Below are positions 1 through 49,576 of a DNA stretch of 49,576 nt, piece after piece. Within the stretch, counting starts at the first letter, position 1. Each line of letters begins with the position of its first letter. The notes below the pieces were generated by a model. It saw only the letters and a list, made by a program, of their open reading frames with translations, had not been told where the DNA came from and did not search any database. The translations under genes were made by a program, and so were the position numbers. The stretch is taken from the sequence record NC_016158.1; one strand, 5' to 3'. Source of the DNA: Escherichia phage HK639.

Positions 1-50
1 ACGCTGTGGTAGCAGAATGGCATTCATCAAAAGCAACTACGGAGTGAGTA

Positions 51-701
51 ATGGCAAAACCGGACTGGGAGGCCATCGAGACGGCGTACCGGGCCGGAGT
101 GATGTCCCTCCGAGAAATAGCGTCACAGCACGGTATCAGTGAAGGCGCTATCCGTAAGCGTGCCAAGCGCGACGACTGGTCGCGTGACCTCAATGCGAAG
201 ATTCAGCAAAAGGCTGATGATCTGGTACGCAAACAGGAGGTACGCAAGCAGGTACGCAACGAAAGCACTTTGACCGAGCGCGTACTGATAGAGGCGACTG
301 CCGAGGTAATTGCCACGGTACGCATGGAGCACCGGGGAGACATCCGCCGGGCTCGTGAATTGACCAACACGCTATTCGATGAACTTGGTGCGCAGTGCGC
401 AGATGTAAGCGCGCTCGAGCAGTTGGGCGACATCATGTTTGATCCCGACGATAAAGGCCGGGACCGGCTCAATGAAATTTATCAGAAAGTGATCAGCCTG
501 CCTTCCCGCGTTAAATCCATGAAAGACCTGAGCGACAGCCTGAAGACGCTGATCGGCCTCGAGCGTGAGGCATACAGCATCGAGAATAAGGCTGAAACGA
601 AAGAGGTCACCCATAACGTCATGCTGGTGCCAACCAGTGACAACGTGGATGACTGGGAGGCGGCAGCGCAGAAACAACAGGACGGGGTGCTCGGTGGATG
701 A
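51..701 (+). CDS. Terminase small subunit
   Basis: 216 aa; N-terminal HTH-like SLREIASQHGISEGAIRKRAKRDDW; stop overlaps the large-terminase start (ATGA at 698-701). Confidence 0.75.
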   Translation: MAKPDWEAIETAYRAGVMSLREIASQHGISEGAIRKRAKRDDWSRDLNAKIQQKADDLVRKQEVRKQVRNESTLTERVLIEATAEVIATVRMEHRGDIRRARELTNTLFDELGAQCADVSALEQLGDIMFDPDDKGRDRLNEIYQKVISLPSRVKSMKDLSDSLKTLIGLEREAYSIENKAETKEVTHNVMLVPTSDNVDDWEAAAQKQQDGVLGG

Positions 702-2269
702 ATTACAAAGCTGTATGGAAGCCACTGCCTGGATCTCAGTCCCTGGCGCTGAGCTGCCCGTGTAACGAAATCCTGTTCGAGGGCACTCGCGGACCGGGCA
801 AGACAGCTGCGCAGTTAGCCAGGTTCAGGCGTAATGTCGGCGTAGGTTATGGCTCGTTCTGGCGCGGCGTCATTTTCGACACCGAGTATAAAAACCTTGC
901 CGACATCATCACTCAGTCGAAGCGCATGTTTCGCCTGTTCAACGACGGTGCGCGCTATCTGTCATCTGCGAGCGAATTGCGATGGGTGTGGCCAACGGGC
1001 GAGGAGCTTCTCTTCCGCTTCGGCAAAGAGGCAGACGACTACTGGGATTTCCACGGTCAGGAATTCCCGTTTATCGGCTTTAACGAGCTGACGAAACAGC
1101 AGTCTCCAGAGTTCTATGAAATGATGTTCTCCTGCCGCCGATCATCGTTCAGGCCGGAAAACTACCCGCTGGAGAATGGCAAGTTATTGAGGCCAATCCC
1201 GCTGGAGACGTTCAGCACGACCAACCCGTTCGGCATCGGGCATACCTGGGTGAAGAAGCGCTTCATTGAGCCAGCGCCGCGCGGAACCGTGCAGCGCGAC
1301 CGGCAAATGGTGTTCAACCCTCAGACAGAACGAGAAGAGGAAATCACGCTGACCCGCGTGGCAATCCACGGCTCGTTCAAAGAGAACCCGTACCTCGATC
1401 CGCAGTACATCGCAACGCTGATGGCCATCAAAGACCCGAATCGCCGTAAGGCGTGGGTTGAGGGCTCGTGGGATGTTACCAGCGGCGGACGTTTCGACCA
1501 TCTGTGGAATGCCTCGCATCATGTCATCAAGCCATTCCGCATACCGGATAGCTGGACGGTCGACCGCTCGCATGACTGGGGCGAATCGAAACCGTTTTCC
1601 AACCTCTGGTGGGCACGATCCGACGGAACCGCCGCAGAACTGCCTGATGGCCGCCAGTTCTGCCCGCCTGCTGGGACGCTGATTCTTATTGGCGAGTGGT
1701 ACGGCTGCCCACCGGACGAGCTGAACAAAGGCCTGAATATGTCATCAACAAACGTCGCTAAGGGCGTTGCCTGGGTAGATAAACGACTGGTGGGCGATGA
1801 ACTTGCTGAGCCTGACGAAATCAAGCTTAACGGGGTGACGCAGGGGCAACTGAACATCATGCCTGGAATCTGTAAGAAGGTTACACCGGGCCCGGCTGAC
1901 AGCGCCATTTACAATACAGGCGATGATGAACTCTCCATTGCGCAGAAGATGGAGTCCCAGGGCGTTAAATGGCTTGAGGCAAACAAAAAGCCGGGATCTC
2001 GCGTTAACGGCGCCGCTCTGTTTGCCGATATGCTCGAAGCTGTCAATGAAGGTAAGAAACTGGAATCCGGCATCCCGGAGAAACCTGCATTTTACGTATT
2101 CGACTACTGCCGTGGCTGGATCAGCCGTGTGCCGGTACTCGTGCGCGACAGTAAAAACCCCGACGATGTAGATACCCAACAGGAAGATCACGACTGGGAT
2201 GCTACCCGATATGCCGTTCTGCATTCACCGCCGAAGAGAGTCGGCAAAGTCACCAATCTGAGGCTCTAA
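698..2269 (+). CDS. Terminase large subunit
   Basis: 523 aa; Walker-A-like GTRGPGKT near N-terminus; acidic nuclease-type C-terminal part (QQEDHDWDATRY); lies between small terminase and portal. Confidence 0.85.
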   Translation: MNYKAVWKPLPGSQSLALSCPCNEILFEGTRGPGKTAAQLARFRRNVGVGYGSFWRGVIFDTEYKNLADIITQSKRMFRLFNDGARYLSSASELRWVWPTGEELLFRFGKEADDYWDFHGQEFPFIGFNELTKQQSPEFYEMMFSCRRSSFRPENYPLENGKLLRPIPLETFSTTNPFGIGHTWVKKRFIEPAPRGTVQRDRQMVFNPQTEREEEITLTRVAIHGSFKENPYLDPQYIATLMAIKDPNRRKAWVEGSWDVTSGGRFDHLWNASHHVIKPFRIPDSWTVDRSHDWGESKPFSNLWWARSDGTAAELPDGRQFCPPAGTLILIGEWYGCPPDELNKGLNMSSTNVAKGVAWVDKRLVGDELAEPDEIKLNGVTQGQLNIMPGICKKVTPGPADSAIYNTGDDELSIAQKMESQGVKWLEANKKPGSRVNGAALFADMLEAVNEGKKLESGIPEKPAFYVFDYCRGWISRVPVLVRDSKNPDDVDTQQEDHDWDATRYAVLHSPPKRVGKVTNLRL

Positions 2270-2273
2270 TTCC

Positions 2274-3674
2274 ATGCCTGACATTTCAACACCCAATCTG
2301 GACTATGGGAACATGGTCGAGGCGTGGGATATCAACGATGCCCTGATGGGCGGCACGCTCTATATGCGACAGCTGGGCGAGCAATATCTACCGCGCTGGC
2401 CGAAAGAAGACAAAGAGGACTACAAAAAACGCCTCGCCGTGGCCACGCTTCTGCCAGCCTACGAAGAGACCATTAAGCAAAACATCGGGCGTGTATTTGC
2501 TGAGCCCATTAAGCTTGCCGAGAATGTGCCGGATCAGCTGCGAGAGTATGCGAAAAACTTCGACCTTGAGGGGACGCGCCTGGACGTATGGGCGCAGGCA
2601 TTCTTCGGTCTGGCGATGCAGTATGGCCTCTCCCACGCGCTGGTGGATTATCCCAGGGTGGACACCGAAAAGGTGAAAACCAAAGCGGAAGAGAAAGCTA
2701 CTGGCGCGCGCCCATACGTCACCATGCTCAATCCCCGGCAGGTGATCGGATGGAAGTCGAAAATGGTAGACGGCAAAGTGGTGCTGACCGAGCTGCGTAT
2801 CAAAGAGGTAGTTATCGAGGACGGCGACGACTTCGGGCAGACAAAGGTCGAGCAAATTCGTTATCTGACACCTGGAATGGTGCAAATCTACCGCAAGTCG
2901 AAAGGTATCGATGGGGCGGCGAACTGGGAGAAGTTCGACGAATGGACAACATCTCGTAAGGACATAACACTGGTGACGCTCTACACCAAGCGCACCGGGT
3001 TTATGTGTGGTTCACCTCCACTGCTCAATATGGCTCTGCTGAACATCAAGCACTGGCAGAGTCAAAGCGAGCAGGACAACATTCTGCATGTCGCCAGGGT
3101 GCCGTTGCTCACGGTGTTCGGTTTGGAAGAGGGGCAAGAGCTGATAATTGGCTCGTCTTCAGCTACGTCGTTCACTGATCGGCAAAAGCAGGGTCTGGAA
3201 TACGTCGAGCATACAGGCTCCTCCATCGGTGCTGGTAAAGAGTCGCTGGCAGAACTTGTGGAGCAGATGCGCCAGGCTGGTGCGAAGCTGCTGCGTACGG
3301 AAAACACCTCTACCAAATCGGTAGACCAGACCTCCGAAGAGAAAATGCAGGAGCAGTCACCGCTCTACACCATGGCTACCAGCCTTGAAGATGCGATCGA
3401 CAACATTCTGCAAATCATGGCCGAGTACATCGGCGAGAAAGATGGTGGCAACGTTGATGTTCGCACCGAGCTGGATGTTGAGTCGAAAGAATTCAACCCG
3501 CCTGCTGCACTGGCTATTCAGTCCCTGCGCCAGGGCGGTGACCTTCGCCGTATCGATGCGATTAAAGCCCTGCAAAAACTCAACCTGATTGATGCCGATG
3601 CGGATCCTGATACGGTGCTGAGCGAGTTGCTGGCCGAGTCTGCGTCGCTGAGTGAACCACCGCCGGGGGTGTGA
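2274..3674 (+). CDS. Portal protein
   Basis: 466 aa directly after TerL; size, position and acidic C-terminus typical of portals; family assignment from recall only. Confidence 0.7.
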   Translation: MPDISTPNLDYGNMVEAWDINDALMGGTLYMRQLGEQYLPRWPKEDKEDYKKRLAVATLLPAYEETIKQNIGRVFAEPIKLAENVPDQLREYAKNFDLEGTRLDVWAQAFFGLAMQYGLSHALVDYPRVDTEKVKTKAEEKATGARPYVTMLNPRQVIGWKSKMVDGKVVLTELRIKEVVIEDGDDFGQTKVEQIRYLTPGMVQIYRKSKGIDGAANWEKFDEWTTSRKDITLVTLYTKRTGFMCGSPPLLNMALLNIKHWQSQSEQDNILHVARVPLLTVFGLEEGQELIIGSSSATSFTDRQKQGLEYVEHTGSSIGAGKESLAELVEQMRQAGAKLLRTENTSTKSVDQTSEEKMQEQSPLYTMATSLEDAIDNILQIMAEYIGEKDGGNVDVRTELDVESKEFNPPAALAIQSLRQGGDLRRIDAIKALQKLNLIDADADPDTVLSELLAESASLSEPPPGV

Positions 3675-3675
3675 A

Positions 3676-4782
3676 ATGGCCCGCTCCGTTAACGACCGCC
3701 TGCAGGACGAAACGATAGCGCACGGCCTGTATGTAAACCGCTACGGTACTGGCGTCGCTCGTCGGATGGTGGCGCTGCTCAGCAAGATGGATGCCGACCT
3801 GGCTGCCAAACTGCTGGTGCTGCTGGATGGTAAGCGTGCCGATACCTACAGCGCTCGCCGCTTGGCTTCGCTGCTGGCTGGTGTGCGCGTACTGAATCAA
3901 CAGGCCTATGAACCGGTGAATGCTGCGCTGGCACGTGAACTGACGCGCTACGTTGAGTATGAGGTCGGTTATCAGTTTGACCTTTTCAGCAACATCATTC
4001 CGAAGCAGATCCTCAGGCATGTACCGCTCCAGAGCATCGCGCCTGAGCAGGTTTACGCCTCAGCAGTGGCTCAGCCATTCCAGGGGCGCTTGCTGAAGGA
4101 GTGGGGCCAGAAGCTTGAAACGGATCGGCTGGATAAAATCACCAACGCTGTGCGCACCGGTTTCCTTCAGGGTGAAACGGTAGATCAGATCGTTAAACGC
4201 GTTGCCGGAACGCAGAAACTCAATCGTGAAGATGGGGTGATTAACGCCTCACGTCGCGACCTGGCGGTGGTGGCCCGCACGGCTGTAAATCACATGGCCG
4301 CTACTGCGCGTCAGGAGTTCGCACAGGGCAACAGCGATATCGTAAAGGCCAAACAGTGGTCCTCAACGCTGGACACTCATACCAGCCAGTGGTGCATTAT
4401 CCGCGACCGAAAGCTTTACACGCTCGACGGCAAGCCGCTGGGGCATGAAATTCCGTATCTGCGCGGACCCGGCAAAATTCATTTCTGCTGTCGCTCCGGT
4501 GAAATCCTGATTACCAAATCGTGGGAAGAGATGCAGATAGCCTCTGGCGAGCTGAGCATCGCCACGCGCGCCTCAATGGACGGACAGGTGCCATCGCATA
4601 CCAGCTATGCCGAATGGCTCGTCAGGCAACCGTACGCACGGCAGGAGCAGGTGCTGGGCGTTACTCGCGCGCGGATGCTGCGTGACGGCAAAATCACGGT
4701 ACCAGAGATGTTCAACGATGCCGGGGAGTTCCTTACCTTGGACGAACTGCGCCGCGTGGATGCGTCGGCGTTTGAGGGGTAA
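3676..4782 (+). CDS. Head morphogenesis protein (Mu F / SPP1 gp7-like minor head protein)
   Basis: 368 aa; ATG 3676 lies 2 nt after the portal stop (track start 3652 is inside portal); position after portal is typical. Confidence 0.6.
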   Translation: MARSVNDRLQDETIAHGLYVNRYGTGVARRMVALLSKMDADLAAKLLVLLDGKRADTYSARRLASLLAGVRVLNQQAYEPVNAALARELTRYVEYEVGYQFDLFSNIIPKQILRHVPLQSIAPEQVYASAVAQPFQGRLLKEWGQKLETDRLDKITNAVRTGFLQGETVDQIVKRVAGTQKLNREDGVINASRRDLAVVARTAVNHMAATARQEFAQGNSDIVKAKQWSSTLDTHTSQWCIIRDRKLYTLDGKPLGHEIPYLRGPGKIHFCCRSGEILITKSWEEMQIASGELSIATRASMDGQVPSHTSYAEWLVRQPYARQEQVLGVTRARMLRDGKITVPEMFNDAGEFLTLDELRRVDASAFEG

Positions 4783-4784
4783 TC

Positions 4785-4901
4785 ATGCCTCAGATAATGG
4801 TTGGCTTGGTCTCGATTGCATTGGGGCTGGCGGCAATAGTCATATCCTCGCGAAGTATCTACGAAATGTGGCGCTTCATGAGGGAGCAAAAGAACAAATA
4901 G
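4785..4901 (+). CDS. Small single-pass membrane peptide (38 aa, MPQIMVGLVSIALGLAAIVISSRSIYEMWRFMREQKNK)
   Basis: Not in the ORF track (shorter than 60 aa). ATG 3 nt after the preceding stop, hydrophobic helix then basic tail, immediately followed by a terminator. Confidence 0.4.
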   Translation: MPQIMVGLVSIALGLAAIVISSRSIYEMWRFMREQKNK

Positions 4902-4922
4902 GTCGCTTCGGCGGCCTTTTTT
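4901..4922 (+). terminator. Intrinsic terminator
   Basis: GGTCGC-TTCG-GCGGCC hairpin followed by TTTTTT. Confidence 0.6.
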
Positions 4923-5003
4923 ATGCCTGCCGTTGAGCGGATGCGACGCGGTGACCGGGTCGGATGACCTATTACCAATGGCCGGAAGGCTGGAGCAAAA
5001 ACA

Positions 5004-5756
5004 ATGAAACTGAAACTTGATGCTAACGGAAATGTGGTCGTTGAAAACGGTATGCCTGTGTACATCCATGATGACGGCAAAGAGATCCCGTTCGACGCAG
5101 CCGCAGCGATGACCAAAATCACCTCCCTGAACGGTGAAGCTAAAACTCACCGTGAAGCGAAGGAGGCGGCGGAAGCCAGTCTCGCGAAATTCTCTGGCAT
5201 CACCGACCCGGCCAAGGCGCTCGAAGCCCTGGAGATGATGACCAAAATCGACCAGAAAAAACTGATCGATGCTGGTGCCGTTGACCAGGTAAAGGCGGAG
5301 ATCACCAAAGTTTTCCAACAGCAACTCGAAGAGGCGAACAGCAAGACCCAGCAACTGGAAACTCAACTCTACGACGAGATGATCGGCGGCCGCTTCGGTG
5401 GCTCCAAATTCATTTCAGAGAAGATGGCGATCCCGGCTGAGTTCGTGCGTTCGTACTTCGGGCAGAACTTCAAAATCGAAGACGGCAAGGTCGTGGCCTT
5501 CGACGGTCAGGGCAATAAGGTGTTCTCTCGCACCAAGCCTGGCGAGCTGGCTAGCTTCGACGAAGCGCTGGAGTCACTGGTCGAGTCGCATCCGCAGAAA
5601 GATTACATCCTCAAAGCGTCCGGTAACAGCGGCGGCGGTTCTCACCAGTCGCAGCACCAGGCCGGGCAAAAAACCATGAAACGCGATGCGTTTGATGCAT
5701 TACCTCCAGCAGAGCAACAGGCTGTGATTGGCGGCGGCACAAGCATCGTTGATTAA
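5004..5756 (+). CDS. Scaffolding protein
   Basis: 250 aa, helical and charged (coiled-coil-like QQLEEANSKTQQLETQLYDE), immediately upstream of the coat gene. Confidence 0.6.
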   Translation: MKLKLDANGNVVVENGMPVYIHDDGKEIPFDAAAAMTKITSLNGEAKTHREAKEAAEASLAKFSGITDPAKALEALEMMTKIDQKKLIDAGAVDQVKAEITKVFQQQLEEANSKTQQLETQLYDEMIGGRFGGSKFISEKMAIPAEFVRSYFGQNFKIEDGKVVAFDGQGNKVFSRTKPGELASFDEALESLVESHPQKDYILKASGNSGGGSHQSQHQAGQKTMKRDAFDALPPAEQQAVIGGGTSIVD

Positions 5757-5773
5757 TCGAAAGGAATAAATAC

Positions 5774-6910
5774 ATGTCTAATACTTTGACTGGCCTGATC
5801 CCGACCATTTATACGGCGCTTAACCGCGTTTCACGTGAGCAGGTAGGTTTTATCCCGGCAGTGGCTCGTAACGCTAAGGCCGATGCCGCGGCCAAAGACC
5901 AAACCGTGACCGCACCGGTAGCACCAAAAACCACCACCGTTGATATCACTCCGGCGGCAACCGCGCCAAACGACGGTGATCAGAACATTGGTACCGTGGA
6001 TGTCAAAATCACCAAATCAAAAATGGCTCCGGTCAAATGGAACGGTGAAGAACAGTTGGCGATGGGGCCATCAGGTAACTACGACGTTATCCTTGCCGAT
6101 CAGTTTTCTCAGGCCTTCCGCGCGCTGAGCAACGAAATGGACGCAGACCTGGCTGCGCTGTTCTACAAATCTTCCCGTGCAGTTGGTTCACCAAAAGAGA
6201 CGCCATTCAGCATTAAAGACGATCTGTCTGATGCAGCGCTGGCGCGTCAGATTTTAGTGGATAACGGTGCACCGACTACCGACATGCGCATGGTGCTGGG
6301 CGGCGAAGCGATGGCCTCAATTCGCGGAAAACAGTCGGTTCTGTTCAAAGCGAACGAAGCAGGTACCGATCAGCTTCTGCGTGAAGGTATTATTGGCCGC
6401 GTGATGGGCTTTAACCTTCACGAATCCGCCAACATCAAGCGCACAGCGAAAAGTACGGCGGCGGGCTATACGGTCAACGGCGCGAAGCAGGAAGGCGATA
6501 TCATCATCGCTATCTCCACAGGTACCGGTGGTATCGCAGCAGGCACTGCGGTTAAGTTCGATGGCGACTTTAACCAGTATCTGGTTGTGGCCTCTACGGC
6601 CTCAAGCATCACTATCGCAGCACCGGGACTGCGCCAGGATCTGGCAGACCAGACAGCTATTACCGTTGTGAGCGAATTCACACCAAACATGGCATTCGAC
6701 CGCAATGCTTTCCTGCTGGCGTGCCGCACCCCGGCAATGCCAAAAGGCGGAGACACCGCCGACGATGTGATGAATGTTACCGACCCGGTGTCAGGCATCA
6801 CCTTCCAGATCGCGCTCTATCGCCAGTACCGTCAGGTGCGTTACGAGGTTGGCGTGGCATGGGGTGTGGCATCTGTTCAGCCTGAACACTCCACCATCAT
6901 CATGGGTTAA
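5774..6910 (+). CDS. Major capsid protein (P22 coat-like)
   Basis: 378 aa after scaffold; N-terminus MSNTLTGLIPTIYTALNRVSREQVGFIPAV resembles the P22-coat family; strong SD (AAGGAA). Confidence 0.8.
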   Translation: MSNTLTGLIPTIYTALNRVSREQVGFIPAVARNAKADAAAKDQTVTAPVAPKTTTVDITPAATAPNDGDQNIGTVDVKITKSKMAPVKWNGEEQLAMGPSGNYDVILADQFSQAFRALSNEMDADLAALFYKSSRAVGSPKETPFSIKDDLSDAALARQILVDNGAPTTDMRMVLGGEAMASIRGKQSVLFKANEAGTDQLLREGIIGRVMGFNLHESANIKRTAKSTAAGYTVNGAKQEGDIIIAISTGTGGIAAGTAVKFDGDFNQYLVVASTASSITIAAPGLRQDLADQTAITVVSEFTPNMAFDRNAFLLACRTPAMPKGGDTADDVMNVTDPVSGITFQIALYRQYRQVRYEVGVAWGVASVQPEHSTIIMG

Positions 6911-6914
6911 CCCA

Positions 6915-6937
6915 GGGGGGGCTTCGGCCCCTTTGTT
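6915..6937 (+). terminator. Weak intrinsic terminator after coat gene
   Basis: GGGGC-TTCG-GCCCC hairpin followed by TTTGTTATT. Confidence 0.4.
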
Positions 6938-6951
6938 ATTCAGGAGGCCCA

Positions 6952-7137
6952 ATGGCCGGATTAACCAAAGAGCAGCGCGCGCAGCGTGACGCGGAAAAGC
7001 TTGCAGCTCAGCAGGGTATTGAGCTGGTGGTCATGGTGCGTGACACCCCAGAGTTCCCCGGCGGCCCGCTGAGCGCTGAGGTTCACCATGACGAAGTGGA
7101 TAACTGGCAGGCGCTGGACTGGCGTCTGGAGGAATAA
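6952..7137 (+). CDS. Small head-module protein, unknown function
   Basis: 61-aa ORF with SD (AGGAGG), packed between coat and adaptor genes. Confidence 0.5.
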   Translation: MAGLTKEQRAQRDAEKLAAQQGIELVVMVRDTPEFPGGPLSAEVHHDEVDNWQALDWRLEE

Positions 7138-7139
7138 CC

Positions 7140-7622
7140 ATGCTGGTTGCTGATCCCCACTCTCCAGACTTTAACAGCTACGCCAGCGCGTCCGACCTGC
7201 GGGTCTTTGCCGCCGCGCGCGGATACACCATACCTGCCGAAGATGGCGAGTGTAGCCAGATGCTGATGCAGGCAATGGACTTTCTGGAAGGGAAGGCCTG
7301 GCGCGGTCAGCGCTCCAGCGCATCTCAGCCTCTATCCTGGCCTCGCTCAGGCGTACGCTTCGATGGTGTGGAGCTGCAGGATGATGCTATTCCACAGCGC
7401 CTGATTGATGCCCAATGCCGCCTGGCTATTGAGTCGCAGGAGATTGACCTCACGCCGTCGGTCTCCGGTGGCGGCGCGGTCATAGCTGAGAGCGTACAGG
7501 GGGCCGTCTCTGTGCAGTACGAGCCGGGAACGAATAAGGCTACTCCATCATTCCCTTGGTTCTATTCCTCGCTGCGCGGGCTTGTGGTTGGCGGCAACCA
7601 GGTCCGGATCGAAAGGGGGTAG
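7140..7622 (+). CDS. Head-tail adaptor / connector protein
   Basis: 160 aa, tightly coupled in the neck module; position-based call. Confidence 0.5.
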   Translation: MLVADPHSPDFNSYASASDLRVFAAARGYTIPAEDGECSQMLMQAMDFLEGKAWRGQRSSASQPLSWPRSGVRFDGVELQDDAIPQRLIDAQCRLAIESQEIDLTPSVSGGGAVIAESVQGAVSVQYEPGTNKATPSFPWFYSSLRGLVVGGNQVRIERG

Positions 7623-7623
7623 C

Positions 7624-7977
7624 ATGGCAATCGACTATCGCCGCATGCGCGCCACGGCAACTCGGCTGCTGAGGGAGAATGGCAAGTCCTACCAATTGAC
7701 CCGCGGCGGCACTACCACTCGCGATCAGTTCGGGAAAGAGGTCACCACCCCGGCAATTACCGCGACCGTGACCGGAGTTATCACCGAATACTCCTCCCGA
7801 GAAATCGACGGCTCCATGATCGCCACCGGCGATAAGAAGCTGGCGGCCACATTCGAAACGGAAGTGCGCATTGATGACCGCATTGAAATCGACGGCAAAA
7901 AGTGGCGTGTGGTGCAGCCGAATCCGGTTAAGCCTGCTGATGTGCTTATCTCCTACAACATCCAACTGAGGGCGTGA
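7624..7977 (+). CDS. Head-closure / head-tail joining protein
   Basis: 117 aa from ATG 7624 (track start 7582 overlaps the previous gene); position-based. Confidence 0.45.
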   Translation: MAIDYRRMRATATRLLRENGKSYQLTRGGTTTRDQFGKEVTTPAITATVTGVITEYSSREIDGSMIATGDKKLAATFETEVRIDDRIEIDGKKWRVVQPNPVKPADVLISYNIQLRA

Positions 7978-7979
7978 GT

Positions 7980-8579
7980 ATGGCCAGTACTGCTAATCAG
8001 CCGTTCCTGGCTGCCATTCAGTTGTTCGTGGATAGCTCAAAAGAGGAGGTGGATGAGGTGGTACGCAGGACGGGTATTAAAATCCTCGCTCAGTTGGTGG
8101 AGATGTCTCCAATTGGTAACCCCGACCTCTGGCAGGTGAACCAGACAGCATCGGCCTATAACGATGCAGTTCGGGAGCATAACGCGAACCTACGTGATAA
8201 TCCGGCTAACCTCACCAAAGCCGGGCGGCTCAAGCGCGGCCTGCGCGTAAACGACTCGATGGACATCAAAAAGCCTGAGGGTTATGTCGGTGGTCGGTTC
8301 AAGAACAACTGGTATGTCGGGTTCGATAGCCAGCCAACGGAGACGAACGATACCCCGGACGCTTCGGGGCAGGGTTCCAACTCCCGCGGGCTGGCGGTGC
8401 TCGAAGTGTTCCGGGTGGGGCAGGTGAACTCGATTTACTTTACCAATAACCTGCCATATGCGGCAGCGCTGGAAAACGGTCATTCCACCCAGGCGCCGGG
8501 CGGGATGGTGGGCATTACAGCTATCGACGCGGCGCAGCTATTCCGTGAGGCAATGAGCGAGGTGCGCAATGGCCGGTGA
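7980..8579 (+). CDS. HK97 gp10-like neck / tail-completion protein
   Basis: Motif NNLPYAAALENGHSTQAPGGMVG typical of the gp10 family. GTG 7974 (GTGA overlap with the upstream stop) is an alternative start. Confidence 0.55.
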   Translation: MASTANQPFLAAIQLFVDSSKEEVDEVVRRTGIKILAQLVEMSPIGNPDLWQVNQTASAYNDAVREHNANLRDNPANLTKAGRLKRGLRVNDSMDIKKPEGYVGGRFKNNWYVGFDSQPTETNDTPDASGQGSNSRGLAVLEVFRVGQVNSIYFTNNLPYAAALENGHSTQAPGGMVGITAIDAAQLFREAMSEVRNGR

Positions 8580-9018
8580 TCAGTCAATGCGTATCGCTGG
8601 CCTGCTGGAAGGTCGCGTCGCGGTTATCTGCTCCTCGCTCGGGCTGCCGCTGGCCTGGCCGAACATCGCGTTTACTCCACCGGATAATGCGCCGTACGGG
8701 CGTGTTTACGTTCTTCCGGCGCAAACCGTGGGGCAGGATCTGGAAGGTCAGTTGCGTACATATCAGGGGATCTTGCAGGTAAACATCATTACTCCCGCAG
8801 GCTCAGGCGTGAGCCAGGCGAGAGGGCTGGCCCAGTCGGTGGCAGATGCATTCCCTGAAGGACTGCCGCTGGTGGACGGTGATCTGACGGTTTACATCAA
8901 CGGGCCGCCGCAGGTGAGACAACCCATCCAGGACCGGCCAACCTCGGCGCCCAACGGGTCCAGTGGCTCCATAACCTACACCATTCCCGTCAGCATGCAG
9001 TACCGCGCTGACTACTGA
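8569..9018 (+). CDS. Tail terminator-like protein (gpU analogue)
   Basis: 149 aa immediately upstream of the major tail gene; SD GAGGTG before ATG 8569. Confidence 0.45.
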   Translation: MAGDQSMRIAGLLEGRVAVICSSLGLPLAWPNIAFTPPDNAPYGRVYVLPAQTVGQDLEGQLRTYQGILQVNIITPAGSGVSQARGLAQSVADAFPEGLPLVDGDLTVYINGPPQVRQPIQDRPTSAPNGSSGSITYTIPVSMQYRADY

Positions 9019-9041
9019 CCCGCCAGATGGCGGGTTTTTTA
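9018..9041 (+). terminator. Intrinsic terminator
   Basis: ACCCGCC-AGAT-GGCGGGT followed by TTTTTT. Confidence 0.7.
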
Positions 9042-9064
9042 TTAGCTAAATTCAGGAGAGTGCT

Positions 9065-9997
9065 ATGGCATTCGCAATCCCTAACGGCTCGCGTGTGAAC
9101 GTGGCCAAGGCCTATCAAGCCCCAATCACCTTTACCGCAGCCTCTAACGCGACGGAATGCGAACTGACCGTTGCATCGGCCTCCGGCATTCTGGCCGGTG
9201 ACGTAGTTCAGGTGAGTTCCGGCTGGTTAAAGCTCGATAACATGGTGCTGCGCGTAAAATCGGTGACCAGTAATAAAATCGTGCTGGAAGCACTCGATAC
9301 TACCGACACCACCAAATTCCCGGCAGGCACTGGCGCGGGAACGCTGCGCAAAATCGACTCATGGATCACCATGCCTCAGGTGATGACACTATCAACTGAA
9401 GGTGGTGACCAGCAGACCATCAGTGTGCAGTTCCTCGAAGATGACAAAGCGCGAACTATCCCAACGTTTAAAAACGCGGTGGTTCAGGTTTACACCTTTG
9501 CGCATGACCCTCAACTGGCGATCTACAAACGCCTCATTGACCTGGATGACTCCAGCGATACAACGGCGGTCTGGTTCCATAACCCACGCGGCAAAGCCGA
9601 TCGTTTCTACTCAGCCAAAGTATCGTTCCAGCGCGTACCGCGCACGGAAATCAACGCCGTGGAAAGTAACGAAGCGCGTATGAACTTCGAATCGGACATG
9701 CAGATTTACCCGATCGCCGATTCATCCGTGACGCCGCTGGCGTTCCTGACCGACCTGCCGGCCACCAAATCGGTTGCCACAGGCGCAGCGCTGGATCTGG
9801 CGGTGGTAATGAAGGGCGGCTCAGCACCTTACACCTACGTATGGAAGAAAGGCAGCACCGCTATTCCGGGCAAAACCGCATCGACGTTCAACATTTCGTC
9901 TGTCGCATCCGGTGATGCTGGCGTTTACACCTGTGAAGTCACCGACGCCGCGGGAAAAACCATCACCTCGGCTGCGTGTACTGTCACGGTCAGCTAA
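9065..9997 (+). CDS. V: Major tail tube protein with C-terminal Ig-like domain
   Basis: 310 aa upstream of the G/T chaperones. C-terminal YTYVWKKGSTAIPGKTASTFNISSVASGDAGVYTCEVTDAAGKTITSAACTVTV is a classic Ig-like (W...Y.C) module. Confidence 0.75.
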   Translation: MAFAIPNGSRVNVAKAYQAPITFTAASNATECELTVASASGILAGDVVQVSSGWLKLDNMVLRVKSVTSNKIVLEALDTTDTTKFPAGTGAGTLRKIDSWITMPQVMTLSTEGGDQQTISVQFLEDDKARTIPTFKNAVVQVYTFAHDPQLAIYKRLIDLDDSSDTTAVWFHNPRGKADRFYSAKVSFQRVPRTEINAVESNEARMNFESDMQIYPIADSSVTPLAFLTDLPATKSVATGAALDLAVVMKGGSAPYTYVWKKGSTAIPGKTASTFNISSVASGDAGVYTCEVTDAAGKTITSAACTVTVS

Positions 9998-10005
9998 CCA
10001 CTCGG

Positions 10006-10027
10006 GCCCGGTACGCCGGGCTTTTTT
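10006..10027 (+). terminator. Intrinsic terminator
   Basis: GCCCGG-TACG-CCGGGC followed by TTTTTT. Confidence 0.75.
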
Positions 10028-10140
10028 ATGCGCATCGCACGCGCACATCGAAGAAAGTCTTTCAGCTGTGAGCCTGGGCAAACCGTTAACTTTCGGCGGA
10101 TTTGCCGTGCGACAGGCTCACGTCTAAAAGGAAATGAGAA
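10022..10140 (+). promoter_or_regulatory. Structured leader, copy A (paralogue of 47243-47378)
   Basis: Homologous by eye to the second copy. 11-nt phased repeat GCGCATCGCAc/GCGCACATCGA. Hairpin closed by GTGAGCCTG (10068-10076) and CAGGCTCAC (10113-10121). Shared CTAAAAGG...ATGAATAA at the end. Confidence 0.55.
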
Positions 10141-10821
10141 ATGAATAAAGATATGGTGCTCATATTACGTGACGATGGCCATGAGCTTCAAACGGCCGAG
10201 TATACAGCCCGCTACGATCGTAATGGGAAAAGAACGATTGCCATGGGGCTTTATGAAAAGAGTCCATTCAGTTTCCGCGTTGAACGATTAACAGAGGATA
10301 AATCCACGGGATTGGCTATTGGCGTCAAAGAAGGCGAGGTCTTTATCAAGGATGCCTTTATTGGCAGTGGCATTGTATCTGCGAACTATAACGTGAAGTT
10401 GAATATCAACAACGTTGGCAAATTACACGAAGCTGGCATGACCCTCGGTGTTGAAGATGGCCAGAGCAACGTTGAGTTTATGGCTGACCGCTTTAAGGTG
10501 CATGAAGCCGCTCAATCAGCCAGCAATAATGAAGAGACGGCCTTCAATGGTGATCTGGCTTTTGGTGGTTTCCCTGGGGCAATTAGTCATGATGGAGCTA
10601 ATCCCGCTGATGGCAATAATGCCACCAAAACCAGCCTCAATGATGAGATGTGCGAAGCCATTATCTCCGCCGTACGCGAAAGCGATTTGTTCGCATCCCT
10701 CCAGGCAAAGATTGATGCGCAAACAGCTTCAGTAGCTGGCCTGCAACAGGCGATGCACGAAGCGGTGAACGATGCTCTTCGCAATGCGCTGAAGCCAGGC
10801 GGTCTGCTGTACAAACGATAA
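10141..10821 (+). CDS. Tail-tip (J C-terminal domain) paralogue, moron-like insertion between V and G
   Basis: ANYNVKLNINNVGKLHEAGMTLGVEDGQSNVEFMADRFKV aligns by eye with J residues AMYNIKVGVSSNGQYYAAGMGIGVENTPSGMQSQVIFLADRFAV. C-terminal LKPGGLLYKR echoes the tape-measure end LKPGGMIYNFSKGR. Confidence 0.6.
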   Translation: MNKDMVLILRDDGHELQTAEYTARYDRNGKRTIAMGLYEKSPFSFRVERLTEDKSTGLAIGVKEGEVFIKDAFIGSGIVSANYNVKLNINNVGKLHEAGMTLGVEDGQSNVEFMADRFKVHEAAQSASNNEETAFNGDLAFGGFPGAISHDGANPADGNNATKTSLNDEMCEAIISAVRESDLFASLQAKIDAQTASVAGLQQAMHEAVNDALRNALKPGGLLYKR

Positions 10822-10848
10822 CACCCCCATCACGCACTCGAATATTCA

Positions 10849-10873
10849 ACCCGCTACGGCGGGTTTTTCTTTT
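10849..10873 (+). terminator. Intrinsic terminator
   Basis: ACCCGC-TACG-GCGGGT followed by TTTTTCTTTT. Confidence 0.75.
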
Positions 10874-10886
10874 CTAAGGAACCGAA

Positions 10887-11225
10887 ATGACCAAATTTTC
10901 TCTGATCCCCAACCCAACTTTTTCTGTGACCGCGAGCATTCCGCGCGCTGGCGCCGAAGACGGCAAGCTGACGTTCACTTTCCGCCATAAAACGTTGGAA
11001 GAGCTGCGCTCCATGGATGCGAAGATGCAAAAGGCTGCGGAAGGTAAAAAGGCTGTTATCGAGCCGCAAGCTGACTATCTCATGGAAATTGTCGAAGGAT
11101 GGGCTCTTCCTGACGAGTTTACCCGCGAAAACGTTATTGTTCTCCTGCAAAACTATCCGCGTGCTTTTGACAGCATCGGCATGGCGTACACCAAAGAGCT
11201 GATGGGGATTCGCGAAAAAAACTGA
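10887..11225 (+). CDS. G: Tail assembly chaperone G
   Basis: 112 aa directly upstream of the tape measure, ends at the slippery site. Confidence 0.8.
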   Translation: MTKFSLIPNPTFSVTASIPRAGAEDGKLTFTFRHKTLEELRSMDAKMQKAAEGKKAVIEPQADYLMEIVEGWALPDEFTRENVIVLLQNYPRAFDSIGMAYTKELMGIREKN

Positions 11226-11530
11226 GGCAGGTCGCCGCAGCGTTGTATACGCCGGGACCGACGCTTGCGGAGCTGAGCGCTTTTGGTTTAACGCCTGAAG
11301 ATGTTGAGGAAGAGGTGGGGATCCTGCCCTCGGTATGGGAGTCCTTCACCATCTTCTCTGCGCTGGCTACCCAGTGGCGCGTCGGCGGGAGCGGGGCGAC
11401 CGGCCTTGATTACAACGTTCTCCCCTGGATGTTCAAGTTACACGGGGTTGAGGATGCGGCGGCCTGCATGGCTGACCTTCAAATTATGGAAAGCGAGGCT
11501 CTCAAGGTAATGCATAAGGAGACGAAATAA
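10887..11530 (+). CDS. T: Tail assembly chaperone G-T fusion via programmed -1 frameshift
   Basis: The -1 frame stays open from the slip site to 11530 and reads ...EKKLRQVAAALYTPGPTLAELSAF..., matching track ORF 11243-11530. The stop overlaps the tape-measure start (TAATG). Confidence 0.75.
11216..11222 (+). promoter_or_regulatory. -1 ribosomal frameshift slippery heptamer A_AAA_AAC
   Basis: In-frame X_XXY_YYZ motif 1 codon before the G stop. Confidence 0.75.
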
Positions 11531-14500
11531 TGACAGACCAAATCGCCTCGATTACTTTGCGGGCCGATGTATCCGACCTGAAAACAGCCAGCAATGAACT
11601 GGATAGGCTCGGCGAGGCGGCGGCGGGCGCCGTAGATAAAGCGGATGATTTAAATAGCGTGTTTCGCGCTGGGGCCGATGCCGGCAAGCAGAGCGCAGCG
11701 GCTTTATGGGAGCAACAAAAATCCTTCAAGGGGCTGCTTGAAAGCATAGATCCAACTCTCGCAGCCTTAGGTAAGCTTGATGATCAGCAGCAAAAACTGC
11801 GGACAATTCATAGCAAGGGGTTACTCGATACTGAGGAGTTTACTCATTATCAAAAAATCCTGGACGACACCCGTCTCAAGCTGACCGACACTGGCGAAGC
11901 GGCGGCGCGTGCTCAGGCCGAATTAGCCGCTACCCAGGCGGCAGAGAAGCAGTCCACAGCGTTAAAGAACCTTCTTGGATCCATCGACCCGACTATCCGC
12001 GCGTTCAATTCATTGGATGAACAGCACGCACAGCTGGTGGCCCATTTCGAAGCTGGGCGCATTAACGGTGCTCAGTTCGAGCACTTCAACACAATCCTTA
12101 ACCAGACGCGTGAGCGCCTCTCTGGTGTCGCAGACGTACTACCAGAAGCGCTATCCCGGCAGGAAGCTGCTGCCCGGCGCGCTGGAATCTCCGTTGGTCA
12201 GTACAGCGCAGCAATGCGTACGCTTCCGGCTCAGTTCACGGATATCGCCACGCAGTTAGCTGGTGGGCAGTCGCCGTTCCTGATTCTGCTGCAACAGGGC
12301 GGGCAGATTAAAGACCAGTTTGGCTCGGTTCAGGGGGCGCTGTCCGGCGTCGGAGAATACATCCGCAGTATGGCTGGGATGATTAACCCAACCACGATCG
12401 CACTTGGTGGGCTGATTGGGACGATCGGCCTGCTGGCTGCCGCAGCGTATAACTCCTCGGAGCAATTTGACCAGGTGGCACGCTCTGTCATCATGATGGG
12501 TGGGGCTGGCTTCTCCTCAATGCAGCAGCTCAACCAGGCCGCTGAGGAAGTGGCTGGCAAGACGAATACATCGATCAGCTCCACCGTCGATACGCTGGTT
12601 ACGTTGAACGATACTGGCAAATATACCGCCAGCCAGATGAAACAGGTCGCAACGACCATCACCCTCATGGGTAAGGCCGGAAATGATACCAAAGCGGCAA
12701 TGGCCGACTTCGGAAAGATTGTCAGCGATCCGGTTAAAGGGCTGGCCAGCCTCAATGAGCAATATGGTTTCGTTGATGAGGCCATGATTAAGCACATCAT
12801 CCAGCTTCGTAAGCAGAAGGGTGAGCAGGCCGCTGTTACCGAAGCCATTAACCTGTTTGCTGGCGTCATGGAAAAACGCGCACAGGAGACTATTGAGGCA
12901 ACGGACAATATTGGCAAAGCATGGACTGGGCTAAAAGCATTCGCCTCTGACACTTTCGGCCAAATCGGAATTACTGTGCGGGCTTGGGGAAATCAGGTTA
13001 TCGAGGTGTTCAAGTTATTGAGCACTTCGTTTGAAGCCCTTTTCGTCAAGATGAAAGAGGTCTCCCTTGAAATTATGGGGGGGATGATCACCGGGTTCAC
13101 GGATATTGCTAACAAACTTCCGGGCGGGGAAACTCTCATCAAATCCATGGGGTTTGATGGGCTCGCTGAGAGCGTTGCCAAGAACAGAGAGGCAGCAAGC
13201 AAGGAATATACTCAGCTTACCGCTGAGTACAACAAGCACATTGCTAATCTCAGTAAATCCCAGTGGCAATGGGAGGAGGAAGCGAAGAATGGTCTTGGCG
13301 GGGGGGTAAAAGGCACAGGCTCAGTTGATCGGCAAACTAAGGATGCCGTTTCAAAGCTTGCTGAGGACTCAGCCAAAAAGACCAAAGAGGCGAAAGCCAC
13401 TCTGGAAGCTGGCGATCGCACCCTGGAGAACTACCGCGCCCAGGCCAGAACGTTAACCGAAACGCTCGAGACCCTCCGACAAACTGGCGAAACCCACGCT
13501 AAAAACACCGAGTTCAGTAAACAGCAATCTCGATTCGCTGAATTGGATGAGGCAGCCAAAACCCGCGCGCTGACTGCTCAGGAAAAATCTTTACTGTCGA
13601 GCCGTGAGGCGATTCTGAACGCCGCCAAGGTGGTTGATCAGAAGAACAAGGAAGTAGAGGCGCAGCAGAAGATTAACGGCCTGGCGCAGCAGGCGAATAA
13701 ATACGTCACGCAGATGTCGGAAAAAACCGATGCGTTGCGTGATAGTGCAGGCCTCAGCAGTCGGCAAACGCAGCGCATGATGGAAGAGGCGCAGCTTCGC
13801 CAGGGCTGGCTCAACGGTGGGGGTAAACTTGAGGATGCCGGGTATGAAAAAGAACTGGCGGCTCTCAGGAAATATTACGCCGAAGAGGACAAATTGCGGG
13901 GCGACTGGAAAGCGGGGGCTGTTGCTGGATGGAATGAATATCTGGACGCGGCCACGAACACTTACGACGCCGTTAAAAACGTTGCCAGTTCCACGCTGAC
14001 CGGCCTGAGCAACATGCTGACTGAGCTTATGACAACTGGCACCGCGTCAGTTAAAGAGTTCGGCAAGTCGATGCTCAAGATGATCCTCGAGATAACCAAC
14101 CAACTTATAGTGGCCTATACAGTACAGGCCGCGATGGGCTGGATAAGCGGTGGCAGCAAAGGCGGGAGCACACCAGGGGGATCTTACGCGAACGCTGCCG
14201 CTGGCCTAACTTTTAACGCTAAAGGCGGTGTTTATGATTCGCCCGGGCTCAGTAAGTACGTTAATGGGGTATACGACTCTCCCCAGTATTTTACTTTCCA
14301 GGGGGCGTCCAAGTTTGCGAAGGGCGGTGTATTCGCAGAGGCTGGTGCTGAAGCAATCATGCCACTTACTCGGGACTCCGCCGGACGGTTGGGCGTACGC
14401 GCCCAGGGCGGTGGCGGTATGGCTCCGGTTATTAATATCACCGTTAACGTTGATGCTGGTGGTTCGGTCACAACCCAAACATCCAGTTCCGGTGATGCTA

Positions 14501-14604
14501 TGGGCCGTGCCCTTGCTGATGAAATGCAGAACGCTGCGTTGCAGGTTATCCAGAAGCACCTTAAGCCTGGTGGCATGATTTACAACTTTAGCAAAGGTAG
14601 ATAG
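11530..14604 (+). CDS. H: Tape measure protein
   Basis: 1024 aa, long helical repeats, hydrophobic glycine-rich central segment, follows G/T. Confidence 0.9.
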   Translation: MTDQIASITLRADVSDLKTASNELDRLGEAAAGAVDKADDLNSVFRAGADAGKQSAAALWEQQKSFKGLLESIDPTLAALGKLDDQQQKLRTIHSKGLLDTEEFTHYQKILDDTRLKLTDTGEAAARAQAELAATQAAEKQSTALKNLLGSIDPTIRAFNSLDEQHAQLVAHFEAGRINGAQFEHFNTILNQTRERLSGVADVLPEALSRQEAAARRAGISVGQYSAAMRTLPAQFTDIATQLAGGQSPFLILLQQGGQIKDQFGSVQGALSGVGEYIRSMAGMINPTTIALGGLIGTIGLLAAAAYNSSEQFDQVARSVIMMGGAGFSSMQQLNQAAEEVAGKTNTSISSTVDTLVTLNDTGKYTASQMKQVATTITLMGKAGNDTKAAMADFGKIVSDPVKGLASLNEQYGFVDEAMIKHIIQLRKQKGEQAAVTEAINLFAGVMEKRAQETIEATDNIGKAWTGLKAFASDTFGQIGITVRAWGNQVIEVFKLLSTSFEALFVKMKEVSLEIMGGMITGFTDIANKLPGGETLIKSMGFDGLAESVAKNREAASKEYTQLTAEYNKHIANLSKSQWQWEEEAKNGLGGGVKGTGSVDRQTKDAVSKLAEDSAKKTKEAKATLEAGDRTLENYRAQARTLTETLETLRQTGETHAKNTEFSKQQSRFAELDEAAKTRALTAQEKSLLSSREAILNAAKVVDQKNKEVEAQQKINGLAQQANKYVTQMSEKTDALRDSAGLSSRQTQRMMEEAQLRQGWLNGGGKLEDAGYEKELAALRKYYAEEDKLRGDWKAGAVAGWNEYLDAATNTYDAVKNVASSTLTGLSNMLTELMTTGTASVKEFGKSMLKMILEITNQLIVAYTVQAAMGWISGGSKGGSTPGGSYANAAAGLTFNAKGGVYDSPGLSKYVNGVYDSPQYFTFQGASKFAKGGVFAEAGAEAIMPLTRDSAGRLGVRAQGGGGMAPVINITVNVDAGGSVTTQTSSSGDAMGRALADEMQNAALQVIQKHLKPGGMIYNFSKGR

Positions 14605-14680
14605 CCCTCTTCTGCGGGTTTTGCCTTTGTCTGAATGCTGTTAGGATTAGTCCGAGCTTTCACCGAAGGAAGATAGGGGC

Positions 14681-15094
14681 ATGCAGAAACTTATTTTGGT
14701 CATGGGCATCATCGCTTTGGTTGGATGTGCCACCAAGCCAATTTCAACTGAGCAGGCTAAGCCAGCGCCAGCGAAACAAATTCTTGATAACACTCTCTTT
14801 ACGAAAAAGGCTGGCACCGGGGAGGTTGTGATTAAACGTGATTCTGGTTATGTGGGGAGCGCTTGTTTGACGAGGGTTTATGTCGATGGGCGTGAAGTTG
14901 CCGATCTTGACCCTGAACAAAAAATCACAATCTACCCCACCTTGGGGGATCACATCTTCAGCGCGTGGCCAAAAGGAATGTGTGGTGGGGGTATGAGTGA
15001 ACAGGCAGGTAAAGTAATCGAAGGTAAGGTATTAACTTACAGGATAGGTTACGGCTCTGGTTCAGAATTTGGGATTTACCCAACCGCATTTTAA
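14681..15094 (+). CDS. Lipoprotein (moron)
   Basis: Signal peptide with lipobox LVG-C16; SD AAGGAAG; own terminator; inserted after the tape measure, where lambda has no gene. Confidence 0.75.
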   Translation: MQKLILVMGIIALVGCATKPISTEQAKPAPAKQILDNTLFTKKAGTGEVVIKRDSGYVGSACLTRVYVDGREVADLDPEQKITIYPTLGDHIFSAWPKGMCGGGMSEQAGKVIEGKVLTYRIGYGSGSEFGIYPTAF

Positions 15095-15130
15095 CCACTA
15101 ACCAAGACCTCCCGGGCCTATAGCCCAACA

Positions 15131-15155
15131 AGCCTCGCTGACGCGGGGCTTTTTT
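15131..15155 (+). terminator. Intrinsic terminator
   Basis: AGCCTCGC-TGAC-GCGGGGCT followed by TTTTT. Nested inside a longer inverted repeat AACCAAGACC...GGTCTTGTTGGTT. Confidence 0.75.
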
Positions 15156-15570
15156 GTCGGCGCAAGGCTCGGTCTTGTTGGTTAAAATCTGAGCGCCTCT
15201 TTCAGATGGGGCCAAATACTACAGCAATCTTTTGGTTGGTGCATTGCTATCTGGACACGGTTTTTGTGCAAAAAGTGCTATTGAGCAAGATTTTGACCGT
15301 TTGAAGCGAACCATAGGTTCAACCTATCTCCTGTGATCGTGACAATAGTTTACTATTACCTGAGGGGCATTTTCTGCGAAAATGCCTTTAACTTGCATAG
15401 TGGCCGCCTCTAAGTTCGTCGAACGTGAATGGATCTTGAGCGATACGCCCGTTGCTCAAAAATGACGAATGGTATTAAGATGAATAACAGAACATGAATT
15501 TTATAGGGCTGAAGAATCTTATCTTCGGCCTTTCTTGTCAGAGGTGCTCCAAGGAAACTGGGAGGACGTT

Positions 15571-16143
15571 ATGCCTAAGAATGAAAAAGATAAGCGAAAT
15601 ATGCCTTTTTTTGATGCCTTTAAGACTACTGCCGCTATTGGTTTGCTGATGCAGCAAACAGCCGCATTACATTGCTCTGAAGGCCCGCAGCCACATCCAT
15701 CGTTTTACACTCTTCAGGCAAGTGTGGCAGCGAACGCGCACATGATTAGCCCTGAGATGGAGGAGTCCCTCGAATTCATCAAGGGGCTGAAAGAGATGTT
15801 ACAGAAAGGTTACGTTCTCCTTTCTGATGCTCACTTAAATGAGCGTGACTATTATATTCGCAAGCTGGACCCTGCTCAAACGGATCTGGTTGAACTTCAG
15901 CTACGCGGACTTGAGGGTGGTTTGAAAAACGTCTTTAAGAATTGCTCTGAGGCGGACAAAGAACTTCTGAAACCGTATTTGATGACGATTGCTGAAGCCC
16001 GCTCAGCTTCTACAAAGTTGAATCATTTAATTGCCCAAATGACTAAAGCTGCTGACAATTTCACCAGCGAGATTGATATGGAAGGGCTGCGTTCACTGGC
16101 AAAATATGGCACAGAGACCTTTTTCTCTGGTCGTTTCCATTGA
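15571..16143 (+). CDS. Unknown 190-aa helical protein, candidate cognate antitoxin/partner of the YafO-like toxin
   Basis: ATG 15571 preceded by GGAGG (track TTG 15535 is less likely). Stop is 8 nt before the toxin start. I see no resemblance to YafN/Phd. Confidence 0.55.
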   Translation: MPKNEKDKRNMPFFDAFKTTAAIGLLMQQTAALHCSEGPQPHPSFYTLQASVAANAHMISPEMEESLEFIKGLKEMLQKGYVLLSDAHLNERDYYIRKLDPAQTDLVELQLRGLEGGLKNVFKNCSEADKELLKPYLMTIAEARSASTKLNHLIAQMTKAADNFTSEIDMEGLRSLAKYGTETFFSGRFH

Positions 16144-16151
16144 GGTGAAGG

Positions 16152-16589
16152 ATGCACGTAACTGTCACATATAATGTTAAAAGTTACGACTTCTTCTTTA
16201 AACCTATCTTCCTTGAGTTTCCGCACTTGAAACAATCATTACTTGATGATTTTTCAGCATATAAGGCCACTAATCAGCTACCCCACTACTTTGGAAGAGA
16301 TACTGATTATGCAAGGCCAGCAGATATTCAGGGTTCTGGCCTTATGCATATCCATTTAGGTTTGCATGAGAACAAACTGCTAACACCTCAAGGTAAGCAG
16401 ATAGACTCCAGTACGCCACAGTGGGATAGAACCTCAGATTCGGCTTTGCTATATGCTCAGAATCTATTTGATGAAAATCAATATTCTCTTATCGCTCTCT
16501 TCGACCCGTTAGCGCACAGTAAAGCTCAGAATTTTGACCGAATGAGACTATTGGCATCGTATGCTTTAGAGTTTAAGAATCAAATCTAA
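16152..16589 (+). CDS. YafO-family toxin (ribosome-dependent mRNA interferase family)
   Basis: By-eye alignment to recalled E. coli YafO in three blocks. DFSAYKATNQLPHYFGRDTDY matches DFISYKRDGVLPDIFGRDALY. MHIHLGLHEN matches AHIHLANEN. RTSDSALLYAQNLFDENQYSLIALFDPLAH matches RTNDEAHLVYCQGAFDEQAWLLIAILKPEPH. Confidence 0.75.
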   Translation: MHVTVTYNVKSYDFFFKPIFLEFPHLKQSLLDDFSAYKATNQLPHYFGRDTDYARPADIQGSGLMHIHLGLHENKLLTPQGKQIDSSTPQWDRTSDSALLYAQNLFDENQYSLIALFDPLAHSKAQNFDRMRLLASYALEFKNQI

Positions 16590-16613
16590 ACCCGCTTCGG
16601 CGGGTTTTTGTTT
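16589..16613 (+). terminator. Intrinsic terminator
   Basis: AACCCGC-TTCG-GCGGGTT followed by TTTGTTT. Confidence 0.7.
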
Positions 16614-16630
16614 AATACGCTACATCCAAG

Positions 16631-16653
16631 CCCGCCTTATGGCGGGTTTTTTT
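16631..16653 (+). terminator. Second tandem intrinsic terminator
   Basis: CCCGCC-TTAT-GGCGGG followed by TTTTTTT, 12 nt before the M start. Confidence 0.75.
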
Positions 16654-16664
16654 ATGGAGAAAAT

Positions 16665-17015
16665 ATGGCAGTTGAAACCTACGCCTGGCGCTCGCAACTC
16701 GGTGCAGGCGCGATTGAGTACAGCCAGACGGTGCGCGCGGCGCAGTTCGGCGATGGCTATGAGCAGGTGGCTGAGAATGGCATCAACTCCACAGCCATTC
16801 AGGTGCCGATGAAGCATACAGGAGCAGAGGCTGAGGTTGATGCAGTCCGTGATTTCCTCCTGGCTCATACCGTGAAGGCCTTCATCATCACGCCGCCGGG
16901 AGAAGAGAAGGGGCTTTACCGTGTAGTCGCAGATTCTGTGCGGAAAAATCAGATCAGCAGCAAATTCGCTGAGCTGACATTCACTATCAAACGGGCTTAT
17001 GGGGTGTATGCATAA
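16665..17015 (+). CDS. M: Minor tail protein M
   Basis: 116 aa from ATG 16665; FGDGYEQ motif as in lambda M (FGDGYSQ); precedes L. Confidence 0.8.
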   Translation: MAVETYAWRSQLGAGAIEYSQTVRAAQFGDGYEQVAENGINSTAIQVPMKHTGAEAEVDAVRDFLLAHTVKAFIITPPGEEKGLYRVVADSVRKNQISSKFAELTFTIKRAYGVYA

Positions 17016-17785
17016 TGGCATTAGTCGATCAGGCGGCGATGCTGGCACCAGGTGGCAGAGTCCGCCTGGTTGAAGTTGACGCCTCAGAGTTCAGTGGTGG
17101 TATCCACCGTTTCCACTACGCACCTTTCCCCCATACGCCGGAAGAAATTGATGCTGCCAATGGAGATGAACAAAAGCTCGGACCCAAGCCTATCTTCTTC
17201 GGTGGCAATACCTACGATTTTTGGCCGTTTCAGGTTTCAGGCCTGGAGCTATCAACAGACCAGGCGGCGGAGCCGTCTCTTAGCGTTTCCAACCTCGACG
17301 GTCATATCACGGCGCTGTGCCTCCAATTTAAGGATATGGTTAACGCCAAAGTGAGCATTATCGATACCTATGCGGTTTATCTCGATGCCGTGAATTACGC
17401 TGGCGGTGTAAATCCTACAGCTGATTCCTCAATGTTCACGATTCAAACCTTCTGGCTTGACACCAAAACCTCCGAAGACGACGAGGTAGTTACCTGGTCA
17501 CTCAGCAGCCCGGCCGATTTGCAAAATCTGGTCATTCCTACACGGCAAATCACCTCTCTCTGCGAGTGGGCGCTGCGCGGGCAATACCGTAGCGGCGACG
17601 GCTGCACCTACAACGGCACGGCGTATTTTGATGCGAAGGGTAATCCTGTCGCTGACCCGGCGCTGGATGTGTGCGGCGGCTGCCTCAGTGACTGCCGTAA
17701 ACGATTTGGCGCTGGCCTGGCAGACCCTGACGCGGCAATCCTCGATTTTGGTGGCTTCCCGGCAACCGTTCTCTTTATCCGATAA
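17015..17785 (+). CDS. L: Minor tail protein L
   Basis: Matches recalled lambda L blocks (LSVSNL, YLDAVNY, C-rich CEWALRGQYRSGDGCTYNG ... CGGCLSDCRKRFG). Confidence 0.85.
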   Translation: MALVDQAAMLAPGGRVRLVEVDASEFSGGIHRFHYAPFPHTPEEIDAANGDEQKLGPKPIFFGGNTYDFWPFQVSGLELSTDQAAEPSLSVSNLDGHITALCLQFKDMVNAKVSIIDTYAVYLDAVNYAGGVNPTADSSMFTIQTFWLDTKTSEDDEVVTWSLSSPADLQNLVIPTRQITSLCEWALRGQYRSGDGCTYNGTAYFDAKGNPVADPALDVCGGCLSDCRKRFGAGLADPDAAILDFGGFPATVLFIR

Positions 17786-17797
17786 CCGGACGTACCA

Positions 17798-18529
17798 ATG
17801 AATAAAACCATAATGGCAGCTATCCGGGTGCATGCACTGGAGGAATCCCCGCGTGAGTGCTGTGGCTTCGTTATTCAGTCTGGCCGTCGCCAGCGCTACA
17901 TTCCCGTGCCGAATACGCACGAAAATCCGACAGAGCATTTCCGCATCGACGGCGAGCACTGGGCTAACGCCGAAGATATCGGGACGATTATTCGCGTCAT
18001 CCACTCCCACCCTGGCGACGGTGCCCGGCCTATTCCGTCCGATCTGGACCGACAACAGTGCAATAACTCCGGCGTGGTCTGGGGCATTTACGCGCCGGAC
18101 AGCGATGAATACGCCGAGATAATGCCGGAGTCGGTGCCGCTTATTGGGCGTCCGTTTATCCTGGGCTCGAATGACTGCTGGGGGCTGATTATGGACTGGC
18201 ACGCCATTCAGGGCGTCACGCTGAACGATTTTCGCGTCGATTACCCGTGGTGGGAAAGCCAGTACCCGGACAATCTCTATTTCGAAAACTGGGAGCGGGA
18301 AGGGTTTGTCGAATGCGACCCCGCGCCAGGCTGCATGGTCATCATGCAGGTTGAATCCGCTAAGTGGAACCACGCGGGGATCATCACTGAAGAAGGTGAA
18401 CTACTCCACCATCTTTACGGCCAGCCTTCATGCATTACCCCATATTCCAGAGGCTATTTCAAAGACCGCACGATGATCTGCGTTCGTCACAAAAACCTGC
18501 CGCAGGAGATAAAGCCATGGCGCGTTTAA
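17798..18529 (+). CDS. K: Tail tip assembly protein K (MPN/JAB + NlpC/P60 domains)
   Basis: ECCGF...HSHP MPN-type motif, then the GSNDCWGL cysteine-peptidase motif; lies between L and I. Confidence 0.85.
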   Translation: MNKTIMAAIRVHALEESPRECCGFVIQSGRRQRYIPVPNTHENPTEHFRIDGEHWANAEDIGTIIRVIHSHPGDGARPIPSDLDRQQCNNSGVVWGIYAPDSDEYAEIMPESVPLIGRPFILGSNDCWGLIMDWHAIQGVTLNDFRVDYPWWESQYPDNLYFENWEREGFVECDPAPGCMVIMQVESAKWNHAGIITEEGELLHHLYGQPSCITPYSRGYFKDRTMICVRHKNLPQEIKPWRV

Positions 18530-19116
18530 CCACGATTCGATTGTATGGCGCACTGGGCGCCCGGTTTGGGCGCGTGCACCGGCTGGCAGTGCAGACATCT
18601 GCCGAAGCTGTCAAAGCTCTGTGTATCAACTTCGACGGACTGGAAAGCTTTCTCATGAATGCCAAAAAAAACGGCATGACCTTCGCGGTGTTTCGTGGCA
18701 AACGCAACATCGGAGAACAGGATTTCAAGGAGCTGGGTGGTGACAGCGATATTCGTATTGCTCCTGTAATGGAGGGGGCAAAAAAAGCAGGATTGTTTCA
18801 GACGATCCTTGGCGCTGTAATGGTCGTTGCTGGCATTATCACAGGAGTGGCAACCGGCTGGACTGGCGCAGGTTTGACATTTGGTGCTGGACTTATCATG
18901 TCGGGCGCATCAATGATGGCCGGCGGCATTTACCAGATGCTTTCGCCACAGCCAAAAGGGTTACAGGGGCGAGACGATCCTGACAATAAACCCTCTTATG
19001 CCTTCGGTGGTTCAGTGAATACCCTTGCGATGGGAAACCCGGTCGCGCTTCTTTATGGTGAGCGCGAGATCGGCGGCGCTATCATCAGTGCAGGCATAGT
19101 CGCTGAAGACATCTGA
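18517..19116 (+). CDS. I: Tail assembly protein I
   Basis: ATG 18517 (MARLTTIRLYG...) overlaps the K end; C-terminal glycine-rich hydrophobic region as in lambda I. Confidence 0.8.
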   Translation: MARLTTIRLYGALGARFGRVHRLAVQTSAEAVKALCINFDGLESFLMNAKKNGMTFAVFRGKRNIGEQDFKELGGDSDIRIAPVMEGAKKAGLFQTILGAVMVVAGIITGVATGWTGAGLTFGAGLIMSGASMMAGGIYQMLSPQPKGLQGRDDPDNKPSYAFGGSVNTLAMGNPVALLYGEREIGGAIISAGIVAEDI

Positions 19117-19136
19117 AAACTCCTTTCTGATTATCA

Positions 19137-19160
19137 AGCACCCAATTGGGTGCTTTTTTT
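19137..19160 (+). terminator. Intrinsic terminator between I and J
   Basis: AGCACCC-AATT-GGGTGCT followed by TTTTTT. Confidence 0.75.
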
Positions 19161-19171
19161 ATGGATGTAAT

Positions 19172-22100
19172 ATGGAAGCGATCACTGGTGCAAAGGGTGG
19201 CAGCCAGAAGCAGCACACACCTGTAGAACAGCCCGATTCGGCGCAGTCAATGGCGCGCTGCCGCATGCTGCTGGCGCTCGGGGAGGGGGAGTTTGCTGGT
19301 GGCCTGGATGCGACCCGGATATTCCTGGACGGTACGCCGTTGGGAAACCCCGACGGAACGATGAATTTTGAAAATGTGTCATGGGATTTCCGGCCTGGCA
19401 CACAGACCCAGACACCAATACCGGGATTCCCTGCAGTCGAGAATGAAACTACGGTTGGCGTATCGCTGACAAAGGCCACACCATGGACGCGCGCGCTGAG
19501 TAATACCCAGATTGACGCGGTTCTCGTTCGTATTGGTATACCTGGATTGCAGCAGCAGGAAAACGACGGAGACATTGTCGGAACTACTGTCACATATCAC
19601 ATCGACATTGCGGTTGATGGCGGGGCATACCAGACAATGCTAACCAAAACGGTTACTGAAAAACTCAGTTCGCTGTATGAGCTGACCCATCGCATTAATC
19701 TTCCGAAAGCCAGTACGGGCTGGCAGATTCGCGTGGTACGCGACACTGACGACAGCACCAGCCAGATGTTGCAGAATAAAACGCAGGTACAGGCAATCAC
19801 TGAGGTGATTGATGCGCGCCTGCGCTATCCCCATACGGCGCTGCTGTATGTGTCGTTCAACGCCAAATCGTTCAACAATATCCCGAAGATTTCCTGTAAA
19901 CCGAAGGGGCGTATTATCCGCATCCCTTCGAATTACGATCCGATAGCCCGAACCTATAGCGGCACATGGGACGGGACATTTAAGTGGGGCTGGACGAATA
20001 ACCCAGCGTGGATCTGGTTCGATGTGCTCACTGAGCCGCGTTTCGGACTTGGCCGCCGTGTGACGCCAGAAATGCTCGATAAATGGGAGCTTTATCGCAT
20101 AGCGCAGCGCTGTGATCAGCTTGTACCAGATGGAAAAGGCGGTAGCGGTACAGAGCCGCGCTTCATGTTTGACGTGTACATTCAGGCGCAGGCCGACGCC
20201 TGGCAGGTGATCAAGGATATCGCCGCAGGCTTTAACGGCATGACGTTCTGGGGCAACAACATGTTCAATGTTGTCTCTGACATGCCGGCGGACACGTCGA
20301 AGCTGCAAATCCTTACCCGCGCTTCGGTGGTGGGCAAGCCGGTTTACTCGAGCGGCAGTGAAAAGACCCGCTTCTCCAGCGCGCTGATTAACTTCAGCGA
20401 CCCTGACAATCACTATCAGGACCGCACGACAGCGGTGATGTTCCCGGATCTGGTTAAGCAGTTCAAGTTTAAGCAGACGCAGATCACCGCAATCGGCTGT
20501 ACGCGCGAGAGCGAAGCGCAGCGCCGTGGCGGGTGGGCGGTGTATTCCAACTCACTCGACAGGATGATTACGCTACAGACCGGGCTTGATGGCTATGTCT
20601 ACGTGCCGGGTACCGTATTTGCATTTGCCGACGAACGCCTTTCAGGGCGTGTTTATGGTGGGCGCATCACCGAGTACAATTCCGGGATTAAGGCAGTGAC
20701 CACTGACCGCGGTACCAGCGCGGTGGCTGGCGATACACTGATGATTCGCACGCAGGGCGGTGCCGTTGAAAGCAGAGTGATTCAGGCCGTAAACGGCACG
20801 CAGCTGGTGGTTGCCACGCCTTTCACGGCAGAGCCGTTACCAAACGCTGTATTCGTCATCGATGCCGGGCAGTTGCGCCTGCAATACTTCCGCGTTACGA
20901 ACCTGAGATTTGATGATGAAGAAAACACCTTCACAATCACCGGGGCTGAGTATAACGCATCAAAATATGATGCGGTCGATAACAATGCCCGCCTGGATGC
21001 GCCGCCAGTCAGCCTGTTACCGACTGGTGTTGTAAGCCAGCCTGCCAACATCGCGGTAGCGAGCTATGACGCAGTACGCCAGGGGCAGCGAGTGGCCACC
21101 TTGACTGCATCATGGGATGCGCCGGTCGACAAGAACGGCAAACCACAGGCAGATGTCATAGCCTATCGCGTGCAGTGGAAGCGCGGCGACAATGAGTGGG
21201 TTAACGTGCCGGATACAGGGCTGCGCAATATCGAAGTTCCTGGCATCTTCGATGGTGATTATCTGGTACGTGTACGCGCCATCAACTCAGGAGGTGCGTC
21301 TAGCCTCTGGACAACGTCTGCTCTTACACACCTAAAGGGGCGCGCTGGTGACGTTCCAAAACCTGTAGGGCTAACAGCATCTGAAGATGTCGTTTTTGGG
21401 ATCAATATCACTTGGGGATTCCCTGCTGATACCTCAGACACATTAAGCACAGAGCTGCAATACAGCGTTACGGCTGACGGTTCAAATCCTATTTTGTTGG
21501 CGTCTGTACCTTATCCTCTAAAACTTTATCAGCAGATGGGCCTTAAGGCCGGTCAGGAATTCTGGTACCGCGCACAGCTGGTTGACCGAACCGGTAACGA
21601 ATCAGGATACACAGAATGGGTTCGTGGGCAGGCAAGTATAGATGTTTCTGATGTCTCCAGTGTGATTTTGGAGGACATGAAGGAATCTCAGACGTTCAAA
21701 GACCTGATCGAGAGCGCAGTGGACAGCAATGCAAAAATTGCTGGCATGGCTGATGATATCCTGCAGGCGAACAATCAGCTCGAACAGCAGGCGCTGGATA
21801 TTCAGGAAAATTCTGATGCTCTGGCGCAAGCTGCGGTGAAGATCGACGAAATGTCTGTCTCCATGGACGGCATGACGGGAGGCGTGAAGAACTCGGCCAT
21901 AGCTATCATCCAGGGCAACCTCGCACAGGTGGCAGCGCGTAAAACACTGACTGCGTCGGTCGCCGGTAACAGCGCGCAGCTTGACCGAATTGATGAAGTG
22001 ATCGTTAACGAGAAGGAGGCAACGGCGCGCGCTCTGCTGAGCCTGCAGACGGACGTTAACGGCAACAAGGCATCCATCAACAGCCTCAATCAGACGTTCT

Positions 22101-22636
22101 CGGATTACCAGCAGGCTATGGCCACGCAGGTAAACAGCATCACGGCGACCGTCAATGGCCACACTTCTGCGATCACCACCAACGCGCAGGCCATTGCCAA
22201 CGTCAACGGCGACCTGAAGGCGATGTACAACATCAAGGTTGGTGTCTCCAGCAACGGGCAGTATTACGCCGCGGGGATGGGGATCGGCGTGGAGAATACG
22301 CCATCCGGCATGCAGTCGCAGGTTATCTTCCTGGCTGATCGCTTCGCAGTCACCACGGCGGCCGGAAACAGCGTGGCTTTGCCATTCGTGATCCAGAACG
22401 GGCAGACATTCATCCGGGCCAGCTTCATTCAGGACGGCACCATTGACAACGCCAAAATCGGCAACTATATCCAGTCGAATAATTATGTGGCTGGATCTGC
22501 AGGCTGGAAGCTTGATAAGGGAGGGACGTTCGAAATTAACGGTGTGGCCGGGGGCGGGAGGATGCTGATATCCAGCACTCTCATTCGCATCTACGACAGC
22601 AACAACGTGCTGCGCGTCAGAATGGGGTTATGGTAA
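19172..22636 (+). CDS. J: Host specificity / central tail fibre protein J
   Basis: 1154 aa after I; fibronectin-like middle region (YRVQWKRGDNEW...); coiled C-terminal part with a DUF1983-like segment. Confidence 0.9.
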   Translation: MEAITGAKGGSQKQHTPVEQPDSAQSMARCRMLLALGEGEFAGGLDATRIFLDGTPLGNPDGTMNFENVSWDFRPGTQTQTPIPGFPAVENETTVGVSLTKATPWTRALSNTQIDAVLVRIGIPGLQQQENDGDIVGTTVTYHIDIAVDGGAYQTMLTKTVTEKLSSLYELTHRINLPKASTGWQIRVVRDTDDSTSQMLQNKTQVQAITEVIDARLRYPHTALLYVSFNAKSFNNIPKISCKPKGRIIRIPSNYDPIARTYSGTWDGTFKWGWTNNPAWIWFDVLTEPRFGLGRRVTPEMLDKWELYRIAQRCDQLVPDGKGGSGTEPRFMFDVYIQAQADAWQVIKDIAAGFNGMTFWGNNMFNVVSDMPADTSKLQILTRASVVGKPVYSSGSEKTRFSSALINFSDPDNHYQDRTTAVMFPDLVKQFKFKQTQITAIGCTRESEAQRRGGWAVYSNSLDRMITLQTGLDGYVYVPGTVFAFADERLSGRVYGGRITEYNSGIKAVTTDRGTSAVAGDTLMIRTQGGAVESRVIQAVNGTQLVVATPFTAEPLPNAVFVIDAGQLRLQYFRVTNLRFDDEENTFTITGAEYNASKYDAVDNNARLDAPPVSLLPTGVVSQPANIAVASYDAVRQGQRVATLTASWDAPVDKNGKPQADVIAYRVQWKRGDNEWVNVPDTGLRNIEVPGIFDGDYLVRVRAINSGGASSLWTTSALTHLKGRAGDVPKPVGLTASEDVVFGINITWGFPADTSDTLSTELQYSVTADGSNPILLASVPYPLKLYQQMGLKAGQEFWYRAQLVDRTGNESGYTEWVRGQASIDVSDVSSVILEDMKESQTFKDLIESAVDSNAKIAGMADDILQANNQLEQQALDIQENSDALAQAAVKIDEMSVSMDGMTGGVKNSAIAIIQGNLAQVAARKTLTASVAGNSAQLDRIDEVIVNEKEATARALLSLQTDVNGNKASINSLNQTFSDYQQAMATQVNSITATVNGHTSAITTNAQAIANVNGDLKAMYNIKVGVSSNGQYYAAGMGIGVENTPSGMQSQVIFLADRFAVTTAAGNSVALPFVIQNGQTFIRASFIQDGTIDNAKIGNYIQSNNYVAGSAGWKLDKGGTFEINGVAGGGRMLISSTLIRIYDSNNVLRVRMGLW

Positions 22637-22932
22637 TGCCACAGGGTTTGCAGTGCTGGGACAGTGCAGGGCGGGTTGCAGTGGATTTAAGCGATTACGC
22701 GATCCGTTACATGGGCAGCGCAACGGTTTCGCTTGCTTCAGGAGAGACGTCAAAAAATGTCGCTTTTTCTGGCGCAACACAGGACGGGACGTTTGTCACA
22801 ATCGTTTCAACTGGAGTGACTGTAAACGAGTATTTTTGCCGCGCTTATAACGGCGGCTTTACTCTCTACTATCTCCCCACGGGTGGAAGTGCAGCAATCA
22901 CTCTCAATGTTGAGGTTTATAACTTTCAATGA
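22630..22932 (+). CDS. Small tail-associated protein, unknown function
   Basis: 100 aa overlapping the J stop. N-terminal GLQCWDSAGRVAVDLSDY shares its motif with the next ORF. Confidence 0.55.
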   Translation: MVMPQGLQCWDSAGRVAVDLSDYAIRYMGSATVSLASGETSKNVAFSGATQDGTFVTIVSTGVTVNEYFCRAYNGGFTLYYLPTGGSAAITLNVEVYNFQ

Positions 22933-23570
22933 GCGGATTCGAAGTTTACAACAGCGCCGGGAAACTGCTGGTGGACTCGCAAAACAGGTCGACCATGTTT
23001 TACGATCAGCGCGCGCTGGGGGCCGTAACCGACAAAGGCTTTTACCGTGTTGATAGCCCGTTTGGTGATGGCAGCACACTCGGCGGCACTCCTCAGGCAT
23101 TCTGGAATGACGGGCGCTTAAGGTGGCTGCAGCTGGGTACGAACAAATACGGTTTTCCTGGTGCTGATATGCTTGAAGATAATGCTGGAAGCATGATCCG
23201 AACAGCGCGAAATATTGGCATCCAGAGCGGCTATCTCGATGTGTTTGATAGCGCCGGCAGCCTTATCTGGAGTGCAGCATCAGCCTCTAAGATGCCGAGA
23301 GTTGTTGGGTTCTTTGACGTACCAGCGAACTATGACCTGCAGAACAATACCTTTTCAGTCAGTTTAAGCTTCAACCCCTGGATTTTGATAAACAACTGCC
23401 CGGGGAATCTCAGCGATGATGGCACGGTTGTCGGGTATTCAGGAGTGGTGCTCAAATGGACTGGCTCACAGCTGCAGGGCAGATATATATCAAAAAATCA
23501 GCGCAACTGGAGCCAGACGTTTCAGGGACGGGGCTTAAGAATCCCCATCGCTCAGTTTGTTGGAATTTGA
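22929..23570 (+). CDS. Tail-associated protein, unknown function
   Basis: 213 aa, ATGA-coupled to the previous ORF; N-terminal GFEVYNSAGKLLVDSQNR is paralogous to the previous ORF. Confidence 0.55.
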   Translation: MSGFEVYNSAGKLLVDSQNRSTMFYDQRALGAVTDKGFYRVDSPFGDGSTLGGTPQAFWNDGRLRWLQLGTNKYGFPGADMLEDNAGSMIRTARNIGIQSGYLDVFDSAGSLIWSAASASKMPRVVGFFDVPANYDLQNNTFSVSLSFNPWILINNCPGNLSDDGTVVGYSGVVLKWTGSQLQGRYISKNQRNWSQTFQGRGLRIPIAQFVGI

Positions 23571-23897
23571 CACGGGAGGAACGCGTGGATAATGAGTCGC
23601 GATCATATCTTGTTTCACGCCCTTTGCTGAATTAAAGCGATAAACCACATCCAGCTTTTCCGTTTTTTTATAGCAAATATTACTTAACCGTTTATTAATA
23701 TGGCGGCTGAATATTCCGTTGCTACTGTCTGAAATAATATCCACCTCTCTGGTGGCGCAGTCGATATTTACATGAATATCACCACCCAGCGATAAACGAG
23801 CTGCATCAACCGGGTAATCCATCTGGAATGCGTTATCTGTGTGTGTGTTCGTACATCCAGCCACCAGCAAAAGCGCTGCAGCAAATAAAAGTTTCAT
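23535..23897 (-). CDS. Lipoprotein encoded antisense within the fibre region (candidate receptor-masking / exclusion protein)
   Basis: MKLLFAAALLLVAG-C15 lipobox; AT-rich; opposite strand to all neighbours; plausible promoter TGACT-N17/18-TAAAAT just upstream. Confidence 0.7.
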   Translation of the reverse strand: MKLLFAAALLLVAGCTNTHTDNAFQMDYPVDAARLSLGGDIHVNIDCATREVDIISDSSNGIFSRHINKRLSNICYKKTEKLDVVYRFNSAKGVKQDMIATHYPRVPPVSNSNKLSDGDS

Positions 23898-23964
23898 TTC
23901 AACATTCCTGTTTATGCGGGAACTTCCATTTTATTTGAGTTTAAAAAATAGTCAGATTGATATG

Positions 23965-23992
23965 AGCGATCAATTTTACACGATTGATCGCT
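23965..23992. repeat. Perfect 10-bp inverted repeat AGCGATCAAT-N8-ATTGATCGCT carrying GATC sites
   Basis: Read directly. Three GATC sites at 23968, 23986 and 23999, in the divergent region between the lipoprotein and fibre genes. Confidence 0.6.
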
Positions 23993-24023
23993 TTTAACGA
24001 TCGTTATTATCGTGAGGTAGTTC

Positions 24024-25277
24024 ATGCTTTATAACACCGGCACCATCGCAATTAACGGAAATACCGCAACCGGCACCGGCACAAACTGGACAGCTCCCGC
24101 CAGCCAGGTTCGCTCTGGCCAGACAATTATCGTCATGTCTAACCCGGTGCAGCTGTTCCAGATTTCATCCGTGAACAGCGCCACGTCAATGACGGTTACG
24201 CCTGCCGCTTCCCCGGCGCTGAGCGGCCAGAAGTATGGAATTCTTGTGTCGGACATTATCTCAGTCGACGGCCTGGCACAGGCCATGTCGCAGCTCATCA
24301 AAGAGTACGACGAGAACATTGGCGCGTGGGAGACGTTCGCTACTACCTCAGCAAACCAGACCATCACCGTAACCATCAACGGCACCCCTGTAACGATCCC
24401 CGGCATCGGCAAACTAGCTCTGAAAGGGAGTAACGGTGCGCTGGCTGTTGCTGACGGCGGAACCGGAGCAACTAAGGCAGAAGACGCTCGCACAAACCTC
24501 GGTTTGGGAAGTAGCGCCACGAGGAACGCATACAGCTCCACCGGGGATATGCTTTCAGTAGGTGATTTTGGATTAGGATCGACAAGTGCTCCCGGACTTA
24601 ATGATGCTAATTTGGGACGTCAGACAGCTTTCTCTGCGGCTGGCGGTGCTGGTGCAGTTAACTTTTTCGATGCGTATTCTCCGTTGCTATCAATGGTAAG
24701 AACCACTTCAACAGCGGTACAGATGCAGATAACAGCAGCTGGTAAATCTGCAGTTAGAGGGTGTAATGCGGGGAACTGGACACCGTGGTACGAACTTTAT
24801 TCAACTCAAAATACAACGAAATCCAGCGATGGAACCCTTAAGGCTGCGTCTCCGGTTGCCCGTATCGTAGCGAGCCAGGAAGCCTGCCAGCGCGCCGATA
24901 TAGCGGAGGATGGCTTCTCCTGGTGCGGCTGTGGGACGGCGAACACTGAGGCGGAGGGAATAACCATTTCTCGCCTCGAGGTGGGCGTTTACGTGCTGGC
25001 AGGTTCGGCAGGCTTGGCGTCCGAGGGATGGCAGCTACTGCCACCAATGGACCCCGGCGGCATGGGAGAGCTGGGAGTGGTTGAGGCAGAGCAAACCGAT
25101 AGCGGCGAGCTGACAATCCGTCTTTTCAAGCGAAAATATATCCTGAGCGATGAAGGTGAGGTCATCAAAACCAAAGGTGAACCGATTGACGTCCCGGCGA
25201 ACAGCTGGATCGATGTTCGTCTGGATATGCCAGCGGATAGCATCTGGAACACCAAAGTTTCCGGTTCTTCTCTCTAA
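24024..25277 (+). CDS. Side tail fibre protein
   Basis: 417 aa; N-terminal MLYNTGTIAINGNTATGTGTNWT and LAVADGGTGATKAEDARTNLGLG are typical fibre motifs. Confidence 0.75.
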   Translation: MLYNTGTIAINGNTATGTGTNWTAPASQVRSGQTIIVMSNPVQLFQISSVNSATSMTVTPAASPALSGQKYGILVSDIISVDGLAQAMSQLIKEYDENIGAWETFATTSANQTITVTINGTPVTIPGIGKLALKGSNGALAVADGGTGATKAEDARTNLGLGSSATRNAYSSTGDMLSVGDFGLGSTSAPGLNDANLGRQTAFSAAGGAGAVNFFDAYSPLLSMVRTTSTAVQMQITAAGKSAVRGCNAGNWTPWYELYSTQNTTKSSDGTLKAASPVARIVASQEACQRADIAEDGFSWCGCGTANTEAEGITISRLEVGVYVLAGSAGLASEGWQLLPPMDPGGMGELGVVEAEQTDSGELTIRLFKRKYILSDEGEVIKTKGEPIDVPANSWIDVRLDMPADSIWNTKVSGSSL

Positions 25278-25354
25278 CTCCAGTGACAACCTGCCGAAAT
25301 TCAGCCTTAAAAATTAATAGGCGAACCCAAATAGATCTACACCTCCTTTAATAG

Positions 25355-25374
25355 TACTGTATGTATAAACAGTG
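25355..25374. promoter_or_regulatory. LexA (SOS) box
   Basis: TACTGTATGTATAAACAGTG fits CTGT-N8-ACAG; lies 18 nt upstream of the UmuD'-like start. Confidence 0.8.
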
Positions 25375-25391
25375 CTAAAGAGGTGCAGAAC

Positions 25392-25781
25392 ATGGGATTC
25401 CCATCTCCAGCAGCAGACTATGTTGAAGATCGCATATCGCTCGACAAACGGCTTATCGCGCATCCGGCAGCCACGTACATGATGATAGCGGGCTCTACAT
25501 ACCTGCGAGCTGGCATAATGAAGGGCGCAATGCTTATCGTCGACTCGTCGCTGACACCAAAAGACGGTTCTCTTCTGGTGTGCGCTATAGACGGTGAGTT
25601 CAGGATTATGCGTTACAGGACGCATCCGCAGCCTTGTCTGGAAAACCCTGAAAATGGAAGGAGGGAGTCGTTACCGTTGAAAGACGATGTGTCGGATACA
25701 TCGCGGCCGGTGTTTGGGGTGATCACCTACAGCATCAACGATGCGCGTTCTGGTGAGTTCGACGACTGCCCGGTGATGTAA
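25392..25781 (+). CDS. Pre-processed UmuD'-like protein (P1 HumD-type), catalytic dyad not conserved
   Basis: Starts MGFPSPAADYVE, equivalent to UmuD Gly25 (the RecA-mediated cleavage product). UmuD GDSM aligns with GSTY, and FTVKKL aligns with FRIMRY. SD AAGAGG precedes ATG 25392. Confidence 0.75.
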   Translation: MGFPSPAADYVEDRISLDKRLIAHPAATYMMIAGSTYLRAGIMKGAMLIVDSSLTPKDGSLLVCAIDGEFRIMRYRTHPQPCLENPENGRRESLPLKDDVSDTSRPVFGVITYSINDARSGEFDDCPVM

Positions 25782-25827
25782 TGGGGAAACTGCATAGCTA
25801 TGCCAGGCTGCATGGCTGTGCATTCTC

Positions 25828-26073
25828 TGTGTCACAGATGTGTCATGCATTAATGAGCAATAACGAAACGCGGAAGCATAGAACGACACGCAATGACACA
25901 AATCCGGCGCGAGCGCGGAAAAACTAATGATATTACAGTGTGTTAAATGGTGCTCTACGTTCTTCTAAGCCGTAGGTCGTAGGTTCGAATCCTACAGGGC
26001 GTGCCATTTAAAAACAGTCGCTTACGCCAGTTTCAAGCCAGCCTGATTTTCTCCTTGTGTCGTATTTGTGTCA
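25828..26073. other. attP region with arm-type repeats
   Basis: TGTGTCA-type repeats at 25828, 25839 (direct, 11 bp apart), 25884/25894 (inverted) and 26056/26067. They flank the tRNA-derived core and lie next to int. Confidence 0.65.
25962..26006 (+). other. 3' part of a tRNA-Arg(UCU)-like gene (anticodon loop to CCA) = probable att core
   Basis: CTTCTAA loop, GCCGT, T-arm GTAGG-TTCGAAT-CCTAC, acceptor AGGGCGT-G-CCA. No matching 5' acceptor or D-arm upstream. Confidence 0.7.
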
Positions 26074-27185
26074 TGGTTGCCAAAAATGGCATCAATTTTC
26101 CGTGCGTGTTCGCTTAAGTGGTTCGGTGCCAGGTGAGCGTATCGACGTACCATTTCGATGGACTCCCAGCCGCCCATTTCTTGCAGAACTGACAACGGAA
26201 CGCCGGACTGAATTAACCAGCTCGCCCAGGTATGCCGGAGGTCATGAAAACGGAAGTCTTCTATACCCGCTCTTTCCAGTCCAATGCGCCAGGCGACATT
26301 GTCATCCACTCGCATTTTGCGGACAGCCGGAGTGACGGTTTTATCCGGGCGCGTTGATGGCTTCGTGTGAACGAATACCCACCTGGAACTTTTCCCGATC
26401 TGATCCCTTAACACCCTGCATGCGGTATCATTCAGAGCCACGCCGATAGCCTTGCCCGCCTTCGCGTTCTCCGGATTTACCCATGCAACCTTTCTCTGCA
26501 TATCGACCTGCTGCCACTCCAGATCAATGATGTTGGAGCGGCGCAGGCCGGTTGCCAGTGCAAATATCACCACCGGCTTTATCGACTCCGGCATGCAGGA
26601 GATAAGCCGTTCTGCCTCGTCCCTGGTCAGCCATCGGATGCGTTTGCTGATCGGCTTTTTCGTTTTTATAACCGGGGCCGTTTTAATCCAGCCCCAGTCA
26701 TTAGCCGCAGCCTTGAACAGAGATCGCATGAAAGAAAGGTGCTGACTCTTTGTGGCCTGGCTTACCGGTTTCTCAACATACGGAGGCGGTTCCTTCCCCC
26801 GGCGTATAGCCGCGTCCCTGCGCGACTCCCAGACCTGAATATGCTTACGGTTGACCATCTTCGAAACAGCCTCATGAACCTGATCAGCTGTGATGGTTGA
26901 AATATCCCGGCCGGAGAAATGCCGCAGGAAATATTCGATTTTGGTCTTATCGTCATCGAGTGACCGCTTATGCTCCTTCTCACGGAGCCACCTGATGCAA
27001 CATTCCTCAAACGTCCTCGTCGGTAGTTCCCCAATTTTATCCACCCGCCACGCTTCAGCCTTCAGCTTGTCGTGCAGCTCCTGCGCTTGTTTCTTGTCCC
27101 CCGTACCAAGAGATCGTCTAATTCTTTTCCCTGACGGCGTAACGAAATGACAGTGCCAGACGCCGCCTCTGAGGGTGATTGACAT
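26022..27185 (-). CDS. int: Tyrosine integrase
   Basis: 387 aa; catalytic-region [10 protein letters not shown] and RYAHL; N-terminal arm-binding type [14 protein letters not shown]. Confidence 0.9.
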
Positions 27186-27397
27186 AAAATTTCTCCTTTA
27201 TGTTCACCCGCGCTCGCAGGAACAGGATCGCGCGGGTCATGTAAATACGCAATACAGGCAACGTCGGTCGTGCGGTATTTGTTCCCGATCTTCTTCCCGG
27301 CCAGCTGCCCCGAATCGATAAGACGGTAAACAGTTCTCGGTGAGACTTTCAGGAGTTTCGCTGCCTTTTGCGCAGTGAGTGGCTCTGCTGTAACCAT
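27062..27397 (-). CDS. xis: Excisionase-like HTH protein
   Basis: [32 protein letters not shown] (MerR/AlpA-type HTH) just upstream of int; the ORF overlaps the int start by 124 nt. Confidence 0.65.
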
Positions 27398-27405
27398 CTC
27401 CCCTC

Positions 27406-27606
27406 CTATGACATTGTTTTATAAAACTGCGGGCCGTCGGGTGTGGCCGCGCGTAATTCGTTTTCCGCGTGCACTGAATAATTGCCGTCATCCCATCGCA
27501 CCCAGGCTTTCGGGTGATCGCCTTCCGGCTCCAGTTGACTATCAACCACGCCATGGATACCGCCGGTCTTCTTTTGGACTAATGCGCCCACATTAAAAGC
27601 AGCCAT
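27406..27606 (-). CDS. Small hypothetical protein
   Basis: 66 aa from the internal ATG (MAAFNVGALVQKK...); the upstream part of the track ORF looks non-coding. Confidence 0.45.
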   Translation of the reverse strand: MAAFNVGALVQKKTGGIHGVVDSQLEPEGDHPKAWVRWDDGNYSVHAENELRAATPDGPQFYKTMS

Positions 27607-27709
27607 TGCACACCTTCCGGTTCGTGAAGAAATGAGATTAGAGCGCCCAGCGCCATAAGTGCGGCGATGAGCCAGGTCATGGGGTTTTATTGCATGGTGA
27701 AATCCCAAT

Positions 27710-27730
27710 AAAAAACCCGCCAGAGCGGGT
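27710..27730 (-). terminator. Intrinsic terminator (minus strand)
   Basis: Minus strand reads ACCCGC-TCTG-GCGGGT followed by TTTTTTATT. Confidence 0.7.
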
Positions 27731-27749
27731 TTAGAGGTGCGAGTAAATG

Positions 27750-27938
27750 CTATTCGTTTCGAGTGCTTGCTTCAGCCTCCCACTCGGTAAATGCAGTTTG
27801 CTTGTTGCGCGTTATGATGTTGAACTTTCTTTCTAAATCAAAAACAGACCATTCACCGTTGGGTTTCTCTTCACATCTGACTAGATATGAAACTCCATTT
27901 ACAACAATTCGTCTGTCAATCTGGATAAATTTTTTCAT
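27750..27938 (-). CDS. Small hypothetical protein in an AT-rich patch
   Basis: 62 aa from ATG 27938 (MKKFIQIDRR...), SD GGGGTGA, followed by a terminator. Confidence 0.5.
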   Translation of the reverse strand: MKKFIQIDRRIVVNGVSYLVRCEEKPNGEWSVFDLERKFNIITRNKQTAFTEWEAEASTRNE

Positions 27939-28062
27939 TGTCACCCCATCAGAAAAGCAGAAATACTGTGTACATCGAATATTATTCCTGCATTCCAGCG
28001 AAACGGCAAAGTACATAATATTGTCTCACCAATAGCCAGCTCATAACTGGCTATCAGTTGCG

Positions 28063-28293
28063 TCAGTCGTCTTCATCTTCCTCCCAGTCCTCGTCGTAAT
28101 ATGGCGAGGCGAGAAGCGGATTGGTTGCGGATAGAACCTCTCCAGCGGCACCCTGCCGCTGAAGTCGACGAAGCGCTTCGTATAGCTCAAAGGCCTCGGT
28201 TCGCTCGTCACCTATATCGAGGGCGCATGCAACCTTGTGCGCCTCGGTGACTAGGGTTGATAGCTGGTTTCGGATGTCATGAATGGTGCTCAT
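28063..28293 (-). CDS. Small acidic hypothetical protein
   Basis: 76 aa from ATG 28293 (MSTIHDIRNQ...), SD GAGGAG, C-terminal DEDWEEDEDD. The upstream part of track ORF 28063-28515 is Arg/Pro junk. Confidence 0.55.
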   Translation of the reverse strand: MSTIHDIRNQLSTLVTEAHKVACALDIGDERTEAFELYEALRRLQRQGAAGEVLSATNPLLASPYYDEDWEEDEDD

Positions 28294-28301
28294 AGTTCTC
28301 C

Positions 28302-28541
28302 TCATGCCGCGCGCTGGGCACGCAGCTTCTTCAGGTGTTCTGCTGTTTCGATTTCTTCGGCGATCCGCTCGGCCTGTGCTTTGGTCAGCGGTTCGAATTC
28401 GTGCTGAAAGCGGCCCATGCTGGCGATGCAGGTGCGGCCGTTGCGGATGTAGTGGATTACTTCGTGGGTAGCGCGAAGGATTTTGCAGGGCGCGCCGTGG
28501 GGATCGGCGTACCACGTATTAGGCTGGATTATCCTGAACAT
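28302..28541 (-). CDS. Small hypothetical protein (DUF4222-like by recall)
   Basis: 79 aa, MFRIIQPNTWYADPHGAPCKILRATHEVIHYIRNG... Confidence 0.5.
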   Translation of the reverse strand: MFRIIQPNTWYADPHGAPCKILRATHEVIHYIRNGRTCIASMGRFQHEFEPLTKAQAERIAEEIETAEHLKKLRAQRAA

Positions 28542-28866
28542 TTGCTGACTCCTTCAAAAGAAGGTAGACGATTGCCACAGCGCGCAGAGGGTTACGGTGA
28601 GTGGAGCTGATGCCCGATTCGTGGGATGCCTGCCAGACGGTCTTACCTGATGGGGTGAGGCCGATCCGGTGCTTCTTCATTGCCGGGAATAGCTCTTCGG
28701 CACGACGCAGCGGGAAATAACCAGTGTTCTGCACCGTGTTAAACCAATTCCACGACAAATTGGCGCCGGTACTTTCATGCGGGTGAATGGTGGCGCTGTA
28801 TTTTGGCTTAAGGAAATAGGCCAGCCTGACGCTGATTTCCCCATCACTCAGCTTGCTGTAATCCAT
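28519..28866 (-). CDS. NinX/DUF2591-like protein
   Basis: Starts MDYSKLSDGEISVRLAYFLK at ATG 28866, coupled to the upstream ORF. Confidence 0.5.
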   Translation of the reverse strand: MDYSKLSDGEISVRLAYFLKPKYSATIHPHESTGANLSWNWFNTVQNTGYFPLRRAEELFPAMKKHRIGLTPSGKTVWQASHESGISSTHRNPLRAVAIVYLLLKESANVQDNPA

Positions 28867-29060
28867 CACTCCTCCTCCACATACAGCGACCAACCACTGA
28901 TGGCGTCAACCCATCGCTTTGTTTTGCGCCCAAGGCCATGCGTCCCCATGCGAAGTACTGCCTCTTTCCCGGCAACATCGACAACTTTGTAGAGGAAGCC
29001 CCGCGGCGACTGCCAGATCTCGCCAACTTGGAAGCGCTCACCTTTAAGTACTTTCGACAT
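28866..29060 (-). CDS. Small hypothetical protein
   Basis: 64-aa ORF in the operon, well-formed sequence. Confidence 0.5.
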   Translation of the reverse strand: MSKVLKGERFQVGEIWQSPRGFLYKVVDVAGKEAVLRMGTHGLGRKTKRWVDAISGWSLYVEEE

Positions 29061-29151
29061 AATCAGTGCTCCCTGAACTGTTCATTGATGCGGCTGACGG
29101 CAAACGCCAGCAAATGCAGGGGCCGCATTAGCGACCCGGTGATTTGTGCTG

Positions 29152-29811
29152 TCATGCGGCCTCCGTTTTGATCACGTCGATCGCGCATCCTGGCAGCAAC
29201 TGAACCGCCGACGTCGGGCACTGGTTGCCCCAATGATCCCACCCCGGCGCACCGCAACGACTGAACAACTCGATGCGCGGTACGTCGCCGTAGAGCAACT
29301 CAAGACGGTGGCGAACCTCCCACGGCTTTTCACTGTGGGCACCGAGCGGGCTGTAAACCACCTGCTTAATCCCGGCGTGCTGTCGCTCAAGCCCAGCGCC
29401 GCGGGTGGCAATCAGCAGGTCTTCGGTATTTGCACGGGTGTGGTTGCCGCCGTTCATGCGCGTCTCGGCGTTAAGCAGGTCGAGGAAGTCGTAAAAGTCG
29501 GTGATTTCACCCTCGGCCAGCGCCTTGTTGATGCGCATCTCGGCGTTCTGATTAAGCTTCACCCAGGTAAAGCCCTTCATCGTGCGAACGGTAAAGCCCC
29601 AGGCCTCGGCAAGTTCGATAGCCTCCTGGTTATGCGTGCCGGTGTACCACATCGCCAGCACCGAGTTTTCGGCGGCAAGCTCCCACACCGGCAGGCGCTT
29701 AATGTCGATTAGCTTCATGGTTGAGTAGTGATCGGCGGCAGCGCCGTTGCTGATGGTGTTGCCGTAAGACCAGGGCGGATCAGCGTAGATAAGAGCGTAT
29801 TTTCCGGTCAT
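29152..29811 (-). CDS. MT-A70 family DNA N6-adenine methyltransferase (orphan)
   Basis: YADPPWSY (DPPW) motif at the N-terminus, 219 aa, no adjacent restriction gene. Confidence 0.85.
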   Translation of the reverse strand: MTGKYALIYADPPWSYGNTISNGAAADHYSTMKLIDIKRLPVWELAAENSVLAMWYTGTHNQEAIELAEAWGFTVRTMKGFTWVKLNQNAEMRINKALAEGEITDFYDFLDLLNAETRMNGGNHTRANTEDLLIATRGAGLERQHAGIKQVVYSPLGAHSEKPWEVRHRLELLYGDVPRIELFSRCGAPGWDHWGNQCPTSAVQLLPGCAIDVIKTEAA

Positions 29812-29975
29812 ACATCCTCCCGCTCCGGATCGTTAACATCCCAGCCATTACGCTCAATATTGGTTTGCAGCCGCTTATCTCCTACCTCTTCAATGTTGCG
29901 GCCGGTAATCTCTGCGACCTCAGCGTTTGAGTGTCGCCATAGCAGTGCCAGCTCTTCGAGTGACCATGCTTTCAT
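29808..29975 (-). CDS. Small hypothetical protein (55 aa, MKAWSLEELALLWRHSNAEVAEITG...)
   Basis: Not in the track. ATGA-coupled at both ends (29972-29975 and 29808-29811). Confidence 0.45.
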   Translation of the reverse strand: MKAWSLEELALLWRHSNAEVAEITGRNIEEVGDKRLQTNIERNGWDVNDPEREDV

Positions 29976-30400
29976 AGCACTGACTCCATTTCGTCGATGT
30001 AGAGGCCAGCGGCAATCAGGCGGCTACGGCGGGCGGCACGTTCTATGCACTCCTGCCGTCTGCCTTCTTGTGATTGCTCTATGGCGCGCCGGGTGAATAG
30101 CCGCGATTTACCCTGCGGCGTAATGACCTTTGGCTTGCTGGCCAGGCTAAATTTCCGGTCGCAGATGCCGTCCTCGTTGATCCATTTTTTCGACTCAACG
30201 ATCTGCGCTATCTGTCCGGAGCCGCGGGTAATGCCGTTGGCGACCCGGTTAAATTCGATGAGCGTTACGCCAAACTTCTCGGCGATTTCGCTACCGGTGA
30301 CCGGGCGGCCTCGCGTCTGAATCATCCAGATAACGCGTTCACGGAGGCCGGAGAATTGCCCGGTGCGCCCGGGCCTGCGGTAGAAGGGTGTGCGTTTCAT
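29972..30400 (-). CDS. Hypothetical protein, possible DNA-binding
   Basis: 142 aa, basic, HTH-like GSEIAEKFGVTLIEFNRVANGI. Confidence 0.5.
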   Translation of the reverse strand: MKRTPFYRRPGRTGQFSGLRERVIWMIQTRGRPVTGSEIAEKFGVTLIEFNRVANGITRGSGQIAQIVESKKWINEDGICDRKFSLASKPKVITPQGKSRLFTRRAIEQSQEGRRQECIERAARRSRLIAAGLYIDEMESVL

Positions 30401-30408
30401 GGCTGCAC

Positions 30409-30891
30409 CTACTTGATGATGAGTGAAGGTTTGCCGAGTTTTATTTGCGCGCCAGGTACATCCACGCCAGCTTCTATTTGGTGTTTGATAGCCAATTTGT
30501 CTGGCTTGATGCTCGTCTCGTATTCGACGAATTCAGGAGGAAGTGCGCTGGCATCTGTAATCTCTACTGACTTGGAAGGCGCGCGAACCGTTACCTGATG
30601 AATGCCTGCCTTCAGTGATTTCTTTCCTGCTGTTTCGAGGGAGGTGGCCACATAATCTTTCATGCTCGACACACGGTTTTCTGCGGCTTTTGCGCGCTCT
30701 GCAAGACGCTTGCTTTCTTCTCTCAGCGCCTCGGCATAAGCAGATTCGTTTTTGCAGACAGCAAGGATCTGCTCGACCTTTGCTTCCAGCTCCCACTCAA
30801 TGCCATCAAGGGTGTCGGCTATCATTTCAGGCTCCATGCCTGAATCAGTCAGCTTTGCGAAATCATTGGCGATCTGGTAAAGAGCTGTCAT
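30409..30891 (-). CDS. Siphovirus Gp157-like protein
   Basis: From ATG 30891 (MTALYQIANDFAKL...). The pattern DTLDGIEWELEAKVEQI...KRLAERAKAAENR...PPEFV...PDK..IK matches the recalled Gp157 family. ATGA-coupled to recT. Confidence 0.65.
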   Translation of the reverse strand: MTALYQIANDFAKLTDSGMEPEMIADTLDGIEWELEAKVEQILAVCKNESAYAEALREESKRLAERAKAAENRVSSMKDYVATSLETAGKKSLKAGIHQVTVRAPSKSVEITDASALPPEFVEYETSIKPDKLAIKHQIEAGVDVPGAQIKLGKPSLIIK

Positions 30892-31808
30892 TGCGTAACC
30901 TCTTCGAATTTTGCTTTGCACTTGGCATAGACGGCCTGAACCTCTTGTTGAAGCTGCATTCCGACCGTCATTTTGTAAGCTGCCTGGAAGTGAGTTTTGA
31001 GAGCATGCATGTTTTTCGCCTGCTTCATGTCCTCACATAGTGACTGGATGGTGTTGATAAGTTCCTGTTTTGCGTTTTCTTCTGACTGGATGATTTCGCT
31101 TTCAGGGGTGTATGGCATAACTGGCTCGGTGTATATGCCTTCGCTTTCGTTGAGCACATCGACGGCATTATCCAGTCGGTCGGCACGCGGCCAGTATTTA
31201 TAGGCTCTCTTGACGATCGTCTTCCTGGCCATCTCAGACCAGAAGTTGACCCATGGGCCTTTTGGTGATGTTCCCGCTTTGCTCACTTTCCTGATTTCTT
31301 CTATCTCAGCGAGACTCATCTCTTCAGTGAGATAGTCGCCATCAGCGGTTTTAACTGTGCAGTAGCCACCGATAACGGCACCGCGAGCGTCAGGCGTGGC
31401 AAACGGGTTGTATTTATGAGCTGGCGCCTTATCGAGACCTAATGTCTCGTAGTCGTCGCTTGCATGAACTAGCTTGCACTGACCCCACTTGATGACGCCA
31501 GCCGACTGGGCGATGTGTAGAAGGCCCATATAGCTGATATCGAGGCAGACCATACCGTCGCGCGGAACCAGATAAGCCAGTTTGCTGGCAGGGTTCAGGC
31601 TAATGCCGACAGCTGCAACGTTGATAATCGCGTTCTGGGCGCTGGTGGGGTTGGCAATCGCCGTTTCTGCCAGTTTTTGATTGCGCTGGAATAACTGGAT
31701 GGCGAACTGGCATTCCTTTGCCCAAGTCAGAGACTGGTCGGTAAGGGCTCCGACAAAAAGCGGCTCCTGCTCCTTTACGAACTGAATCAGATCGAAGCTC
31801 ATAATCAC
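30888..31808 (-). CDS. recT: RecT-family single-strand annealing recombinase
   Basis: 306 aa; NAIINVAAVGISLNPASKLAYLVPRDG...LDISYMGL typical RecT core. Confidence 0.8.
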   Translation of the reverse strand: MIMSFDLIQFVKEQEPLFVGALTDQSLTWAKECQFAIQLFQRNQKLAETAIANPTSAQNAIINVAAVGISLNPASKLAYLVPRDGMVCLDISYMGLLHIAQSAGVIKWGQCKLVHASDDYETLGLDKAPAHKYNPFATPDARGAVIGGYCTVKTADGDYLTEEMSLAEIEEIRKVSKAGTSPKGPWVNFWSEMARKTIVKRAYKYWPRADRLDNAVDVLNESEGIYTEPVMPYTPESEIIQSEENAKQELINTIQSLCEDMKQAKNMHALKTHFQAAYKMTVGMQLQQEVQAVYAKCKAKFEEVTQ

Positions 31809-31811
31809 TCC

Positions 31812-32096
31812 TTAAAACGGGCAGCCGGTACGGTGTTCCCAGTCGTATTCCGCCTGGGCGTAAGCAACTGCCGAAATGAAATCGTTGTAGGCCTCGCCAG
31901 CTTTATCGCTGCGAAGTCCTTCGTATGGGCTGGAGTCAATCGGGACCGAGAAGTGGAAGAGGCCGGACGGCTCTTTTGGCATCATGTCGATGATTTTCTG
32001 CGCCCGGTCGTCGATCCACTTCTCTTTCTCGTCGTCGAGCTGCTGCTCAACCCAGCGCCGATTTTCGATTCGGTCGTAAGTGAGATATGCGTTCAT
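31812..32096 (-). CDS. Hypothetical protein
   Basis: 94 aa from ATG 32096 (MNAYLTYDRIENRRW...). Confidence 0.5.
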   Translation of the reverse strand: MNAYLTYDRIENRRWVEQQLDDEKEKWIDDRAQKIIDMMPKEPSGLFHFSVPIDSSPYEGLRSDKAGEAYNDFISAVAYAQAEYDWEHRTGCPF

Positions 32097-32174
32097 GGCT
32101 GAACTCCTGAAATTTGGATGTGCAGATCCCGCCCGCAAAAAGCCAGGCCGATCGGTTGAATAGGGTGGTTAATA

Positions 32175-32381
32175 TCAGTGAACCATCGGCTCGCCGCGCT
32201 CATTCAGCAGCACAACGACGGAATCACTTTTGATGATGGTTTTTTCGAAGATGTTGAAGGCGTACAGGCCTTTCTCAACGTTCGCAGAGGCGCGATAAGT
32301 TTTGCCGTGGTGTTGCAGCATTGTGCCCGGTAAAACCTCGCTACGTGGCACTGATGCGGTGCCATAGTGCATTCCGATCAT
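32175..32381 (-). CDS. Small hypothetical protein
   Basis: 68 aa, ATGA-coupled to the upstream small ORF. Confidence 0.45.
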   Translation of the reverse strand: MIGMHYGTASVPRSEVLPGTMLQHHGKTYRASANVEKGLYAFNIFEKTIIKSDSVVVLLNERGEPMVH

Positions 32382-32536
32382 ACCTTCACCTCAACCTGTT
32401 TCAGGAGGCCAGCGATATGCATCTGCCAGCGGTTCAGCGTCAGCTTGTCGCGCGGTGTCGACACCGACGTCAGCTGCCATTCGTTATCGTTGAGCTTTTT
32501 GGCGGTGTACTGCTTGCCGTTGTGGGTGACTGTCAT
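32378..32536 (-). CDS. Small hypothetical protein (52 aa, MTVTHNGKQYTAKKLNDNEWQL...)
   Basis: Not in the track; ATGA-coupled at both ends. Confidence 0.4.
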   Translation of the reverse strand: MTVTHNGKQYTAKKLNDNEWQLTSVSTPRDKLTLNRWQMHIAGLLKQVEVKV

Positions 32537-33048
32537 GATGCCTCCCTGGCTTTGGCATTTGCCGCATTGATGGCGTCAATGTTCATCAGGCAGTAGATAG
32601 CGCATTCTGCGTCGTAATCACTCAGCCCGCCGCTTGCCAGCTTGTTAAGTGCAGTGCCAGTTAAGCCGATCTTGAAGCAGATAGAGCCGTGCTTAGGGCC
32701 ATATCCATAACGATGATCTTCACGCTGGTCGCTCCATTGGGCGTAGTTTTTAGTGCCAAAATAACGCTCGCTCAGGCGCGGAAACCCGGATGCAATGTCG
32801 TTAATCGCATCTTCAACACACCCGCGCCGCTCCATGCTTTGCTTCGGGTCTCCGAAATTAACGATCGTCATGCCATGCTGGACCATCTCAACCGTAAGGC
32901 CTTTATTGGCCTGGTTGATTCCTTCAGACACGGCAATCAACTCCTTTCCGATACGTGAGGTATCGTCAACAAACTTCGCCTTCAACTGAGCCAGCTCAGC
33001 TTCAATTGCCATTTTCTTTTTGGTCAATTCGATAAGAGTCATAATCAT
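32533..33048 (-). CDS. Hypothetical early protein
   Basis: 171 aa, N-terminal coiled coil, no family recognised. Confidence 0.55.
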   Translation of the reverse strand: MIMTLIELTKKKMAIEAELAQLKAKFVDDTSRIGKELIAVSEGINQANKGLTVEMVQHGMTIVNFGDPKQSMERRGCVEDAINDIASGFPRLSERYFGTKNYAQWSDQREDHRYGYGPKHGSICFKIGLTGTALNKLASGGLSDYDAECAIYCLMNIDAINAANAKAREAS

Positions 33049-33178
33049 CTCCGCGCTTAAGGCCGCGCCGCCGAACGTTAAACAAGACTTCTGCGCTTGT
33101 GCGAAAAATATGCTGGCGGTGGATGGCCGCCGGTTGTCATAAATGGGCAGACTCGAAAATCTGCCTATGTATGGCCGA

Positions 33179-33200
33179 TAAAAAACCCGCCGGAGCGGGT
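33179..33200 (-). terminator. Intrinsic terminator (minus strand)
   Basis: Minus strand reads ACCCGC-TCCG-GCGGGT followed by TTTTTTATC, abutting the stop of the membrane-protein gene. Confidence 0.75.
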
Positions 33201-33649
33201 TACTTAATTAGTGAGGCTGCGTATTCGAGGAGATACAGTTTTGGGGCCAGCCAGATTTTTAGCCACGTCAGGTCAGATAAGATGACGAAGGCGATGACCG
33301 AATACAGGAACATAATGGTTCCAAAAAACACTGACGAAGCACTGATAGTGCCGTCTTTGTCCCAGACCAATGTTGGTCTATATTTTGGCTTGCCGCGTTC
33401 CCATGAATATCCCTCTTCGCCATAAACTCCGTCCTGCTCGCGCTTCATCATTACCCTGAAGAATTTAATCGCAACCGGGATAGTCGCCAGAATAACCAGC
33501 GTGAGCATCATGCTTTTGGTGAATTTCCATACCAGCAACTGATGCACAACCTCCGGGATCTGCGCTTGGCTAAATGACACCGCAGCATCGATGCCATTCG
33601 CCGCTTTCTGTAATAGATCAACGAGAATTTTGTTCGCTTGTTCGTTCAT
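33200..33649 (-). CDS. Membrane protein (two or more TM helices), possible superinfection-exclusion function
   Basis: 149 aa; hydrophobic stretches MMLTLVILATIPVAIKFF and VFFGTIMFLYSVIAFVILSDL; own terminator. Confidence 0.65.
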   Translation of the reverse strand: MNEQANKILVDLLQKAANGIDAAVSFSQAQIPEVVHQLLVWKFTKSMMLTLVILATIPVAIKFFRVMMKREQDGVYGEEGYSWERGKPKYRPTLVWDKDGTISASSVFFGTIMFLYSVIAFVILSDLTWLKIWLAPKLYLLEYAASLIK

Positions 33650-33693
33650 AATTGCCCTCTGTCGTTACCCGCAGATGCGGGAGAAATGCTTTG

Positions 33694-33765
33694 TGGTGGA
33701 GTGCTCCGGATTCGAACCGAAGTTTTCATGGGTGATCAGTCCATGCAGGCCCAGCCACACCCCAC
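33694..33765 (-). ncRNA. tRNA-like element (canonical T-arm and ...CCA end, reduced D-arm, 9-nt anticodon-like loop)
   Basis: Minus strand reads GTGGGGTG-TGGCTGGGCCTG-CATGG-ACTGATCAC-CCATG-AAAAC-TTCGG-TTCGAAT-CCGGA-G-CACTCCAC-CA. An 8-bp closing stem is possible. It does not fit a standard cloverleaf. Confidence 0.4.
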
Positions 33766-33887
33766 TACAAAACATTCCAGTTATTGCCGGGGTATTTATC
33801 CGCGCCCGGCGCGCGCTTTCCCGCTATTCCCCAACAGCAAGAAATCGCTTACTCTTTAATCTCCCCAACAGTAGAAAGGATATATTC

Positions 33888-34109
33888 ATGCAAACCATGC
33901 GGACCGTGTGCCCTGACTGCGGAAGTGAGATGTTCAACCAGCCCGATGATTTTGACTTTGAGACAAATTTCACCGGCGTCAGTTGTGCTGACTGTGGTCG
34001 AGAAATCACTAAGGACGATGTTGTCAATCAGGCCACGGACACGGTCAAAAAACAGATCGACGACATGCTCAGGAATTCCCTGAAAGGAACTGGCTGGAAG
34101 TTCAAGTAA
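33888..34109 (+). CDS. Zinc-ribbon protein (73 aa)
   Basis: CPDC...(21 aa)...CADC pairs; SD AAAGGA; codon usage looks coding. The exact-antisense 115-aa ORF is judged a shadow, but that is not certain. Confidence 0.6.
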   Translation: MQTMRTVCPDCGSEMFNQPDDFDFETNFTGVSCADCGREITKDDVVNQATDTVKKQIDDMLRNSLKGTGWKFK

Positions 34110-34145
34110 CCTTAAAAGCTCCCCGAACTGAGTAAGAACCTCACT

Positions 34146-34181
34146 GGCGTCTACGTTAAGCAGTAGTGGCGCCGTTTTTTT
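34146..34181 (+). terminator. Probable terminator after the zinc-ribbon gene
   Basis: Interrupted stem GGCG/CTAC...GTAG/CGCC followed by G+TTTTTTT. Confidence 0.45.
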
Positions 34182-34388
34182 ATCTGCCATACACACCCCT
34201 CTGTTTGTTTACCGTCAGCCCCTCGCAAAGAGCTGCTGGTAAATCGTTTAGCCATAATTGCCGCTCTTCCTGAGCCCGCCTATGGTCCGACGCATGGTTT
34301 ACTGTCGCGCCGTTCGACTGACCGAATCTCCACTTCGCCGCTGGCTAACTTCCCTCAGCTATCGATGTTTCGTTTCGATGGATTAAAG

Positions 34389-34448
34389 ATAACCTTAGTT
34401 ATGAGTGATGGCAATAACCTAATTTATAATATCAATCACATAAGTTAT
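34389..34448. promoter_or_regulatory. OL-like operator cluster (three cI-type sites)
   Basis: ATAACCTTAGTTAT (34389-34402), ATAACCTAATTTAT (34414-34427) and ATCACATAAGTTAT (34435-34448). Compare the OR sites ATAAC(C/A/T)-NN-GGTTAT. Spacing 25 and 21 bp, in an AT-rich promoter-like context. Confidence 0.6.
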
Positions 34449-34525
34449 AAATTAATGATAACTAAATGAATTTATTTTTGTAAATCATGAGTGCTATGCT
34501 CACAAAAACAGCAGGAGGGATGTGC

Positions 34526-34723
34526 ATGGTTCTGGATGAAGAGCGTATAAGCATGAAAATTCAGGCGATGGGGCGGGCGGTGATGGAATTGTCACTGGCT
34601 GATTTACCCATGACCCAGCAAAACATCATCGACAAGCTGGAGCAGTACCGGAAGGAAACAGGAAACGTGATAGGGAAGGGCGTGAACAGGGATGCGGCTG
34701 AGATAGTGTGGAAAGGCTTATAG
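34526..34723 (+). CDS. Small regulator-like protein (possibly YmgB/AriR-like)
   Basis: 65 aa from ATG 34526 (6 nt after AGGAGGG). MGRAVMELSLADLPMTQQNIIDKLEQY... loosely resembles recalled AriR. Confidence 0.45.
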   Translation: MVLDEERISMKIQAMGRAVMELSLADLPMTQQNIIDKLEQYRKETGNVIGKGVNRDAAEIVWKGL

Positions 34724-34897
34724 ATGGTTAACGGTGTCACCAATGGTAAATCGTTTACCAAGGATGACAGCGTTTACCAGAGGGATCGGGTTGTTTACCA
34801 GCTGGCGGGGAATAGACGCCGTTAATGCCAGCATCCCATAATATTCAATTGGTTACGCTGACGTGGTGGTGGTGGTCGAATGGGGATCGGCAGACAC

Positions 34898-34921
34898 AAA
34901 AAACCCGGCGCGGGGCCGGGG
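34898..34921 (-). terminator. Intrinsic terminator ending the TAC-like cassette (minus strand)
   Basis: Minus strand reads CCCGGC-CCCGC-GCCGGG followed by TTTTTTGT, 6 nt after the stop of ORF 34927-35325. Confidence 0.75.
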
Positions 34922-34926
34922 AGGGG

Positions 34927-35325
34927 TTAGTTCATTGGAAGAGAAATTCCAGAAACTCCCGCTTGTGCAAGTAGGGTATCAGCGAAGAATTTAAAATAAG
35001 TTTTCATGAACGACGAAAAATACCATGTATTTTCAATAAGAAACGTTTCATCTACAGTTTTATCTTTTGGATATGTATAGACCATCTTCATATCTATTTT
35101 TAAAGAAAACACTTTTGTAGATTTATCAGGACCATAGCTATCAGCAAAGGGACTGGCATGAACGATAATCACTGATAGATCAGGGTTGGAAAGTAGAGTC
35201 CCGCCAGCCTCAAAATTTAAATCGCCATACTCGAAAGTAACCTCTCCGCCATAAGAGTCTCCTAAGCGCGAAATTGCGCTATTAGTTACTGATGCTTCAA
35301 TGAGTTGCAATTCGCTTAATAGCAT
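34927..35325 (-). CDS. SecB-like chaperone candidate (third gene of the cassette)
   Basis: 132 aa, beta-rich N-half, C-terminal ...FFADTLLAQAGVSGISLPMN resembling the SecB ...MVSRGTFPQLNLAPVNF end. Overlaps the antitoxin stop by 10 nt. Confidence 0.45.
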   Translation of the reverse strand: MLLSELQLIEASVTNSAISRLGDSYGGEVTFEYGDLNFEAGGTLLSNPDLSVIIVHASPFADSYGPDKSTKVFSLKIDMKMVYTYPKDKTVDETFLIENTWYFSSFMKTYFKFFADTLLAQAGVSGISLPMN

Positions 35326-35738
35326 TTCGTTTGATATTCCGCATTGCTTGTTTTAATAGTAATTTTAATGGTCTGGCCCGGGTTATCGCTAACATCGGCC
35401 GCTTTCCATGAGAGTCGTTTCATATCTGGAATGATGGCATGCGAGACGTCCACTCCTTCTCTTAATATGACAACTTTCGCCACGGCCCCTAAAGCATAGG
35501 CCATATCAGAAAGGGTTTTGAGAGTCATATTCCGAGTGCCGTCGAGCAGCTGGCTTACATGACCTTTAGATTTACCCAATTTTTTAGCTAGCTCGGACTG
35601 AGAAATGTTCGCGTCCTGCATTGCTAAAAGAAGGTCTTCAGTTGTGTTAAAGATCAAGCGCTCACACGCCATCTCTCGCTCACTAACCTCCGGGAAATCA
35701 AAATTATCATCACTAAACAGATTGTTAGCAATCATCAT
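35316..35738 (-). CDS. XRE-family HTH antitoxin (HigA-like) with C-terminal extension
   Basis: HTH ISQSELAKKLGKSKGHVSQLLDGTRNMTLKTLSDMAYALG, with about 45 extra C-terminal residues. The ATGs at 35738/35735 are preferred to track TTG 35750. Confidence 0.7.
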   Translation of the reverse strand: MMIANNLFSDDNFDFPEVSEREMACERLIFNTTEDLLLAMQDANISQSELAKKLGKSKGHVSQLLDGTRNMTLKTLSDMAYALGAVAKVVILREGVDVSHAIIPDMKRLSWKAADVSDNPGQTIKITIKTSNAEYQTKCY

Positions 35739-36129
35739 GGCCTCGCTCAATTCTTTCCCAATTATTTTTCACCTTTTGGACATCTGAGTCATCAAGTCGG
35801 TCAAAATCTTTGTATATGTAATGACTAATAAAAATCGTCATATCATGTCTGTCAGACTCCCAGTAGTAACCTCTAATCGGAATCTTCTTTATAGCCCAGA
35901 AATTCTTAGCTGGCTTTCCGTTAAACGATGGCAAAATTCCTTCTTTGCGAACACTCAAGTCAGGCGTCCTTTTGCCAGAAGCCAAGCGCTCAAGTTGCAG
36001 GATGAGTGATATCTGCATACTTTTCTGCCTCTTTGCAGGAGTAACGCTTTTCAGCGATTCGCTCAGGGATTTCAATGCTCCCTTACAATGCACTATCCGA
36101 TAACACTCACCCTGTATGGAGCCTTTCAA
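35725..36129 (-). CDS. RelE/HigB superfamily toxin (Gp49/DUF891-like)
   Basis: C-terminal core FWAIKKIPIRGYYWESDRHDMTIFISHYIYKDFDRL resembles Gp49-like HigB toxins. Toxin-first order. TTG start after GGTGA. Confidence 0.6.
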   Translation of the reverse strand: MKGSIQGECYRIVHCKGALKSLSESLKSVTPAKRQKSMQISLILQLERLASGKRTPDLSVRKEGILPSFNGKPAKNFWAIKKIPIRGYYWESDRHDMTIFISHYIYKDFDRLDDSDVQKVKNNWERIERGHDDC

Positions 36130-36145
36130 TTTATCACCATCTAAG

Positions 36146-36165
36146 AGTTAATATATATATTAACT
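36146..36165. promoter_or_regulatory. Perfect 20-bp palindrome AGTTAATATATATATTAACT, probable TA operator/promoter
   Basis: Read directly; 17 nt upstream of the toxin start; overlaps -10-like TATATT/ATATTA. Confidence 0.6.
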
Positions 36166-36291
36166 TGAAGGATACAAGTTAGTTTGACTTAAAATGCTTA
36201 TTAATATGTATGACTCTTCACACCGAGATGTGCCCTTCGATATTGTCACCAGCTATGCGCCGACCAGAACACCTTGCAGAAGCCCCAGCTG

Positions 36292-36981
36292 TCAAAGCTT
36301 GTTGTAAGCAATGGACTCATGGATCAGCGCCTTACCCATGATGTACAGCTGGTCCTGATTTTCTTCTGTCACATACCAGTCTTTGTACGCCGGGTTATCG
36401 GAAAGTACAGCCAACTGCAGACCCTGCATTTGCAGGCGCTTAACGTGGAAGTGCTGCCCGAAGACAAACGCATACACCCCGTCAACTTTGAAGTTCCTCA
36501 CTGAAACGTCAAAGAAGAGGCGATCGCCAGACTGTATTGTCGGGCACATGCTGTCGCCGTCTACGGTCATCACCTTCACATCATTTTGAGTGCGGTTCCC
36601 GAAAAGAGATCTGGCATGCTCAGTTGTGAACTCAATAGCATGCAGGACCTCAACAAATTCAGAAATCATAAAAGACCCCGGACCAGCGCTTACTTTCAGG
36701 TCTAAAACATCAACCCGAAAGACATCAATTGTTTCCGAGACCGGTTGGGCCGCCGATGGCACATTACCATCAATCCGCATTTCCCCCACTCCAGAACTAA
36801 GCCATTCCGGCCTTACACCCAGAGCATGAGCTAGCTCGACCATCTTACGGCTGCCGCTCGTTTTACCTGATGTCATCTTTTGAATTGCAGGCTGGGATAT
36901 ACCGACTTTATCAGCCAACTGTCCTTGAGATATGTCAGCGGCCGACATAGCCGCGTTCAGTCGTTCTGCAAATGTTTTCAT
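36292..36981 (-). CDS. cI: CI-type repressor (HTH + S24 LexA-like autopeptidase)
   Basis: HTH ISQGQLADKVGISQPAIQKMTSG; Ala-Gly site (VSAGPG); GDSM serine and VKRL lysine; divergent from cro across the operators. Confidence 0.9.
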   Translation of the reverse strand: MKTFAERLNAAMSAADISQGQLADKVGISQPAIQKMTSGKTSGSRKMVELAHALGVRPEWLSSGVGEMRIDGNVPSAAQPVSETIDVFRVDVLDLKVSAGPGSFMISEFVEVLHAIEFTTEHARSLFGNRTQNDVKVMTVDGDSMCPTIQSGDRLFFDVSVRNFKVDGVYAFVFGQHFHVKRLQMQGLQLAVLSDNPAYKDWYVTEENQDQLYIMGKALIHESIAYNKL

Positions 36982-36992
36982 CTTATCAATAT

Positions 36993-37055
36993 ATAACCGA
37001 GGTTATGTAGAGTAAAATAACAAAGGTTATGGACAATGCCCATAACTTGGGTTAT
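36993..37055. promoter_or_regulatory. OR operator cluster (three 14-bp palindromes)
   Basis: ATAACCGAGGTTAT (36993-37006), ATAACAAAGGTTAT (37017-37030) and ATAACTTGGGTTAT (37042-37055), between cI and cro. Confidence 0.85.
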
Positions 37056-37091
37056 CTTTTCATTAATCCAGTAATCGGATAGGTAAAATCC

Positions 37092-37319
37092 ATGAACAAA
37101 GTTATTCAACGAGCTTTAGAAATCGTTGGCAGCCAGAAGCGACTCGCAGATATTTGCGGCGTTAGCCAGCCAGCGGTTCACAAGTGGCTTAACGGTGGTT
37201 CCGTATCTCCGGAAAAAGTAACAGCCATCGTAAACGCTACTGGTGGCGAGATTAAGGCACACGAAATTCGACCTGATCTTCCCGACCTGTTTCCACACCC
37301 AGAGAACCATGCCGCTTAA
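37092..37319 (+). CDS. cro: Cro-like repressor (YdaS family HTH)
   Basis: 75 aa; GSQKRLADICGVSQPAVHKWLNGG; divergent from cI. Confidence 0.75.
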   Translation: MNKVIQRALEIVGSQKRLADICGVSQPAVHKWLNGGSVSPEKVTAIVNATGGEIKAHEIRPDLPDLFPHPENHAA

Positions 37320-37348
37320 CGGCGGCCCTAACCACGAAAGGGAAAGCA

Positions 37349-37894
37349 ATGCATTCACTTGCGTATCAACAAGGTAACAAATTTTCGCCAACGGCGATGA
37401 TTTACCAGAATCGCCGGGAGCCTGATTCCGCGGCGTTAAACATCGATGGGATTCGCGCAGCGGTTCGCGCCTGGGCAGCTGATTGCCGCAGCCGTGAATT
37501 TGTCGCCGCTCTGATTGTTGAAGAGTGGCGGGCAATCGGCGGCACCGGACTTGATATCCCGACTGACTCACACCGCCAGATGCAGAAGGTGTTCCGCTGG
37601 ATCGACGGGGACACCGAATATGCGGCCAACAACATTCGCCAGCTGGCACCGGCAATCATGGCCGTGCTGCCGCTGGAGTACCGCAACCGCCTGGCACCGC
37701 AGAACGACACGATGTCGCTAATCGCCTCTGCAATGAAAGAGTGTGCCGAGGCTAAACAGGCCGTGCTGCTGGACGCTCCAGAGCATCAGAAGCTGAAAGA
37801 GGTAAGCGAGGGTATAGCGTCGCTGTTCCGCCTCATGCCGGAGCAGGTAGGGCCGTTGATGACGATGGTGACGTCGATGCTGGGGGTTATGTGA
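37349..37894 (+). CDS. CII-analogue (YdaT-like regulatory protein)
   Basis: HRQMQKVFRWIDGDTEYAANNIRQLAPAIMAVLPLEYRNRL aligns by eye with recalled YdaT QQNIYHRWLKGETKTQREKIQKLIPAILAILPRELRHRL; sits in the cII position. Confidence 0.55.
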   Translation: MHSLAYQQGNKFSPTAMIYQNRREPDSAALNIDGIRAAVRAWAADCRSREFVAALIVEEWRAIGGTGLDIPTDSHRQMQKVFRWIDGDTEYAANNIRQLAPAIMAVLPLEYRNRLAPQNDTMSLIASAMKECAEAKQAVLLDAPEHQKLKEVSEGIASLFRLMPEQVGPLMTMVTSMLGVM

Positions 37895-37979
37895 GAGGCA
37901 CCAGAAAAGAAAAAGCCCTTGAAGCGGTCACTTCAAAGGCCTTCCAAACACTGTGTTACGCCAAGTAACGGGATTAATT

Positions 37980-38384
37980 ATGGCAGGACAAACAAAGCAA
38001 GTAAACACCGAGCTAAGGGCTGGTGACAGGTTCGAAACTGCATACCCATTTATCTATGTGTGCACAGATTACCAGTCATACGACGGCAACGTGCATACCG
38101 ATGAGCGTTGGATTGGCGGTTGCCACAAAAATTATGAGCCCGCTGACTGTGGGTATGGTGATCAGTGCTTTTACACCGCTGATGCTGAAGGAAAGCGAAT
38201 TCTTGAGGTTTTGGCTGTCGTGGAAATGCCAGGTAATTGGCAGAGAAGAATTATTTACGCCTGTCATCTCATAGAACCTGAAGGTAAGGAGAGGAAAGGC
38301 AGAAAGGCTTACACAGTAACTGAATCCAGATTCTTAAAAATGGCTTCTGGTTATTTTGCAGATTACGAATTGGAGGATGCCTAA
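37980..38384 (+). CDS. Hypothetical protein
   Basis: 134 aa from ATG 37980; Cys/Tyr-rich; between the cII-like and O-like genes. Confidence 0.5.
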   Translation: MAGQTKQVNTELRAGDRFETAYPFIYVCTDYQSYDGNVHTDERWIGGCHKNYEPADCGYGDQCFYTADAEGKRILEVLAVVEMPGNWQRRIIYACHLIEPEGKERKGRKAYTVTESRFLKMASGYFADYELEDA

Positions 38385-39247
38385 TGGCTCGCTCAAGAAA
38401 CATTAAGCCAGGCTTTTTCACAAATGACGAGCTTGCAGAATGCCAGCCACTGGCGCGCATCCTCTTCGCTGGCTTGTGGACTATCGCCGATAAAGAGGGG
38501 CGCCTGGATGACCGCCCTAAGAAAATTAAAGCCATGGTGCTGCCTTTTGATGATGTCGATTGTGACGCTTTGTTGCAGCAGCTGCATCAGCACAAATTCA
38601 TCAACCGTTACCAGGTAAAAGGCGATTCCTACATTCAAGTTTCTAACTGGAAAAAGCATCAGAACCCGCACTGCAAAGAAGCGGCAAGTGAGATACCAGA
38701 ACCATCTCAGAACCAAAATGGCACCGAACAAGAACAGTGCAATTCAGATGCAAAAGAGGAAAAGGAAGAAGAGGGAAAGCCTCAAGTAATTGAAAATAAT
38801 GAAGCACAAGAAAAGCACGGTGCTAGTAAGGTGCAAGAACAGGTTAAGAACAGTTTAAATCCTGCTGATTCCCTTAACCTGATTCCTGATTCCCCTATCC
38901 CTGATCCGGATTCCTTGGTTAACACCCAAGCCGCTGACGCGTCTTGCGAAGAGGCCAATGCAGATATTCATGAAATATCGAGTCGGTACGCATTCGAGGG
39001 CCAGATCGTACGGCTGAACCACAAGGACTACCAGGCATGGTTAAGCCTGTACCCGCTGATAGACCTGAATTACGAGCTTCAGAAGCTGGATATCGAGTTC
39101 ACTCATGAGAAGCCAAAAAATTGGTTTATCACTGCCAGCCAGAAGCTGAGTTATCAGAACAAGCAAGCGGCAGTGCGCTGCAAACCAGCCGCTAAGCCGG
39201 ATCTGGACTTCAACAACACCGACTGGGCTTATGGGGTGATTCGATGA
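38384..39247 (+). CDS. Replication initiator (O-like) with internal origin repeats
   Basis: 287 aa upstream of the lambda-P homologue. Conserved N-terminus MARSRNIKPGFFTNDELAECQPLARILFAGLW. Low-complexity middle region encoded by repeats. Confidence 0.65.
   Translation: MARSRNIKPGFFTNDELAECQPLARILFAGLWTIADKEGRLDDRPKKIKAMVLPFDDVDCDALLQQLHQHKFINRYQVKGDSYIQVSNWKKHQNPHCKEAASEIPEPSQNQNGTEQEQCNSDAKEEKEEEGKPQVIENNEAQEKHGASKVQEQVKNSLNPADSLNLIPDSPIPDPDSLVNTQAADASCEEANADIHEISSRYAFEGQIVRLNHKDYQAWLSLYPLIDLNYELQKLDIEFTHEKPKNWFITASQKLSYQNKQAAVRCKPAAKPDLDFNNTDWAYGVIR
38861..38917 (+). repeat. Iteron-like CTGATTCC repeats, candidate ori
   Basis: CCTGCTGATTCCCTTAACCTGATTCCTGATTCCCCTATCCCTGATCCGGATTCC, preceded by a purine/A-rich tract, inside the O-like gene as in lambda. 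Confidence 0.5.
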
Positions 39248-39933
39248 AATCTCTTGCAGAGCAGATGCGTAACCACGACCGCGAGCAGATGAGCCGCATG
39301 GCCCATAACCTGCCAGAGCAGTACCAGGAGCGTGCGCCGGTCGAACAAGTGGCGCAGGTATTCAACAAGCTGTTCAACGAGCTGCGCGCCGCTTTCCCGG
39401 CCAGTATGGCAAACTTCCGCACCCAGGATGACCTGAACGAATTCCGCCGTCAGTGGCTGCTGGCGTTTCAGGAGAACGGGATCCACACCATGGCTCAGGT
39501 CGATGCCGGCATGCGTGTAGCTCGCCGCCAGGAGCGTCCATTCCTGCCGTCTCCGGGCCAGTTCGTCGCCTGGTGCAAACAGAGCGGCGGCGCGCTGGGT
39601 ATCACCGTTGACCAGGTGATCACCGAATACTGGGACTGGCGTAATCGTTCGTTCGAATTCACCTCTAGCGAGCAATTTCCCTGGTCTCAGCCGGTCATGT
39701 ACCACATCTGCGTAGAACTGCGCCACCGCAGCACTGAGCGCCAGTTAACGCATGGTGAGCTGTCGCGCGAAGCAGGCGACCTGCTGGACATGTGGGAGAA
39801 GCGAGTCATGGAGGGTAAGCCAGTGCCGCCGGTACGCCGGGCAATTGCAGCGCCTGCCGCAGAGCATGGGCCTACGCCGATCCAGCTGCTCCAGGCGAAG
39901 TACAACCGCAACAAATCGAACGGGATGGTGTGA
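39244..39933 (+). CDS. P: Replication protein P (DnaB loader)
   Basis: Close by-eye match to recalled lambda P (AEQM.N.DREQM.R.A.N.PEQY, GMRVARRQ.RPFLPSPGQFVAWC). Confidence 0.85.
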   Translation: MKSLAEQMRNHDREQMSRMAHNLPEQYQERAPVEQVAQVFNKLFNELRAAFPASMANFRTQDDLNEFRRQWLLAFQENGIHTMAQVDAGMRVARRQERPFLPSPGQFVAWCKQSGGALGITVDQVITEYWDWRNRSFEFTSSEQFPWSQPVMYHICVELRHRSTERQLTHGELSREAGDLLDMWEKRVMEGKPVPPVRRAIAAPAAEHGPTPIQLLQAKYNRNKSNGMV

Positions 39934-39934
39934 G

Positions 39935-40279
39935 ATGACCATAACAATCCGTGGGCAGATTCTTGCAGCCCTGCGTAATAACCCGGGCCTGAGCAGTGCT
40001 CGCATTGCCACCATGATCGGCATGACCACCAAAAAGATTTCCGGCCCGCTAAGCACATTGTTTGCAGACGGCCTGATCGAGTTCGAAGGCAAGCACGGCC
40101 AGCGGCTTTATCGGCTGACAAGCTACGGCATGAAATACGCACCGGAAACCATACCGGCCATGCCGAAGGGAAATTCGAAGCTGGTGCAGCGCACAGAGGC
40201 AAACGTGACCTGCCAGGAGTGCCGCAACAGTCCGGCGATGAGAAGGGTATTGATGGTTTGGGGGAGGGTAGGGGGATGA
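39935..40279 (+). CDS. Winged-helix-like small protein
   Basis: 114 aa from ATG 39935, 1 nt after the P stop; ILAALRNNPGLSSARIATMIGMTTKKISGPLSTL. Confidence 0.5.
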   Translation: MTITIRGQILAALRNNPGLSSARIATMIGMTTKKISGPLSTLFADGLIEFEGKHGQRLYRLTSYGMKYAPETIPAMPKGNSKLVQRTEANVTCQECRNSPAMRRVLMVWGRVGG

Positions 40280-40815
40280 AATTATTTGAGATGGAAGGTT
40301 TTCTCCGTGGCAAGTGCATTCCACGCGATGTGAAGGTTAACGAAACCAACGCCGAGTATCTTGTGCGTAAATTTGCCGAAGCAGATGCCATGTGCGCGGC
40401 GCTGGCTGCGGAGAATGCGGGGCTGAAGGCGGTGTGTGAAGACCGTCGCGCGTTCATCATGAATGGGGTTCAGCTGGGTTATATCCAGGTTCCGACAGTG
40501 GAAACAGACCCGGCACTTGAAACCATTCGCGTTGCTGTGTCACCCCAAGAGCCAACCCCAGCAACCGACGCTTTCCTGGCTGAAGTGCGGGCTCAGGGTG
40601 TGGAAGAGTTTCTGAGAGATAGCCAATTACCTTATCAAATTGCAACTGTGTTGGCTGATTACGACGACGTCGATGATGCAACGCTCCAGACCGTTATTTG
40701 GTCTGGGCAGCCGCCAGAGCCTGATGGCGACGTTTGGCACCTCGAATATGTGTCTCGCGGTAACGCAATTGTGCGCGCTGTTTTGAAGGAGCTTCGCAAA
40801 GGAGTGCAGTCATGA
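40276..40815 (+). CDS. Hypothetical nin-region protein
   Basis: 179 aa from ATG 40276 (ATGA overlap). Confidence 0.5.
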   Translation: MKLFEMEGFLRGKCIPRDVKVNETNAEYLVRKFAEADAMCAALAAENAGLKAVCEDRRAFIMNGVQLGYIQVPTVETDPALETIRVAVSPQEPTPATDAFLAEVRAQGVEEFLRDSQLPYQIATVLADYDDVDDATLQTVIWSGQPPEPDGDVWHLEYVSRGNAIVRAVLKELRKGVQS

Positions 40816-41042
40816 GACTGAAAATGCACACGCCAGACGGATCGGTGATTGTCGAAAGTAACCTGGTAACGCAGTTTTACCCTGATTTCGAAAGCGGCGG
40901 CGAGCTGACCACCATCGAAACGGTATCGGCCACAGGAGAAACTTTCTCGGTGAAAGTAAAGCACTCGTTTATGCAGGTGACTGGAGCACTGGCTACAGCC
41001 TGGAGCGTTGACGAGAAGAAAGCAACAAGGGGCGCCCAATGA
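40812..41042 (+). CDS. Hypothetical protein
   Basis: 76 aa, coupled. Confidence 0.45.
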   Translation: MRLKMHTPDGSVIVESNLVTQFYPDFESGGELTTIETVSATGETFSVKVKHSFMQVTGALATAWSVDEKKATRGAQ

Positions 41043-41551
41043 GCAACATCGACAAACATGCCGTCCAAGCAGTTGCCGATTTGAAAGCTGGTTACACCCT
41101 CGGTCACGCTGATGTGGCAATCCTGAACGAGCTGGCGCGTATAGCACTGGCATCGCTCGAAGTGGAGGCTGTGGCGTGGCTACTGTCAGGCGGCGGCGCA
41201 AAAAACAACGTCAGCTTCGATAGTGGCAATGCTTATGCCGACCCGCTGCGAGAAGTAACGCCGCTTTACACCGCCCCGCCAGCGCCGGTATCTGTGCCCG
41301 CTGCGATGGAAATGGATGATGACTTTGACAGCGCGTTTGAACACGGAAAAGCTGTCGGCTGGAACGCCTATCGCGCAGCCATGCTTCAGTCGTTCGGTAA
41401 TTCCGAACAACTCAACTCTCCGGTGATTCCGGATGGTTGGGTGCTGGTGCCAGAAGAACCCACCCATGAAATGCTTGAGGCTGGTGATGAACAATTCGGA
41501 ACTTACGATGTGTATCGCCGGATGATAGCAGCATCACCGCAGCAGAAGTGA
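41039..41551 (+). CDS. Hypothetical protein
   Basis: 170 aa, coupled (ATGA). Confidence 0.5.
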   Translation: MSNIDKHAVQAVADLKAGYTLGHADVAILNELARIALASLEVEAVAWLLSGGGAKNNVSFDSGNAYADPLREVTPLYTAPPAPVSVPAAMEMDDDFDSAFEHGKAVGWNAYRAAMLQSFGNSEQLNSPVIPDGWVLVPEEPTHEMLEAGDEQFGTYDVYRRMIAASPQQK

Positions 41552-41584
41552 TCTATAATCCCCTCAAATAACCGAGGGGGTTTT

Positions 41585-41767
41585 ATGTCTAACGAAGAAA
41601 TGACTCCAGCAGAAAAATATAAAGCTTCAATGAAAAGACATAAAAAGTTCTGGAGGAAATCACAAATTGCAAATGCGAAACGGTTTGATGCTGGAGAGGT
41701 TGAATCTGTTGATGGTTTTAGATCTCCTTATGAGACCAGAAAGAAGAGAGGGAGGACTGCTGACTAA
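41585..41767 (+). CDS. Small basic hypothetical protein
   Basis: 60 aa, SD GAGGGGG. Confidence 0.4.
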
Positions 41768-42009
41768 TGTCTGACTGGAACATTGCAGCAAAGCCGCAGG
41801 AAGACCGCGATAAGGTTAACGTTGACCTGGCAGCCTCCGGCGTGGCCTACAAAGAGCGCCTGAATATGCCGGTTATCGCCGAAGTGGTGATGCGTGAGCA
41901 GCCGGAGTATTTGCGTGATTACTTCCTTGAGCGCCTTAAGTTTTATCGTGAGAAGTCGATAACTTTGCCGAAAGGTAGCGATCCGGCTTACCTGAAACAG
42001 GATGACTAA
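41767..42009 (+). CDS. Hypothetical protein
   Basis: 80 aa, TAATG coupling. Confidence 0.45.
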
Positions 42010-42011
42010 AA

Positions 42012-42233
42012 ATGAAAGTTGCATTACTAAAGAACCCAAAAATCGTTATGGAAGCAGAATTCACTGACGGATCGCCGGAAAGGTTAGTTTTCCTCAAAGA
42101 CCAAGTCACGGAAGTCATTTTTGACGGCGCCGCTGATGATGAGCTGTTCGAGTTTATTTTCGATGAAAGAACAGCCAAGGGATTTTATTTCCATGACTTT
42201 GACGGAGAAAGATATACCTTCCTCGGAGAATAA
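42012..42233 (+). CDS. Hypothetical protein
   Basis: 73 aa, AT-richer than neighbours. Confidence 0.45.
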   Translation: MKVALLKNPKIVMEAEFTDGSPERLVFLKDQVTEVIFDGAADDELFEFIFDERTAKGFYFHDFDGERYTFLGE

Positions 42234-42306
42234 TCAGCCTTTGATTTTCTGGAATCAAACCGCCATAATCATGTCATCGGAGCCTGAACAACTCCGGTGA
42301 CTTCTG

Positions 42307-42415
42307 CGCATTTAAGGGGACTTAAATGCGACCACAATCTGAACTCCTCACCTTGTCACAGATGCAGAAATGCACCTGCGATTTTCTGCATTCTGCGTTT
42401 GACCTCTTCGGAGGT
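42307..42415 (+). promoter_or_regulatory. Three consecutive hairpins before ninB (tR2-position structures; the last sequesters the ninB SD)
   Basis: CGCATTTAAG-GGGA-CTTAAATGCG (42307-42330); ATGCAGAAA-N12-TTTCTGCAT (42362-42391); ACCTC-TTCG-GAGGT (42402-42415), which includes the GGAGGT SD for GTG 42421. Confidence 0.5.
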
Positions 42416-42420
42416 GAAGC

Positions 42421-42855
42421 GTGGCTGTAAAATTCCTGCTGCGCGACCAGCGCATCCGCCAAAACCTCATCGATTACATCAATCAACAGCCGCTGAATGC
42501 TGAGTTTCCTCTCGTCGTTTCTTTCTCAGACCCTGACCGGACATTGCCACAAAACTCACTCTTCCACGCGCTATGTGGCGACGTGTCAAAGCAACTGCAA
42601 TGGGCAGGGAAGCGCCGGAACCTCTCGGAATGGAAGGTTCTGTTTGTCTCCGGGCATGCGGTCGCAACTGGCAAACCCGGTGAAGTTGTGCCGGGTATTG
42701 AGGGAGAGTTCTGCGCCATCCGAGAAAGCACCTCGAAGATGGGCATTAAGCGCATGAACAGCCTGATTGAGTACACGCAGGCCTTTGCCGTAGGCAATGG
42801 CGTTCAGCTCCGCGAAGTGCGCTATTCGCTGGACTATTTCGGGAGGGTTGCATGA
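42421..42855 (+). CDS. ninB: NinB recombination protein
   Basis: [31 protein letters not shown] matches recalled lambda NinB LDQNRKLWACLGDVSRQVEWHGRWLDAESWK; GTG start. Confidence 0.8.
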
Positions 42856-43022
42856 ACAGCCCTATCGCACGCGTCATCTCAAACGAAATCTTCCGCGTTC
42901 CGGCGCGCCGTCAGCGCAAGCCTGCGGTTAAGCCTTCCGACATCCCGACTTTCAAGGACTACACCGCCCGCCTGGTGGATCAGAAATGGCTGCGTCTCGC
43001 GGCACGGAGGAAACATGCGTAG
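42852..43022 (+). CDS. ninE: NinE-like protein (56 aa)
   Basis: Not in the track. PTFKDYTARLVDQKWLRLAARRK matches recalled lambda NinE [21 protein letters not shown]. ATGA overlap with ninB. Confidence 0.6.
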   Translation: MNSPIARVISNEIFRVPARRQRKPAVKPSDIPTFKDYTARLVDQKWLRLAARRKHA

Positions 43023-43299
43023 CACCTACCGCAATAAAAAATGGCTAGCCGCAGTCGGCCAGATTGAGCAATGCGTCCTGTGCGGAGCGTGGGGCGTGCA
43101 GGTGGCGCACCGCAACGAGGGTAAAGGTATCGGAATGAAAACAGACGACTGCGCCACCGCTGCTATCTGCGTCACCTGTCATTCAGAGATTGATAACGGG
43201 AAGGGGCTGAGCCGTGACGAGCGCCGCCAGTTAATGGATCGAGCCATTGTCTTAACCGTTATCCAGATCGCCCGTCGTGGCCTAGTGGTGCCCGCATGA
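43015..43299 (+). CDS. DUF1364 / YbcO-like Cys-His protein (putative nuclease)
   Basis: CVLCG...VAHRN...C..CH.EID pattern as in recalled YbcO. Confidence 0.6.
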   Translation: MRSTYRNKKWLAAVGQIEQCVLCGAWGVQVAHRNEGKGIGMKTDDCATAAICVTCHSEIDNGKGLSRDERRQLMDRAIVLTVIQIARRGLVVPA

Positions 43300-43655
43300 A
43301 TATTTACGATATCACTCCTGTCAGCAAGCCCCGTATGACACAACGAGATCGCTGGCATAAAAGACCTGCGACAGCGGCATATTGGGCTTTTAAAGCAGAA
43401 GTTAGCCTGCTTGGAATCAGCATTCCTGAATCCGGTTATCACATCACCTTCATCATTCCCATGCCAAAAAGCTGGAGCCAGAAGAAGCGTGCGCAACTTA
43501 ACGGCCAGGCTCATCAGCAGAAACCGGATAAAGACAACCTGGAAAAGGCGCTTCTCGATGCCATTTTCGACGACGACAGCCGCGTCTGGGATGGCCGGGT
43601 GACAAAACTTTGGGGAGAGAAGGGACAGATCATTATTGGGGAGTGCGCGCCGTGA
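43296..43655 (+). CDS. rusA: RusA-family Holliday junction resolvase
   Basis: KPDKDNLEKALLDAIFDDDSRVWD matches RusA [24 protein letters not shown]; nin position. Confidence 0.7.
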   Translation: MNIYDITPVSKPRMTQRDRWHKRPATAAYWAFKAEVSLLGISIPESGYHITFIIPMPKSWSQKKRAQLNGQAHQQKPDKDNLEKALLDAIFDDDSRVWDGRVTKLWGEKGQIIIGECAP

Positions 43656-43767
43656 CCAGAGACGAGATAACCCGGTACCAGGCCGAAAGCGTTAAGCGCG
43701 CCAACCTGCCGCCAGTAGCAAAGCACAGCCAGACCAAAACCAACCAGCCACATAAGGAAGCCGCATA

Positions 43768-44265
43768 ATGAAACTGGAATTAACCAACGACCAACATCAA
43801 TGGGTAGACCAGTGGCTCCAGTTGTGGGGCGCATGGTGCCAGACCGGCAAGATTGATAAAGCGATGATCAACATGATTGCCAGATTCATGGCTACCGTCG
43901 AGCCCCAGCAAGCATCACGGCCGGTATGTAGTGATGATGACGGAATGCTCATTGATGCTGTCATTCGCCACTACCTGAAGAATGTGGATGAAAATGCCTG
44001 GCGGGTTATCTTCGCCTACTATGTCTGCAACTCCAGCGAGATCCGAATTGCATCATGGCAGCATGCAGTAAGTAAGCCTCGCCTTATGAAGACGCGTGGC
44101 GGAAATCAGTACAAACACCCAAGCATCTCGACAATCCGTAGAGAGGTGAAGCAAATCATCAATGCTTCATTGTTCTGTTTATACCAACCGCTTCAAAATG
44201 CGTTTAACGATCGCGAAAATGTGAGGAAAGTTGCAAATAAATCACACAACGTGCTTGCAATTTAA
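43768..44265 (+). CDS. Q: Late antiterminator Q
   Basis: LQLWGAW...RPVCSDDDGMLIDAVI matches the phage-82-type Q pattern LERWGAW...RPQCCDDDAM; last gene before the late region. Confidence 0.8.
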   Translation: MKLELTNDQHQWVDQWLQLWGAWCQTGKIDKAMINMIARFMATVEPQQASRPVCSDDDGMLIDAVIRHYLKNVDENAWRVIFAYYVCNSSEIRIASWQHAVSKPRLMKTRGGNQYKHPSISTIRREVKQIINASLFCLYQPLQNAFNDRENVRKVANKSHNVLAI

Positions 44266-44330
44266 TGAACAAATGAGCAAACTAATTCGTATATGTTGCC
44301 ATTGTTGTGTGTAACATGAATAAATTCCAA

Positions 44331-44355
44331 GCCCCGCCATCGTGCGGGGCTTTTT
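44331..44355 (+). terminator. tR'-like intrinsic terminator downstream of Q
   Basis: GCCCCGC-CATCGT-GCGGGGC followed by TTTTT, about 65 nt after the Q stop. Confidence 0.8.
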
Positions 44356-44362
44356 CGTTTCA

Positions 44363-44437
44363 GGGTCAGAAGCACAGCGGTTGTGCGTTCGGCTGTTAAC
44401 CGAATGGTCGAAGGTTCGAATCCTTCCTGTCCCGCCA
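44363..44437 (+). tRNA. tRNA-Asn (GUU)
   Basis: Hand-folded cloverleaf: acceptor GGGTCAG/CTGTCCC (one T-T mismatch), D-arm GCAC-AGCGGTT-GTGC, anticodon arm TTCGG-CTGTTAA-CCGAA, T-arm GAAGG-TTCGAAT-CCTTC, G-CCA. A at position 8 is unusual. Confidence 0.75.
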
Positions 44438-44441
44438 ATTC

Positions 44442-44517
<76 letters not shown>

Positions 44518-44714
44518 GTTTAAGCTTTTCGGTCTGCGATGATGGGGTCCCCGGAGTGACTGAAAAGCGACCTAGTTTTGAATGGGCGCTGCTTTTTGCA
44601 AAATTGCTGTGTGAAAATGCTGACCTTTGGGTTCAGCGCTCATCCAAAAGCATCTCGTTAAAATCCAGTTAACCTCGGGTGGTTTGTTGGGTGAGGTGCC
44701 TCAAATTCAAATAG

Positions 44715-44736
44715 CCTCGCTTCGGCGAGGTTTTTT
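44715..44736 (+). terminator. Intrinsic terminator
   Basis: CCTCGC-TTCG-GCGAGG followed by TTTTTT. Confidence 0.75.
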
Positions 44737-44953
44737 CATTTGTAAGACAACCATCAGGAAGCAATGGCTAATCTCATTGACTGCAGGAATAAGTTCGGCG
44801 TAATTTATTTCTGTGGTGAATCCTTTCTAAGCGAAAGGGCGTTCCAGCCAACTGCTATCTGCAGGTATGCGCGCGACTTTGCTGGCTGGAGTAGAGTCAC
44901 CGGGAGGCACCCGGCACCATGACAACAACAATACAGTTTCAAATTCCTTGAGA

Positions 44954-44981
44954 GCCTGCCGTAAAAAGCAGGCCTTTTTTT
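44954..44981 (+). terminator. Intrinsic terminator
   Basis: GCCTGC-CGTAAAAA-GCAGGC followed by CTTTTTTT. Confidence 0.7.
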
Positions 44982-45137
44982 ATGAAATTGCGAACTGCTG
45001 CTACGCTTGAAAAGTGGGTTGAAGATAACTGCCTGATGGTTCTCCTGAACCATAGTGAATCAGCCTGATACTGTCTCACTCTGGTCAGTTAGCAAAACTC
45101 ACGACTACCTACCTTACTTACTAATAGTCACTCATTA

Positions 45138-45164
45138 GCCCGCCTTCAAAAGCGGGCTTTTTTT
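45138..45164 (+). terminator. Intrinsic terminator
   Basis: GCCCGC-CTTCAAAA-GCGGGC followed by TTTTTTT. Confidence 0.75.
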
Positions 45165-45216
45165 ATCTCCCCTCAATTTTTCTGAGAGGATTCGCAGCAA
45201 TAACAGAGGGGGCGTA

Positions 45217-45606
45217 ATGTCCGATCCATTAACCGGCACTGGTGCAGTTCTCGGGGGCGGCCTGTTGGGCTCAGTCCTGTACGGTGTCTTTACTCATACA
45301 GATTTCGGCGTGGTGTTTGGAGCGTTTGGTGGTGCGGTGTTTTACGTCGCGACAGCTGCAAACCTTACGCGTGCTCGCCTGGCTGCATATTTTCTGACTT
45401 CATTCATTGTTGGAGTGCTAGGCGCCGGGTTTGTTGGCTCATGGCTAAATGCTGCCTCGAGTTATGAAAAACCACTGGATGCACTCGGAGCAGTGATTCT
45501 GTCTGCGCTGTGTATAAAAATCCTAACTTTTCTTAATAACCAGGATTTGAACAGCCTGTTCGGCTTTTTCTCACGGTTACGCGGAGGAGGGGGGAATGGT
45601 AATTGA
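45217..45606 (+). CDS. Holin-like membrane protein
   Basis: 129 aa, 3-4 glycine-rich TM helices, first gene of the lysis cassette. Confidence 0.65.
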   Translation: MSDPLTGTGAVLGGGLLGSVLYGVFTHTDFGVVFGAFGGAVFYVATAANLTRARLAAYFLTSFIVGVLGAGFVGSWLNAASSYEKPLDALGAVILSALCIKILTFLNNQDLNSLFGFFSRLRGGGGNGN

Positions 45607-45874
45607 CCCGTCAGCTGTCTTTAATGCGTTTATCTGCTCGGTGATCGTCGTCGTTCTGATGTTCTACCAGCGCCATGGTGCCCGGCACCGTCCTTTCATC
45701 TCAATCCTGGCGTATATAACCATCCTGGTTTACGCCGTAATCCCGTGGCAATTCATCTTCGGCCTCTATCGTGACTCCAGTTGGCTGGTGGTGGTGGCAA
45801 ACCTCCTGATATGCGCAGCTGTTATGAAGGTCCGGGGAAATCTGGCGCGTCTGGTTGATCTTCTGAGGCACTAA
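45596..45874 (+). CDS. Second holin/antiholin-like membrane protein
   Basis: 92 aa, three hydrophobic helices, overlaps the neighbours. Confidence 0.6.
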   Translation: MVIDPSAVFNAFICSVIVVVLMFYQRHGARHRPFISILAYITILVYAVIPWQFIFGLYRDSSWLVVVANLLICAAVMKVRGNLARLVDLLRH

Positions 45875-46503
45875 TGAACCAAATACTATTTCAAAAGGCG
45901 GCAGGTATAAGCGCCGGTCTAGCCGTGCGCTGGTTTCACTATATCGATGCTGCAATGAAGGAATTCGGCATAACCGCGCCGCTCGATCAGGCCATGTTTA
46001 TCGCGCAGATGGGCCACGAGTCCGGCGGCTTCACCCGGCTGGTGGAAAACCTGAACTATTCGGCAGAAAACCTGGTATCTACGTTTGGCAAGCATCGCAT
46101 TACTGCACAGCAGGCCGCCGCACTCGGCAGAACGGCAACGCAACCGGCAAATCAAAAAGCGATAGCCAATCTGGTTTATGGCGGTGAGTGGGGCAAAAAG
46201 AACCTGGGCAACCAGGTTGCTGGTGATGGCTGGAAATATCGCGGTCGCGGCCTGAAGCAAATCACCGGGCTCAGCAATTACCGCAACTGTGGCCACGCGC
46301 TGAAGTTGGACCTTGTAACCCAGCCTGAATTGCTGGAACAGGATGAATATGCTGCGCGCTCCGCTGCATGGTTCTATGTCTCGCACGGATGCCTGCTCCA
46401 TTCCGGCGACGTGGAGCGCGTGACGCTGCTTATCAACGGCGGCCGTAACGGGCTGGAACAACGGCGCACCCTGTTTAACCTGGCGAAATCTGTGCTGGTG
46501 TGA
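45874..46503 (+). CDS. Endolysin, glycoside hydrolase family 19 (chitinase-like)
   Basis: MFIAQMGHESGGF and YRGRGLKQITGLSNY motifs. Confidence 0.85.
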   Translation: MNQILFQKAAGISAGLAVRWFHYIDAAMKEFGITAPLDQAMFIAQMGHESGGFTRLVENLNYSAENLVSTFGKHRITAQQAAALGRTATQPANQKAIANLVYGGEWGKKNLGNQVAGDGWKYRGRGLKQITGLSNYRNCGHALKLDLVTQPELLEQDEYAARSAAWFYVSHGCLLHSGDVERVTLLINGGRNGLEQRRTLFNLAKSVLV

Positions 46504-46510
46504 GGTCACT

Positions 46511-46786
46511 ATGGGGTTTGAAACTTTAATTGGTATTGCTGCAGCAGTCATTGCCGCCATCGCTGGCGCTTTCGGCCTGGGCCATATTCGCGGCTCAAGC
46601 AAAGCAGAAGCAAAAGCAGTTCAGCAGCGCACCGAAGATAACGCAGCTGCAACGGTCGCAGCAGCAGATCGCCGTGTAGAGACAACGAAAGAGGCCAGCA
46701 ATGTACAGCAAACTGTTAACCATATGTCTGGCGATGATGTTGATCGCGAGCTGCGCGAAAACTTCACCCGCCCCGGTGGTGATTGA
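46511..46786 (+). CDS. i-spanin (Rz-like)
   Basis: N-terminal TM (LIGIAAAVIAAIAGAFGLG), then a charged periplasmic part; the o-spanin ORF overlaps its 3' end. Confidence 0.6.
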   Translation: MGFETLIGIAAAVIAAIAGAFGLGHIRGSSKAEAKAVQQRTEDNAAATVAAADRRVETTKEASNVQQTVNHMSGDDVDRELRENFTRPGGD

Positions 46787-46928
46787 TACGGGCTGCCTGT
46801 GGACCCGGATTATCTATCTGACAAACCACGATATCGACGTTATGGACCGCCAGACGAAGAAAGACATCCTGGCGCATAACAAAGCGTGGCAGGCGAACTG
46901 TCAGAAACCAACAGAGAAAAAAATATGA
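46701..46928 (+). CDS. o-spanin lipoprotein (Rz1-like)
   Basis: Lipobox IAS-C18; starts inside the i-spanin gene in another frame. Confidence 0.6.
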   Translation: MYSKLLTICLAMMLIASCAKTSPAPVVIDTGCLWTRIIYLTNHDIDVMDRQTKKDILAHNKAWQANCQKPTEKKI

Positions 46929-47206
46929 GCGAAGCTAAACCGCAGGACGGCACTACCGTTAAAGGCTATCGAACCTTATCGCCTGGTGATATTGAGCGTA
47001 TGAATCGCCTGAAGGGTGTCAGCCGACACTTCTGTAATTTACATGATACAGAACGTGAGCATGTCAACGATGAGTTATCTGCTACCGGCAACCACTCAGC
47101 TGAAGCAAACGAAGCTGCCCGCTGTCTCGCTATTGCGCGCACCAAAATGCAGGAAGCCTGCATGTGGGCATGTCGTGCCGTAGCCCGTCCAGACGCTGAC
47201 TGTTAG
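46925..47206 (+). CDS. Acb2/Tad1-hairpin-like protein (candidate cyclic-oligonucleotide sponge)
   Basis: 93 aa from ATG 46925 (ATGA overlap). VKGYRTLSPGDIERMNRLK and AARCLAIARTKMQEACMWACRAVARP fit my recollection of the family pattern GYR.L...E...MN.IK ... RW.AIARTxLQxGFMw..RAva.P. Confidence 0.45.
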   Translation: MSEAKPQDGTTVKGYRTLSPGDIERMNRLKGVSRHFCNLHDTEREHVNDELSATGNHSAEANEAARCLAIARTKMQEACMWACRAVARPDADC

Positions 47207-47223
47207 CCAAAAAACAAACATAG

Positions 47224-47248
47224 AGCCTCGCAATAGCGGGGCTTTTTT
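47224..47248 (+). terminator. Intrinsic terminator
   Basis: AGCCTCGC-AATA-GCGGGGCT followed by TTTTT. Confidence 0.75.
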
Positions 47249-47378
47249 ATGCGCATCTCACGCGCATCTCAACGAGAGCCTTTCAGTAAGCGAGCCTGAG
47301 AAATGCCGTTATAGGTGGCGACCTCTCTCGGGCGGCTTTTCTGTGAGACAGGCTCACTTTCTAAAAGGTAAAGACGCT
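47243..47378 (+). promoter_or_regulatory. Structured leader, copy B (paralogue of 10022-10140)
   Basis: TTTTTTATGCGCATCTCAcGCGCATCTCAa, then CTTTCAG. Hairpin GCGAGCCTG (47290-47298) with CAGGCTCAC (47349-47357). Ends CTAAAAGG...ATGAATAA. Confidence 0.55.
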
Positions 47379-47903
47379 ATGAATAATCCGTCAGTTATTC
47401 CGGCCTTTGACTTCCGAGAAATGGTGCAAGCCAAAAACGGAGAGGTCGTTACCACATCCCGAAAAGTTGCCACGTACTTCGGAAAGCGACATGGTGATGT
47501 GCTCAGGAAAATCGAGCAGGTTAAGGCCGATTGCTCAAGTGAGTTTAGCCAACGCAATTTTGCGTCGGCCGATTATATCGATGAGCAGGGTAAGGTTCGC
47601 CCGATGTATAGCCTGACGAAAGATGGCTGGATCATGGTTGTGATGGGGTTCACCGGGAAAGCTGCTGCGGCTATCAAAGAAAGCTACATTTCAGCTTTCA
47701 ATTGGATGTCTGAGCAACTTAGCCGTCGCCTGGCCATGGGTGAAGAAATGCAGCACCGCTACGCCATCAAAGAAACGCGCTCAAAGTTGAAGGGCACGAT
47801 CGGCAGCCGGTTGATGAACGAGCGGAAGAAAGAGAAACGTGTTCTGGCTGTGGAGCATGAGCACATCATGCAGGTAACGCAGCCTGAATTGCTGATCGAA
47901 TAA
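47379..47903 (+). CDS. Rha-family phage regulatory protein (possible antirepressor)
   Basis: 174 aa from ATG 47379; TTSRKVATYFGKRHGDVLRKIEQV matches the Rha domain signature. Confidence 0.7.
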   Translation: MNNPSVIPAFDFREMVQAKNGEVVTTSRKVATYFGKRHGDVLRKIEQVKADCSSEFSQRNFASADYIDEQGKVRPMYSLTKDGWIMVVMGFTGKAAAAIKESYISAFNWMSEQLSRRLAMGEEMQHRYAIKETRSKLKGTIGSRLMNERKKEKRVLAVEHEHIMQVTQPELLIE

Positions 47904-48003
47904 GCCATTACAGAAGCTCCTTAATAGAGAAAACCAGAGCCATGAAATAGCATGGCCTATGCCGGTTTTATTTGAAATATTTATCATCGCTTGTGGTGCA
48001 ATT

Positions 48004-49029
48004 ATGAAAGGCTTATTTATCCCTGGTGTGACTGAGCTTGGCGCATCATCAGATAGTTTTCCATCCGGCATAGTTATTCCCGGTGCTAATGTTATGACGC
48101 TGCCGCCTGGCGAGTGGGTTGACCTTAGCGATATCGATCTTACCTCCTCTGCACTGGATTATCGGGTTTCGTTCAGCTGCGCAAGCAACCATGCATACTA
48201 CTCAGCTGACGGAACTATTCAGTTCGCTGCACCTGACGTATGGCCGCTTGAGTACCGAAATGGTGTGGCAGTTGGAAGGCATGAGCCTGAAGTGCAGGCG
48301 ACCAACACCTACTATACGGGGGGGGTAGGGGCAGTGCGTGCGGCAATAAGTAATTCCGCAGAAAGAATACTGAATACCCCGACATTCAGGCTTACAGAAT
48401 CTAATTTGGAAGGGCAACACTACGCTGCATGTCCGCAGAAAGTTACGGCGGGAAAGAAGTACAGCTTTAGCGGTTTTATTCAAAAAACAGAGAAGTCGAG
48501 AGGGTATGCATTTATCCTTTTAGCGCACCAATTGATTGTTGATGCGCAGATTTTATCTGTAATAAATATCTCTGATGCGTCAGTGTCATTCACCGGTATT
48601 TCTGATGGACTCACTACAACCGCAGAGTTTATCTCTCCCGGCGTAATACGGTTTTCCGGGACTGTTATTGCGACAAAATCCGTAGAGTCACCTTCCTATA
48701 TAATCTATATGGGGCCATCAACCAGTATCACACCCGGTGGCGCAACCTACGTTGGAGATTCATCATATTCTCTGGAGTTTGCAGCACTGCAGCTTGAAGA
48801 TAATCCCTGTTCAACATCACCAATCATTGCATCCAGCGCTGCTGCAACACGATCCAAGGCTTTTGCGAACATCAAGAACCCCAGCAGAATTGCAACCTCT
48901 GTGCGTTTGCACTATAGCGACGCAACGACCAAGCAAATCGATTTTGGCGGTGCAGAAGAGGTTGAAATACCAGCATCAACGACTGACTGGGGTAAGCGCT
49001 ACATCCAACGAATCGAGTACATAAGATAA
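48004..49029 (+). CDS. Lectin/jelly-roll-type virion-associated protein (fibre or head-spike-like)
   Basis: 341 aa. LQLEDNPCSTSPIIASSAAATRSKAF fits the QLE...TS.I.T...A.TR motif I associate with LamG-like fibre/spike domains. Confidence 0.45.
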   Translation: MKGLFIPGVTELGASSDSFPSGIVIPGANVMTLPPGEWVDLSDIDLTSSALDYRVSFSCASNHAYYSADGTIQFAAPDVWPLEYRNGVAVGRHEPEVQATNTYYTGGVGAVRAAISNSAERILNTPTFRLTESNLEGQHYAACPQKVTAGKKYSFSGFIQKTEKSRGYAFILLAHQLIVDAQILSVINISDASVSFTGISDGLTTTAEFISPGVIRFSGTVIATKSVESPSYIIYMGPSTSITPGGATYVGDSSYSLEFAALQLEDNPCSTSPIIASSAAATRSKAFANIKNPSRIATSVRLHYSDATTKQIDFGGAEEVEIPASTTDWGKRYIQRIEYIR

Positions 49030-49313
49030 TGAGCAGGCTGACATATTTACGATTCCCTGATGAGGCTACTGCGAGAGCAGCCACTGGTTGGTGGTCTGAG
49101 GGGGCTGGATGGGCAGTACCGACTAAGTCTATTCAGTTTTCTGTGCGGGGCGTTCTGTATAACAGTGACGGTGAATATGACGAGGCCGGAAATGTGATAA
49201 AGGAGCCGACCCTAAAGGACGGTTATCACATTGATGTTATCTATGGCCTCATACCTGAAGCTGCGCAGAAATTTATCATCAATCCATCAACACCTGAATA
49301 CGTACTGGCGTAG
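49029..49313 (+). CDS. Small conserved fibre-neighbourhood protein, unknown function
   Basis: 94 aa. The pattern LRFPDEATA...DGYHIDVIY...INPSTPEYVLA recurs next to fibre genes in other phages (recall only). Confidence 0.45.
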   Translation: MSRLTYLRFPDEATARAATGWWSEGAGWAVPTKSIQFSVRGVLYNSDGEYDEAGNVIKEPTLKDGYHIDVIYGLIPEAAQKFIINPSTPEYVLA

Positions 49314-49322
49314 GGGGGGCAC

Positions 49323-49559
49323 ATGGCAACAGAAAGAATGACAATCGGTAGTGAGCCAGTTCAGATAACTGACGGCACTAACAGCGCCCTAATTTCAGTT
49401 TTTGGCGGCTACCCTATCAGTTTTGCTGATTCAGATGTTGAGCCTGACAAATCAGTGGGCGACATCATCAGGGATAAGATGGTGGTAAACCCGCCATTAA
49501 AAGTTTGGCTGTGGTCTGATGGGCCAGGGCCTCATGAAGTTGCAGTAACCCGATGGTAG
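49323..49559 (+). CDS. Hypothetical protein
   Basis: 78 aa, SD GGGGGG, last complete ORF before the window end. Confidence 0.45.
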   Translation: MATERMTIGSEPVQITDGTNSALISVFGGYPISFADSDVEPDKSVGDIIRDKMVVNPPLKVWLWSDGPGPHEVAVTRW

Positions 49560-49576
49560 CCATGAGTGATACCACC

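What the first reader, a model, noticed from the sequence alone, without database searches (positions are those of the whole stretch)
34927..36165. Toxin / HTH-antitoxin / SecB-like chaperone (TAC-type) cassette in the rexAB slot of the immunity region
Three tightly packed minus-strand ORFs lie immediately downstream of cI: 36129->35725, 35738->35316 and 35325->34927, with 14-nt and 10-nt overlaps. They sit between cI and a second cluster of cI-type operators (34389-34448), which is the position lambda uses for rexA-rexB. The block is visibly AT-rich. A perfect 20-bp palindrome (AGTTAATATATATATTAACT) lies 17 nt before its start, and it ends in a strong terminator. ORF1 has a RelE/HigB/Gp49-like core (FWAIKKIPIRGYYWESDRHDMTIFISHYIYKDFDRL). 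ORF2 is an XRE HTH protein with about 45 extra C-terminal residues. ORF3 (132 aa) has no DNA-binding features, but its layout and its C-terminal ...LLAQAGVSGISLPMN resemble SecB. Toxin-antitoxin-chaperone order with a C-terminally extended antitoxin is the hallmark of TAC systems such as M. tuberculosis Rv1955-Rv1957. I do not know of a described TAC-like module co-located with a phage repressor. It could act as a lysogen-expressed abortive-infection or exclusion device.
Basis: partly seen in the sequence, partly recalled or inferred. Interest (0 to 1): 0.8.

Follow-up and report, generated by a model that had tools for sequence, protein, structure and literature searches.

The report
Prophage toxin–antitoxin–chaperone (TAC) defence cassette
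Just downstream of the phage repressor gene sit three small genes that encode a HigB-like toxin, its DNA-binding antitoxin and a SecB-like chaperone; this kind of module, in this same phage slot, was shown in 2024 to be an anti-phage system, so this is an unannotated new family of a known kind.

Summary
That covers the three overlapping minus-strand ORFs, the low G+C, the unique 20-bp palindrome, the terminator and three cI operators on each side.

ORF2 is an XRE-type HTH protein with a 48-residue tail. Its Trp motif aligns with the first chaperone-addiction motif of E. coli NT1F31 HigA.

The triad and an 18-bp operator palindrome recur in 35 of 35 related loci across Gammaproteobacteria. In most of them the third gene is detectably homologous in sequence to Rv1957 (E 1.3e-4).

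Mets et al. 2024 described HigBAC, a TAC in exactly this slot downstream of cI, which defends against lambda by sensing its tail protein. The window's proteins are not close relatives of that system.

Verdict: a real TAC module and a new member of a known kind. Toxicity, chaperone dependence and defence are inferred, not shown.

The parts
36292..36981 (-). cI-like repressor (229 aa, HTH_3 plus Peptidase_S24). It is the upstream neighbour, and no terminator was predicted between it and the cassette.
   Evidence: Pfam HTH_3 1e-8 and Peptidase_S24 6e-18; phrog_4 repressor 1e-59; terminator scan.
36993..37055 (.). OR: three cI-type operators of the form ATAACNNNNGTTAT, about 24 bp apart.
   Evidence: 8 matches in the window against 0.7 expected.
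36146..36165 (.). Perfect 20-bp palindrome AGTTAATATATATATTAACT. It is the likely operator of the HTH antitoxin. It overlaps a -10-like TATATT, with a weak -35 (TTGTAT) 16 nt upstream.
   Evidence: Unique in the window. The 18-bp core GTTAAYATATATRTTAAC (up to 3 mismatches) lies just upstream of the toxin gene in 35 of 35 related loci and nowhere else in 280 kb. The promoter hexamers are my own reading; the consensus scan did not flag them.
35725..36129 (-). Toxin: HigB/Gp49-like RelE-fold protein, 134 aa, TTG start.
35316..35738 (-). Antitoxin: XRE-type HTH protein, 140 aa.
   Evidence: Pfam HTH_3 3e-7 at residues 40-84; weak HigA and HipB NCBIfam hits; 14-nt overlap with the toxin gene.
35319..35462 (-). 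C-terminal tail of the antitoxin (residues about 93-140), a candidate chaperone-addiction (ChAD) segment. It contains W111, the strand-like stretch TIKITIKT, Y135 and Y140.
   Evidence: BLASTP aligns DMKRLSWKAADV with NT1F31 HigA DMSAIEWSLVDA, which contains W128, the first ChAD motif (motif defined). The tail type changes with the chaperone type across loci.
34927..35325 (-). SecB-like chaperone, 132 aa.
34894..34920 (-). Intrinsic terminator that ends the cassette (CCCGGCCCCGCGCCGGG followed by TTTTTTGTGT).
34389..34448 (.). OL: three cI-type operators. They mark the far border of the slot.
   Evidence: A pL-like promoter lies at 34484->34455 on the minus strand.

Best explanation
The cassette is a tripartite toxin-antitoxin-chaperone (TAC) module carried as a lysogen-expressed accessory gene set in the variable slot between cI and OL of a lambdoid prophage.

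Proposed mechanism:

1. ORF1 is a HigB-type, ribosome-dependent mRNA endonuclease that would shut down translation.
2. ORF2 neutralises ORF1. As a dimeric HTH protein it also represses the cassette's own promoter by binding the GTTAAT-N6-ATTAAC palindrome.
3. The roughly 48-residue aromatic, strand-prone tail of ORF2 makes it unstable or aggregation-prone unless it is held by ORF3.
4. ORF3 is a short SecB-like chaperone, presumably a tetramer.
5. In a lysogen all three are made, from their own promoter and possibly by read-through from pRM. The toxin stays silent.
6. When a different phage infects, an abundant phage protein competes for the chaperone's client groove. In the characterised HigBAC and CmdTAC systems this is a major tail or capsid protein.
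7. The antitoxin then fails, HigB is freed, and translation stops before the invader completes its cycle. This is abortive infection or exclusion that benefits the resident prophage.

What is shown here: gene anatomy, conservation of the triad and of the operator, predicted folds, and the tail motif.

What is inferred: toxicity, RNase activity, operator binding, chaperone addiction, the trigger and the defence phenotype.
For: Anatomy. Three overlapping co-oriented genes lie between an operator and a terminator.

Folds. ORF1 matches HigB, including the M. tuberculosis TAC toxin. ORF3 matches the Rv1957 TAC chaperone and SecB by two methods, with a clear gap to other folds. Both models have pLDDT of 87-90.

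Conservation. The same T-A-C order occurs in phage mEp237 gp36-35-34, in Klebsiella and Citrobacter prophages, in prophages carrying the identical ORF3 and in 29 genome loci across Gammaproteobacteria.

Independent sequence link to TAC. In 27 of those loci the third gene is a longer type. Its profile hits one PDB sequence only, the Rv1957 SecB-like chaperone (E 1.3e-4).

Operator. The 18-bp palindrome is present in 35 of 35 loci and nowhere else in 280 kb.

Antitoxin tails. ORF2 W111 aligns with HigA W128. Sister tails carry two Trp residues 27-31 residues apart, and 21 of 27 end in AA or VA. This matches the ~30-residue aromatic spacing and the ClpX-type ends described for validated TACs. The tail type changes together with the chaperone type, while the toxin, the HTH domain and the operator stay homologous.

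Catalytic-type residues. K81, R86, H103, Y104 and K107 are invariant in 25 diverse toxins.

Precedent. NT1F31 HigBAC sits in the same slot and defends against lambda-vir and Bas25 by sensing gpV.
Against: There are no experimental data for this family.

No sequence profile assigns ORF1 or ORF3 to HigB, Gp49 or SecB. This holds for Pfam, NCBIfam, PADLOC and HMMER against the PDB.

Profile-profile links of ORF3 to the longer chaperone type, to HigC and to SecB are weak (E 0.0044, 0.01 and 0.13), although they are colinear.

The folds are predictions from shallow alignments of 18 and 40 sequences.

The window's antitoxin lacks the AA or VA end (it ends in CY), and its tail is half the length of HigA's.

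ORF3 lacks the C-terminal part of SecB. Its oligomeric state is unknown.

Some HigB homologues, such as M. tuberculosis HigB2 and HigB3, are not toxic.

My mapping of K81, R86 and K107 onto Rv1955 R68, R77 and K95 is a manual alignment against a sequence recalled from memory. hhalign could not reproduce it.
Confidence: 0.72

Rival explanations
1. The module is a real TAC, but its role is to stabilise the prophage or respond to stress rather than to defend against phage. Loss of the prophage, or proteotoxic stress that occupies the chaperone, would free the toxin and arrest growth.
For: Most relatives outside Enterobacterales lie in ordinary chromosomal contexts, not in prophages. Examples are loci next to ssb, transporter genes, an HsdR-like gene or another HigBA pair. 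The M. tuberculosis TAC was first described as a stress-responsive module.
Against: In Enterobacterales the cassette sits again and again in the prophage slot downstream of the repressor, next to varied repressors and replication modules. That slot carries the validated defence system HigBAC. Both TACs tested in E. coli gave phage protection. The two roles are not mutually exclusive.
Confidence: 0.17
2. The module is an ordinary two-gene HigBA pair followed by an unrelated third gene. On this view ORF3 has a SecB-like fold but does not serve the antitoxin; it might be a standalone chaperone, or a decoy for phage or host proteins.
For: ORF3 has no significant sequence similarity to any known TAC chaperone. 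Chaperone-less gp49/HTH pairs exist, such as N15 gp49-gp48.
Against: The ORF2-ORF3 overlap is 10 nt, and the third gene is linked in all 34 loci in which a third ORF of this size was called. The antitoxin always carries a tail of about 45-55 residues beyond the HTH domain. The type of tail switches with the type of third gene. The best structural match of ORF3 is specifically the TAC chaperone solved in complex with a ChAD peptide.
Confidence: 0.07
3. The proteins are not a toxin system at all. ORF1 would be a catalytically dead RelE-fold protein, and ORF2 an extra phage transcription regulator acting on the immunity region.
For: M. tuberculosis HigB2 and HigB3 are non-toxic. ORF2 lies among phage regulators and hits phage transcription-regulator PHROGs.
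Against: Basic and aromatic residues of the kind used by RelE-type RNases are invariant across 25 distant homologues. The palindrome travels with the cassette into non-phage chromosomal loci, so it belongs to the module and not to the phage circuit. It occurs only once in the window.
Confidence: 0.04

Closest known systems
E. coli NT1F31 HigBAC (Mets et al. 2024, bioRxiv 10.1101/2024.02.24.581848; later in Cell Host Microbe 32:1059)
   Same: The gene order is toxin, HTH antitoxin with a ChAD tail, then a short SecB-like chaperone (134 aa against 132 aa here). The location is the same, directly downstream of a LexA-type cI and before OL/N of a lambdoid prophage. The first ChAD Trp motif aligns. 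Neither HigC nor ORF3 is recognised by Pfam SecB.
   Different: The toxin there is a 95-aa Rts1-type HigB, and BLASTP against ORF1 is not significant. The chaperones are not significantly similar (BLASTP 0.07; hhalign 0.01). HigA is 218 aa with a 96-residue ChAD carrying four aromatic motifs. ORF2 is 140 aa with a tail of about 48 residues. The trigger (lambda gpV) and the defence spectrum are known there and unknown here.
M. tuberculosis TAC, Rv1955-Rv1956-Rv1957 (HigB1/HigA1/SecB-TA)
   Different: The window's proteins show no detectable sequence similarity to it. The window's antitoxin ends in CY, not VA. The hosts are Gammaproteobacteria and a prophage rather than an actinobacterial chromosome. 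ORF3 is shorter than Rv1957.
CmdTAC (E. coli O112ab:H26 / ECOR22; PMC11618068) and MqsRAC
   Same: Both are tripartite TACs with a SecB-like chaperone. CmdTAC is prophage-borne and anti-phage, and in these systems the chaperone is the phage sensor.
   Different: The toxins are unrelated: CmdT is an mRNA ADP-ribosyltransferase and MqsR is a different RNase family. The antitoxin families also differ.
Phage N15 gp49-gp48 and other chaperone-less Gp49/HigB-HTH pairs (PF05973)
   Same: The toxin comes first, followed by an XRE HTH antitoxin. The toxin has a RelE fold and the pair is phage-borne.
   Different: There is no third gene and no antitoxin tail. ORF1 and 24 relatives do not hit PF05973.
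Lambda RexAB
   Same: Only the position (between cI and OL) and the presumed logic of a lysogen-expressed exclusion device are shared.
   Different: There is no homology and the mechanism is different. RexAB works by membrane depolarisation; this cassette would work by translation shut-off.

Membership tests
TAC (toxin-antitoxin-chaperone) systems | Three co-oriented, tightly linked genes in the order toxin, antitoxin, chaperone | tested here: met
   Overlaps of 14 and 10 nt. The same order was found in 34 related loci.
TAC (toxin-antitoxin-chaperone) systems | Toxin with the fold of a type II TA toxin | tested here: met
TAC (toxin-antitoxin-chaperone) systems | Antitoxin with a DNA-binding domain plus a C-terminal chaperone-addiction extension carrying aromatic motifs | tested here: met
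   HTH_3 at residues 40-84 and a tail at residues 93-140 with W111, Y135 and Y140. W111 aligns to HigA W128. Two conserved aromatic positions are seen across the family. Whether the tail functions as a ChAD was not testable.
TAC (toxin-antitoxin-chaperone) systems | Third protein with a SecB fold | tested here: met
TAC (toxin-antitoxin-chaperone) systems | The antitoxin neutralises the toxin only when the chaperone is present; the toxin alone is toxic | not testable with these tools
   This needs expression assays.
TAC (toxin-antitoxin-chaperone) systems | Autoregulatory operator at the promoter | tested here: met
   A palindrome lies 16 nt upstream of the start codon, and its core is conserved in 35 of 35 loci. 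Binding by ORF2 was not testable.
Pfam Gp49 (PF05973) and HigB toxin families | Match to the family HMM above the gathering score | tested here: not met
   No hit at E up to 1-5 for ORF1 or for 24 relatives. A profile search against PDB sequences found no HigB.
SecB (PF02556), housekeeping export chaperone | Match to PF02556 | tested here: not met
   No hit for ORF3 or for 33 distant relatives. The validated HigC also fails this test, so the test is insensitive.
SecB (PF02556), housekeeping export chaperone | C-terminal helix and tail that bind SecA; the yibN-grxC-secB-gpsA operon context | tested here: not met
   ORF3 ends about 11 residues after the long helix (H100-121 of 132 aa). It lies in a prophage TA operon.
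E. coli NT1F31 HigBAC family (orthology) | Significant sequence similarity of toxin and chaperone | tested here: not met
   BLASTP: toxin E 0.10, chaperone E 0.07. hhalign with the ORF3 family against HigC: E 0.0015 over 26 columns and 0.01 over 73 columns, both at low probability. Only the antitoxin HTH plus the first ChAD motif aligns (E 6e-4).
E. coli NT1F31 HigBAC family (orthology) | Location in the hotspot downstream of cI in a lambdoid prophage | tested here: met
M. tuberculosis-type TAC (Rv1955-57) | Antitoxin ends in a ClpX-type Val-Ala or Ala-Ala degron | tested here: not met
   ORF2 ends in CY. None of the 5 antitoxins paired with an ORF3-type chaperone ends in AA or VA. Among antitoxins paired with the longer chaperone type, 21 of 27 do.
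Lambda RexAB | Homology to RexA or RexB | tested here: not met
   No Pfam, PHROG or PADLOC hit of that kind. Only the position is shared.

The most novel reading that the evidence does not exclude
One conserved core is paired in nature with two very different SecB-like chaperones. The core is the HigB-like toxin, the HTH domain of the antitoxin and the 18-bp operator. One chaperone is an Rv1957-like protein of about 160 aa, found mostly in chromosomal loci. The other is the 132-137-aa ORF3 type, found so far only in enterobacterial prophages and in phage mEp237. The antitoxin tail changes together with the chaperone. In TACs the chaperone is the phage sensor. The ORF3 clade could therefore be a prophage-specialised sensor with a trigger of its own. 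That would make this family a natural version of the synthetic chaperone swap that Mets et al. engineered.
Probability: 0.35. Interest if true: 0.5.

Novelty: new member of a known kind. Interest (0 to 1): 0.36.

Why it matters
TAC systems are a recently recognised class of anti-phage immunity in which a chaperone doubles as the sensor of phage structural proteins. This cassette shows that the hotspot downstream of cI in lambdoid prophages holds at least a second TAC lineage, unrelated in sequence to the first. Current annotation and defence-finder profiles (Pfam, NCBIfam, PADLOC) miss it completely.

It is not rare. The identical chaperone protein is indexed in 184 blocks of public assemblies. 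Related toxins occur on hundreds of contigs and in 29 species-level genomes.

Practical gains would be HMMs for two unannotated families and a conserved operator that marks the module. The family also offers a natural series in which the chaperone and the antitoxin tail were exchanged on a constant toxin core. That series could be used to study how sensor specificity evolves. None of this overturns current understanding.

Tried and rejected
- **Sequence-profile identification failed throughout.** ORF1 and ORF3 gave nothing in Pfam, NCBIfam or PADLOC. phmmer and hmmsearch against PDB sequences also found nothing. Pfam scans of 34 ORF3 relatives and 25 ORF1 relatives were empty.
- **PADLOC PDC-M64B/C and PD-Lambda-2_B hits of ORF2.** These cover only the HTH domain and were not taken as membership.
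- **Near-identity DNA searches for the cassette.** They found nothing in 50,697 phage records or in 5,426 complete E. coli genomes.
- **The search for related loci with the ORF3 alignment.** The ORF1 alignment was used instead.
- **NT1F31 TAC sequence.** It is cut short in the paper's supplement. I recovered it from the NT1F31 genome.
- **Catalytic-residue mapping.** That sequence agrees with all ten residue identities named in PMC9098466. The catalytic-residue mapping therefore stays a manual inference.
- **Fold library afdb50.** It was unavailable.
- **Literature search for 'mEp237'.** It returned only unrelated DOI strings.
- **Considered and rejected.** Housekeeping SecB, because the context is wrong and the SecA-binding end is missing. 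RexAB homology. An Abi AIPR_N hit of ORF1 (E 0.13, below cut-off). The idea that the palindrome is a cI or Cro site, because it differs from the ATAACNNNNGTTAT operators and follows the cassette into non-phage loci.
Full report
**1. The observation**

The window reads as a complete lambdoid phage genome of 49.6 kb. Its early region resembles phi80 and some Enterobacter phages at about 89% identity in patches.

- ORF1 runs 36129->35725 (134 aa, TTG start).
- ORF2 runs 35738->35316 (140 aa).
- ORF3 runs 35325->34927 (132 aa).
- The overlaps are 14 nt and 10 nt.
- Upstream lies a 229-aa repressor with HTH and S24 peptidase domains (36981->36292).
- G+C falls to 0.37-0.45 inside the block, from about 0.50 outside it.
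- The 20-bp palindrome at 36146-36165 is perfect and unique in the window.
- A G:C-only hairpin with a T-run follows ORF3 at 34920-34904.
- The motif ATAACNNNNGTTAT occurs three times right of cI (36993-37055) and three times at 34389-34448. Eight matches were found in the window against 0.7 expected.

The cassette therefore lies between cI and OL, the position of rexAB in lambda. One more gene shares the slot: a 65-aa plus-strand ORF at 34526-34723 (phrog_3975).

**2. What the proteins are**

Sequence libraries are silent on ORF1 and ORF3.
- Pfam, NCBIfam and PADLOC give no hit. ORF3 matches only an unnamed phage family, phrog_19522.
- HMMER against all PDB sequences finds nothing, whether with single sequences or with family profiles.
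- ORF2 is a plain XRE-type HTH protein (HTH_3 at residues 40-84, E 3e-7).

Homologue searches gave 67 relatives of ORF1 and, with a profile, 17 of ORF3. AlphaFold2 models built on those alignments are confident: pLDDT 89.8 for ORF1 and 87.3 for ORF3.

Foldseek agrees. Its 19 best hits are all SecB or Rv1957 chains (E 1e-5 to 5e-4, TM 0.57-0.65).

The failure of Pfam SecB is not informative. The experimentally validated HigC chaperone of E. coli NT1F31 also gets no Pfam hit.

**3. Conservation and a sequence-level link to TAC**

The same triad lies downstream of the repressor genes in several places.
- Coliphage mEp237 carries it as gp36-gp35-gp34.
- Klebsiella and Citrobacter koseri prophages carry it.
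- Several prophages carry an ORF3 identical to the window's, next to different replication modules. That protein is indexed in 184 blocks of public assemblies.

A scan of one genome per species found 29 more loci across Gammaproteobacteria. They include Alcanivorax, Halieaceae, Pseudoalteromonas, Methylobacter, Photorhabdus and Serratia. In all but one of these loci the toxin homologue is followed by an HTH gene and a third gene of chaperone size, mostly with overlaps.

Only the enterobacterial prophage loci have an ORF3-type third gene. The others, and the C. koseri prophage, carry a longer protein of about 152-190 aa with the motif NVGYHVWPYWREYVQS. A profile of that type hits exactly one PDB sequence, Rv1957 (E 1.3e-4).

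The toxin-antitoxin core of this family is therefore tied to a TAC chaperone by sequence as well as by fold. ORF3 is a divergent or replaced version of that chaperone. Its profile aligns colinearly but weakly with the long type (E 0.0044 over 85 columns), with HigC (0.01) and with SecB (0.13).

The chromosomal loci are not next to phage repressors. Capture into the cI hotspot therefore looks secondary.

**4. Operator, start codon and antitoxin tail**

The core of the palindrome, GTTAAYATATATRTTAAC, lies just upstream of the toxin gene in 35 of 35 loci. It occurs nowhere else in the 280 kb examined. It travels with the cassette and is distinct from the cI operators. The natural reading is that it is the autoregulatory site of the HTH antitoxin. 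In the window it overlaps a -10-like TATATT. This promoter assignment is my own reading; the consensus scan did not call it.

Many relatives begin at GTG or TTG at the same distance from the palindrome. The first 37 residues are also conserved, with G7, H14, G17 and A18 invariant. Both points support the TTG start over the internal ATG that some public gene calls use, giving 97 aa.

Across 25 diverse toxins E63, K81, R86, Y88, W90, H103, Y104, K107, N123 and W124 are invariant. By topology K81, R86 and K107 could correspond to the residues R68, R77 and K95 needed for Rv1955 toxicity. That mapping is manual and hhalign could not confirm it.

The ORF2 tail (residues 93-140) aligns at DMKRLSWKAADV with HigA DMSAIEWSLVDA. 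W128 in that HigA segment is the first aromatic motif of the validated ChAD.

Tails paired with the long chaperone carry two conserved Trp residues 27-31 residues apart, and 21 of 27 end in AA or VA. Tails paired with ORF3-type chaperones have an aromatic residue, an ..IKI.. strand-like stretch and [E/D]Y, and none of the 5 ends in AA or VA. Validated TACs show the same features: aromatic motifs about 30 residues apart and ClpX-type AA or VA ends in HigA1 and CmdA, while NT1F31 HigA does not depend on ClpXP.

The tail type switches with the chaperone type while the rest of the module stays homologous. This is the best indirect evidence available here that the tail and the chaperone work together.

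**5. Comparison with what is known**

Mets et al. (bioRxiv 10.1101/2024.02.24.581848) characterised E. coli NT1F31 HigBAC. [quoted passage not shown]
- HigBA is toxic unless HigC is present.
- Removing the ChAD removes the dependence on HigC.
- The system protects against lambda-vir and Bas25.
- HigC senses the lambda tail protein gpV, which competes with the ChAD.

I retrieved that locus. It reads cI, then HigB (95 aa), HigA (218 aa), HigC (134 aa), then N.

The window's proteins are not its orthologues. Toxin and chaperone show no significant BLASTP similarity. Only the HTH domain plus the first ChAD motif aligns (E 6e-4).

By fold, the window's toxin is closest to S. pneumoniae HigB and M. 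tuberculosis HigB1, whereas NT1F31 HigB is a 95-aa Rts1-type HigB.

The kind of system and its place in the phage are therefore both published. The lineage is new and unannotated.

**6. Mechanism and confidence**

I rate 'a TAC module' at about 0.85. I rate the full model, including chaperone addiction of the antitoxin, at about 0.7. I rate anti-phage defence triggered by a phage structural protein at about 0.5-0.55.

The main rival is the same module acting mainly in prophage maintenance or stress response. The two roles can coexist.

**7. Verdict**

The novelty claim has been overtaken by the 2024 work.

What remains of interest is moderate:
- two unannotated protein families;
- a conserved operator signature;
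- a natural exchange of chaperone and tail on a constant toxin core.

Noticed in passing
window 34526-34723 (+): A 65-aa gene with a strong Shine-Dalgarno sequence (AGGAGG) lies between the cassette's terminator and OL. It is convergent with the cassette. It matches phrog_3975 (unknown function, E 2.6e-34). A 65-aa gene occupies the same place and orientation in prophages L037-L040 that carry the identical ORF3.
   Followed up: partly
window 34238-34252 and 34745-34759: The 15-bp palindrome GGTAAACGATTTACC occurs twice, one copy with 1 mismatch, against 0.04 expected. The copies are 507 bp apart and bracket OL/pL and the phrog_3975 gene. Further TGGTAAAC repeats lie at about 34760-34810. They could be binding sites or module junctions; this is unexplained.
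   Followed up: partly
L037-L040, gene at 5308-5601 (and proteins P0051, P0052, P0054): Public gene calls start the toxin at an internal ATG, giving 97 aa, or in one case 122 aa. Conservation of the first 37 residues and the fixed distance to the operator point to a TTG or GTG start and 134 aa. A weak start codon on the toxin gene appears to be common in the family.
   Followed up: partly
L002/L003 5001-6365 (Citrobacter koseri prophage): The same slot downstream of the repressor holds the variant of this TAC with the long, Rv1957-like chaperone (164 aa). Both chaperone types therefore occur in prophages.
   Followed up: partly
L022 2982-3707 (Photorhabdus tasmaniensis): A separate pair that looks like classical HigB/HigA lies on the opposite strand, directly upstream of the TAC homologue. 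This is judged from the translations alone. The arrangement would be a small TA cluster.
   Followed up: no
window 33200-33649 (-) and 32533-33048 (-): Two well-conserved phage genes of unknown function lie left of the N-like region (phrog_3054, E 3e-55; phrog_13608, E 5e-102). The first looks like a membrane protein and could be another lysogen-expressed exclusion gene.
   Followed up: no
window 34800-36300: The cassette has no match at about 85% DNA identity or above in 50,697 phage records or in 5,426 complete E. coli genomes. The flanking phage genes do have relatives at 89-95% identity. This fits recent modular insertion of lower-G+C DNA.
   Followed up: yes

Follow-up and report, generated by a model that had tools for sequence, protein, structure and literature searches.

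Acb2 proteins, their mechanism and their wide spread in enterobacterial phages have already been published. Two members with structures in the PDB serve as references here, Acb2 of phage PaMx33 (p26; PDB 8h2j, 8h2x, 8ixz) and Vs.4 of phage T4 (PDB 7uq2). In PaMx33 Acb2, Y11 stacks on a base and K26 forms a salt bridge with a phosphate of cyclic dinucleotides, L14 and P90 line the pocket, and the substitutions Y11A and K26A abolish binding. The pocket for cA3 in the same protein consists of R67 and T74, with A70 and I71, and a helix kink at E64 (E-P-G-R) is required to accommodate this ligand. T4 Vs.4 binds 3′,3′-cGAMP with a KD of approximately 84 nM. It carries D61 at the position of the cA3-pocket arginine and does not bind cA3, and its D61R mutant, in which the arginine is restored, still does not bind it. 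Hadary et al. reported that, of 46 Acb2 homologues tested, 10 are inhibitors of type I Thoeris. One of these, Acb2_43, in which additional strands at both termini form the pocket, binds 3′cADPR without inhibiting CBASS. The ligand of a new member therefore cannot be read from family membership alone, as some homologues bind 3′cADPR and not cGAMP. Tad1 and Acb2 are both described as hexameric nucleotide sponges.

We analyzed the complete genome of Escherichia phage HK639 (NC_016158.1; 49,576 nucleotides), hereafter the window, around the late gene HK639_72, which GenBank labels 'hypothetical protein'. The features of the region are listed below.

43768-44265, + strand: Q-type late antiterminator (Pfam PF06530, 77 bits)
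45217-45606 and 45596-45874, + strand: two overlapping holin genes (Pfam PF16931, E 1e-34, and PF05449, E 1e-18)
45874-46503, + strand: GH19 endolysin (Pfam PF00182; annotated as endolysin in related phages)
46511-46786, + strand: i-spanin with an N-terminal transmembrane helix, homologous to the Rz-like spanins of CharmingMan and Fostie
46701-46928, + strand: o-spanin, a 75-aa lipoprotein with the lipobox LIASC; overlaps the i-spanin gene
46925-46928, + strand: ATGA start/stop overlap, formed by the acb2 ATG and the o-spanin TGA, read from the sequence
46925-47206, + strand: acb2 homologue HK639_72 (93 aa, 10.3 kDa; predicted two-helix hairpin)
47224-47248, + strand: intrinsic-terminator-like hairpin GCCTCGC-AATA-GCGGGGC followed by T6, 18 nt past the acb2 stop

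The initial annotation had described a 93-aa ORF whose ATG overlaps the o-spanin stop codon, and a direct reading of the sequence bears this out. The ORF runs for 93 codons on the + strand from ATG (46925-46927) to TAG (47204-47206), and the o-spanin TGA (46926-46928) lies within the ATGA at its start. Both peptides quoted in that annotation are present in the product, gp72, the N-terminal one (VKGYRTLSPGDIERMNRLK) as residues 12-30 and the C-terminal one (AARCLAIARTKMQEACMWACRAVARP) as residues 64-89. The ORF is not a chance one, because 389 homologues were detected with E ≤ 1e-3 and the alignment of a 45-sequence clade has a mean column identity of 76%. The gene and the HK639 genome have the same G+C content (0.525), and we rejected base composition as a mark of a foreign gene.

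In GenBank, HK639_72 starts from the GTG at 46886 and is 106 aa long. The great majority of homologues have 93-94 aa and begin with MSEAKPQDG; therefore, the ATG at 46925, which the initial annotation had also chosen, is favored over the GTG, and the GenBank N-terminus is probably 13 codons too long (46886-46924). Only a weak GAG Shine-Dalgarno-like element precedes the ATG. Among the homologues listed from 87 non-redundant homologous loci, every start reads ATGA because the second codon is AGC or AAT, with A as its first base. Such a start thus offers a ready-made TGA in the +1 frame to any upstream gene that runs into acb2.

We evaluated the family assignment of gp72 by profile, sequence and structure searches. 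The Pfam profile PF24729 (Acb2_Tad1_hairpin) matched over positions 1-58 of 58 with 63.5 bits (gathering cutoff 27, E 2.1e-17), and phrog_717 matched with E 4e-37. In a phmmer search of PDB sequences, gp72 recovered PaMx33 Acb2 (E 3.9e-8, residues 11-91) and T4 Vs.4 (E 7.3e-6), and a profile built from the 45 clade members recovered both at approximately 2e-12; with either query, nothing else in the PDB fell below E ~1. The AlphaFold2 single-chain model (mean pLDDT 85.8) is a helical hairpin with helices at residues 20-54 and 59-86. When this model was compared with the PDB using Foldseek, the top six matches were all Vs.4 or Acb2 chains (probability 1.00, TM 0.72-0.80), and the seventh was already non-significant (E ~0.9). 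The N-terminal 12 residues and the C-terminal RPDADC have low confidence in the model, yet are strongly conserved in the clade. An NCBIfam search with gp72 gave no match. A PADLOC search was also blank, as expected since PADLOC models defence and not anti-defence proteins.

By sequence and predicted fold, gp72 is thus a clear member of the Acb2 family. The initial annotation had suggested an Acb2/Tad1-type sponge and named both families for a profile comparison. The Acb2 part stands, as the Pfam profile, the PDB sequences, the fold and the contact residues described below all point to it, and the Tad1 part found no counterpart among PDB sequences. The hairpin domain is common to gp72 and Tad1 in PF24729; unlike PaMx33 Acb2 and T4 Vs.4, Tad1 chains were not among the PDB matches at E ≤ 10 of either the single sequence or the clade profile, assuming that the PDB copy includes Tad1 chains. 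We therefore consider gp72 to be of the Acb2 type rather than the Tad1 type. Close homologues in RefSeq and UniRef are already called 'Acb2/Tad1 domain-containing protein' or 'DUF7681 family protein', so that gp72 is a new, uncharacterised member of a described family. The 'Acb2/Tad1 domain-containing' proteins of Enterobacteriaceae prophages in these databases are 66-97% identical to gp72, have the same length and show no difference of substance. What the analysis adds to the published record is modest: a revised start codon, a description of how the gene is inserted, its recurrence at the ends of lysis cassettes, and the cysteines specific to the clade.

PaMx33 Acb2 resembles gp72 in length (93 aa), in the two-helix hairpin, in sequence (~34% identity over residues 11-91) and in the conserved residues of the cGAMP and cA3 pockets. 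The vehicles differ: PaMx33 is a Pseudomonas siphophage, whereas HK639 is a temperate lambdoid coliphage with acb2 at the end of its lysis cassette. T4 Vs.4 is the best structural match to gp72 (TM 0.76-0.80), and the two proteins share MWACRAV, a KGY motif, an IAKTK/IARTK segment and a terminal QPE/RPD. T4 is, in contrast, a virulent myophage, and its Vs.4 gene is not part of a lysis cassette.

We compared the ligand-contact residues of PaMx33 Acb2 with gp72 and with 57 representatives, obtained by clustering Acb2-family homologues at 50% identity. Y11, L14, K26 and P90 of PaMx33 align to Y15, L18, K30 and P89 of gp72. These four residues are invariant in the 45 clade members and are retained in most of the 57 representatives (Y15 in 56, K30 in 55, L18 in 53 and P89 in 48). 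The conservation suggests that gp72 is likely to bind dinucleotides. In the cA3 pocket, R67, A70, I71 and T74 of PaMx33 align to R66, A69, I70 and T73 of gp72; R66 is kept in 50/57 and T73 in 43/57 of the same representatives, and gp72 thus has an arginine where T4 Vs.4 has D61. At the E-P-G-R site, however, gp72 reads E-A-A-R, with neither Pro nor Gly, and unlike PaMx33 Acb2, in which the E64-P65-G66 kink enlarges the cA3 pocket, it has an unbroken helix from 59 to 86 in the AlphaFold model and an inter-helix loop shorter by five residues. Because the Pro-Gly kink is absent, cA3 binding by gp72 is uncertain, and from the alignment and the model we would put it at roughly even odds.

These comparisons make it highly probable, by homology and predicted structure, that gp72 is an Acb2 sponge that is made late and sequesters CBASS cyclic dinucleotides. 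The ~10 kDa hairpin would assemble into a hexamer of about 62 kDa, as judged by homology with PaMx33 Acb2 and T4 Vs.4, and the hexamer would sequester, without cleaving them, the dinucleotides of CBASS cGAS-like enzymes (3′,3′-cGAMP and its relatives). Each dinucleotide would lie in a pocket between two protomers, lined by L18 and P89, with Y15 stacked on a base and K30 in a salt bridge with a phosphate. Given the presence of R66 and T73, a second, three-fold pocket that takes cA3 or cAAG may be functional as well. We propose that the CBASS effector would stay inactive and the phage would complete its cycle because the alarm nucleotides are held by gp72.

The chief competing interpretation is that the ligand range is shifted or extended: the Acb2 fold would be retained and gp72 would bind the Thoeris signal 3′cADPR or another immune nucleotide, instead of or besides the CBASS dinucleotides. 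The anti-Thoeris activity of 10 of the 46 homologues tested by Hadary et al. raises this possibility, and only as a possibility, by analogy, do we consider an anti-Thoeris role of gp72. The strong conservation of the gp72 termini (MSEAKPQDG.. and RPDADC) in the clade also fits a pocket that, as in Acb2_43, uses terminal strands. However, the gp72 model has no strands, its N-terminus is only about four residues longer than that of PaMx33 Acb2, and the cGAMP-pocket residues Y15, L18, K30 and P89 do not vary in the clade. We therefore regard this alternative as unlikely and favor the CBASS dinucleotide sponge.

The initial annotation had remarked on the cysteine content of the protein as distinguishing it from known versions. 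The five cysteines (C37, C67, C79, C83 and C93) and the DADC terminus are indeed present, but the cysteines do not distinguish gp72 from every known version, as T4 Vs.4 has a MWACRAV stretch identical to that of gp72 and the pattern is typical of the enterobacterial clade. Among the 45 sequences of this clade, C79 is invariant, conservation of C37, C83 and C93 reaches 90% or more, and most members have a cysteine at position 67. Across the 57 representatives of the wider family, the number of cysteines ranges from 0 to 8 (median 2), L, I, V or F predominate at positions 37, 79 and 83, and Cys and Trp are the commonest residues at position 67. In PaMx33 Acb2 the residues opposite C37, C67, C79 and C83 are E33, W68, M80 and I84, and C93 falls outside the alignment. 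A high cysteine content is thus a true feature of the clade, most simply explained, from the alignment and apart from the conserved C-terminal Cys, as structural packing by small hydrophobic residues. We favored this role over a metal site or disulfides because the cysteine positions are mostly hydrophobic in other members (C37, C79 and C83) or often Cys or Trp (C67).

The genes for Q, the two holins, the endolysin, the spanins and acb2 form a co-directional block on the + strand. Along the HK639 genome, terminase, portal, head and tail genes come first, followed by an integrase-sized ORF on the minus strand and then by Q, the lysis cassette and Rha; for the integrase and the structural genes, ORF layout was the only basis of assignment. 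The HK639 spanins are included in a published spanin catalogue (PMC6139136). Neither the i-spanin nor the o-spanin gave a significant Pfam match, and both were assigned by sequence features, by homology and by this catalogue; the homologues of the o-spanin found by tblastn are 66-96% identical and belong to a cluster matching phrog_1275 'Rz-like spanin'. Downstream of acb2, RNA folding of 47200-47260 gave -17.5 kcal/mol (z -2.8) and showed the terminator-like hairpin, which the automated terminator scan had not called; its 18-nt core stem was scored at -12.0 kcal/mol in a hairpin-plus-T-run search.

A promoter scan of 44200-48000 detected no sigma-70-like site on the + strand, and it likewise did not locate the late promoter. 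The same interval holds 11 terminator-like sites, against 4.8 expected. Four + strand terminator-like hairpins (44329, 44713, 44954 and 45137) lie within 44329-45158 of the gap of approximately 950 nt between Q and the first holin gene, which also contains a tRNA-Asn (44363-44437). The late promoter and its terminators are presumably located within 44329-45158. A further tRNA, tRNA-Ile (GAT), was found by ARAGORN on the - strand of the early region (33694-33763). Past Rha, three ORFs of 356, 94 and 78 aa without a Pfam match occupy 47959-49559, between the lysis/Rha and terminase genes; a 28%-identical relative of the 356-aa ORF lies downstream of an acb2 homologue in an Erwinia locus (L027).

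Placement of the gene in the late operon, as claimed in the initial annotation, agrees with the finding of Q, the lysis genes and acb2 on one strand without an intervening promoter-like site. Expression of gp72 would be restricted to lytic growth, from a Q-dependent late transcript, because acb2 has no promoter of its own and lies downstream of the final lysis gene, ahead of the terminator of the cassette. Its translation would probably occur by termination-reinitiation at the o-spanin ATGA. Since a sponge has to be present in quantity, its yield may be limited by coupling to an o-spanin that is itself weakly translated, together with the weak Shine-Dalgarno element.

It is also conceivable that acb2 is a silent or decaying passenger with no useful expression in HK639. 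The lack of its own promoter and the weak Shine-Dalgarno element would suit such a gene, as would its rarity in E. coli (16 of 5426 complete genomes) and the in-frame stop at codon 60 of the homologue in Pectobacterium phage Amona. The HK639 ORF is intact, however, it lies within a strongly transcribed late operon, and strong purifying selection is seen across the clade, including the ligand-contact residues. We thus consider a passenger very improbable and retain the interpretation of gp72 as a late-made sponge.

We examined how acb2 came to lie at this position by comparing HK639 with other phage genomes. In megablast alignments, CharmingMan, Fostie, AsXd-1, mEp390 and others lose homology to HK639 at 46900-46916, at the end of the o-spanin gene, and homology to other phages picks up again at approximately 47224. 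Direct alignment with CharmingMan, which has no acb2, showed the o-spanin gene, a short spacer, and then the same terminator and approximately 140 nt of the downstream leader. Because the terminator and leader follow the o-spanin gene of CharmingMan without acb2, the alignments indicate that acb2 is a promoter-less cargo of approximately 300 bp that was inserted after the o-spanin gene, the last gene for lysis, and ahead of the terminator of the cassette.

To describe the context of the homologues, we fetched 111 related loci (31 from genomes and 80 from viral contigs), of which 102 extended 700 nt or more upstream of the homologue. We clustered the ORFs of 60 aa or longer and scanned cluster representatives against PHROGs. 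At 60 of the 102 loci, an ORF ending no more than 450 nt upstream belonged to a cluster matching a PHROG 'Rz-like spanin' (three of the 60 were assigned on the lipobox alone), and 14 of these 60 showed the 4-nt overlap seen in HK639. At least nine spanin PHROGs were represented upstream of acb2 homologues (456, 1275, 13, 214, 3198, 2536, 5672, 312 and 1327). A further 18 loci had holin, endolysin or spanin homologues farther upstream on the same strand. Lysis genes thus lie upstream on the same strand at 78 or more of the 102 loci, which are not all independent because IMG/VR is redundant.

Many of the 18 further loci share one arrangement, seen at Klebsiella-type prophage loci (L086-L111). 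At L101 (3535-4285), for example, a GH19 endolysin gene is followed by a gene for a small membrane protein (phrog_8494, function unknown) where a spanin would be expected, and then by the acb2 homologue. At the loci of this type that were examined, the interval between the endolysin gene and the acb2 homologue contained no ORF of 60 aa or more that could be recognised as a spanin. Part of this gap in L101 is occupied by a minus-strand ORF of 60 aa (3733-3915).

A crude search detected a hairpin with a T-run 3′ of the homologue at only 7 of the 87 non-redundant loci, so that the terminator cannot be regarded as a fixed component of the module. At no fewer than four other loci (L010, L040, L067 and L072), acb2 is accompanied by GCCTCGC-AATA-GCGGGGC or by a hairpin very similar to it. 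The cassette-end position is not obligatory either, as the Amona homologue (78.5% identity) lies in a head-morphogenesis module beside a tRNA-Met. This gene (L001 4001-4282; PQ008971.1 8083-8364) is the closest phage homologue; it contains the in-frame TAA at codon 60 mentioned above, is annotated as two short CDSs, and may be a pseudogene or reflect a sequencing error.

A role of gp72 as a lysis accessory or regulator, acting for example on the spanins, would explain the fixed position and the start/stop overlap, and acb2 does recur directly after spanins of at least nine PHROG families, but this is scarcely credible for a soluble protein with a clear Acb2 fold and no transmembrane or signal sequence, given that close homologues such as that of Amona lie outside lysis cassettes and that CharmingMan and Fostie have related lysis cassettes without acb2.

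Within the interpretation of gp72 as a sponge, we considered two more specific ideas, which together we hold to be unlikely. The clade defined by 'MSEAKPQDG...RPDADC' and four to five conserved cysteines might be a distinct functional subtype, one possibility being a redox- or metal-dependent step of assembly or release, or ligands beyond CBASS dinucleotides. Otherwise, the cassette-end position might have been selected for co-expression with the lysis proteins, so that the CBASS effector could be held off only until the programmed lysis of the phage, as opposed to a merely tolerant insertion site. No paper in the literature collection searched pairs 'Acb2' with 'spanin', and nothing about gene 72 was found there.

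The distribution of the family was examined in three collections. By tblastn, homologues were detected in 145 of 50,697 phage records, mostly those of Vibrio, Klebsiella and Pseudomonas phages. A search of 1.84 billion representatives gave 107 clusters (50% identity, E ≤ 1e-3). For IMG/VR, PMC12393519 gives a figure of 4,204 non-redundant Acb2 homologues. The 16 of 5426 complete E. coli genomes noted above are those with a homologue detectable at the DNA level, for which the PGAP label is 'Acb2/Tad1 domain-containing protein' or 'DUF7681 family protein'. E. coli UMNK88 has the same context as HK639, with two holin genes, a GH19 endolysin gene, a spanin gene and the acb2 homologue.

Some of the matched proteins are much longer than gp72. 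P0140-P0143, P0150 and P0157 (239-354 aa) carry the Acb2 hairpin as a C-terminal domain, preceded by 150-270 N-terminal residues without a Pfam match; the phrog_717 match to gp72 likewise falls at profile positions 196-287 of 289. These long relatives may be sponges fused to an unknown domain, or may have miscalled starts. High scores against the 93-aa query were also obtained for two giant proteins, P0124 with 4261 aa and P0127 with 3290 aa and 12 matched stretches. We set aside P0124, a NACHT and leucine-rich-repeat protein without the Acb2 Pfam domain. P0127 had no Pfam match, and the matches to both proteins may be compositional or repeat artefacts.

For HK639_72, labelled 'hypothetical protein' in a classical lambdoid coliphage, the present analysis provides a putative function by homology and a corrected start codon. 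HK639 and many prophages of Enterobacter, Klebsiella, Serratia and Kosakonia are predicted to be able to blunt CBASS signalling. Panoptes-type guards are described as sensing nucleotide sponges (PMC12657218), and phages and prophages that bear acb2 may trigger guards of this type. Being a temperate phage of E. coli that is amenable to genetics, HK639 may offer a convenient natural system for questions of sponge timing and dose. The ends of lysis cassettes would be a practical place to seek further counter-defence cargo genes.
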